Below are positions 1 to 30,130 of a DNA stretch of 30,130 nucleotides, one piece after another. The stretch comes from a virus. The translations under genes were made by a program, and so were the position numbers. The DNA is taken from the IMG/VR virus record IMGVR_UViG_3300045988_128138. The stretch is one strand, 5' to 3'. The number at the start of each line of letters is the position of its first letter. Within the stretch, counting starts at the first letter, position 1. The notes under the pieces were generated by a model that made no database searches, was not told the origin of the DNA, and saw only the letters and a list, made by a program, of their open reading frames with translations.

Positions 1-119
1 GATCAAAAAGCAATACAGCAAAGAAAAGAAGAAGAAAAGATTTATAAAAAGTGGGCTAGAGAAAAGAGAGCAATATAATGACTTACATTGTTATTGAAAA
101 TAGAAAAACGAAAAAAAGA
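1..119. repeat. terminal direct repeat, identical to 30012..30130; the window is slightly longer than one circular genome unit (~30,011 bp)
   Basis: bases 1-119 recur verbatim at 30012-30130; ORF 29781..30089 reads through into 1..77 and ORF 78..263 restarts at 30089. Confidence 0.9.
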
Positions 120-263
120 ACTTATTTTACAACAAGAGCAGCTGCAATTGATTTTATCAAAAACGAAAACCCGAACATACCAGTTAAAGTGCTTAATTGT
201 TGGCTAGTAAGAGATATAATAACTGATTATTTGAAAGACTGGTGCGTAGTAGTTTATAAATAA
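78..263 (+). CDS. hypothetical protein (61 aa), early region
   Basis: intact ORF packed tightly in a same-strand early gene string; no recognisable motif. Confidence 0.4.
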   Translation: MTYIVIENRKTKKRTYFTTRAAAIDFIKNENPNIPVKVLNCWLVRDIITDYLKDWCVVVYK

Positions 264-307
264 CGTAACATAACGCAACCTTTTTAAAATAAAAAGTAAC
301 AAAATGT

Positions 308-336
308 TTGCATTATTTTATATTTAAAGTTATTAT
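308..336 (+). promoter_or_regulatory. candidate sigma70-type promoter (TTGCAT-17nt-TATTAT) upstream of the replisome organizer gene
   Basis: hexamers read at 308-313 and 331-336 with a 17-nt spacer in the intergenic region; gene start at 362. Confidence 0.35.
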
Positions 337-361
337 TGAAATTGCAAAGGAGGAAAGCGCA

Positions 362-1147
362 ATGGCAAAATATGACGCAACAAAATTTTATTGGCTCCAG
401 TTGAAAGAAGATTTTTTCGACGAAGACGCTATAGACTGGTTGGAGGAGCAGCCAAACGGCAAAGAGTATAGTTTATTTTATCTAAAACTATGCTTAAAAA
501 GTTTAAGAACAAACGGGGTATTAATTAGGCGAGTAGGCAATATGCTTGTACCATACGATCACGTAAAATTAGGGGAATTGACTAAAACAAGCCCCGACAC
601 AGTAATGGTTGCAATGAATTTATTAGTTAAAATTGGACTAGTTAAAACGTTAGAAAATGGCGAGTTATACCTAACACAAGTTGAAAATATGATAGGATCG
701 CAAAGCAAAGGAGCCTTTAAAAAGCAGCAACAAAGAATAAGTAAAAGTATGCATTTTATAGAGGTAGGACAAGAGGATGACAAACGTCCACCAGAAATAG
801 AATTAGAAAAAGAACTAGAAATAGAGAAAGATAAAGAAACAGAAAAAAAAGAGCCTAACGGCTCCAACGGTGGGTATGTTGAAGATTTATTTAATCATTT
901 TTGGAAAGCATACCCTAAAAAAATAAATAAAAAAGGCTGCTATAACAGCTTTAAAAAAATTAAAGGCTTAAAAGACGAAATGCCTTTAATAATGCAAGCA
1001 ATAGAGGCTTTAAAGCTTACTCCAGCTTGGCAAAAAAATAACGGGCAATTTATACCTTACCCAACAACTTTTATTAATCAAGAGCGTTGGAAAGACGATA
1101 TAGAAAAGCCGTCAATAAATGACAGCTTTGATCCATTTGACTTTTAA
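362..1147 (+). CDS. phage replisome organizer / DnaD-like replication initiation protein
   Basis: N-terminus KFYWLQLKEDFFDEDAIDWLEEQPNG...YSLFYLKLCLKSL resembles the phage replisome-organizer N-terminal domain; C-terminus DLFNHFWKAYPKK is a DnaD-like motif; acidic/Lys-rich linker between them; RBS AAGGAGG 7 nt upstream of ATG 362 (track start 308 is an upstream in-frame ATG). Confidence 0.7.
   Translation: MAKYDATKFYWLQLKEDFFDEDAIDWLEEQPNGKEYSLFYLKLCLKSLRTNGVLIRRVGNMLVPYDHVKLGELTKTSPDTVMVAMNLLVKIGLVKTLENGELYLTQVENMIGSQSKGAFKKQQQRISKSMHFIEVGQEDDKRPPEIELEKELEIEKDKETEKKEPNGSNGGYVEDLFNHFWKAYPKKINKKGCYNSFKKIKGLKDEMPLIMQAIEALKLTPAWQKNNGQFIPYPTTFINQERWKDDIEKPSINDSFDPFDF
793..850. repeat. AT-rich imperfect direct repeats (GAAATAGAA / TTAGAAAAAGAA / CTAGAAATAGAG) inside the organizer gene; candidate origin of replication
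   Basis: visible iterated ~12-nt units in the linker-coding region; origins lying inside the organizer gene are known for this type of replication module. Confidence 0.3.
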
Positions 1148-1161
1148 GGAGTTTAAGAGAA

Positions 1162-1500
1162 ATGACACAAGAACAAGTTATCACATCAATTAAAAAGCTA
1201 AAAGCGTATTACCCTTACTTTTATAATAACATATCGAAAGACGACGCTAAAGCAATTGTAGAAGTATGGTTAGAACATTTCGGCAAACTAGATTATGAAT
1301 ATATGCAAGAAGCGCTTAAAAGTTGGGGTGCGTCAAAAGATAAACCGCCAACAATTGCAGATCTTAGAAAGCAAATAGGCAGTTATTATCATAAAGTCGA
1401 CGATTTATACAGCAGATCCACATTAACACCAGAAGAAAAAGAAAAGTTAGAAGTACAACGCACATTATTATGGGAATATTTATGCGGCCGTTGCAGCTAA
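1162..1500 (+). CDS. putative helicase loader (G39P-like, loader and inhibitor of replicative helicase)
   Basis: 112 aa directly downstream of the organizer; YYPYFY...VEVWLEHF...KPPTIADLRK resembles the G39P-family YP.F...W...PPTIAE pattern. Confidence 0.4.
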   Translation: MTQEQVITSIKKLKAYYPYFYNNISKDDAKAIVEVWLEHFGKLDYEYMQEALKSWGASKDKPPTIADLRKQIGSYYHKVDDLYSRSTLTPEEKEKLEVQRTLLWEYLCGRCS

Positions 1501-1554
1501 TTAATGTGTCGCTTTGCAAACAAATAAATTAAAATAGTAACGGGGGCTTTAACA

Positions 1555-1755
1555 ATGAGTGTTAAGCAATATAAGTTATTAAATCTACTATGTGAACGTG
1601 TAGGAATAAGAACCGCAGCCGAATTAGAAGAATTTAAAAGCATTACAAAAATTAGCGACAATGAAGCATTAATAAAGCGGCTGGCTTTATACGTAGCCAG
1701 TGGCGTAACTTATGAGGAGGTGCTGGAGCATAAACGCATTTACGATCAATTGTAA
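1555..1755 (+). CDS. hypothetical protein (66 aa)
   Basis: ORF with RBS; overlaps the next gene by 44 nt. Confidence 0.4.
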   Translation: MSVKQYKLLNLLCERVGIRTAAELEEFKSITKISDNEALIKRLALYVASGVTYEEVLEHKRIYDQL

Positions 1756-2101
1756 GTTACCCAGTCTTAACGACTGGATCAAGGCGAATAGATCTAACAA
1801 ATATCAAGGCGCAAAATTCAAGCAAGAAATAGAAGAGGTTATAGGGTGGAGCGTTAAGCAAGCCCTAGCCTCTAAAACGCTGCATAAGCCCCAAAATGCG
1901 GTTATTTTGCGTTTTTATTGGCACGAACGAACAAAGAGACGTGACGCCGATAATATAGCAAGCGCAAAGAAATTTATATTAGACGCTTTAGTTAAAAATG
2001 GCGTACTGATAGACGACGGCCGAAAATATGTAAAAGGCTTTTATGACGTTATTATTGACGATAAAAGCGACTTTGTAAAAGTTGAGTTAATAGAGGTGTA
2101 A
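1712..2101 (+). CDS. rusA: RusA-family Holliday junction resolvase
   Basis: LPSLNDW...Y...K near the N-terminus and the acidic catalytic cluster RRDADN..A.KFILDAL..NGVLIDD, typical of RusA. Confidence 0.7.
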   Translation: MRRCWSINAFTINCKLPSLNDWIKANRSNKYQGAKFKQEIEEVIGWSVKQALASKTLHKPQNAVILRFYWHERTKRRDADNIASAKKFILDALVKNGVLIDDGRKYVKGFYDVIIDDKSDFVKVELIEV

Positions 2102-2103
2102 AA

Positions 2104-2430
2104 GTGAAAATATATAACAAATTAGTAAGAGATAATATACCAAGCATTATAGAAAAAGATAATAAAAAATGTAATTATCATATTGCAGAAGAAAAAGAGC
2201 AATTAAAATATCTTATTAGTAAATTGTTTGAAGAAACTTTAGAACTTGCAGAAGCAAAAACAAGAGAAGAAGTATTGGAAGAAATAGCGGACATAGAAGA
2301 CGTTTTAGAAATGATCGCTTTAAAACACAACTGGAATGAAACAGATATTTATACAAAACGGCTTAATAAATGTAATAAAAATGGTTGGTTTAAAAAATTT
2401 ATTATTTTAGAAAGTGTAGAAGAAAAATAA
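2104..2430 (+). CDS. MazG-like / HisE-like nucleoside triphosphate pyrophosphohydrolase
   Basis: GTG start; KLVRDNIPSIIE...LKYLISKLFEETLELAEA...EEIADIEDVLE matches the all-alpha NTP-PPase EExxE/D pattern. Confidence 0.55.
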   Translation: MKIYNKLVRDNIPSIIEKDNKKCNYHIAEEKEQLKYLISKLFEETLELAEAKTREEVLEEIADIEDVLEMIALKHNWNETDIYTKRLNKCNKNGWFKKFIILESVEEK

Positions 2431-2442
2431 AAAGGAGTGAAT

Positions 2443-2982
2443 ATGAGTTCTATTGATATTTACGAAGAAGAAAAAAAGAAAGATAAAGATCATATAGCTA
2501 CTCCAAGGTGGGTAGTTGAGGAAATTTATAAAATTATTGATATTGAAAAATATAAAAGCATATGGTTTCCTTTTAATCATTATGATAGTGAATTTAAGTT
2601 AAAAGCTGACGAATTAAAATTAAAGTATAAAGCTACTCATAAGTTTGACGACTTAGGAAATGACTTTTTTATAACTGATCCGCCAGAAGAATGCGATTTA
2701 ATGATAAGTAACCCACCTTTTAGTATACAAAATGAAATAATAGAACGTAGTTTTAATTTAATTGATAGAGGGCTTATTAAATCATTTTGTTTGCTTTTGC
2801 CTTTAGCGACTTTAGAAACGCCAGCACGTGCAAATATGTATGAAAAATACGCTGATAAATTAAGCGTAATTATTTTTAAAAAACGTATAAAATTTTTAGG
2901 CTGCAAAGGATCATTTAATAAAGGCTGCTGCTGGATCTGTTATAACGTAGAAGCAATAAAAAATAAATTAAACTGGGTATAA
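2443..2982 (+). CDS. small phage Dam-like N6-adenine DNA methyltransferase
   Basis: motif X-like IATPRWVVEEI near the N-terminus and the catalytic motif IV NPPF (MISNPPFS); about 180 aa, as in phage Dam-type methyltransferases; RBS AAAGGAGTG before ATG 2443. Confidence 0.55.
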   Translation: MSSIDIYEEEKKKDKDHIATPRWVVEEIYKIIDIEKYKSIWFPFNHYDSEFKLKADELKLKYKATHKFDDLGNDFFITDPPEECDLMISNPPFSIQNEIIERSFNLIDRGLIKSFCLLLPLATLETPARANMYEKYADKLSVIIFKKRIKFLGCKGSFNKGCCWICYNVEAIKNKLNWV

Positions 2983-2998
2983 ATAGGAGTGAAAAAGG

Positions 2999-4267
2999 TT
3001 GCAAGTAATTGATATTGAGCTAAGCAAACTTAAAGAATATGAAAACAACCCAAGAAACAACGACAACGCAATAGAAGCAGTACAAAATAGTATAGCTTCT
3101 TTTGGCTTTAAAGTACCAATTATTATAGACAATAATTTTTACATAGTGGCCGGTCATACAAGAAGAAAAGCAGCAATAAATTTAGGTTTTAAAACCGTGC
3201 CTTGTATTATTGCTGACGATTTAACCGAAGAGCAAATAAAAGCTTTTAGGCTTGTAGACAATAAAACGGCTGAATTGGCTGACTGGGACTTTATAAAACT
3301 AGAAGAAGAGTTAGCAAGCATTAGTATAGATATGAGCGCCTTTAGCTTTGATATGAGCGAATTATCGAAAGAGTTTGATAGCAACAAAGAAGTAATAGAA
3401 GACGACTTTAACGCTGCAGAAGTGGCCGAAGAAATAATAAAACCTATAACAAAGCAAGGCGATATATGGCAGCTTGGCGAGCATAGGCTATTATGTGGCG
3501 ATAGTACAAACACAAAAGATTTAAAATTGCTTATGGCTGGTAAACAAGCTGATTTATTATTAACTGATCCACCATATAATATAAACGTTTCTAATAGTCA
3601 AGGAATGACAATTAAAAACGATAATATGAGTAACATACAATTTTATGAGTTTTTAAAAGCAGCCTTTAATAATGCAAACAAAAACTTAAAAGAGGGTGGA
3701 GCTTTTTATATTTGGCACGCTGATAATGAAAGTTTAAATTTTAGACAAGCCAGTGAATATGTTGGCTGGAAAATAAGACAGTGTTTAATTTGGGTTAAAA
3801 ATGGCTTTACTTTAGGGCGCCAAGATTACCAATGGAAGCACGAACCTTGTTTGTATGGCTGGAAAGACGGCGAAGCACATTACTTTGTAAATGATCGAAC
3901 ACAAAGCACGGTTATTGAAGATAAGTTAGACGTCAATAAACTTAAAAAAGAAGAAATGAAAGATTTAATAAAAGAGTTATTGAAAGAAAAAGAAGAAGCA
4001 GCGACAACGGTTATTTATGAAGATAAACCATTAATTAATACAGTACACCCGACAATGAAGCCTATTAAATTAATTGCAAAGTTAATCAGTAACAGCAGCC
4101 GAAAGAATGAAATAGTTTTAGACATTTTTGGAGGAAGCGGGAGTACATTAATTGCTTGCGAACAATTAAACCGTCAATGCTATACTATGGAACTTGATCC
4201 AAAGTATTGCGATGTAATTATTAAACGTTGGGAAGAACTAACGGGCAATACAGCGGTAAAAATCTAA
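2999..4267 (+). CDS. ParB-like N-terminal domain fused to a beta-class DNA (N6A/N4C) methyltransferase
   Basis: TTG start; ParB-N signature IVAGHTRRKAA; methyltransferase motif IV DPPYN (LLLTDPPYNI) before motif I FGGSGST (DIFGGSGSTLIACEQL), the beta-class motif order. Confidence 0.75.
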   Translation: MQVIDIELSKLKEYENNPRNNDNAIEAVQNSIASFGFKVPIIIDNNFYIVAGHTRRKAAINLGFKTVPCIIADDLTEEQIKAFRLVDNKTAELADWDFIKLEEELASISIDMSAFSFDMSELSKEFDSNKEVIEDDFNAAEVAEEIIKPITKQGDIWQLGEHRLLCGDSTNTKDLKLLMAGKQADLLLTDPPYNINVSNSQGMTIKNDNMSNIQFYEFLKAAFNNANKNLKEGGAFYIWHADNESLNFRQASEYVGWKIRQCLIWVKNGFTLGRQDYQWKHEPCLYGWKDGEAHYFVNDRTQSTVIEDKLDVNKLKKEEMKDLIKELLKEKEEAATTVIYEDKPLINTVHPTMKPIKLIAKLISNSSRKNEIVLDIFGGSGSTLIACEQLNRQCYTMELDPKYCDVIIKRWEELTGNTAVKI

Positions 4268-4362
4268 AATGTATTAAAAAATAAATATGTTAAATATCTT
4301 AAAAAATAGAGTTTATTAAAATGCTTTAAAACTAATAATAAAGGGCTTAAAACCACATTATA

Positions 4363-4381
4363 TAGCCGTTTTAGGGCTAAT
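4363..4381 (+). other. short hairpin TAGCCGTTTTAGGGCTA; near-duplicate of the element at 27017..27035
   Basis: 5-bp stem AGCC(C)/GGGCT with a GTTTT(T)A loop, seen twice in non-coding DNA. Confidence 0.3.
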
Positions 4382-4476
4382 ATTTGATATTTTAAAGCAA
4401 AGTAAAGGCTTAGTAAGAAATTTAACAAAATGTAGGTTATAGAACATTTTAAGAAAGAAAGAGAGGAAACAAGAAA

Positions 4477-4725
4477 ATGAGAAAACCAAACATTTATTTA
4501 ACAAAAAAGGTAAGAAGAAATTTAGAATTAAAAGCACGTAAAGCCGAAAAAGGTTTTAAAAGCTACAAAGGAGGTTTTTTTAGTAAATTGACAAAAGACG
4601 AAAAAGCCAAATTAAAACAAGAAAAAAGGAATGAAAAATTAGAACGTAAAGTACAATTAAGAGCGTTAAAAGCAAAAAAACGTGCTGAACGCCAAGAAAG
4701 AAAACAACAACATAAAAGCAAATAA
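4477..4725 (+). CDS. lysine/arginine-rich highly basic small protein (82 aa); possible nucleic-acid-binding protein
   Basis: about 45% K+R; RBS GAGAGGAAAC; a monocistronic unit with its own terminator. Confidence 0.5.
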   Translation: MRKPNIYLTKKVRRNLELKARKAEKGFKSYKGGFFSKLTKDEKAKLKQEKRNEKLERKVQLRALKAKKRAERQERKQQHKSK

Positions 4726-4748
4726 GGGAGGTTTTTAACCTCCTTTTT
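4726..4748 (+). terminator. rho-independent terminator
   Basis: GGAGGTT-TTT-AACCTCC stem followed by TTTTT immediately after the stop codon at 4723-4725. Confidence 0.7.
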
Positions 4749-4791
4749 GTGTCGTTATGTTAGCATTATAATAAAAAAGTTAACAAATTCA

Positions 4792-4821
4792 TTGCATTAT
4801 AAAATGTTATTGTGGTAAAAT
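4792..4821 (+). promoter_or_regulatory. sigma70-type promoter (TTGCAT-18nt-TGgTAAAAT, extended -10)
   Basis: shares the block ATTGTGGTA(A/T)AAT with the consensus promoter at 25667..25695; 40 nt upstream of gene 4862. Confidence 0.5.
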
Positions 4822-4861
4822 ATGGGTGAGGAATTTATAAGCTTTAAAAGTAGGTGGTAAT

Positions 4862-5362
4862 ATGGCTGACAGCAAACGAGGCGCAAAAAATCGTTACGAG
4901 CGAGACGTAAAGCCTTATTTAGAAGAAATTAATAGAAAAGTACGTCAAGGCGTAACCGAAGCTGCTATAGCACAAGCGCTAGGCATAAGCGTTGCGACTT
5001 TAAGCAATTATAAAAATAAATACCCAGAATTTAAAGACGCTTTAAGTAAAAATAAAGGCGTGGAAGTATTACAACAATTAGTTAATGCGGGCATTAAAGC
5101 TGGTACTGGTTACTTTGAAAATAACGAAACTACAACTGTTATTATTGACGATAATGGAAAACCCAGCAAGAAACAAAAAGTAGTTAATAAAGTTTGGTAC
5201 CCGCCAAACCCAGCATTAAATAAGTTTTATGTTTTAAACTTTGGTAAAAATGAGGGCTATAACAGCGAACCATTAGATTATGAACTAAAGAAAGCACGTC
5301 AAGAACTAGACGAGGCCATACGAAAGGCTGAAAACTGGGACATTGATCTTGACGACAAATAG
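4862..5362 (+). CDS. HTH protein resembling an HTH-type phage terminase small subunit; role uncertain because a second TerS-like gene directly precedes TerL
   Basis: HTH segment GVTEAAIAQALGISVATLSNYKNKYPEFKDAL plus the C-terminal basic/aromatic segment KKQKVVNKVWYPPNPALNKFYVLNFGKNEGY, as in HTH-type TerS proteins. Confidence 0.45.
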   Translation: MADSKRGAKNRYERDVKPYLEEINRKVRQGVTEAAIAQALGISVATLSNYKNKYPEFKDALSKNKGVEVLQQLVNAGIKAGTGYFENNETTTVIIDDNGKPSKKQKVVNKVWYPPNPALNKFYVLNFGKNEGYNSEPLDYELKKARQELDEAIRKAENWDIDLDDK

Positions 5363-5398
5363 AATTTTTAGAAGAACCCAAAAAAAGAGGAGGTTAAA

Positions 5399-6052
5399 AT
5401 GGCATTTTATGTTTTAGACGAAAACAATAATAAAGTTGAGGCTTACGACAAAGAGGGCGTATTAGCAGTATTAGAGCAAGCCATAGAAAACGGCAGCTTA
5501 GAACAAATAACAGCTAATAGTGCTTTTGTTACAAAGCTTAAATGCTGCGTTGGTGGAGGCACTTATAAAATGGCCTTTATTACACAAGAAAAATACAACG
5601 AGCTAAAAACAAATAGTCAATTATCAAGTGATACATTTTATTGGATCACTGACGATACAACTTGCGAAGAAATAAACAACGCATTAACAAACATTAATAA
5701 TAATATTACAAGCATTAATAATAGGTTGGACGCTTTAGGTTTTAAGAGTGGCGTTTTTGTTGTTAGTGGCGTAAGCGCCGAATTAATAAGCACTAACAGT
5801 TTGAAAAAGCAAGGAAAATATGTAATTGCTAGTTTAGAATTAGTTAGCACAACAGCACTTAGTAATTTAGCAATTAGCGTACCAAGTGATTTTAAACCGA
5901 AAGAAAACACAAAAGTTAGAGTTGGTTATTTAAATAGTCTTGGCGTTCAAAATTATACTGATTGTACGCTTAACACGAATGGTATTTTAAATAATATACC
6001 AACTGGAATAGTGGTGTTAACAATTAAAAATGCGGGTTGGGAGGTTAGTTAA
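5399..6052 (+). CDS. hypothetical protein (217 aa), N/T/S-rich, probably a beta-rich structural or host-recognition-like protein
   Basis: intact ORF with RBS GAGGAGG; resembles a structural protein by composition only. Confidence 0.4.
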   Translation: MAFYVLDENNNKVEAYDKEGVLAVLEQAIENGSLEQITANSAFVTKLKCCVGGGTYKMAFITQEKYNELKTNSQLSSDTFYWITDDTTCEEINNALTNINNNITSINNRLDALGFKSGVFVVSGVSAELISTNSLKKQGKYVIASLELVSTTALSNLAISVPSDFKPKENTKVRVGYLNSLGVQNYTDCTLNTNGILNNIPTGIVVLTIKNAGWEVS

Positions 6053-6053
6053 T

Positions 6054-6575
6054 ATGGCATACTTTAACGGAAAAAAAGTAATAAGCGCTTTTGGTGGTAT
6101 GCAAAAGCCAGAAGAATACGGATTCGTTAATATGATGAACGTAACATACGATCCAACCTCAAAGCTTTATATTAAACTACCTACAACTGGGAAAGTATTC
6201 AAAGATATTGAATTACAAAAAGACATTTATTTAATACCTAGTAATATCAAAAAAGGCGTAAAAATTGAGGGAGTTACTGGAACTTACAAGGGAACTGGAA
6301 CTTACAAGGGAACTGGATCAACAATAAGTACTGTCACAATGACAATTAATGCTGTTGGTACTAATGTAACAGCTTATTTTAATTATTTGAATAATGGCGA
6401 TATTGATGTCAACGAGAAAATACTAGCTTTAGGTGAAAGTGAAAGCATTGAAGCTGTTAAAGGAACTTTGGTATTTTTTAGTGGAAATACACCTAGTGAT
6501 ATTACGGGTAACGCTCAACTAATAACTAGCGGTGTATATCAAATTATGGGTAATGTAACATTTTTATTTGAATAA
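6054..6575 (+). CDS. hypothetical protein (about 174 aa), G/T/N-rich, carrying an internal TYKGTG x2 duplication
   Basis: preferred start ATG 6054 (MAYFNGKKV) with GGAGG 10 nt upstream, just after the stop at 6050-6052; the track start 6030 lacks an RBS. Confidence 0.4.
   Translation: MAYFNGKKVISAFGGMQKPEEYGFVNMMNVTYDPTSKLYIKLPTTGKVFKDIELQKDIYLIPSNIKKGVKIEGVTGTYKGTGTYKGTGSTISTVTMTINAVGTNVTAYFNYLNNGDIDVNEKILALGESESIEAVKGTLVFFSGNTPSDITGNAQLITSGVYQIMGNVTFLFE
6279..6314 (+). repeat. perfect 18-bp tandem duplication (GGAACTTACAAGGGAACT x2)
   Basis: read directly; in frame, encoding GTYKGT GTYKGT. Confidence 0.8.
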
Positions 6576-6589
6576 AGAGGAGTGAATTT

Positions 6590-6883
6590 ATGAATTTAAA
6601 TTTAAAAAGAATAACATTAACTGGAACTACTACAAAAGTAGAATTTAAAGAAGTGTGCGGTAAATGGTTAGTAAAGAATTTTACTGACGCCGATATTTAC
6701 GTATCTTTTGAAGCTGGAAGCGACGGCGAATTAGTAGAAGCAAACGCCGTAAAAATTAAAAGCAATTACGGGCAAATTGTAATAGGTAATGAAGAATTAC
6801 AGTATACCAATTTATTTAAAACAAATGCAATTTATATAAAAGGCACGGGCGAAGTTGAAGTGCAACAATTGTGTTTTAAATAG
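6590..6883 (+). CDS. hypothetical protein (97 aa)
   Basis: intact ORF with RBS AGAGGAG. Confidence 0.4.
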   Translation: MNLNLKRITLTGTTTKVEFKEVCGKWLVKNFTDADIYVSFEAGSDGELVEANAVKIKSNYGQIVIGNEELQYTNLFKTNAIYIKGTGEVEVQQLCFK

Positions 6884-6895
6884 GAGGAAATAATA

Positions 6896-8239
6896 ATGGC
6901 TGAAAATATATATTTTCCTTTAAATGGTGGTAGTGGTAGTGGAAGTGAAGCTGCTCCTCATATTACGATTACAGTAGATGATTTAAAATATGATTATAGC
7001 GGAACTTTAACCGCAGAACAATTAGCCATCTTAGCTGAAGATAATGCTTACATTAATTTTGATATAGTAATTTCAAGCGATTCAAAGATAAGATTTATTT
7101 TAAATAAAAATGAAGTGATACCAAATGAAGGCACTCCTATTAATTATGTATTTGCTGCTCCAATTAATCTGGGTGAAGGCGAACCTATGACATTTTCTTT
7201 ATTTATTACTGTTGAAGATTCATCTTATATTAGTTCAGTGTTTAATCCAGCGTTTTATCTAAAGGGTGTAAAAGTTAATGGAACAGAATTAGATTCACCT
7301 AATGATATAGCCGAACTCAATCTTAAAACAATTAATAATCAATCAATAGTTGGAACAGGTGATATAACTGTCGAAGGTGGTGCTGAAGTAATTGAAAAAG
7401 GCATTAATTTAAGTACTAACAAATTCACTACAGTATTGACAGCTGAGGAATTTAACAAATTGAAGAATAATGAAGCTATTATAAAAACCACAACCACATA
7501 CTTAGATGTTATTCCATTAGTTTTATATGGAAGCAATCCATCTGTAATAAATGGAACTGCTATTGGTAGTGATTATGATATGTTAGTATATGCTATTCCA
7601 AGTCCTTTAACAGACGATCCAGCAGTATATATATTATCAATACAATCAAATACATTAGATTCGTTTTCTATAAAAACTATACAAGTTAATGAACCGGTGT
7701 TAGGAAAATCATCTACAAATACTTATAGTGCAATATCAGATTATCCTTTACTTGGTTTTTCATCAAGGGAAGCAGATATACTTCAATTGCATATGTCAAA
7801 CAGTATATATATAGGAAAATTTACTTATGACTCTACTGGTAGTTCATATGTATTTTATGAAGGAAATGATAGTAAACATACTTATTTCGTAAGTAAATTA
7901 ACTGGTATTATTGGTTTAGAAAATGATGATAAAAACTATGCTTCATTTGAGATAGTATTAAGACTTAACGAAAAGAATCCAAATACAAGTGTAATTGAAG
8001 ATAAATATTATTCATGTATTATACATATTTCAAGTATAACGTCTAATGCCTCAGAAGGAACGTTCACTATTTATGATACTGCAACTAATAAAATAACATA
8101 TGTAATATTGAGAATATGTGCTAATTCAAGTGCTTCACCTATGTTTGAAATGGATTATCTAAAAGCATATCAAGATGGTGTGGAGATAACTTCAACATTT
8201 GCTAGTAAAATAAGTTGTATTTATTTGTATTTATTATAA
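6896..8239 (+). CDS. hypothetical protein (447 aa) with atypical codon usage; probably horizontally acquired cargo
   Basis: RBS AGGAGGAAA; Asp is mostly GAT and Ser mostly TCA/AGT here, whereas the rest of the genome prefers GAC/AGC/GCG; no motif recognised. Confidence 0.45.
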   Translation: MAENIYFPLNGGSGSGSEAAPHITITVDDLKYDYSGTLTAEQLAILAEDNAYINFDIVISSDSKIRFILNKNEVIPNEGTPINYVFAAPINLGEGEPMTFSLFITVEDSSYISSVFNPAFYLKGVKVNGTELDSPNDIAELNLKTINNQSIVGTGDITVEGGAEVIEKGINLSTNKFTTVLTAEEFNKLKNNEAIIKTTTTYLDVIPLVLYGSNPSVINGTAIGSDYDMLVYAIPSPLTDDPAVYILSIQSNTLDSFSIKTIQVNEPVLGKSSTNTYSAISDYPLLGFSSREADILQLHMSNSIYIGKFTYDSTGSSYVFYEGNDSKHTYFVSKLTGIIGLENDDKNYASFEIVLRLNEKNPNTSVIEDKYYSCIIHISSITSNASEGTFTIYDTATNKITYVILRICANSSASPMFEMDYLKAYQDGVEITSTFASKISCIYLYLL

Positions 8240-8263
8240 TTAAAAAGAGGCAATAAAAATATA

Positions 8264-8998
8264 ATGAAACATTATGAAAATACTAGCCAATTTTATAATA
8301 GTATTGACTGGGCTAATTGCAAAGCACAAGTAACGCAAGAGCGCTTAAAAGACGGCGCTTTGTATTGCGAGCATTGCGGTAAAATAATATTAAAGAGTTT
8401 TAACCCTAACGAAAGAAACAACAGCAAAGCCGTTGTTTATCACCATAAAATATACTTAAACAATAATAATGTAAATGACGCAAGCATTAGTATTAACCCA
8501 GCAAATATAGCTATACTTCATTGGCAGTGTCATAACGAAGTACACGGCCGTTTTACTGGTGGCTATGAAAAGCCAGAAAGAAAAGTATATATAATTACTG
8601 GTGCGAGCTGCAGCGGTAAAACAACCTTTGTTAAAGAGCGAGTACAAGAGGGCGACATAGTACTAGACATAGACGACTTATGGCAAGCTATAAGCGGGCA
8701 ACAGCGCTATATCAAACCTAATGCTTTAAAACCTATTGTGTTTAATTTAAGAAACACAATAAAGGATCAAATAGCAAAAGGCGCTGGCACTTGGCGCAAC
8801 GCTTATATTATCGAAAGCCTACCAATTGCAATAGATAGAAAGAACGAGGCCGAGAAATACAAAGCACATAATGTAGAAGTAATAACAATGGACGCAACAA
8901 GGGAAGAATGCTTACAACGTTTATATGCTGATCCAAAAGGAAGAAGCGTTAAAGATTATGAAAAATACATAAATGATTATTACGACAATTATATTTAG
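8264..8998 (+). CDS. HNH endonuclease fused to a P-loop kinase-like (PNK/AAA_33-like) domain
   Basis: N-terminal CEHCGK...(N)...HWQCHNEVHG HNH zinc-finger nuclease motif; C-terminal Walker A ITGASCSGKTTF followed by DIVLDIDD (Walker B-like), as in polynucleotide/nucleoside kinase-type P-loops. Confidence 0.6.
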   Translation: MKHYENTSQFYNSIDWANCKAQVTQERLKDGALYCEHCGKIILKSFNPNERNNSKAVVYHHKIYLNNNNVNDASISINPANIAILHWQCHNEVHGRFTGGYEKPERKVYIITGASCSGKTTFVKERVQEGDIVLDIDDLWQAISGQQRYIKPNALKPIVFNLRNTIKDQIAKGAGTWRNAYIIESLPIAIDRKNEAEKYKAHNVEVITMDATREECLQRLYADPKGRSVKDYEKYINDYYDNYI

Positions 8999-9008
8999 AG
9001 GTAGCAAT

Positions 9009-9299
9009 ATGTTAGAGTTATTATTTAAGCTGGTGTTATGCCATTTAGTTGGCGACTATGTTTTACAAATAGATTATATAGCAAAGAGCAAGAGCAATAA
9101 TGTATATCATTTATTAGTACATTGCTTGTTATATTGTTTACCGTTTTACATAGTGTTTGGCTTTGTATGGCAACTCATACCATTATTAGTATTACATATT
9201 GTAATAGACTTATTAAAGGCAAGATATAAGTTAATACCGTATTGGCTAGACCAATTATTACATTATGTTACTTGCTTATTATATTTATTTATAAGTTGA
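9009..9299 (+). CDS. small polytopic membrane protein (possibly DUF3307-like)
   Basis: about 96 aa, very hydrophobic, with the motif HLVGDYVLQ; ATG 9009 follows RBS AGAGG that overlaps the upstream stop. Confidence 0.45.
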   Translation: MLELLFKLVLCHLVGDYVLQIDYIAKSKSNNVYHLLVHCLLYCLPFYIVFGFVWQLIPLLVLHIVIDLLKARYKLIPYWLDQLLHYVTCLLYLFIS

Positions 9300-9480
9300 A
9301 TAAAAAAAATTTTAACCCCCCACTTCAAAAAAATATTTTTGCACGGGGTAGACTGTAAGAGGGGGAGCTAAGAAGCGCACAAGCCGAATTTTTGAAATTT
9401 TGGTTTGAAAACAAAAACAAAAGAAAAAAACAGCGAAAAAATAATTATAAAAATTAAAGTTTATAATTAATGTGTCGCTA
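9300..9480. promoter_or_regulatory. candidate cos / packaging-initiation and late-regulatory region
   Basis: 181-bp non-coding stretch just upstream of TerS/TerL with an unusual GC-rich patch (AACCCCCCAC...GCACGGGGTAGACTGTAAGAGGGGGAGC) in an AT-rich genome, homopolymer A/T palindromes, and the recurrent TGTGTCGCTATGTTAG motif at its 3' end; the nearby HNH gene suggests cos-type packaging. Confidence 0.35.
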
Positions 9481-9500
9481 TGTTAGAAAGGTGGCTTAAA

Positions 9501-9806
9501 ATGACACGTTATGAAGAATTAGAAAGCAAATTACAAGACGTTAAAGAGCCGAAAAAGAGTTTTATACTTTCATTACTTAAAGATTATGTGTGGTTAGAGG
9601 AGCAAATAGAGGAGTTAAGAAAATACCCACGTTATTTAATTAACCCTAAAGACCCAAAGCAGCAAAAAAAGCTAGAAGTACATAATATGCTAAAAGATTA
9701 CCAAGCCCAAAAGGACGATATAGCGACAAAGATCTTAAGAAGTTTAGACGGCGAAATTGACGAAGAAAGCCCACTATTAAAAGCCTTAGCGAGGTTTTCA
9801 AAATGA
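9501..9806 (+). CDS. putative terminase small subunit (small, coiled-coil, P27-like position)
   Basis: about 101 aa; its stop overlaps the TerL start as ATGA (9803-9806); RBS AAAGGTGG before ATG 9501 (the track start 9480 is an upstream in-frame ATG); an HNH gene lies upstream as in HNH-TerS-TerL cassettes. Confidence 0.45.
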   Translation: MTRYEELESKLQDVKEPKKSFILSLLKDYVWLEEQIEELRKYPRYLINPKDPKQQKKLEVHNMLKDYQAQKDDIATKILRSLDGEIDEESPLLKALARFSK

Positions 9807-11509
9807 CACCTTACATAGTTCAATACTATGAAGCGATAAAGACGGGTTTTATAGAAATTGACGGCAAACAAGTTAGGTTAGTTGTTGGAAGCAAAATTAA
9901 AAAAGTAATTGAAAGATTAATAAGTTATTTTGACGACGAGCGAATACTTTTTGATCCTAAAGAATGTTACAAGCGCTTTGAGTTTGAGGAAACAATGTGC
10001 TTACAAGGGTATGCGCCGTTTTTCAATAAGCCAATAAGCCTAATGTTATGGCAAAAAGCATTTTATGAAGCAATATATAGCTTCTATGATAAACAAACTG
10101 GCTTATTACTAATTAACGAAGCTTTGTTAGAGGTTGGCCGTAAAAATGGAAAAAGTACAATGGTTGCAGCTGACGGAAACACTGACTTATTTATAGGCGA
10201 TGGCGGTATTAATATATGTTGCTGCTCCAATGACGATAGACAAGCTAAATTAATATGGAGTGAAGTTGCTGGTATGCGTTCAAGATTAGATCCTAAGAAC
10301 GAAGTAACAAGCCACAATCTTACAGAAATAAGAAATAATGCTAAAAACATAAAAATATTAAGACTTTCAAGCAAAACGCAAAACAAAGACGGTTTTAATT
10401 TTAAAAAAACCTATCACGACGAGGCGCACGACTGTAAAAATGACGATATAGCCGAAGCGTGCTTACGATCAATGAGTACGCACGACGAGCATTTATATGT
10501 AACAGTTTCAACAAATGGCTTTTTAAATGAAATGTATTTCGATAAAAAGCTAGAATATGCTAACGCTTGGTTAAATGGCGAAATAGACAATATTCATTAC
10601 TTGCCTTTTCTTTTCGAGCAAGACGACGAAAGCGAGGTATGGAGCGGCAACCGTGATTTATGGCAAAAAGCAAACCCTAGTTTAATCTATGGTGTTAAAA
10701 AGTGGAGTTTTATAGAACAAAACATTATTAAAGCACAAATAGACAAAGAAAGCCGTATGCACTTACTAACTAAAGATTTTAATATTAAAGTTTCAAACTC
10801 TAAAGCTTGGTTGACACTTGAAGAATACGATTACGAGCAACAACCATTTAGTTTAAAAGATTTTAGAGAATGTGTAGCGCTTGGATCAGTTGACTTATCA
10901 GACTGTGGCGACTTAACAGTAGCCGAATTATTGCTAATGCGAAAAGGCAATAGCGTTAAATATGTAGTGCCTCAATTCTTTATACCAGAAAGCAAGCTGG
11001 AGGACAAAGACAATGGCGCAAAATATAAAGAGTGGAGCCAAACAATAAACCCAGTCACTGGCGATCCTTATGTAATTGTAATTAAAGGAAACAAAATTAA
11101 TCAAAAGAATGTTGCTGACTGGTACCAATCTTTGCGTGATAAATACGCAATAGAAACAATAATGATAGGTTATGACCCGTGGCATAGCGATATATTTTTA
11201 ATGTGGTGTGACAAAAAAACTGGTTATGGTTTTAATACAATGAAAATTTACCAAAATAGTAAATTAATGTCTTACCCAATGAAAACAGTAGAAAGAGATC
11301 TAAACGCAAGACTTATTAATTACTGCAATAACCCAGTAATGAAATATTGTTTTAATAATATGAGTGCAAAAATTGTAGGCGATTTAATAATGCCCGAAAA
11401 AATAGACGGGCAATATAGCAGAAAAATAGACGGCGTTGTAGCTTTAATTATTCTTTATGCAACGTTGGAAAAAAACGAAGTTAATTTTAATAACTATTTA
11501 AGGGAGTGA
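9803..11509 (+). CDS. terL: terminase large subunit
   Basis: 568 aa; Walker A VGRKNGKST; acidic nuclease-region motifs; conserved position before the portal gene. Confidence 0.85.
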   Translation: MTPYIVQYYEAIKTGFIEIDGKQVRLVVGSKIKKVIERLISYFDDERILFDPKECYKRFEFEETMCLQGYAPFFNKPISLMLWQKAFYEAIYSFYDKQTGLLLINEALLEVGRKNGKSTMVAADGNTDLFIGDGGINICCCSNDDRQAKLIWSEVAGMRSRLDPKNEVTSHNLTEIRNNAKNIKILRLSSKTQNKDGFNFKKTYHDEAHDCKNDDIAEACLRSMSTHDEHLYVTVSTNGFLNEMYFDKKLEYANAWLNGEIDNIHYLPFLFEQDDESEVWSGNRDLWQKANPSLIYGVKKWSFIEQNIIKAQIDKESRMHLLTKDFNIKVSNSKAWLTLEEYDYEQQPFSLKDFRECVALGSVDLSDCGDLTVAELLLMRKGNSVKYVVPQFFIPESKLEDKDNGAKYKEWSQTINPVTGDPYVIVIKGNKINQKNVADWYQSLRDKYAIETIMIGYDPWHSDIFLMWCDKKTGYGFNTMKIYQNSKLMSYPMKTVERDLNARLINYCNNPVMKYCFNNMSAKIVGDLIMPEKIDGQYSRKIDGVVALIILYATLEKNEVNFNNYLRE

Positions 11510-11513
11510 TAAA

Positions 11514-12743
11514 GTGGCGAATAAAAACAGCTGGCTTAGCAAACTTTTTAAACCTAAAGTAAAGAAAAAAACTTTTGACGAAGCAATAACAATGGTAGGG
11601 TATGAGCCTAGTTTTTCAAGCTTTGGCAAAACTGTATTATACAGCGATATAATTTTATGCGCTGAAAGACTGAAAGCGCGCTTTTTTGGAAAATTAGAGC
11701 CAAGACACGTGCGAAAAATCGACGGAATAACAACAGTAATTAATGACAGCAGCATTGCAAAAGTCTTGCGTAACCCTAACAGCTATCAAACTCCTTACGA
11801 ATTTTTAACGCAAGCGTGGTTTATGCGAGCAAAAGATAACAACTGCTATATATTTGCTGATTATTACAATACCGTTGGAGGTAGCAAAGTATTTACTGGC
11901 CTATACATACTTTTACCAAGTGAAAAACCGCAAGTAAAAGAAGACGAAAACGGCAACTTGTATTATTCATTTAGATTTGACGGTTATAGTGACGAAGTTG
12001 TCTTTAATTTTGACGAAATAATTTGCTGGAAACAAAACTATGAAGATAATCAGTACAGCGGCGGTGGCAAGTTTTCAAGCAATGCCAATGCTGATTTATT
12101 AAGTAGTTTAGAAGCATACCATACTAGCAAAGAAGCTGTAGCAGAAGCGGCTAAAATTGGTTGTTACATAGACGGAATAATTAAAGTTAATTCTTATGCT
12201 GCTGACGCAGAAAAAACGCAAGCTATAAGAAATAAATTTATTGAAGATTTACAATCTAAAAAAAGCGGTATTGGAGTATTAGACAATGGCGCCGATTATA
12301 TAGCAATACAACGTCAATTAAAAATGGTTGACAGTGCGACGCTAAAAGAAATTAAAGAAAATATTTTAATTCATACTGGCGTAACTATTGAAATGTTAAA
12401 AGGGGAATTTACGACGCAAAACAAAGAGGCCTTGTATGAAAACTGGATCGAACCAGCAGCGATTAGTTTAGGCCAAGCAATGAGTAAAACATTATTTAGC
12501 GATTGGCAAATAACACACGGCGACGATATTATTTTATACCCTAACAAAGTCCAGCTAATGGCTACAAGTGAAATAATTAGTATTATACAAAGCACCGTTA
12601 ACGCTGGAATATTTAAGATTGACGAATTTAGAGATATGTTAGGCTATGCGCCTTTAGAAAATGGCGAGGGCCAACAAAGGCCTAGAGGCTTTAACAATTT
12701 AGACGGATCAGACACTGACACTGGAGGAGGTGCGGACGAATGA
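11514..12743 (+). CDS. portal protein (HK97 family)
   Basis: 409 aa, GTG start after RBS AGGGAGTG; placed between TerL and the prohead protease; portal-like composition. Confidence 0.75.
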   Translation: MANKNSWLSKLFKPKVKKKTFDEAITMVGYEPSFSSFGKTVLYSDIILCAERLKARFFGKLEPRHVRKIDGITTVINDSSIAKVLRNPNSYQTPYEFLTQAWFMRAKDNNCYIFADYYNTVGGSKVFTGLYILLPSEKPQVKEDENGNLYYSFRFDGYSDEVVFNFDEIICWKQNYEDNQYSGGGKFSSNANADLLSSLEAYHTSKEAVAEAAKIGCYIDGIIKVNSYAADAEKTQAIRNKFIEDLQSKKSGIGVLDNGADYIAIQRQLKMVDSATLKEIKENILIHTGVTIEMLKGEFTTQNKEALYENWIEPAAISLGQAMSKTLFSDWQITHGDDIILYPNKVQLMATSEIISIIQSTVNAGIFKIDEFRDMLGYAPLENGEGQQRPRGFNNLDGSDTDTGGGADE

Positions 12744-13372
12744 AAGACAAGAAGCAAAAAGAAATAAGATTAAATAACGTCGAAAATTTGCAAATAAGAA
12801 ACGACGAGCAAGAAGAAAACAAAATGGTAATAGAGGGTTACCCTATTGTTTTTGATAAAGAAACCTATATTGACTGCTTTTTTGGTGGCTGGTATGAAAA
12901 AATAGACCGTAACGCTTTTGCAAACGCTGATATGAGCGACGTTTGTTTAAAATATAACCATAATGACGACTTCTTTATTATGGCTAGAACAAGAAATAAT
13001 AGTTTACAGCTTACCATAGACGATCACGGAGTATTTATGCACGCTGAATTAATAAACACGACGCAAAATAGAGACGTTTACGAAATGGTAAAAAGTGAAC
13101 TTTTAAAAGAGGGTAGCTTTGCATTTACCGTTGAAGAATGGACGGAAAATATAGACGCTAACGAGGACTTACATAGAACAATTAATAAAATTGGTAAGTT
13201 ATTTGATGTGGCAATTTGCCCTAATGGGGCTTATGGCGATATGACCGAAATATACGCACGTTCTTATGATTTGTTGGAGAACAATCATAAAAAGCTGGAG
13301 AGCTTAAAGCGTTGCAAATTATTAAAGTTAAGAAACAAAAATAAAATTAAATTACTGGAGGCTAAAAAATGA
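12740..13372 (+). CDS. prohead protease (HK97 family)
   Basis: EGYPIVFDKET...KYNHND (catalytic His region)...EGSFAF (catalytic Ser region), the HK97 protease pattern; overlaps its neighbours by 4 nt. Confidence 0.75.
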   Translation: MKDKKQKEIRLNNVENLQIRNDEQEENKMVIEGYPIVFDKETYIDCFFGGWYEKIDRNAFANADMSDVCLKYNHNDDFFIMARTRNNSLQLTIDDHGVFMHAELINTTQNRDVYEMVKSELLKEGSFAFTVEEWTENIDANEDLHRTINKIGKLFDVAICPNGAYGDMTEIYARSYDLLENNHKKLESLKRCKLLKLRNKNKIKLLEAKK

Positions 13373-14625
13373 AAGAGTTTTTAGAAAAACAACTTCAAAA
13401 GCGTAATGCTGAATTAGAAGCATTAAAAAAACGTGTTGAAGCTTTAGAAAAAATCAACGAAGAAAGCGAAGACGAAGCAGAATTAAAAGCGGCTGGCGAA
13501 GAGCTAGACGAATTAAAAAATAAAACGGCTGAACTTGAAGCTGAGTTAGAAGAAATTAACGCAAAAATTGCGGAGTTAGACGAACCAGCTGACGAAGAGC
13601 CAAAGAGATTAAAATTAAATTTTATGAAAAAAGAAGAGAGAGGTAATAAAACAATGACTTTAGAAGAAAGACAAGAAAGAGCAGCAAATTTTGCAAAGAC
13701 AGAAAAAATGGCGGTAGCAGTTGCCGAAACAAGATCAACATTAGTAAGTGGTGGTAAAGTATTATCTACTACTGGAATTGACGGAATTGCTGACACTTTC
13801 AACGAAGTATCAAGCATTGTTGATTTAGTAAAAGTTGAAAATTGTGAGGGAATGGGAAGCAATAAAGTTGCTTATCAAAAAACAAATGCTACTGCTTCAA
13901 CTCAAACTGAGGGTAGCGCAACAACACCAAGCGATCCAACTTTTGATTTTGTAACAATCACTGGCGAAGACGAACAAGTATTATCATATATTAGTGAAAA
14001 AGCAAGAAAAATGAAACCTTTAGACTATGAAAGTAAAGTACGCAATAGCGCAATGACTGGTTTAAGAGTTAAAGCAGCAACTATCGTTACTAACGCAATT
14101 AAAGGATCAACATTATTAGAAAGAATTGTGGGAACTGTTGCTTCTCAAAAAGGCGTAATTAACGAAAAGACTTTGCGTAATTTAGTATTAAGCTATGGTG
14201 GAGCAGAAAACGTAGAGGGCCAAGCGTGGTTATTCCTTAACAAAAACGATCTTATCGCATTTGGCGACGTTAGAGGAACAAACGAAAAGAAAGCAGTTTA
14301 TGAAATTATTCCTAGTGCTACTAACCCTAACGTTGGACAAATTAAAGACGGTGGCTTAACTGTTAATTACTGTATTAATTCAAATTGCGCTCAATTCAGT
14401 GGAACAGCTCAACCAGCCGCAAGTGCAAATGAATTAGTAACAATGTTTTATGGTAACCCTCTTAATTGTGAACTTGACTTATTTGACGAGTACACAGTAA
14501 AAGTTAGTGAAGACTACAAGTTCGCTGAGGGACTATTAACAATACGTGGAACTGTTAGTGCTGGTGCTGGCGTTATTCACGACAAAGGCTTTATTGCTTT
14601 AGTATTACCTAAAGCTGCAGCTTAA
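13369..14625 (+). CDS. major capsid protein (HK97 fold) with an N-terminal scaffold-like coiled-coil (delta) domain
   Basis: about 95 aa of E/A/K-rich coiled coil at the N-terminus, then a capsid-like body; follows the protease, as in HK97-type head modules. Confidence 0.75.
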   Translation: MKEFLEKQLQKRNAELEALKKRVEALEKINEESEDEAELKAAGEELDELKNKTAELEAELEEINAKIAELDEPADEEPKRLKLNFMKKEERGNKTMTLEERQERAANFAKTEKMAVAVAETRSTLVSGGKVLSTTGIDGIADTFNEVSSIVDLVKVENCEGMGSNKVAYQKTNATASTQTEGSATTPSDPTFDFVTITGEDEQVLSYISEKARKMKPLDYESKVRNSAMTGLRVKAATIVTNAIKGSTLLERIVGTVASQKGVINEKTLRNLVLSYGGAENVEGQAWLFLNKNDLIAFGDVRGTNEKKAVYEIIPSATNPNVGQIKDGGLTVNYCINSNCAQFSGTAQPAASANELVTMFYGNPLNCELDLFDEYTVKVSEDYKFAEGLLTIRGTVSAGAGVIHDKGFIALVLPKAAA

Positions 14626-14639
14626 TAATTAATTTAAAT

Positions 14640-14679
14640 AGCGCCCCGTGTTCTTTCCTCCTTTCAACATTGGGGCGCT
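14640..14679 (+). other. GC-rich RNA hairpin after the capsid gene, with an anti-SD-like loop
   Basis: perfect 8-bp stem AGCGCCCC/GGGGCGCT; the loop holds CCTCCT, complementary to the AGGAGG RBS (14688-14693) of the next gene; no U-tract follows. Confidence 0.5.
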
Positions 14680-14697
14680 TACCTATAGGAGGTTAAA

Positions 14698-14967
14698 ATG
14701 GCAACTCAAAATGAAATAATTAAAAATATGACAAATTTAGCTGATAGCGGCCAAGACGAATTTGTAGAAAATTGGACGGAGTACGCTAAACAAACGCTTT
14801 ACGAAATGGGCGTAAGTAATAAGTATATTAACAGCAATAATGCTAGCTATATTTTAGCGAAAATAGTTACTGATTTAGTGGACGACGGCGGCCTATCGAA
14901 TACGGCTTTAGAAATGATTAAAAGTTTAAGAGTTAACCACCCGCATAGTGAGGACGAAAATGTATAA
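14698..14967 (+). CDS. head-tail connector / DNA-packaging adaptor (gp6-like)
   Basis: 89 aa acidic protein directly after the capsid gene; assigned by position. Confidence 0.45.
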   Translation: MATQNEIIKNMTNLADSGQDEFVENWTEYAKQTLYEMGVSNKYINSNNASYILAKIVTDLVDDGGLSNTALEMIKSLRVNHPHSEDENV

Positions 14968-15304
14968 ACCAGCTAAAATAAGAGAGTTTGTTACGGCTGC
15001 TTTGCATAAAAAGCCTACTGAAAAAACTATTAATGGCCGCACGATCAAAACATATGTTAATGCGCCAAAGCCTAATTTAAAAGGAAAATTTAAATTAAAA
15101 GGTACAAGCGAAATAACCGCCAACGGCTTAACTGTTGTTAATGACAAGACGACTTATACAACTTGGTACAAAAGCGACTTTGAAGCAAAAGACATTTTAA
15201 CAATTAACGGAACTGATTATTTGATAATAGGAACTCCAGAAAATGTAGAAATGCGAGGCCGTTACAGCATACTGAATTTAGAAAAAATAGAGGGTGGCGC
15301 CTAA
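14948..15304 (+). CDS. head closure protein
   Basis: 118 aa; size, position and C-terminal pattern typical of head-closure proteins. Confidence 0.45.
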   Translation: MRTKMYKPAKIREFVTAALHKKPTEKTINGRTIKTYVNAPKPNLKGKFKLKGTSEITANGLTVVNDKTTYTTWYKSDFEAKDILTINGTDYLIIGTPENVEMRGRYSILNLEKIEGGA

Positions 15305-15759
15305 TGGCTAAAAACAATGGTTTTAGTCTAAATTTTGACGGCTTTTTAGATCTTGCTAGAGAAATAGACAACTTAGGCGAAGACGCTTTAAAAAAAGCTG
15401 TTGATAATGCGTTAACATCTAGCAAAGATTATGTTAATAACGAAGTTTCAAAAGCTATGGACGCTAGTAAATATCATTTTAACAAAACAAATTATTCAAA
15501 AGGCAAGGCTAAAGCTTCATTAGTTAAAATTAGTAATATGCCCGTTAAATGGACTGGCACAACCGCAAAAGCATATATAGGTGTAGATCTAAACGACGCT
15601 TTAGAAGTCGCATTTATCATTTACGGCACGCCGCATATGAAAAAAGATACTAAATTATATAATGCTATCAAAGTGAAAGGGAACATAAAAAAAGAAGTTG
15701 AAAAAATACAAAAAGAAGAGTTTAACAAGGTAATTGAGGAGGCGCTAAAAAATGGTTAA
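15304..15759 (+). CDS. tail component (HK97 gp10-like neck protein)
   Basis: 151 aa in the conserved slot between the head-closure and tail-completion genes. Confidence 0.4.
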   Translation: MAKNNGFSLNFDGFLDLAREIDNLGEDALKKAVDNALTSSKDYVNNEVSKAMDASKYHFNKTNYSKGKAKASLVKISNMPVKWTGTTAKAYIGVDLNDALEVAFIIYGTPHMKKDTKLYNAIKVKGNIKKEVEKIQKEEFNKVIEEALKNG

Positions 15760-16102
15760 TATATTCAACGATTTAATTATTAAGCATAACGACGTAGAAA
15801 TACCAGTTTATGCGGAGGGCGACGCTCCAGCCGAATTACCTAGCGAATACTTTACAATTAGCGAAGACTATACAAGCGATAATTTAAGCGCCGATAATAA
15901 GCCATTGGAGCAACTTTACGAGTTTACCCTAAAATGGTACACAAACGATATTAAAAGGCTTTATACGGGCTTAAATGAGGCTATAACGCTATTAAAAAGC
16001 AAAGGCTATATTATTAGCGGTGTAGGCTATCAAAACGAAACGTACAAAAATACGTGGTATTCACGTATGGTAGACGTTAAAAAAATTGATTATTTAAATT
16101 AA
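15752..16102 (+). CDS. tail completion / tail terminator protein
   Basis: 116 aa immediately upstream of the major tail protein gene. Confidence 0.4.
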   Translation: MVNIFNDLIIKHNDVEIPVYAEGDAPAELPSEYFTISEDYTSDNLSADNKPLEQLYEFTLKWYTNDIKRLYTGLNEAITLLKSKGYIISGVGYQNETYKNTWYSRMVDVKKIDYLN

Positions 16103-16122
16103 ATATGGAGGAAAAAAATAAT

Positions 16123-16749
16123 ATGGCAAAACAATATAGAGGCTGCAGCAAACTTTATTACGCTTTAATTACTGAAAATAACGGCGTAGCAACTTACGGC
16201 ACACCAAAGCATTTAGCGCCCGTTAAATCAGTATCACGTGATATTGATAGTGCGAGCGAAGACGTGTGGGCTGATAATGAGATCCAAGAAACAACTTTTG
16301 CTGGATCAAAAATTACACGCTCTTTTGATTGTACTAGAATACCGCCAGAAATTGAGGCTGAATTATTAGGCAATACAGTTGTAGCAATTGGAACTGGGGA
16401 AAGCGCCCCTAAAGCATTTGGAACAAGTCCTAATGGCTCAAGTCGTCCTTACATAGCTGTTGGCTATGCGTTACACGACGGCGACGCTGACAACCCTTGT
16501 GAGTACGTGTGGGCGTTCAAAGGTAAAGTTAATTCTATTACTAAAACTGCTAACACAATCGACGACGGAACTGGAAGCGACGGACAAACTATAGAAATTG
16601 CATTTATTGCGCCTAAAGTTGCTTTTACAAAAACTGGCAAGCGTGATCTAGACATTTCAATGGCTCCAGACGACACATTAGACTTTACAAAATGGTTCGA
16701 TCAAGTTGTTACTTTTGACAACGCAGCAACCGTGTTAAAAAAATCATAA
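16123..16749 (+). CDS. major tail protein (phi13-like family)
   Basis: MAKQYRGCSKLYYALITENNG...YGTPKHLAPV N-terminus; followed by the chaperone/frameshift pair; GGAGG at 16107-16111 favours ATG 16123 over 16105. Confidence 0.65.
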   Translation: MAKQYRGCSKLYYALITENNGVATYGTPKHLAPVKSVSRDIDSASEDVWADNEIQETTFAGSKITRSFDCTRIPPEIEAELLGNTVVAIGTGESAPKAFGTSPNGSSRPYIAVGYALHDGDADNPCEYVWAFKGKVNSITKTANTIDDGTGSDGQTIEIAFIAPKVAFTKTGKRDLDISMAPDDTLDFTKWFDQVVTFDNAATVLKKS

Positions 16750-16782
16750 TAACATTTTATTAAGAAAAGGAGTTTTAACAAA

Positions 16783-17076
16783 ATGGAAGCAAAATTAAAT
16801 ATTTATGAGAATTGCGAGAGCGAAAGCCCAACAAAAACGTATGTATGCCGCCGTTTACTTTACGGTACTGCTAAAAAACTTGAAGAAATAAGCAATAAAG
16901 CAAAAGAGGCAAGCCCCGAAGAGCAAGAGCAAAATACAATCGACTTTTTAAGGACAATATTTAAGGACTTTCAAGATAACGAATTAAATTACATAGATAC
17001 GACAGAATACTTTGACTTTATGAAAATAATAAGTTTAGAAAGCCAACGTATTTTATCGCAAGCCCAAAAAAACTAA
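16783..17076 (+). CDS. tail assembly chaperone (gpG-like)
   Basis: 97 aa acidic protein directly before the tape measure gene; ends in the slippery site A_AAA_AAC. Confidence 0.7.
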   Translation: MEAKLNIYENCESESPTKTYVCRRLLYGTAKKLEEISNKAKEASPEEQEQNTIDFLRTIFKDFQDNELNYIDTTEYFDFMKIISLESQRILSQAQKN

Positions 17077-17321
17077 TTAAGGGGGGAGTAGTAATTAAAG
17101 CTGCTTCCTCCAACAATAATAACAATGTTTTCTTTGAAATAATCGACGTGCTTTGTCAACGATTTATAGGTTTAACACCGTTTGCAATATTAAACACGCC
17201 TTTTGACAAAGTTATAGAAATATATGTTGACTGTATTTTAAATGATAGAAAAAACAAAAAGGGTAATAAGCAAAGCGGAGGCATTGAGTGGGTTACTTCA
17301 AAGAATGCAACTTGGCACTAA
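16783..17321 (+). CDS. tail assembly chaperone -1 frameshift fusion product (G-T-like), about 182 aa
   Basis: slippery heptamer A AAA AAC at 17067-17073 in the correct phase; the -1 frame stays open for 83 codons (KKLIKGGVV...IEWVTSKNATWH) to TAA 17319-17321, just before the TMP RBS; a G-run follows the slip site. Confidence 0.65.
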
Positions 17322-17335
17322 GGAGGTGCTAAATA

Positions 17336-19285
17336 ATGGCTGAAAATGAAAGAACTATAACAACCGTTTTCAAAGCGGACATTTCACAATTTAGCGCCAG
17401 TACACAAGATCTAAACCGATACATTTCACAAGTTAATAGCGAATTTAAGAACGCTACAGCTTCAATGGGGCGCTGGAATGATAATGCGGACGGCTTACAA
17501 GCAAAATTAAATCAATTAAATGGCGTTTTAGACGCTGAAACAAAGAAATTAGAAGCAATGGAAAGCGCCTATAATGATTTAGTTAAGCAAGGAAAACAAA
17601 ATACTAAAGAGGCGCAAAATTTAGCTACAGCTATTAATAATCAACAAGCTAAAGTTAAAGAAACTAAGAAGAATATAGATTTTTACAGCGATAGTTTGAA
17701 AGAATTAAAAGACGCTGGAGTAGATAGCAAAGACGCTTTAGAAAAGTTAAATAAGCAAAACAAAGAATTAAAAGACAATGCAAAAGAGTTAGGCGGGAAC
17801 ATTTTAAAAGGTGCTGCTGTTGGCGTTGCGGGAATTGCTGCAGCTTGTGTAGGCGCAATTAAAGGCTTGTCGAACTTAGTTGAGGAAACTAAAGAATTAA
17901 GAACGCAATTAGGCCAATTAGAAACGGCTTTTGCTGCAAACGATCTAAGCGCAAAGGCAGCAGAAAAAACATACAACGAACTATATAGCGTTTTAGGCGA
18001 CAGCGGAAAAGCAACCGAAGCTAGTATGCATTTAGCACAAATTGCAAAAGACGAACAAGAGTTAGAAACGTGGACTAATATTTTAACTGGAGCTTATGCA
18101 CGTTTTGGCGATAGTTTGCCAATTGAAAATATAGCTGAGGGCGCACAAACCACTTTAACTTTAAATCAAGCAAACGCTGGAATGGTTGACGCTTTAGAGT
18201 TTGCGGGCTTAAATGTCGACGACTTTAACGCACAACTTCAAGGCTTAAATACCGAAGAAGAAAAAAGCGCATTTATTACTGATACATTAAACGAGATTTA
18301 CGGAGCGAGCGCTGAAAAATACAAAGAAGTAAATAAAGACGTAATAGCAGCTAACGACGCCCAAAATAAATATAATCAAGCAATGGCCGACATTGCAACA
18401 AAAGCACAACCAGCAATTACAACTTTTAAATTGGCAATGGTTGAAGTTTTACAAACAATTTTAGCTAAGTTTGAAGAAGTAGATTTAGAGGGCTTAATTG
18501 GCAAAATTTCAAACGCTATTACAACAGTTGTTAATGTTGCATTACCTCCATTAATGAGCGCTATTACTTGGATCTTAGACAATTTAAACTGGTTGGCGCC
18601 GTTATTAGGTAGTGTTATAGGCTTAGTTGCTGGAATTACTGGAGCAATTAAATTATATAACACTATAGTTACTGTTGCTAAAACGGTGCAATTAGCTTGG
18701 AATTTAGCATTAACGGCAAACCCTATAGGAATTGTTATTGTTGCTATTGGCGCTTTAGTTGCAGCGTTTGTACTACTTTGGAATAAATGTGAGGGCTTTA
18801 GAAACTTCTTTATTGGAATGTGGGAAGCAATCAAAACTGCTGCAAAAAGTGCTGGCGAATTTATAGGCGGTATTTTTGAAAGCATAATGAATACTGTTAG
18901 AGGCGTTATTAATGGAATTATTAAAGGTATTAATGCTGCTATTGGAGCAATTAATAAAATAAGCGTTACTATACCCGACTGGGTACCAAAATTTGGCGGC
19001 AAAACAATAGGCTTTAATTTAAAAACTATTCCTTTATTAGCTAAAGGCGCCGTTGTTGATAAGCCAACGCTTGCAATGGTTGGCGAGGCTGGAAAAGAGG
19101 CAGTAATGCCACTTGAAAATAATACAAGCTGGATTAATGAGCTTGCAAACAAAATAGGTGGAAAGTTACAAAGCCAAAACGTAGTTAATAATTATTCAAT
19201 TAATAATAAATTTGAAAAAATGGAAACGTCAAGGCTAGCGCTTCATAAATCTAATTTAGAATTAAAGAAATTAATAGGAGGCTAA
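17336..19285 (+). CDS. tape measure protein
   Basis: 649 aa; coiled-coil N-terminus; hydrophobic Gly/Ala-rich membrane-like central segments; located after the G/G-T pair. Confidence 0.85.
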   Translation: MAENERTITTVFKADISQFSASTQDLNRYISQVNSEFKNATASMGRWNDNADGLQAKLNQLNGVLDAETKKLEAMESAYNDLVKQGKQNTKEAQNLATAINNQQAKVKETKKNIDFYSDSLKELKDAGVDSKDALEKLNKQNKELKDNAKELGGNILKGAAVGVAGIAAACVGAIKGLSNLVEETKELRTQLGQLETAFAANDLSAKAAEKTYNELYSVLGDSGKATEASMHLAQIAKDEQELETWTNILTGAYARFGDSLPIENIAEGAQTTLTLNQANAGMVDALEFAGLNVDDFNAQLQGLNTEEEKSAFITDTLNEIYGASAEKYKEVNKDVIAANDAQNKYNQAMADIATKAQPAITTFKLAMVEVLQTILAKFEEVDLEGLIGKISNAITTVVNVALPPLMSAITWILDNLNWLAPLLGSVIGLVAGITGAIKLYNTIVTVAKTVQLAWNLALTANPIGIVIVAIGALVAAFVLLWNKCEGFRNFFIGMWEAIKTAAKSAGEFIGGIFESIMNTVRGVINGIIKGINAAIGAINKISVTIPDWVPKFGGKTIGFNLKTIPLLAKGAVVDKPTLAMVGEAGKEAVMPLENNTSWINELANKIGGKLQSQNVVNNYSINNKFEKMETSRLALHKSNLELKKLIGG

Positions 19286-19288
19286 CAT

Positions 19289-20164
19289 ATGAAATTATCA
19301 ATAATTAATAAAAATAATGAAATTTTAGACCTCCTTAATAACACAAATAAATTTATATTATTTAAAGCCGAAGCTTTACACGGCATAGAGACGGACATAA
19401 GCGAGAGCGAAAGCCCTTATATGGACGGATCAAACATTGATATTGTTAAGGCGTTACCACGTGGTATTGAATTAACTTTCAAATTAGTTGGCGAAGTAAA
19501 AGACAGTATTAACTTTTTTACTAAATACATAAAAAGTAAGCAATTTGTAACTTTACGAGAAATTGAAGACGACAAAGACATAATTATTAAAGGCGTTGCA
19601 ACAATACCACCATATAGTCGTATGCTTCAAGATTGTGAACTAACATTAACTATTTATTGCGGGCAACCCTATTGGGAAGACATAAACTATGTTGTTGAAA
19701 TTATAAGCGAAAAGATAGATTTATTATTTTTTCCTATAAACGGGCAATATTTTACATCAATTGGCCGGCCTTTTGGAGTAATTGACACAAGTTTAGAAAA
19801 AACTTTTATTAATAAAGGCGACGTTAGCGTGGGTATGTTATTAAGTCTAGTTGCATTAGGAATTGTTACAAAACCACGTATTAGCTGCTCCAGCGGCGAA
19901 CAAAACGGCTGGTATATGCAATTAAATTTAACATTGCAAAGTAATGACGAAGTTAAAATAAATACTGTTAAAGGTAATAAATACATTACTATTAACGGAT
20001 CAGATAGTTATAACGGAAAGCCTATTTTAAGTTATTTAGAATTTAAAGGCCTTGACTGGCTCCAATTAGAAACTGGCGCTAATACTTTTAATGTATCGAC
20101 AAGCGGAGGCGCAACGAATAGCAATGTTTATTTTAATATAAATTACAAAGCGAGGTATGAATAA
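19289..20164 (+). CDS. distal tail protein (Dit)
   Basis: 291 aa immediately after the TMP, the conserved Dit slot in siphovirus tails. Confidence 0.55.
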   Translation: MKLSIINKNNEILDLLNNTNKFILFKAEALHGIETDISESESPYMDGSNIDIVKALPRGIELTFKLVGEVKDSINFFTKYIKSKQFVTLREIEDDKDIIIKGVATIPPYSRMLQDCELTLTIYCGQPYWEDINYVVEIISEKIDLLFFPINGQYFTSIGRPFGVIDTSLEKTFINKGDVSVGMLLSLVALGIVTKPRISCSSGEQNGWYMQLNLTLQSNDEVKINTVKGNKYITINGSDSYNGKPILSYLEFKGLDWLQLETGANTFNVSTSGGATNSNVYFNINYKARYE

Positions 20165-20166
20165 TA

Positions 20167-21219
20167 ATGATACCTTATATTGAAATTGTTGATAAATACA
20201 CATTGAAAAAAGTTGCTTTAATTGAACCTAGCGAGTGCTGGTTTGAACTTTCTTATTATGATGTAGGCGAATTTGAAATTTATTGTAGAGCTTCAAATTA
20301 TAATATTGAAGCATTGCAAAAGGGCCGTTATGTAACAATTCCGAATAAAAATTATGTGTGGGTTATAACTAAGCTTAAATACACTTTTAATGCTGAGGGA
20401 ACACGAATGATAAGCGCTAGTGGTAAAGAGGCAAAATGGCTATTAAGCAAGCGTGTTATACAAAAGCCGTTAGACTTATCAACTTATACGCTAAGCGCCG
20501 CAATTTATAAGCTATTTAATGACAATATAGGCAATAGTGCTGGTGCTGCAAGAAAAATTAATAAATTTGAAACTAGATTAATTAATATTGATACACAATT
20601 ACAAGATCAAGCGACAAGAAGCAATTTACTAGAGTTTACTAATAATTTGTTAAAAACGTATAGTTGCGGATCAACAGTTACTTTAGAAAACGAAACTTTA
20701 TACTTTGAAATAATACAAGGTAGGAACTTATCAAATAACGTTAAATTTAGCCAGTCACTAGACAATTTGTTAGCCAGTACTTATGAAACAAGCGACGAAG
20801 AAATAGCAACAAATGCTTTAGTAGTTAGTACAATTGAAGATATTGATTATACACAAACGTATGATAAAGGCAGCGTTGGTATTAATCGATCAGAAATATT
20901 AGTTAATAGTAATTTATCTATTAAATATGAGGACGCTAACGGAGTAGAACAAGAAACAACCCCAACAAGTGATTTATTTAAAAATTGGCAACTTGAAGAG
21001 GGCAAAAACGAATTAACAAAGCATTATGTTATTAATAATGTTGATGGCGAAATAGATATTTTAAACTCAAATTATGTATATAATGTTGATTTTAAAATAG
21101 GCGATAAAGTAAGAGTGCAAGACGAATACTTTAACTATTATTTTGATACAAGAATAAAAAAATATACCTTTAAGCAAGACGCTAAAGGTTACGGCGAGGA
21201 GGCAGAATATGGAGGCTAA
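20167..21219 (+). CDS. tail-associated protein (Tal N-terminal structural domain only, prophage-tail-like)
   Basis: 350 aa after Dit; only about the length of a Tal N-terminal domain; no lytic-domain motif recognised. Confidence 0.5.
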   Translation: MIPYIEIVDKYTLKKVALIEPSECWFELSYYDVGEFEIYCRASNYNIEALQKGRYVTIPNKNYVWVITKLKYTFNAEGTRMISASGKEAKWLLSKRVIQKPLDLSTYTLSAAIYKLFNDNIGNSAGAARKINKFETRLINIDTQLQDQATRSNLLEFTNNLLKTYSCGSTVTLENETLYFEIIQGRNLSNNVKFSQSLDNLLASTYETSDEEIATNALVVSTIEDIDYTQTYDKGSVGINRSEILVNSNLSIKYEDANGVEQETTPTSDLFKNWQLEEGKNELTKHYVINNVDGEIDILNSNYVYNVDFKIGDKVRVQDEYFNYYFDTRIKKYTFKQDAKGYGEEAEYGG

Positions 21220-21222
21220 AAA

Positions 21223-21480
21223 ATGAGTGGCAATGAATTTATGGGATTATTAATAACAGCAATAATTACTTTATTAGGAATAACAAGCACGGTGGTTGCG
21301 ATAATTGTAAAACCTATAATTAATTTAAATAAATCAATTACAAAATTAAATGACAATATTGATTATGTTAATAAAAACTATATTACTTTAAATGAAAGAG
21401 TTACAAAGCACGGCATTGAAATTGACGATCACGAAAAAAGAATTTTAAAAATTGAATATAAAGAGGAGGCCAATAAATGA
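21223..21480 (+). CDS. XhlA-like small membrane protein (possible lysis-associated protein)
   Basis: 85 aa; N-terminal TM helix LLITAIITLLGITSTVVAIIV; C-terminal ITLNERVTKHGIEIDDHEKRILKIE resembles the XhlA-family coiled-coil motif. Confidence 0.45.
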   Translation: MSGNEFMGLLITAIITLLGITSTVVAIIVKPIINLNKSITKLNDNIDYVNKNYITLNERVTKHGIEIDDHEKRILKIEYKEEANK

Positions 21481-21860
21481 ACGAAATGTTATTAAATATA
21501 ATTAGCGTTGTTGTAACAAGTATTTTAATTCCTTTAATTACTTATCTAGGTTTAAAACTAAATACATATTTACAAACAAAAATTAAAAACAACGAAGTTA
21601 GCAAAAGCGTAGATTTAGCAACAAAAGCTGTTACTCTAGCTGTATCAAGCATAATGCAAACTTACGTTGACGATTTAAAGAAAAATAATGAATTCACACC
21701 AGAAGCCCAAAAACAAGCATTTTTAGCGGCAAAAGAAAAAGCCTTAAAACTAATTAATGAAGAAACTAAAAACGCAATAGGGGCGGTTTTTGGCGGTTTT
21801 AATGAATGGTTAGAAGCAGAAATAGAAAACAAAGTTAAAGAATTAAAAGAGGGAAAATAA
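21477..21860 (+). CDS. holin-like membrane protein
   Basis: 127 aa; N-terminal TM LLNIISVVVTSILIPLITYLGL followed by an amphipathic charged tail; adjacent to the XhlA-like gene. Confidence 0.4.
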   Translation: MNEMLLNIISVVVTSILIPLITYLGLKLNTYLQTKIKNNEVSKSVDLATKAVTLAVSSIMQTYVDDLKKNNEFTPEAQKQAFLAAKEKALKLINEETKNAIGAVFGGFNEWLEAEIENKVKELKEGK

Positions 21861-21861
21861 A

Positions 21862-23532
21862 ATGGCAGAAAAAAGTTTGTTTTTTAATGCGTTACCAGAC
21901 GCAACAAGTCAAACTGGGTATGATAGAAATTATAATGCTGACGATATAAGCGATTGGCTAAGCGTTGTTTGGGAAACTGGTATTGTAAAAACAAACACGA
22001 TCAATGGCGAGCCAACTGGTTTAAAAGTCGTTGCAACAACTGGAATGAATATTAGTGTTAATGCTGGTAAGGCTGCAATTAGAGGTAAAGCATATATTAA
22101 TAATGCTGCAAAAACTTTTACTATTACTACTGCTCCAACTGGTAGCGCTACAAGATACGATTACATTGTTTTAAAATTAGACAATAATGTAAGCGCAAGA
22201 TCAATACAATTAGAGTTAAGAACTGGTACAAGTACAATACCAAGTGTTATTAATTTAACACGAAACAACAATGTTTATGAATTAATGCTAGCTTATATTA
22301 GCGTAAAACCAAACGCAACAAGCATTACTACAGCTGATATTACTGACAAAAGAGGCGATATTTTTATATGTCCGTGGTTTACGGCTGTAAAAGGGTATGA
22401 AGATTATTACGATGCAATTATGCAAACTTACGAAAGCGTAGTAACAATGGCTAGCGCTGGCACAACCGTAATAACTAATTTAGCAGCTTCTTTATACAAT
22501 AATAAATATTCAATTATTGAAGTATATACGAACGGAATTAAGGAGCAAAAAAACGCCTATACTGTATCGACAAGCGGGAACTTTATAGTTATTACCTTTA
22601 CAGCTTCAAAAGCGGCTGGTGCTAAAATAACAGTGTATTTAGAAAACTTTATCGACGGCGAGGGTTTAAGCACTGCAATTGCTGGCTATAACCAATTTAC
22701 AGCTGACGTAACAGCTTTAAATACTAAAAATCAATATACATATGTTTGTAACGGTATTAACGATAATGTTTTAATTGGTAATATTGTAAGAGAATTCTTA
22801 CAAGGCGGCACTGATTACGGAACAATGAAGTTAAATGTTATTGGTACGCTTGGAATGACAGTACCAGTGCTTGGAATGGGAACAGTGTCCGATCCTTATT
22901 ATTGGTTTAATTTTAATACTGGAAGCAATAGAAAAGTTATTATTGATTTTTCTTCTTGCGGGCAAATAGCGCCAACAATAACAAATGGAACTTATAACGT
23001 CATTTTTCACTCAAACAACGATATAAATATCATAGGCGCTAATGTAGTCGCAAACAATACAGCAACTGATACTGTTATACGAATAATGAATACATTATAC
23101 GGCTCAGTTAAATTTGAAAATTGTCGTTTTTACATTACTGGTTATAAAGATAGTTTAATTGCTTTAAGAGGTACGTTTAATAATTGTCGTGGATCAGTAG
23201 CAAACGTTACTGAAAATAGTTATTGTTTCTTGCCAGCTTCAAATAGCGTCGTTAAATTGAATGGCGGCGAGTATTACGCATATACTGGCGATAGAAAAAA
23301 ACAAAGCGCTATTGTAGGGCAAAGCGGAGCAGATGCCGTAAGCATTTTATACGCCGTAAGCGCACCAACGTTAGCACGTAGTGGTTATTATCAAACAAAC
23401 TCATTAATACAATATGTGGGCGGCGGTATGTTGAATTGTACCGACTTAATAAGCGAGTTACCTTTGAGCGTTACGAGTGGAATTTCTAATATTAGAGGAA
23501 CAATTGCAAAGAGTAAACAAAACGTGTGGTAG
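21862..23532 (+). CDS. receptor-binding protein / tail fibre (XkdV-like N-terminal domain + beta-helix C-terminus)
   Basis: N-terminus MAEKSLFFNA...GYDRNYNADD...AIRGKAYINN...RYDYIVLKLD...VYELMLAYISV...ITDKRGD matches the conserved N-terminal domain of Bacillus/Firmicute phage fibres; the C-terminus has repeated NCRFYITGY / NCRGSVANV beta-helix-like rungs. Confidence 0.7.
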   Translation: MAEKSLFFNALPDATSQTGYDRNYNADDISDWLSVVWETGIVKTNTINGEPTGLKVVATTGMNISVNAGKAAIRGKAYINNAAKTFTITTAPTGSATRYDYIVLKLDNNVSARSIQLELRTGTSTIPSVINLTRNNNVYELMLAYISVKPNATSITTADITDKRGDIFICPWFTAVKGYEDYYDAIMQTYESVVTMASAGTTVITNLAASLYNNKYSIIEVYTNGIKEQKNAYTVSTSGNFIVITFTASKAAGAKITVYLENFIDGEGLSTAIAGYNQFTADVTALNTKNQYTYVCNGINDNVLIGNIVREFLQGGTDYGTMKLNVIGTLGMTVPVLGMGTVSDPYYWFNFNTGSNRKVIIDFSSCGQIAPTITNGTYNVIFHSNNDINIIGANVVANNTATDTVIRIMNTLYGSVKFENCRFYITGYKDSLIALRGTFNNCRGSVANVTENSYCFLPASNSVVKLNGGEYYAYTGDRKKQSAIVGQSGADAVSILYAVSAPTLARSGYYQTNSLIQYVGGGMLNCTDLISELPLSVTSGISNIRGTIAKSKQNVW

Positions 23533-23561
23533 GAAATACACAAGTAATATACAAAACTATA

Positions 23562-23590
23562 AAAAAAGCCTTTAAAACGGGCTTTGTAAT
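23562..23590. terminator. bidirectional rho-independent terminator between the convergent RBP and int genes
   Basis: stem AAAGCC/GGCTTT with a 9-nt loop; on the - strand it is followed by a 7-T run (complement of A7 at 23561-23567). Confidence 0.6.
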
Positions 23591-23700
23591 AATCACATTT
23601 CAATGATTTATAACTTTATAGAAAAATATAAAAATAGGCTGCAAACGTTGATATAACAACACTTGCAACCTTTTTTAATATTCTTTAAAATTATATGAAT

Positions 23701-23751
23701 TAGCGACACATTACCGACACAATATACAATAAATATACAAGCAATATACTA
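23701..23751. promoter_or_regulatory. putative attP arm region: three phased direct repeats AATATAC(A/T)A at 23721, 23732 and 23743, plus a fourth copy at 23546-23554
   Basis: repeats spaced 11 bp apart, immediately beyond the integrase stop codon; arm-type sites of tyrosine integrases typically cluster this way. Confidence 0.45.
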
Positions 23752-24765
23752 ATATTTAAATTTGTTTATGACTTTTATTAAGTCGTCAATATTCTTGTGT
23801 GTATAATGTTTAGTAATGTTATTGTTGCTATGGCCTATAATTCTTGAAACGGCTGTGTCGTTTAATTCGAGCCTATCACATTGACTAATAAATGTGTGTC
23901 GTGTTTCGTGCGGCGTATGATCCATTTTTAAAAACTCCATAACGGGCTTAAAAATATGACGTATGTAATAGTTGTAAGAAATAGGCTTTTTATCTTTTTC
24001 AAATAAGTATTTTTTATTATTTTCTAAACTAAATTTAACAAAGTCTAAAATATCGTTATGTATTGGAATAAACCTTACACCAGCTGGCGTTTTAGATTTA
24101 GCAATATAAATGGATCTATCTTTTAAGTTAATATTTTCTAAAGTTACCTCTAATAATTCAGTAATACGAGCGCCAGTATAAAGCTGAATTAGTATATAAT
24201 TAATAAATGTTTCGTTTTTATGTTTCCAAAGTGTTTTTATCTCTTTTTGAGTAAATGGCACTTTGGGTTTTTTTATTTCTACTTTTGGCATTTCTATAAA
24301 ACTTGCGTAATTTTTTTCTACTATTTCATTTTTTAAAGCATAATCATAAAGCATATTTATAAAGCTTTTAAAATGCTTAATTGTTGCGTTGCTTTTATTC
24401 TTATCTATTATTTCTTGCAAATGATATGTTTTGATAGACGAAAAAGCCATATTGTGTAATGGCTTAAAATGATTATAAATACTTATATAATTTTTAGCGG
24501 TACGAGGAGTTATATTTTCATATTTTCGTTTGCTCCAAGCGTTGTAAACATCATTAAAAGTCAAGTCTTTATTATCTAGCAAATAAGGTTTTTCATTATA
24601 TGCGGTTAGATATTTTAAAGCTTCTTGGCGTTTTTCAAAATAGCCAATATATTTATATATTTGGCTTCCGTTTTCTTTATAACCAATTGTTACCCTAGCC
24701 GCAAAAGGCTTGCGGCGTTTACCACTTAATTTAATAATTGATCCATAACCATTTGGGAGCCTCAT
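23749..24765 (-). CDS. int: tyrosine integrase
   Basis: 338 aa; N-terminal arm-binding-like domain; catalytic RITELLEV (Arg), HETRHTFISQ (His-x-x-Arg) and GHSNNNITKHYTH (Tyr). Confidence 0.85.
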   Translation of the reverse strand: MRLPNGYGSIIKLSGKRRKPFAARVTIGYKENGSQIYKYIGYFEKRQEALKYLTAYNEKPYLLDNKDLTFNDVYNAWSKRKYENITPRTAKNYISIYNHFKPLHNMAFSSIKTYHLQEIIDKNKSNATIKHFKSFINMLYDYALKNEIVEKNYASFIEMPKVEIKKPKVPFTQKEIKTLWKHKNETFINYILIQLYTGARITELLEVTLENINLKDRSIYIAKSKTPAGVRFIPIHNDILDFVKFSLENNKKYLFEKDKKPISYNYYIRHIFKPVMEFLKMDHTPHETRHTFISQCDRLELNDTAVSRIIGHSNNNITKHYTHKNIDDLIKVINKFKY

Positions 24766-24932
24766 ATATCTATATACTCCTTTAATTTCTTTTCATAAAT
24801 TACATAAGTATATTTACTAGACGTTTTAATTGCGGATCCAAAAGGGAATAGACCACGTTGTAAACCTATTCTAACGCTTTGAGGACTGCAGCCTAAAGCT
24901 TCTGCAACGTCATTAACAGTTATTTTACTCAT
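24762..24932 (-). CDS. xis: excisionase-like DNA-binding protein (56 aa)
   Basis: not in the ORF track; MSKITVNDVAEALGCSPQSVRIGLQRGLFPFGSAI is an excisionase-type HTH; RBS GAGGAG; its stop overlaps the int start as ATGA. Confidence 0.6.
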   Translation of the reverse strand: MSKITVNDVAEALGCSPQSVRIGLQRGLFPFGSAIKTSSKYTYVIYEKKLKEYIDI

Positions 24933-24938
24933 TTTCTT

Positions 24939-25274
24939 TTACTCCTCAAGTTGTAGATAAAGGCGCATTATTTCTTTGTAAATGTTTGCTTTTTCTGCAG
25001 CGCTTATTTCCTCATTTTCAAATAATAATTTAGCACGTGAAATTAAATCGTAGCTTGTAGCGTCGCCAATGGCGAAGTAGTCAATATTAACGCCTAAAAC
25101 ACTTGCTATTTTTTCTAATTCTTTTAAATGAGGCGAGCGCCTACCTATTTCATAGTTACTTATTGTTGCCCGTTGTATTTCTAACTTGTCCGCTAGTTGC
25201 TGTTGGGTTAGGCCTCTAGTTTTCCTCAGTATTTTAATTTTATGGCCTACCGAACTAACGTTCGTATTTTCCAT
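24939..25274 (-). CDS. cI-like repressor (XRE-family HTH, no peptidase domain)
   Basis: KILRKTRGLTQQQLADKLEIQRATISNYEIGRRSP HTH; 111 aa; transcribed divergently from the + strand early genes. Confidence 0.75.
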   Translation of the reverse strand: MENTNVSSVGHKIKILRKTRGLTQQQLADKLEIQRATISNYEIGRRSPHLKELEKIASVLGVNIDYFAIGDATSYDLISRAKLLFENEEISAAEKANIYKEIMRLYLQLEE

Positions 25275-25394
25275 TATTTACACTCCTTTAAATGTGATTT
25301 ATTTGTGTTATTATAAAAAAAATGCTACACAACGCAACATTTATTTAAATGATACCATATTAAATTTAGTATATGCAAATGGAGGAGTTTAACA

Positions 25395-25595
25395 ATGAAT
25401 AACAATTTTTATTTAGAAGAAATTTTCGAAAAATTATCAAAAGAATTAACATATAAAAATGTTGAAAGTAAAAATAAACTTTGTCTATTTTTAGAACAAA
25501 CTACAATGGCTGTTAAATTAGGACATATTACGCTAGAACAAGCCGACAATTACATAGATAGAGCGTTTACTTTATACGATACTCTACTAACATAG
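25395..25595 (+). CDS. hypothetical protein (66 aa), first gene divergent from the repressor
   Basis: RBS GGAGGAG; no HTH recognised. Confidence 0.4.
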   Translation: MNNNFYLEEIFEKLSKELTYKNVESKNKLCLFLEQTTMAVKLGHITLEQADNYIDRAFTLYDTLLT

Positions 25596-25666
25596 GTTAG
25601 TAGTTATTAAATGTGTCACTATGTTTACAAAAAATAAAAAAAATACAAAAAAAGTAAACAAAAGTA

Positions 25667-25695
25667 TTGACAAAGTAAAAATATTGTGGTATAAT
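25667..25695 (+). promoter_or_regulatory. consensus sigma70 promoter (TTGACA-17nt-TGgTATAAT)
   Basis: perfect -35 at 25667-25672, a 17-nt spacer, an extended -10 TGG and a perfect -10 at 25690-25695; drives 25747..26428. Confidence 0.75.
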
Positions 25696-25746
25696 GTTAG
25701 TGTAAATAAATGGTAAATGTTACCAATTAATTAAGGAGTAAAGAAA

Positions 25747-26157
25747 ATGACTAAAGAACAAAAAGAACAATTTAATAATTTTAGATTTGCTGGACTTGAT
25801 TACAAAGAAGCCAGTAACAAGTATTTTACAATGAAAAGAGTTAATTCAGATGGAACAAAGATCGTAGTAAAAGTTGCTCCAGATCATTTGGTTAAAACTA
25901 AATTTGGCTATGCTTTAATATTAGATAAAACACACGTTGTTTTTATAAAAGACTGGCAAGTTAATAACAACTTTTACGGTACTGAAGTAATTTTAACAAA
26001 AGAATATTTTAACGTAAAAGAATGGGGCGATCATAATGAATTTGCTATAAGTGACGAATTTTTAAGTTTTGAAAAATGGGTTGAAGTTGCAAAAGCACAA
26101 GATAATTTAAAAAATAGCGAGGGCTATCAAGTTAATCAAGTAAAATGGGAAAAATAA
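25747..26157 (+). CDS. hypothetical protein (136 aa); first gene of the repressor-side accessory operon
   Basis: RBS AAGGAG; no motif recognised. Confidence 0.45.
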   Translation: MTKEQKEQFNNFRFAGLDYKEASNKYFTMKRVNSDGTKIVVKVAPDHLVKTKFGYALILDKTHVVFIKDWQVNNNFYGTEVILTKEYFNVKEWGDHNEFAISDEFLSFEKWVEVAKAQDNLKNSEGYQVNQVKWEK

Positions 26158-26170
26158 GGAGGTAGTTAAA

Positions 26171-26428
26171 ATGATAGCGTATAGATTAGAAAGCAATAAA
26201 GAATTAGAAATAGTTAATAATAGTTGGTTGTATGATGTTGACAAAGATTTTATAAGTAAAAAAGAATACATAGCAGCAGCTAAAAAGTTTACTGAAAAAG
26301 CAAACAAAGAATTTAACACAAATTATAGCTGGGTTGAATTGTTTGGCGAACCGTTAAGCTGTGGTTATAGGTATTGTAAAAAATGTGGTACGTTTTATTG
26401 GAATAGTGAAGAGTGCGAGTGCTTATAA
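26171..26428 (+). CDS. hypothetical protein (85 aa) with a C-terminal Cys4-6 zinc-ribbon-like cluster
   Basis: CGYRYCKKCGTFYWNSEECEC; RBS AAGGAGG. Confidence 0.45.
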   Translation: MIAYRLESNKELEIVNNSWLYDVDKDFISKKEYIAAAKKFTEKANKEFNTNYSWVELFGEPLSCGYRYCKKCGTFYWNSEECECL

Positions 26429-26467
26429 TGTGTCATTATGAAACAAATATAAGGAGGAGTAAACAAA

Positions 26468-26680
26468 ATGGAACAAATTAAAAGATTAGAATTAAAAGTT
26501 TTACGTGTTAAAAATGATTTGACGCAAAGACAAGCTGCAAAATTATTAGGTGTAAGCTTAGCGACTTACAATTTAATTGAAAATGGTAACCGTCGTGGAT
26601 CCGTAGATTTTTGGAATAAAGTACAAAAACAATTTAATTTAACTGGGGAGGAAGTATGGAACTTACAAAAGCACATTTAA
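26468..26680 (+). CDS. Cro-like / XRE-family small HTH regulator
   Basis: 70 aa; LTQRQAAKLLGVSLATYNLIENGNR HTH. Confidence 0.6.
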   Translation: MEQIKRLELKVLRVKNDLTQRQAAKLLGVSLATYNLIENGNRRGSVDFWNKVQKQFNLTGEEVWNLQKHI

Positions 26681-26832
26681 GACTATTAACTAACAAACAA
26701 AGTAAAGCGTATGCGTTTAATGTGCCATTACGCAACGTTTTAAAGCCTTGTGTAAGCGAACGAAAATAAAAAGGTGGGTAAATATTCAACTCAAACGCTC
26801 ACAAACGCTATAGCAAAGGAGGAAAGCAAGCA

Positions 26833-26985
26833 ATGGAGCAAACTTTAATAGAAAAAATACAAAAACATTTAATAAGCACTATACCGCACATAACAGATAA
26901 GCAATTAAACGAATTAACACAAGTATTTTTATTTTTACATAAAGAAAACGGACGAAATAAGTTAAAAAAGAGCAAAGCGCAATAA
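26833..26985 (+). CDS. hypothetical small protein (50 aa)
   Basis: not in the track (<60 aa); strong RBS AAAGGAGGAAAGC, nearly identical to the organizer RBS context. Confidence 0.35.
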   Translation: MEQTLIEKIQKHLISTIPHITDKQLNELTQVFLFLHKENGRNKLKKSKAQ

Positions 26986-27016
26986 TTACACAACAAAACA
27001 ATAAAAACGCAAAAAT

Positions 27017-27035
27017 AGCCCGTTTTTAGGGCTGA
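27017..27035 (+). other. hairpin TAGCCCGTTTTTAGGGCT; near-duplicate of the element at 4363..4381
   Basis: 5-bp stem AGCCC/GGGCT; lies directly before the RBS of the recombinase gene. Confidence 0.3.
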
Positions 27036-27046
27036 AAGGAGGAAAT

Positions 27047-27664
27047 ATGAGAAGTTATAAAATAGAGGCTGGGCAAAGTTCAGTAAACCCTATAAGAGAT
27101 CAAGACGACTTATACAATTGTATTCATTTTTGGGAAAAGAAAAGAGATCAAGCTCCAACCGAAGCAAAAAGAAAAAATTATGATAGAAACTACTTAATGT
27201 TTCTTGTTGGTATTAATACAGCGTTACGATTTAGCGATTTAAGACGTTTGACTGTAGAAAAAGTCAAAAACAATTATATTTACCAGCGAGATAAAAAAAC
27301 TGGTAAAGAAAATAAGATCACTTTAAATAGTGACATTTACAAAGAAGTAATGGCCTATATCAAGCGCAACGCTTTACACGATAGCGATTATTTATTCTGG
27401 AGCAGCAAAGGTGTTAATAAGCCTCTTACAAGGGTAATGGGCTACAACATTATGCAGCAAATGAAAGAGGGTTGCAAAATAGCATATAACATTGGCACAC
27501 ATTCGTTAAGAAAAACATACGGCTACTGGTTTTATAAACAAACTGGCGATATAGTGGCCTTGCAAGCAATTTTAAACCATAGCACACCAGCACAAACGTT
27601 GATCTATATAGGTATGCAGCAAAAGCAAGTTGACGAAAAGAGAAAAGCATTTGTTTTAAAGTAG
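27047..27664 (+). CDS. small tyrosine recombinase (catalytic domain only, FimB/FimE- or Xer-like in size)
   Basis: 205 aa; ALRFSDLRRL (Arg I), GTHSLRKTYG (His-x-x-Arg), LNHSTPAQTLIYIGM (His...Tyr nucleophile); no N-terminal core-binding domain. Confidence 0.65.
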   Translation: MRSYKIEAGQSSVNPIRDQDDLYNCIHFWEKKRDQAPTEAKRKNYDRNYLMFLVGINTALRFSDLRRLTVEKVKNNYIYQRDKKTGKENKITLNSDIYKEVMAYIKRNALHDSDYLFWSSKGVNKPLTRVMGYNIMQQMKEGCKIAYNIGTHSLRKTYGYWFYKQTGDIVALQAILNHSTPAQTLIYIGMQQKQVDEKRKAFVLK

Positions 27665-27672
27665 GTGGTTAT

Positions 27673-27825
27673 ATGGGTTGTATTGCTGGAAGCGGAAAGA
27701 AAGGTTATTTAATTAATAAAATAAAGCAATTGACTAATAAATATAAAAATAGCAGATTATACAGCAAAAATATTAGTCAATTAGAAAAAATACTTAACAA
27801 ATTAGAAAAGGAGGCTAAAGAATGA
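27673..27825 (+). CDS. hypothetical small protein (50 aa)
   Basis: not in the track; RBS GTAGGTGG; overlaps the next gene as ATGA. Confidence 0.3.
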   Translation: MGCIAGSGKKGYLINKIKQLTNKYKNSRLYSKNISQLEKILNKLEKEAKE

Positions 27826-28037
27826 AAATAAATAGAGAAGATCCATTATTAAATCACTTTTTAGGGTGCAAAGTTGAAATAACTTTTAAAAACGGATCTA
27901 AAGCAGTTGGGGTGCTGTCAAAAAACGAAAATAAGTATTACGCAGCAGAATACAAGTTAAAGTATTTAGATACATTAAGCGGTTGTCAATTAATATTTTA
28001 TAAATCGCAAGTTAAAAAGATAGAGTTAGTTTCATAA
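27822..28037 (+). CDS. hypothetical protein (71 aa)
   Basis: RBS AAGGAGG. Confidence 0.4.
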   Translation: MKINREDPLLNHFLGCKVEITFKNGSKAVGVLSKNENKYYAAEYKLKYLDTLSGCQLIFYKSQVKKIELVS

Positions 28038-28057
28038 GAGGTACTAAATGAAAACAT

Positions 28058-28366
28058 ATGAAGAAAGAAAGATTGTTTGATATTAATAGTTTAGAAATTA
28101 ACCCTTTATATATTTCGCCTACTGAAAAAAGAAAATGGACTGTTGCTTTTACAAAATGGTGCAACGATCAATACGATAAATATGGCTCACAATATGGTTT
28201 ATTTTGTTGCAGCTTTATGAGAATTTGTGATTTATGCGAAATGAAAAAGTGTAATGGTTGTGCTGATTGTGTAGAAACTATAAAAGAATGGTTTAAAAAA
28301 CAAGGCAAAGAAATTCCTTACAAAAATTATAATTTTGAAGAAATTTTAAAAGAGATAGAAGAATAA
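28058..28366 (+). CDS. hypothetical Cys-rich protein (102 aa), possibly zinc-binding
   Basis: CCSFMRICDLCEMKKCNGCADC cluster. Confidence 0.4.
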   Translation: MKKERLFDINSLEINPLYISPTEKRKWTVAFTKWCNDQYDKYGSQYGLFCCSFMRICDLCEMKKCNGCADCVETIKEWFKKQGKEIPYKNYNFEEILKEIEE

Positions 28367-28425
28367 ATAAAAAACCGAAATATACTTTATAGAACATTTT
28401 TAAAGAGAAAAAGGAGGTATAAAAA

Positions 28426-28707
28426 ATGCGTAATAAAGTTTGTTGGGACGTTCAAAAATCGAAAGGTAAAGATCAATATACATATTATTGTTTTATTGAT
28501 GATCCTAATAATAGACCAATGGAAAGACGAGCAATACAAAGTACTATTGAAGATATTGAAAATAAAATAAAAAAACTAACTCCAGTTGTTAACCTTGTGA
28601 ATGAGTTAAGAAAAAATTTAAAAGAGTTAGAAACTTTAAAACGATTAATCGACGAGCGAAATTATAATCAAGCAATGGAGGAAAGCAACGATGGAAAAAA
28701 TAATTAA
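28426..28707 (+). CDS. hypothetical protein (93 aa)
   Basis: RBS AAAGGAGG. Confidence 0.4.
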   Translation: MRNKVCWDVQKSKGKDQYTYYCFIDDPNNRPMERRAIQSTIEDIENKIKKLTPVVNLVNELRKNLKELETLKRLIDERNYNQAMEESNDGKNN

Positions 28708-28936
28708 ATTATTAGAAGAAAAAGGTATTATTAAAATTATTAAAGCAGCTGAAAAAAAGGCTGATATTACGGCTGGAATAATGAATATCGAAAAAACTGA
28801 TAATGAGTTATTAATTGGTATAAAAACCGCACTTCTACGAACTGCTGTTAAAAATGAGGAACTTTTTGACGCAATTATTGATTATGCGTTTGAAGCTGTA
28901 GCAAAAGAAGTAATGGAACTTATCAAGGAGGAATAA
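28691..28936 (+). CDS. hypothetical protein (81 aa)
   Basis: RBS GGAGGAAAGC; overlaps the upstream gene. Confidence 0.4.
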   Translation: MEKIIKLLEEKGIIKIIKAAEKKADITAGIMNIEKTDNELLIGIKTALLRTAVKNEELFDAIIDYAFEAVAKEVMELIKEE

Positions 28937-28940
28937 AAAA

Positions 28941-29120
28941 ATGAAGGGAATAATAATTATAGGAATTGTAATATTCAGTTTAAACATACTAGCTGATATT
29001 ATTATAGTTATTGGCAAGTTATTAGACCAATACGAACTTGATAATAGTTGTGTTAGTGTTACTATTATAACTGATATTTTTTGGTTGGTATTTTTTATAC
29101 TTTTCTTAACTCAATTATAA
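28941..29120 (+). CDS. small hydrophobic membrane protein (59 aa, two TM segments)
   Basis: not in the track; RBS AAGGAGG; MKGIIIIGIVIFSLNILADIIIVIG...IFWLVFFILFL. Confidence 0.4.
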   Translation: MKGIIIIGIVIFSLNILADIIIVIGKLLDQYELDNSCVSVTIITDIFWLVFFILFLTQL

Positions 29121-29142
29121 GAATTTAAAGGAGGAATAAAAA

Positions 29143-29529
29143 ATGGAAGAAAAACAACTTAAAGAAATATTAGAAAAGCACCAAAAAATGCTTAATAATG
29201 AAGCTGGTGGAGAATTAGCAAATTTAAGCAATGCAGATTTAAGACGTGCAAATTTAAGCGGTGCAGATTTAAGCGGTGCAGATTTAAGCGGTGCAGATTT
29301 AAGCGGTGCAGATTTAAGACGTGCATATTTAAGACGTGCATATTTAAGCGGTGTAAATTTAAGCTATGCATATTTAAGACGTGCAAATTTAAGCGGTGCA
29401 GATTTAAGCAATGCAAATTTAAGCGGTGCAGATTTAAGCTATGCACATTTAAGACGTGCAGATTTAAGCGGTGCAGATTTAAGCGGTGCAGATTTAAGCT
29501 ATGCAAAAATCTATTACACAAAATTCTAA
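29143..29529 (+). CDS. pentapeptide-repeat protein
   Basis: about 19 consecutive A(D/N)LS(G/Y/R/N)-type pentapeptides (ADLSGADLSGADLRRAYLRRAYLSGVNLSY...); RBS AAAGGAGG. Confidence 0.8.
   Translation: MEEKQLKEILEKHQKMLNNEAGGELANLSNADLRRANLSGADLSGADLSGADLSGADLRRAYLRRAYLSGVNLSYAYLRRANLSGADLSNANLSGADLSYAHLRRADLSGADLSGADLSYAKIYYTKF
29213..29510 (+). repeat. about 20 tandem 15-nt repeats (unit close to GATTTAAGCGGTGCA), in frame within the pentapeptide-repeat gene
   Basis: read directly; near-perfect nucleotide-level periodicity. Confidence 0.85.
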
Positions 29530-29540
29530 AGAGGTAGACA

Positions 29541-29765
29541 ATGAATAAATTAACTATTAATTGGATCATTAGTACGCTTAATAAAAGCGGTATTAATTCA
29601 AAAAAGCAAATAAGAGAACGGTTGCAAAATGCTAGTATCGAAGAATTAGAAGACTTGGAAAAATCAATACAAGGAATTATTACAGAAAAGATTTTAGAGC
29701 AAGATTTTAAGAAAACATACGCAACAATTGTAAAGCCGCAAGACGTTTTAAACAAAAAAGATTAG
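29541..29765 (+). CDS. hypothetical protein (74 aa)
   Basis: RBS AGAGG. Confidence 0.4.
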   Translation: MNKLTINWIISTLNKSGINSKKQIRERLQNASIEELEDLEKSIQGIITEKILEQDFKKTYATIVKPQDVLNKKD

Positions 29766-29780
29766 AAGAGGAGGCCAACA

Positions 29781-30089
29781 ATGGCAAAATTAAATAAAAC
29801 GACTGAAATAGTCAAAACAATTTTATTAGAAAATGAAGCAGCAAGATCAGACGATTTTATATTAATATTAGAAGTTTTTAAAACTTTTGGAATTAAAGAA
29901 GACGACGAAATAGGCGACGTTTTCAAAGTGCATAAAGAAAAGGCATTGCCTAGTATTCACTCAATTGTAAGAGTAAGACGCTTTATACAATCTAAACACC
30001 CAGAATTAGTAGATCAAAAAGCAATACAGCAAAGAAAAGAAGAAGAAAAGATTTATAAAAAGTGGGCTAGAGAAAAGAGAGCAATATAA
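29781..30089 (+). CDS. hypothetical protein (102 aa); same gene whose 3' end appears at 1..77
   Basis: RBS GAGGAGG; basic C-terminus. Confidence 0.45.
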   Translation: MAKLNKTTEIVKTILLENEAARSDDFILILEVFKTFGIKEDDEIGDVFKVHKEKALPSIHSIVRVRRFIQSKHPELVDQKAIQQRKEEEKIYKKWAREKRAI

Positions 30090-30130
30090 TGACTTACATT
30101 GTTATTGAAAATAGAAAAACGAAAAAAAGA

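Follow-up and report, generated by a model that had tools for sequence, protein, structure and literature searches.

The stretch of DNA analysed here, referred to throughout as the window, comprises the 30,130 nucleotides of the IMG/VR virus record IMGVR_UViG_3300045988_128138. Its first and last 119 bases are identical, so that the window represents a closed circular contig of ~30,011 bp, and it holds the complete circular genome of a temperate phage of ~30 kb. The GC content is 32%, the ribosome-binding sites are strong and Gram-positive in type, and the gene order is that of temperate siphophages. An integrase, a 56-aa HTH protein and a cI-like repressor are encoded leftward; beyond cI lie a divergent rightward early operon, replication genes and a gene for a ParB-N::methylase, then a second operon at 4862-9299, and finally the terminase, head, tail and lysis genes. 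The genes of the immunity region are as follows.

23749-25274, minus strand: integrase, 56-aa HTH protein and cI-like XRE repressor
24939..25274, minus strand: cI-like XRE repressor, 111 aa, a single HTH domain followed by a two-helix hairpin at the C terminus; proposed binder of the sites described below
25395..25595, plus strand: p66, small acidic product of the first gene of the rightward operon, given for context
26468..26680, plus strand: cro-like XRE protein, 70 aa, encoded between two sites; possible second binder

Circular contigs of ~30 kb that are near-identical to the window are present in several metagenome assemblies. A megablast of 25 kb of the window gave no match to known phages, no cultured relatives of the phage were found, and searches of the window genome for Rfam families and tRNA genes returned nothing relevant and no genes, respectively. 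Homologues of the cI-like protein number more than 340 and reside mostly on ~30-kb contigs. The region at ~27700-29800 is a local cassette-exchange region without motif copies at its borders; here the otherwise near-identical contigs L130-L137 carry differing sets of small genes, and a pentapeptide-repeat protein at 29143-29529 belongs to the version of this variable set found in the window. A 71-aa protein encoded in the same region (27822-28037, plus strand) has a weak Sm-like match (Pfam SM-ATX, E 7e-4, below the family cutoff) and could be a candidate RNA binder of the Hfq/Sm type. The operon at 4862-9299 (plus strand) stands apart between the early and packaging genes and has an extended -10 promoter-like element to itself. 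Its products are an HTH protein resembling terminase small subunits, four proteins without a family match, an HNH-plus-P-loop protein and a small hydrophobic protein that probably resides in the membrane; the relatives examined share none of them.

A preliminary description of this DNA, made from the letters alone, had reported seven intergenic copies of a motif of about 20 nt with the core TGTGTC. All seven exist, with TGTGTC-RYT-WTG found at each place and TGTGTC starting at 1505, 4748, 9471, 25612 and 26429 on the plus strand and at 23721 and 23710 on the minus strand. The 16-mer said to be shared by two copies, TAATTAATGTGTCGCT, occurs exactly at 1498 and 9464, and a 19-mer pattern allowing at most 3 mismatches has 4 matches in the window against 0.11 expected. 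Placement in non-coding DNA also holds: 7/7 copies fall within the intergenic 6.4% of the genome, and TGTGTC is absent from the sense strand of genes in the window. The statement that every copy lies 0-25 nt after a stop codon fails for three of them, as the copy at 9471 lies 171 nt past the stop of the upstream gene and the two int copies lie 27 and 38 nt past the int stop. Two diverged copies had been missed (25319-25340 and 26717-26738), which brings the total to nine sites in 30 kb, all of them intergenic, when the tandem at int is counted as two. Seven of the nine are on the plus strand among plus-strand genes and two are on the minus strand after int, and all seven copies originally reported are co-oriented with local transcription. 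The sites in the window are listed here.

1501..1522, plus strand: TTAATGTGTCGCTTTGCAAACA, directly after the stop of the helicase-loader-like gene 1162-1500
4744..4765, plus strand: TTTTTGTGTCGTTATGTTAGCA, after the terminator hairpin 4726-4743 plus a T5 run
9467..9488, plus strand: TTAATGTGTCGCTATGTTAGAA, scoring 20.6 bits in a matrix built without the window sites
23693..23725, minus strand: tandem pair of strong left halves (TGTGTCG) 11 bp apart, after int, with no right half
25319..25340, plus strand: AAAATGCTACACAACGCAACAT, the switch-region site, absent from the preliminary description
25608..25629, plus strand: TAAATGTGTCACTATGTTTACA, after the p66 gene and its hairpin 25584-25603
26425..26446, plus strand: ATAATGTGTCATTATGAAACAA, overlapping the stop of gene 26171-26428, 21.9 bits
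26717..26738, plus strand: TTAATGTGCCATTACGCAACGT, the best-scoring copy (23.2 bits), also absent from the preliminary description

Several of these placements recur in relatives. The position of site 1501 is kept in the divergent relative L140, where the equivalent of site 4744 likewise follows a terminator; in the window 27 bp separate the latter site from a downstream extended -10 promoter-like element (TTGCAT at 4792-4797 and TGnTAAAAT ending at 4821). Site 9467-9488 comes after an A/T-only hairpin (9442-9469) and adjoins the SD of the gene before terL (start 9501). The switch site has homologues in L140, L142, L143 and L146. Site 25608 ends 37 bp upstream of a perfect consensus promoter at 25667-25695, and the order gene, hairpin, site seen at p66 recurs in many relatives. 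The SD of the cro-like gene starts 5 nt past site 26425-26446, and site 26717 lies just past that gene, within a doubtful 37-aa ORF call, with homologous copies after cro in L140, L142 and L146. The int tandem, which is followed by a terminator hairpin on the minus strand (23671-23636), is kept in L128-L137, L140 and L141. Taken together, nearly all of the transcription units that can be inferred have their boundaries marked by copies. The non-coding region near int is also flanked by two direct repeats, AAATAyACAAGyAATATAC, 80% identical at 23534-23563 and 23731-23760, which from their sequence look like integrase arm-type sites bracketing attP.

The related genomes compared comprised close variants (L128-L137), a 72%-identical genome (L140), distant syntenic genomes (L142, L146) and loci related in the immunity genes only (L148-L150, L153). 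The motif is present in all of them in slightly varied forms, and these comparisons show that the unit is longer than the reported ~20 nt, being a quasi-palindrome of 21-22 bp. The site can be written AATG-Y-G-Y-C-R N3 Y-G-W-A-A-C-A-T-T, and the reported motif is its strong, well-conserved left half. The form in the window is AATGTGTC..., and elsewhere ATGCGTC or ATGCGCC is found, followed by ACGCAAC, GAAACAT or TTTGTTAGCA. A 22-column matrix has the consensus W-W-A-A-T-G-Y-G-Y-C-R-N-W-W-Y-G-W-A-A-C-A-W with G6, G8, C10 and G16 essentially invariant, in a logo that is partly circular because the sites described were picked with the family matrix. Positions 3-11 mirror positions 15-23 about position 13 (AATG/CATT, C10/G16, R11/Y15, T5/A21), and the main consistent break in symmetry is an A at position 18, where a C would complete the palindrome. 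Given this dyad symmetry, the TGTGTC...TATG of the preliminary description corresponds to the strong left half plus the beginning of a weaker right half. Full palindromes of the form TGYGYCR-N3-YGRCRCA (17-mer) occur 5 times in the family loci, and 3 of these immediately precede the cro-like gene; unrelated viral contigs used as controls (0.96 Mb) contain none.

A matrix built from relatives alone recovers all window sites on the plus strand and none on the minus strand: 1501, 9467, 25319, 25608, 26425 and 26717 score at least 14 bits and 4744 scores 10.6, and Markov-shuffled genomes give ~1.1 matches at 12 bits. An exact search with the pattern AATGTGTCNNTATGTT over viral contigs returned 120 unrelated single matches and was uninformative. 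Relatives selected by TerL (77% identity) differ in GC content and lack TGTGTC ahead of terS. Between near-identical genomes (L122, L128, L129, L130), motif positions 11-12 (4754-4755, 9477-9478, 25618) flip by transitions, G/A and C/T, while the remainder of the site is constant. Resemblances to boxA, the Spo0A box, cre, the DnaA box, the LexA box and integron attC were considered, and none of these elements agrees with the site at its invariant positions. A short reading frame starting at the conserved ATG was also considered and rejected, as there is no consistent stop position, frame preference or SD.

To describe the distribution of the sites across the family, 56 viral loci were retrieved through an alignment of cI homologues, and the 54 that do not derive from the phage of the window were used for counts of unique sites scoring at least 15 bits. 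On their lytic-sense strand these loci contain 89 sites; the cI strand has 13, about the count expected from a background of 0.16 per 10 kb-strand. In L156, the cI-strand sites just downstream of cI are again sense-oriented and lie behind terminators. Sites are concentrated between genes, with 78/102 (76%) outside ORFs of at least 70 aa compared with 17% of the DNA (p about 3e-39), and they are sense to both flanking genes in 64 cases and antisense in 17 (p about 7e-8). The conservation of individual bases in the motif holds across family GC contents of 32-58%. An SD is found 4-9 nt downstream of the 22-mer in about 40% of family sites, and a GC-rich hairpin without a U-tract ends 0-3 nt upstream in about 15%, compared with 3% of controls. 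A hairpin, placed upstream of the motif, is present in 31% of family sites and missing from 69%, and an obligatory upstream hairpin was rejected on this basis. Hairpin, site and SD can form a compact cassette in which the hairpin sequence is variable (e.g. L178:6658, L168:8810, L176:14149 and L173:16149 on the minus strand).

The presence and absence of genes among the loci provides insight into which protein goes with the site. All 9 loci with a cI homologue that were examined first carry the motif, and what is common to the first-examined motif-bearing loci, in their sequenced parts, is a cI-like repressor (44-86% identity) and a cro-like protein (39-65%). Loci that have an integrase-like gene and another repressor lack the motif (L151, L152, L145, Streptococcus phage Javan310, phi105). 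The motif thus travels with the cI module and not with the integrase-like gene, the ParB-methylase or the 4862 protein. The integrase-like gene (27047-27664, plus strand) encodes a 205-aa tyrosine-recombinase-like protein that consists of the catalytic domain only and keeps all catalytic residues by eye. It is a conserved early gene in more than 100 uncultured phages with integrases of the tyrosine or serine type, is also present in L148-L153 and L138, and sits just before HNH/terS in other phages. This protein is distinct from the integrase and unlinked to the motif. As a small integrase-like protein it had been considered as the binder on the precedent of the SPbeta integrase-fold repressor SroF, and the pattern of presence and absence led to its rejection. 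The excisionase-like 56-aa HTH protein was likewise rejected, since its gene is absent from serine-integrase phages that still have sites.

Variation in the repressor may go together with variation in the sites. The recognition helix of cI, R-A-T-I-S-N-Y-E-(I/V)-G-R-R, is almost invariant, and L207 and L208, which have a cI-like match with a quite different helix, have essentially no sites. In the related loci L194 and L197, where the helix reads R-G-A, 5/6 sites have ACGCGTC instead of ATGCGTC, with L196 as a partial exception in this small sample of two or three loci. cI and the cro-like gene nearly always co-occur, so that either product could be the binder. The link of the site to cI could partly reflect shared ancestry. 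In L194, cI and the sites are kept and a cro-like gene is not seen among the first lytic genes beside cI, which tilts the choice between the two towards cI. An AlphaFold model of cI (pLDDT 80), predicted with an alignment of database homologues, has a five-helix HTH domain and a C-terminal two-helix hairpin, and the nearest solved folds are the dimeric XRE repressors DdrO, SinR and the phi106 repressor; on this modelling cI is predicted to be a dimer, which would fit an operator with two half-sites. A separate observation concerns p66, as a small acidic helical protein is the first gene product of the lytic operon across the family, usually with a hairpin and then a site behind it. Counterparts are found in L148 (9274-9468), L153 (9265-9465), L189, L176 and L173, have no family match, and may be analogues of Cro or of an antirepressor.

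The switch copy is in operator position between two promoters predicted from sequence. The rightward predicted promoter has its -10 at 25309-25314 and the leftward cI promoter a predicted extended -10 at 25354-25349; the 21-bp core of the site (25321-25341) fills the gap between the two, placing both predicted start points at its edges. In this face-to-face arrangement (25309-25354) the predicted divergent transcripts would overlap by just the 21-bp site, and each would begin with the site or its complement. The dispersed copies follow the first lytic gene, the replication genes, a terminator and int, precede the packaging genes, and lie to either side of cro.

These observations lead us to propose, with moderate confidence, that the sites are dispersed operators of the XRE repressor cI with a role similar to that of stoperators. 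The preliminary description had suggested the recognition site of a phage regulator, which is the best-supported reading, although most of the candidates it named have fallen away and the best one, the cI-like repressor, was not among them. In this proposal a cI dimer would bind the near-palindrome of 21-22 bp, and in lytic growth the cro-like protein, which the preliminary description did name, may bind there too. The switch copy would serve as a classical operator that covers the start points of both divergent promoters, while the dispersed copies would hold repressor at transcription-unit boundaries in the lysogen. Repressor bound there would most likely stop read-through and leaky transcription, presumably by blocking elongation, and keep nearby promoters shut, a role matching that demonstrated for the stoperators of mycobacteriophage L5 (PMC9283540, PMC6550527). 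No site lies over the consensus promoter at 25667-25695. A symmetric dimer alone does not account for the good half always being upstream, and the proposal does not account for the tandem of half-sites past int.

A bolder form of the same proposal, which we regard as doubtful, would see here a second and independently evolved silencing system of the stoperator type, in which a small dimeric XRE repressor uses one perfect and one deliberately imperfect half-site. It would entail, equally tentatively, that the sites act as orientation-dependent stops for RNA polymerase at unit boundaries in several hundred uncultured phages of ~30 kb with probably anaerobic Clostridia as hosts, and, as a speculative addition of the same standing, that some sites together with a U-less hairpin form repressor-dependent terminators ahead of the next ribosome-binding site.

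The composite of site with SD (~40%) or hairpin (~15%) suggests instead a role at the RNA level or at gene starts. In the first of these readings, the sense RNA copy of the site would be a cis element bound by a protein or an antisense RNA that controls translation, mRNA decay or processing. The strictly sense orientation, the SD starting 4-9 nt past the 22-mer and the excess of abutting hairpins over controls all agree with it, as does the variation at positions 7, 9, 11 and 15, which is almost solely by transition (Y/R) and tolerable by G-U pairing. A weak plus-strand promoter-like site at 23663-23691 would also give rise to an RNA that begins exactly with the complement of the tandem near int. 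Such a plus-strand RNA is speculative, promoter-like matches being common in this AT-rich DNA; it would enter the 3' end of int in antisense and head for a terminator-like hairpin (23893-23919, plus strand). Dyad symmetry and full palindromes are unexpected for a single-stranded signal, however, and so is a switch copy between two -10 elements. Copies after int or before promoters have no SD to control, most sites are without a hairpin, no RNA-binding protein is common to the family, there is no Rfam match, and the cI leader pairs poorly with the other copies (13/18 with four wobbles, counted by hand). We therefore consider an RNA-level element rather unlikely.

The second reading, a gene-start signal in the form of a promoter or promoter-proximal element for host RNA polymerase modified by a phage factor, fares less well and is in our view improbable. 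Sites that are intergenic, sense-oriented, upstream of genes and often behind a terminator-like hairpin are what it would call for; in some copies the flank on the 5' side, W-W-A-A-T, looks like the last bases of a -10 hexamer, and the repeats of T1, TLS and Stevie are similar in layout (PMC4319613, PMC11447400). The sites nevertheless lack a conserved -35 or TGn element, and a -10-like block appears only occasionally; a sigma-70 promoter was rejected on these grounds by hand comparison, in agreement with its dismissal in the preliminary description. With an SD 4-9 nt past the site, a start ~7 nt after the -10-like block would fall on or past the SD. The genome has no RNA polymerase or sigma-like gene, and the copies that follow int or precede terminators would have no gene to act on. 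Hand comparison also led us to reject a sigma-54 promoter, as the spacing falls short by 2 nt and the sites lack the GG/GC invariants.

Very little probability attaches to a recombination sequence at module boundaries, whether as a target of the recombinase-like protein 27047-27664 or as a homology linker for gene swaps. The copies do lie at gene and module boundaries in a mosaic family whose near-identical contigs differ by cassettes, and the recombinase-like protein keeps its catalytic residues. The distribution of this gene and of the sites is discordant in both directions, as in L152 a recombinase-like gene of 92% identity goes with another repressor and no sites, and L142 has about 9 sites and no such gene. 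The variable cassette region (27.7-29.8 kb) is not bordered by copies, and base-specific conservation over GC contents of 32-58% needs a reader and not mere homology.

The candidates named in the preliminary description can be dealt with briefly. A parS-like site of the ParB-N::methyltransferase, or a binding site of the 4862 HTH protein, is scarcely credible: both proteins are predicted to act on DNA, yet the sites persist in L148 and L146, in whose sequenced parts neither gene was found, the 4862 protein matches terminase small-subunit families, and in Pfam the fusion has ParB_N and methylase domains alone, with no separate DNA-binding HTH domain. A late activator box, also suggested there, is discounted since a single copy precedes the late operon.

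To our knowledge, stoperators have so far been documented only in actinobacteriophages, and their mechanism is debated between steric block and specific contact with polymerase. Our literature search for the term returned actinobacteriophage papers together with passing analogies for T1-like phages and a cyanophage, and no prior description of the present motif or phage family was found. If the proposal of dispersed cI operators is true, genome-wide silencing by dispersed repressor sites would be a general prophage solution and not a mycobacterial oddity, and a simpler protein would be available for studying polar roadblocks. The cI helix and its site would also provide a signature for recognising a large family of uncultured phages and grouping its members by immunity. 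The unexplained repeats of T1-like phages could further be compared with the site network.

Among known systems, the antiterminator sites of the q-ut/nut type that the preliminary description had offered are not supported, as neither an N- or Q-like antiterminator nor the anatomy of a nut site was found, and the window genome in particular has no detectable N-like gene. Lambda-type nut sites (boxA plus boxB hairpin) share with the present sites a conserved linear sequence by a hairpin on the sense strand of early operons; they differ in that the hairpin here is upstream and confined to a minority of sites, that there are 4-9 copies against two, and that the DNA is dyad-symmetric. T1-like phages carry sense-oriented intergenic repeats of 21-22 nt with a suspected role at gene starts (PMC4319613, PMC11447400). 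Those of T1, TLS and Stevie are unrelated in sequence (aaATAGCACnnnTTGnTAAAA) and lie ~76 nt upstream of starts, and the phages are virulent and without a repressor, unlike the temperate phage of the window.

A further comparison is with the operators of cI and Cro (lambda, 434, P22) and of SinR-type dimers. As in these, two half-sites of ~9 bp, one matching the consensus and the other degenerate, flank a centre of 3 bp, and a copy lies between divergent promoters by the repressor gene. Classical operators cluster at the switch and have no more than 1-2 distant copies, whereas here most copies are distant, within operons and uniformly oriented.

It is this dispersal that recalls the Cluster A phages. 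Cluster A phages have one repressor site in the region of the lytic promoter and many more in the narrow gaps between genes, the stoperators of L5 are intergenic, oriented with transcription and silence gene expression, and the site consensus shifts slightly along with the repressor between related phages (PMC9283540, PMC6550527). Like L5 (gp71), Bxb1 and TipsytheTRex, the present phages combine one switch copy with many copies in short intergenic gaps; the sites often touch stop or start codons, and their orientation follows transcription on both arms. The molecular details differ. The L5 site is a 13-bp asymmetric sequence present in more than 20 copies and bound by a monomer with an HTH and a 'stoperator' domain (PMC9283540), whereas here a 21-bp near-palindrome occurs in about 9 copies and the candidate binder is a 111-aa XRE protein with a single HTH, a helical tail and a predicted dimeric state, unlike the two-domain L5 repressor. 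As neither a 13-bp asymmetric site nor a monomeric two-domain repressor is found, the sites are not members of the L5 system. The hosts differ as well, those of the window's phage family being uncultured and probably Clostridia and those of Cluster A being Actinobacteria. By analogy with both systems, the layout of the sites would be best described as stoperator-like and their architecture as that of ordinary XRE operators.

What the first reader, a model, noticed from the sequence alone, without database searches (positions are those of the whole stretch)
29143..29529. Pentapeptide-repeat (DNA-mimic-like) protein encoded by near-perfect 15-nt tandem repeats
The early-region gene encodes about 19 A(D/N)LSG/ADLRR pentapeptide repeats flanked by short unique ends. 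Pentapeptide-repeat proteins form right-handed quadrilateral beta-helices that mimic B-DNA (Qnr and MfpA protect gyrase). Phage early DNA mimics commonly act as anti-restriction or anti-defence factors. The nucleotide sequence is also almost perfectly periodic (15-nt units), suggesting recent expansion by slippage and possible length variation between isolates.
Basis: partly seen in the sequence, partly recalled or inferred. Interest (0 to 1): 0.6.

Follow-up and report, generated by a model that had tools for sequence, protein, structure and literature searches.

The report
Hypervariable pentapeptide-repeat gene in gut phage
A small early gene of a ~30 kb temperate human-gut phage encodes a five-coil pentapeptide-repeat beta-helix built from a 15-nt tandem array whose unit number and surface residues change between near-identical phages; it is a real member of a common, functionally unstudied phage protein family, but it lacks the features of a DNA mimic.

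Summary
ORF 29143..29529 (+), 128 aa, has a 25-residue N-terminal helix, 19 clean pentapeptides plus one degenerate unit, then TKF. It is encoded by a 15-nt array of 18.8 copies and matches Pfam PF00805 at E 7.6e-39. AlphaFold2 predicts an uninterrupted quadrilateral beta-helix (pLDDT 97.8). The best structural matches are cyanobacterial and synthetic PRPs, not Qnr or MfpA.

The slippage and length-variation prediction is strongly supported. Related gut-phage contigs with 97-100% identical flanks carry alleles of 153, 128, 123, 113, 108, 103, 63, 58, 51 and 43 aa. Some relatives lack the gene. Across 106 units in six long alleles there is no synonymous difference. All variation is nonsynonymous and lies almost entirely at outward-facing positions.

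The DNA-mimic and anti-restriction reading is not supported:
- Net charge is 0 to -3 (pI 5.1-6.7).
- There are only about 5 coils.
- There is no C-terminal dimerisation helix and there are no loops.

No phage PRP has an experimentally shown function in the searched literature. My best reading is a dispensable early accessory protein that binds a host factor through its variable faces (inferred). It is a new member of a known kind and moderately interesting.

The parts
29127..29134 (+). Shine-Dalgarno sequence AAAGGAGG, 8 nt upstream of the ATG. It is part of a repeated gene-boundary motif AAGGAGGAATAAAAAA.
   Evidence: Sequence read. The motif occurs 3 times in the window (28411, 28925, 29128), each just before a start codon, against 0.02 expected.
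29143..29529 (+). Pentapeptide-repeat protein gene, 128 aa plus stop.
   Evidence: ORF list; Pfam PF00805 E 7.6e-39; PHROG 7713 E 3.2e-35, unknown function; AF2 pLDDT 97.8.
29143..29217 (+). N-terminal cap, 25 aa MEEKQLKEILEKHQKMLNNEAGGEL (predicted helix at residues 3-17). It is 96-100% conserved at the DNA level among alleles.
   Evidence: AF2 secondary structure; the family consensus LxxILxxHxKWLxxxxxGxRANL in alignment A1; N-terminal identity 0.96-1.00.
29218..29502 (+). 19 canonical 15-nt / 5-aa units with consensus GCA GAT TTA AGC GGT (ADLSG). This is the hypervariable array.
   Evidence: TRF; unit table; allele comparison.
29503..29526 (+). Degenerate 20th unit AKIYY plus the C-terminal tail TKF. 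The tail (A/T)x I (Y/N)(Y/C) TKF is conserved in all alleles.
25667..25695 (+). Candidate early rightward promoter (TTGACA-17-TATAAT with TG, 12 of 12). No convincing + strand terminator lies between it and the PRP gene.
   Evidence: Consensus scan only. Whether it drives this operon is inferred.
29192..29755 (-). Antisense 187-aa ORF (LNLHR repeats). This is a by-product of the periodic sequence staying open in other frames and is not considered a gene.
   Evidence: ORF list. The same antisense ORF changes length with the array in L001. It has no family support.

Best explanation
SHOWN. The feature is a real, translated-looking early accessory gene of a ~30 kb temperate siphovirus-like phage that is common in human gut metagenomes. 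Its product is a minimal cytoplasmic pentapeptide-repeat protein: an N-terminal capping helix followed by an uninterrupted right-handed quadrilateral beta-helix of about 5 coils. In each unit, A (i-2) and L (i) point inward. The residues at i-1, i+1 and i+2 form four solvent-exposed ladders. The gene is encoded by a 15-nt tandem array that behaves as an in-frame variable-number tandem repeat (VNTR). Unequal recombination or slippage between near-identical units adds, deletes and reshuffles units. As a result, phages with 97-100% identical flanks carry 15 to 25 units with different orders of D/N/Y/R/G/S-bearing units, or deletion remnants of 3-7 units. In other relatives the cassette is absent or replaced.

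INFERRED. The protein works as a protein-binding scaffold or decoy that engages a host factor early in infection, either a defence component or a takeover target. Binding would be through its exposed faces; in this allele one side is acidic and the other is Arg/Tyr-rich. The recombinogenic array would let the phage lineage change that surface quickly. It most likely does not act by mimicking B-DNA.
For: Gene reality and fold:
- Strong SD and ATG; PF00805 E 7.6e-39.
- AF2 pLDDT 97.8 and pTM 0.88, with one beta-bridge every 5 residues from residue 27 to 127.
- Foldseek matches to Np275/276 (E 4e-10) and synthetic Beta1 (TMq 0.80, rmsd 0.8 A). Many phage PRPs match in BFVD, topped by Eggerthella phage PMBT5.

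Protein-level selection on the scaffold:
- In 106 units of six long alleles, position 3 is L in 106/106 and position 1 is A in 103/106. Variation is confined to positions 2, 4 and 5.
- The caps are conserved.

Array dynamics:
- Alleles of 153, 128, 123, 113, 108, 103, 63, 58, 51 and 43 aa, plus a further partial allele.
- L104 and L087 differ by a 2-unit insertion.
- Flanks are 97-100% identical while arrays are 69-85% identical.
- There are zero synonymous differences. All 16 variant nucleotide states are nonsynonymous (P about 0.004-0.02 under simple neutral models).
- The 128-aa and 113-aa alleles were each recovered in two assemblies.

Accessory status:
- The gene is absent or replaced in L089, L091, L106 and L111, although the replisome-organiser gene is about 96% identical in the first three.

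Early context:
- cI-like repressor, HTH genes, an Int-like gene, small ORFs, the PRP, then a replisome organiser.
- Listeria phage B025 gp51 has the same layout, and the CKA15 PRP lies in an early operon (PMC12282133).

The same behaviour appears elsewhere:
- Listeria-type prophage PRPs with identical termini range from 132 to 227 aa in steps of 5.
- Caulobacter phage GB2A has a 375-bp (25 x 15) deletion in its PRP gene (PMC11053796).

Against DNA mimicry: net charge 0 to -3.
Against: - No binding partner, phenotype or expression data exist. The 'host-factor binder' step is inference from what other PRPs do (HetL-HetR, SopA/NleL substrate domains, Qnr/MfpA-gyrase; my own knowledge, not tested here).
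- The gene is dispensable in close relatives. Several alleles have only 3-7 units (fewer than about two coils) and probably cannot fold, which fits relaxed constraint as well as it fits an arms race.
- The excess of nonsynonymous states rests on few independent events and ignores mutation bias and gene conversion.
- The charged-face pattern is not conserved across alleles.
- No PADLOC hit and no annotated anti-defence neighbour were found.
- Some short alleles, and the contig breaks at the array, may reflect short-read assembly problems.
Confidence: 0.45

Rival explanations
1. Topoisomerase-directed PRP. Like Qnr, MfpA, AlbG or McbG, it would bind host DNA gyrase or topo IV. It would either modulate supercoiling for phage replication or protect the enzyme from a poison or toxin during infection.
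For: - Gyrase is the only experimentally established cytoplasmic bacterial PRP target (review PMC10886550).
- The gene sits just upstream of the replication module.
- Phages are known to encode small gyrase modulators (Gip, Igy; PMC10886550).
- Sequence-level hits to AhQnr (E 3e-14), QnrB1 (E 6e-13) and MfpA (E 1e-8) reflect the shared repeat.
Against: - It lacks the features those proteins need: 8-10 coils, a C-terminal helix that makes a ~100 A dimer, Qnr loops A and B, and an anionic surface.
- Structural matches to them are poor (TMq 0.26-0.5).
- A conserved essential target does not explain a hypervariable surface and a 15-25 unit length range.
Confidence: 0.2
2. Neutral or decaying repeat ORF. 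A slippage-prone array expanded within a small accessory gene. The protein folds but has no current function, and the allelic diversity is mutational noise.
For: - The gene is absent or replaced in close relatives.
- Alleles with 3-7 units are unlikely to fold.
- A viable Caulobacter phage carries a 375-bp deletion in its PRP gene (PMC11053796).
- No function is known for any phage PRP.
Against: - Inward-facing A and L are essentially invariant in 106 units and both caps are conserved. No frameshifted allele was seen (in-frame deletion follows automatically from a 15-nt unit) and no premature stop was seen (not automatic).
- Synonymous changes are absent although nonsynonymous ones are abundant.
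- The family is widespread and retained in hundreds of phage genomes (476 phage records; 554 IMG/VR stretches).
Confidence: 0.15
3. Classical acidic DNA mimic acting as an anti-restriction or anti-defence protein, as Ocr, ArdA and Arn do.
For: - Early expression context.
- The PRP fold has the diameter of B-DNA and was proposed as a mimic for MfpA and Qnr (Shah & Heddle 2014, cited in PMC7261183).
- The phage also carries its own ParB-methyltransferase, which suggests restriction pressure.
Against: - Net charge is 0 and pI is 6.7. Other long alleles have net charge 0 to -3.
- There is a basic Arg/Tyr face.
- The rod is only about 24 A long (5 coils x 4.8 A, from fold geometry) and no dimerisation element is predicted.
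- The PRPs McbG and QnrB did not inhibit BREX in the one test found (PMC7261183).
Confidence: 0.08
4. The 15-nt array is primarily a DNA-level element, such as origin iterons or a protein-binding array next to the replication module, and the ORF is incidental.
For: - It is a tandem array of 19 near-identical units about 0.9 kb upstream of the replisome-organiser gene on the circular map.
- Third-codon positions are invariant, as if the DNA sequence itself were constrained.
Against: - Relatives with a ~96% identical replisome organiser lack the array entirely (L089, L091, L106).
- Variation follows codon and structural logic (inward residues fixed, outward residues variable), not DNA-site logic.
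- The protein signal is strong, and the N-terminal cap is homologous with thousands of PRPs.
Confidence: 0.04
5. Short-read assembly artefact: the array length or order in this contig is wrong.
For: - Several contigs of the same phage family end at the array (L097-L099, L107-L109, L220).
- The ZEEV15 scaffold ends 2 nt after the gene.
- The shortest alleles come mainly from k=31 Logan assemblies.
Against: - The longest internal exact repeat is 52 nt, below k=119.
- A second assembly gives a 100% identical array.
- The short alleles L092 and L086 contain 18 junction 31-mers that are absent from the corresponding long arrays, so they are not simple graph collapses of those arrays.
- The 113-aa allele was recovered twice.
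Confidence: 0.05

Closest known systems
Phage pentapeptide-repeat proteins of unknown function (PHROG 7713; Listeria phage B025 gp51 / LP-HM00113468; Eggerthella phage PMBT5 'repeat five residue protein'; Rheinheimera Barba phages 'pentapeptide')
   Same: - Same N-terminal cap motif (xELxxILExHxKxLxxxxGGxxANL) followed by A(D/N)LxG-type units.
- Same early-region placement among small ORFs upstream of the replication and recombination genes.
- Same DNA-level unit GCA-NAT-TTA-AGN-NNT and the same length polymorphism in steps of 5 aa.
- 60-62% identity by tblastn; the best viral structural match is PMBT5, E 1e-13.
   Different: - Most relatives are 170-225 aa and carry an extra C-terminal globular domain of 60-90 aa, which has no Pfam family (DUF5758 in one). 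This protein ends 3 residues after the last coil.
- The conserved Trp of the cap (HxKWL) is Met or Arg here.
Cyanobacterial Np275/Np276, Rfr23/Rfr32 and the synthetic Beta1 solenoid derived from them
   Same: - Best fold matches: 2j8k at E 4e-10, 4ycq at TMq 0.80 and rmsd 0.8 A over 103 columns.
- A regular A(D/N)LxG helix with no loops and an N-terminal capping helix.
   Different: They are cellular proteins of unknown function and are not encoded by nucleotide-homogeneous arrays. No phage context or allelic length series is known for them (my knowledge, not tested).
Topoisomerase-protecting PRPs: Qnr (QnrB1, AhQnr), MfpA, AlbG, McbG
   Same: Pentapeptide-repeat quadrilateral beta-helix; cytoplasmic; carried on mobile elements in some cases.
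   Different: They have about twice as many coils, a C-terminal helix that forms a rod-like dimer, loops (Qnr) and an anionic DNA-like surface (PMC10886550). None of these features is present here, and structural superposition is poor (TMq 0.26-0.5).
Acidic DNA-mimic anti-restriction proteins (T7 Ocr, ArdA, T4 Arn)
   Same: Small, early-expressed phage or MGE proteins. An elongated shape is proposed to occupy DNA-binding sites (PMC7261183, PMC2731889).
   Different: They have unrelated folds and their defining feature is a dense array of surface carboxylates. This protein is charge-neutral and has a basic face.
Repeat-array proteins with near-identical DNA units and variable specificity residues (TAL effector repeats; variable-number tandem-repeat surface proteins)
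   Same: Units are almost identical at the nucleotide level. Variation is concentrated at a few exposed residues per unit. Unit number and order are reshuffled by recombination.
   Different: This is an analogy only. The fold and the 5-aa unit size are different, and there is no evidence that the unit order encodes a binding specificity.

Membership tests
Pentapeptide repeat family (Pfam PF00805, Rfr fold) | Tandem five-residue units A(D/N)LXX, with Leu/Phe at the centre and Ala at i-2 | tested here: met
   19 clean units plus 1 degenerate unit; PF00805 E 7.6e-39, 131 bits against a 20.2 cut-off.
Pentapeptide repeat family (Pfam PF00805, Rfr fold) | Right-handed quadrilateral beta-helix with four units per coil | tested here: met
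   Prediction only. AF2 pLDDT 97.8 with a beta-bridge every 5 residues. Foldseek probability 1.00 to 2j8k, 4ycq, 2g0y and others.
Phage PRP family PHROG 7713 / B025 gp51-like | N-terminal cap helix motif followed by the PRP array, encoded in a phage genome | tested here: met
   phrog_7713 E 3.2e-35 over residues 2-72; cap consensus in A1; phage context.
Phage PRP family PHROG 7713 / B025 gp51-like | C-terminal globular domain after the array (present in most relatives of 170-225 aa) | tested here: not met
   The protein ends with TKF 3 residues after the last unit.
Topoisomerase-protecting PRPs (Qnr/MfpA/AlbG/McbG) | About 8-10 coils (180-220 aa) forming a rod-like dimer through a C-terminal alpha-helix | tested here: not met
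   128 aa, 5 coils, the only helix is at residues 3-17, no C-terminal helix. Oligomeric state was not testable.
Topoisomerase-protecting PRPs (Qnr/MfpA/AlbG/McbG) | Predominantly anionic, DNA-like surface | tested here: not met
   D+E 16 against K+R 16, pI 6.7. Face charges are -3, -1, +1, +4. Other alleles have net charge 0 to -3. This is a sequence-based face assignment, not an electrostatic calculation.
Topoisomerase-protecting PRPs (Qnr/MfpA/AlbG/McbG) | Loops interrupting the helix (Qnr loops A and B) | tested here: not met
   Uninterrupted 5-residue periodicity from residue 26 to 125.
Topoisomerase-protecting PRPs (Qnr/MfpA/AlbG/McbG) | Binds gyrase or topo IV and protects against poisons | not testable with these tools
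   Needs biochemistry.
Acidic DNA-mimic anti-restriction proteins (Ocr/ArdA/Arn) | Very acidic protein whose carboxylates mimic the phosphate backbone | tested here: not met
   pI 6.7, net charge 0.
Acidic DNA-mimic anti-restriction proteins (Ocr/ArdA/Arn) | Inhibits R-M, BREX or other DNA-binding defence enzymes | not testable with these tools
No PADLOC or anti-defence annotation was found.
In-frame VNTR (variable-number tandem-repeat) coding locus | Copy-number polymorphism of the unit among otherwise near-identical genomes | tested here: met
   Ten full-length alleles of 43-153 aa with flanks 97-100% identical. Caveat: these are short-read assemblies.
Diversity-generating retroelement target | Nearby reverse transcriptase and template repeat; adenine-specific variation | tested here: not met
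   No RT was detected among the window ORFs scanned (several smaller ORFs were not scanned). Codon 2 varies only at its first base (NAT) while the adjacent A is almost fixed. There is no second copy of the array in the window.

The most novel reading that the evidence does not exclude
The array is a modular, rapidly re-assortable binding surface under diversifying selection. Near-identical 15-nt cassettes differ only at the three exposed residues. Recombination shuffles them to generate new beta-helix faces. This would give temperate Firmicute phages (this gut phage family and the Listeria B025-like prophages) a 'variable-repeat binder' that tracks a fast-evolving host target such as a defence protein. 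The logic is comparable to TAL-effector or variable-lymphocyte-receptor repeats and has not been described for pentapeptide repeats.
Probability: 0.2. Interest if true: 0.7.

Novelty: new member of a known kind. Interest (0 to 1): 0.4.

Why it matters
Pentapeptide-repeat proteins are annotated in hundreds of phage genomes: 476 of 50,697 phage records hit this one. No function has been shown for any of them in the literature I could search. This locus does not answer that question, but it narrows it in three ways.
- It gives a minimal version of the family, cap plus five coils and nothing else.
- It shows that the reflex 'PRP = DNA mimic' annotation does not fit its charge or size.
- It provides a natural allelic series (15-25 units with different exposed residues, deletion remnants, and gene-free relatives) in otherwise near-identical phages. 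That series is a ready-made experiment for linking repeat content to host range or defence evasion.

It also flags a practical point. These arrays break or shorten short-read assemblies, so PRP gene lengths in metagenomic phage catalogues should be treated with caution.

Tried and rejected
1. Near-identical DNA in GenBank phages: none.
2. Orthologue census by protein search with the cap+tail 43-mer: only 7 short proteins, mostly from k=31 Logan contigs, so uninformative about length distribution.
3. Host identification from the neighbouring 102-aa gene in GTDB genomes: no hit. The integrase gave 89% and 84% matches on contigs binned into Oscillospiraceae and Christensenellaceae MAGs. The 30.9 kb contig is probably the phage itself, so the host stays uncertain. 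That relative lacks the PRP.
4. Defence-system membership: no PADLOC hit.
5. Function from neighbours or alternative cassettes: all are of unknown function in PHROGs and Pfam.
6. Function from the C-terminal domains of homologues: no Pfam family apart from DUF5758 in one homologue.
7. DGR-type mutagenesis: rejected. No RT was detected among the ORFs scanned, there is no template copy, and the variation pattern is wrong.
8. Origin or iteron role: rejected because relatives with ~96% identical replication genes lack the array.
9. Pure de Bruijn collapse as the source of the short alleles L092 and L086: not supported, since they carry novel junction 31-mers. It cannot be excluded for other samples.
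10. Literature: six searches found no experimental function for a phage PRP.
11. tRNAs in the window: none.
Full report
**1. The observation**

The window is a 30,130-nt contig whose first and last 119 nt are identical. It is therefore a circularly assembled genome of about 30,011 bp (ENA ERZ27260752, k119_155115).

At 29143..29529 on the + strand there is an ATG-initiated ORF of 128 codons. AAAGGAGG precedes it 8 nt upstream. Tandem Repeats Finder reports one outstanding array in the whole window: 29218..29499, period 15, 18.8 copies, no indels, score 368.

Read in frame, the protein is MEEKQLKEILEKHQKMLNNEAGGEL, then 19 units of the form A-(D/N/Y/H)-L-(S/R)-(G/R/N/Y), then AKIYY and TKF. Pfam PF00805 matches at E 7.6e-39.

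**2. The DNA periodicity exceeds what the protein requires**

All 19 units use the same codon for each amino acid: GCA, GAT/AAT/TAT/CAT, TTA, AGC or AGA, and GGT/CGT/AAT/TAT. That is 11 amino-acid/codon pairs for 10 amino acids. Re-encoding the same peptide from this genome's own codon usage gives 26.7 pairs on average and never fewer than 21 in 2000 trials. The units therefore share recent common ancestry or are kept homogeneous by recombination. Codon bias does not explain the pattern.

**3. Fold**

AlphaFold2, run with a 45-sequence alignment (A1), gives mean pLDDT 97.8 and pTM 0.88. It predicts one helix (residues 3-17) and then a beta-bridge every fifth residue to the C-terminus.

Foldseek against the PDB returns only pentapeptide-repeat structures. 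The best are Np275/276 (2j8k, E 4e-10) and the synthetic Beta1 solenoid (4ycq, TMq 0.80, rmsd 0.8 A over 103 columns). Qnr, MfpA and AlbG align poorly (TMq 0.26-0.5).

Against predicted viral structures, the top matches are generically annotated phage PRPs, headed by the gut Eggerthella phage PMBT5.

**4. Genomic context**

The window is a temperate siphovirus-like phage. It encodes:
- terminase large subunit, portal, major head protein, tape measure and minor tail proteins;
- a 338-aa integrase on the minus strand;
- a divergent cI-like repressor.

A rightward operon starts near a perfect sigma-70 consensus at 25667..25695. It runs through HTH genes, a second 205-aa tyrosine-recombinase-like gene, a string of small ORFs including the PRP, and then a replisome organiser, a RusA-like gene and a ParB-methyltransferase.

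The PRP is thus an early-operon gene. This rests on position and a consensus promoter; expression itself was not shown.

The source is human gut. An identical locus lies on a ZEEV15-1 scaffold, and relatives come from a contig labelled 'human.gut.metagenome' of PRJEB4336. The exact sequences of the two downstream proteins occur in 56 and 68 blocks of the assembly collection, so the phage family is common.

The host is unresolved. The integrase is 89% and 84% identical to contigs binned with Oscillospiraceae and Christensenellaceae MAGs, but binning of phage-sized contigs is unreliable.

**5. Related phages: the key result**

I used the invariant downstream genes as anchors and recovered the same locus from many assemblies. 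The N-terminal cap (96-100% nt identity) and the 560 nt downstream (97-100%) are conserved. The arrays can be aligned only at the 69-85% level expected of any two strings of such units.

| Allele length (aa) | Source | Units (canonical + degenerate) |
|---|---|---|
| 153 | L100 | 24+1 |
| 128 | window | 19+1 |
| 123 | L001 | 18+1 |
| 113 | L104, L222 | 16+1 |
| 108 | L101 | 15+1 |
| 103 | L087 | 14+1 |
| 63 | L090 | 6+1 |
| 58 | L086 | 5+1 |
| 51 | L085/L093/L221 | 3+1 |
| 43 | L092 | 2+1 |

There is also a different partial allele of at least 85 aa (L220).

Further points on the alleles:
- L104 differs from L087 by a two-unit insertion.
- The 51-aa allele fuses the N-terminus of the upstream 132-aa gene to the PRP, through the similar EMLEK/EILEK segments.
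- In L089 the slot holds an unrelated 132-aa ORF.
- L091 and L106 lack the array, and the more distant L111 lacks the gene.

**6. How far the alleles can be trusted**

All are short-read assemblies. Several contigs end at the array (L097-L099, L107-L109, L220), which is what repeat-induced graph breaks look like.

Three points argue that the long alleles are real:
- The window's longest exact internal repeat is 52 nt, well below k=119.
- A second assembly is 100% identical over 4,389 nt including the array. I cannot tell whether it comes from the same sample.
- The 113-aa allele was recovered in two datasets.

The short alleles L092 and L086 each look like one deletion within the window-type or L087-type array. 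They contain 18 junction 31-mers that those arrays lack. A k-mer graph cannot invent k-mers, so they are not simple collapses of the known arrays. The true arrays in those samples are unknown, however.

Independent support from cultured material comes from two sources:
- Caulobacter phage GB2A differs from near-identical isolates by a 375-bp deletion (25 x 15) in its PRP gene (PMC11053796).
- Prophage PRPs of the Listeria B025 gp51 type, with identical N- and C-termini, range from 132 to 227 aa in steps of five residues.

**7. Pattern of variation**

In 106 units from the six long alleles:
- Position 3 is Leu in all 106 and position 1 is Ala in 103.
- Positions 2, 4 and 5 vary (D/N/Y/I/H/A; S/R/G/C/I; G/R/Y/N/A/V/S).
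- Third-codon nucleotides 3, 6, 9 and 15 are invariant. Nucleotide 12 varies only as the S-to-R change.
- All 16 variant nucleotide states are nonsynonymous, although 10 of the 45 possible single changes of the consensus unit are synonymous.

P(no synonymous state) is 0.018 if all sites are equally mutable. It is 0.004 if only synonymous and exposed-residue changes are allowed.

This fits a young or homogenised array whose inward scaffold is under purifying selection and whose exposed residues are free, or driven, to change. I treat the 'driven' part as suggestive only. The events are few, units are copied rather than independent, and mutation bias was not modelled.

The Listeria-type arrays use the same DNA unit (GCA-NAT-TTA-AGN-NNT). 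They show the same concentration of diversity at positions 4 and 5, with rare synonymous variants. That sample was selected by the DNA pattern itself, so it is biased towards uniformity.

**8. Is it a DNA mimic?**

The defining property of Ocr/ArdA-type mimics, and of the surface proposed to mimic DNA in MfpA and Qnr, is a dense negative charge. This protein has 16 acidic and 16 basic residues and a pI of 6.7. The other long alleles have net charges of 0, 0, -3, -1 and -2.

I assigned units to the four faces, which is justified by the uninterrupted periodicity in the model. In the window allele the faces carry -3, -1, +1 and +4, with Tyr concentrated on the basic side. This is an amphipathic charge pattern rather than a phosphate-like one, and it is not conserved across alleles.

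The helix has five coils, about 24 A from the 4.8 A rise per coil. It has no C-terminal helix and no loops. The gyrase-directed PRPs are about twice as long and dimerise through a C-terminal helix (PMC10886550). In the only relevant experiment I found, the PRPs McbG and QnrB did not inhibit BREX (PMC7261183).

I therefore rate the DNA-mimic reading as unlikely (0.08) and a gyrase-directed role as possible but not favoured (0.2).

**9. What it most likely does**

*Shown:* a real, dispensable early cassette encoding a minimal capped beta-helix, on a recombination-prone in-frame VNTR.

*Inferred:* like other PRPs whose partners are known, it probably acts by binding another macromolecule along its faces. 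Its early, accessory, presence/absence-polymorphic and surface-variable character fits a host-interaction or counter-defence role better than a housekeeping one.

No partner, phenotype or expression datum supports this directly. Neighbours and alternative cassettes are all of unknown function. There is no PADLOC match. Six literature searches found only annotation-level mentions of phage PRPs. The neutral-decay alternative (0.15) remains open because of the very short alleles and gene-free relatives.

A DNA-level role such as origin iterons is rejected, because relatives with ~96% identical replisome-organiser genes lack the array. A DGR origin of the variation is rejected because no RT was detected among the ORFs scanned, there is no template copy, and the substitution pattern is wrong. 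The 187-aa antisense ORF (29192..29755) is a frame-open by-product of the periodic sequence.

**10. Verdict**

The protein is a new, minimal member of the widespread and functionally uncharacterised phage PRP family (PHROG 7713). It lacks the C-terminal domain that most relatives carry.

Its most interesting aspect is the allelic series and the all-nonsynonymous, exposed-residue variation. That pattern may mark a re-assortable binding surface. I give this about 0.2 probability, and it would be noteworthy if true.

Overall interest is 0.4.

Noticed in passing
window 1..119 and 30012..30130: The contig ends are an exact 119-nt direct overlap, equal to the assembler's k. The window is therefore a circularly closed genome of about 30,011 bp, and the PRP region is contiguous with the replication genes at the window start.
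   Followed up: yes
window 27047..27664 (+): A second, short (205 aa) tyrosine-recombinase-like gene sits inside the early lytic operon, in addition to the 338-aa integrase at 23749..24765 (-). Listeria phage B025 has the same arrangement (gp43 'site-specific integrase') a few genes upstream of its PRP gp51. Its role is unknown (regulator? resolvase?).
   Followed up: partly
window 28411..28426, 28925..28940, 29128..29143: A 16-nt gene-boundary motif AAGGAGG(A/T)ATAAAAAA occurs three times, each ending at a start codon of consecutive small genes (0.02 expected by chance). These conserved junctions may serve as recombination joints for cassette exchange in this variable region.
   Followed up: partly
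L085 3594..3749, L093, L221: A 51-aa hybrid allele. The N-terminus of the upstream 132/138-aa gene (MEYKEILKLKEMLEK...) is fused to the PRP cap and only 3+1 units remain. This implies a deletion between two short similar helix-coding segments, and it was seen in two ENA samples.
   Followed up: partly
L119-L198 (IMG/VR), L110 5001..5540 (Listeria phage B025 gp51): About 100 viral contigs, mostly Listeria-type prophages from isolate genomes, carry arrays built from the same DNA unit GCA-NAT-TTA-AGN-NNT. One clade with identical N- and C-termini has alleles of 132-227 aa in steps of 5 aa, and position 5 of the unit is extremely diverse (G, N, Y, W, D, R, C, F, I, L, H...).
   Followed up: partly
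window 6896..8239 (+): A 447-aa ORF in the replication/late-early region has no hit in Pfam or PHROGs.
   Followed up: no
window 2999..4267 (+); L087 7251..7769, L094 3694..4212: A ParB-N-terminal domain is fused to an N6/N4 DNA methyltransferase (PHROG 498, E 9e-160). In some relatives the gene is called as only a 172-aa ParB_N ORF, so the methyltransferase part appears truncated or lost.
   Followed up: no
window 28941..29120 (+): The 59-aa ORF immediately upstream of the PRP is very hydrophobic (MKGIIIIGIVIFSLNIL...FWLVFFILFLTQL). It is probably a small membrane protein. It accompanies the PRP only in the window-type lineage (also L092); other lineages have a 132-aa gene there.
   Followed up: no
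window 6276..6317: A perfect 18-nt tandem repeat (ACTGGAACTTACAAGGGA x 2.3) lies inside the 181-aa ORF 6030..6575.
   Followed up: no
L097-L099, L107-L109, L220; L084: Many assemblies of this phage family break exactly at the PRP array, and the ZEEV15 scaffold ends 2 nt after the gene. PRP gene lengths in short-read phage catalogues are therefore unreliable.
   Followed up: partly
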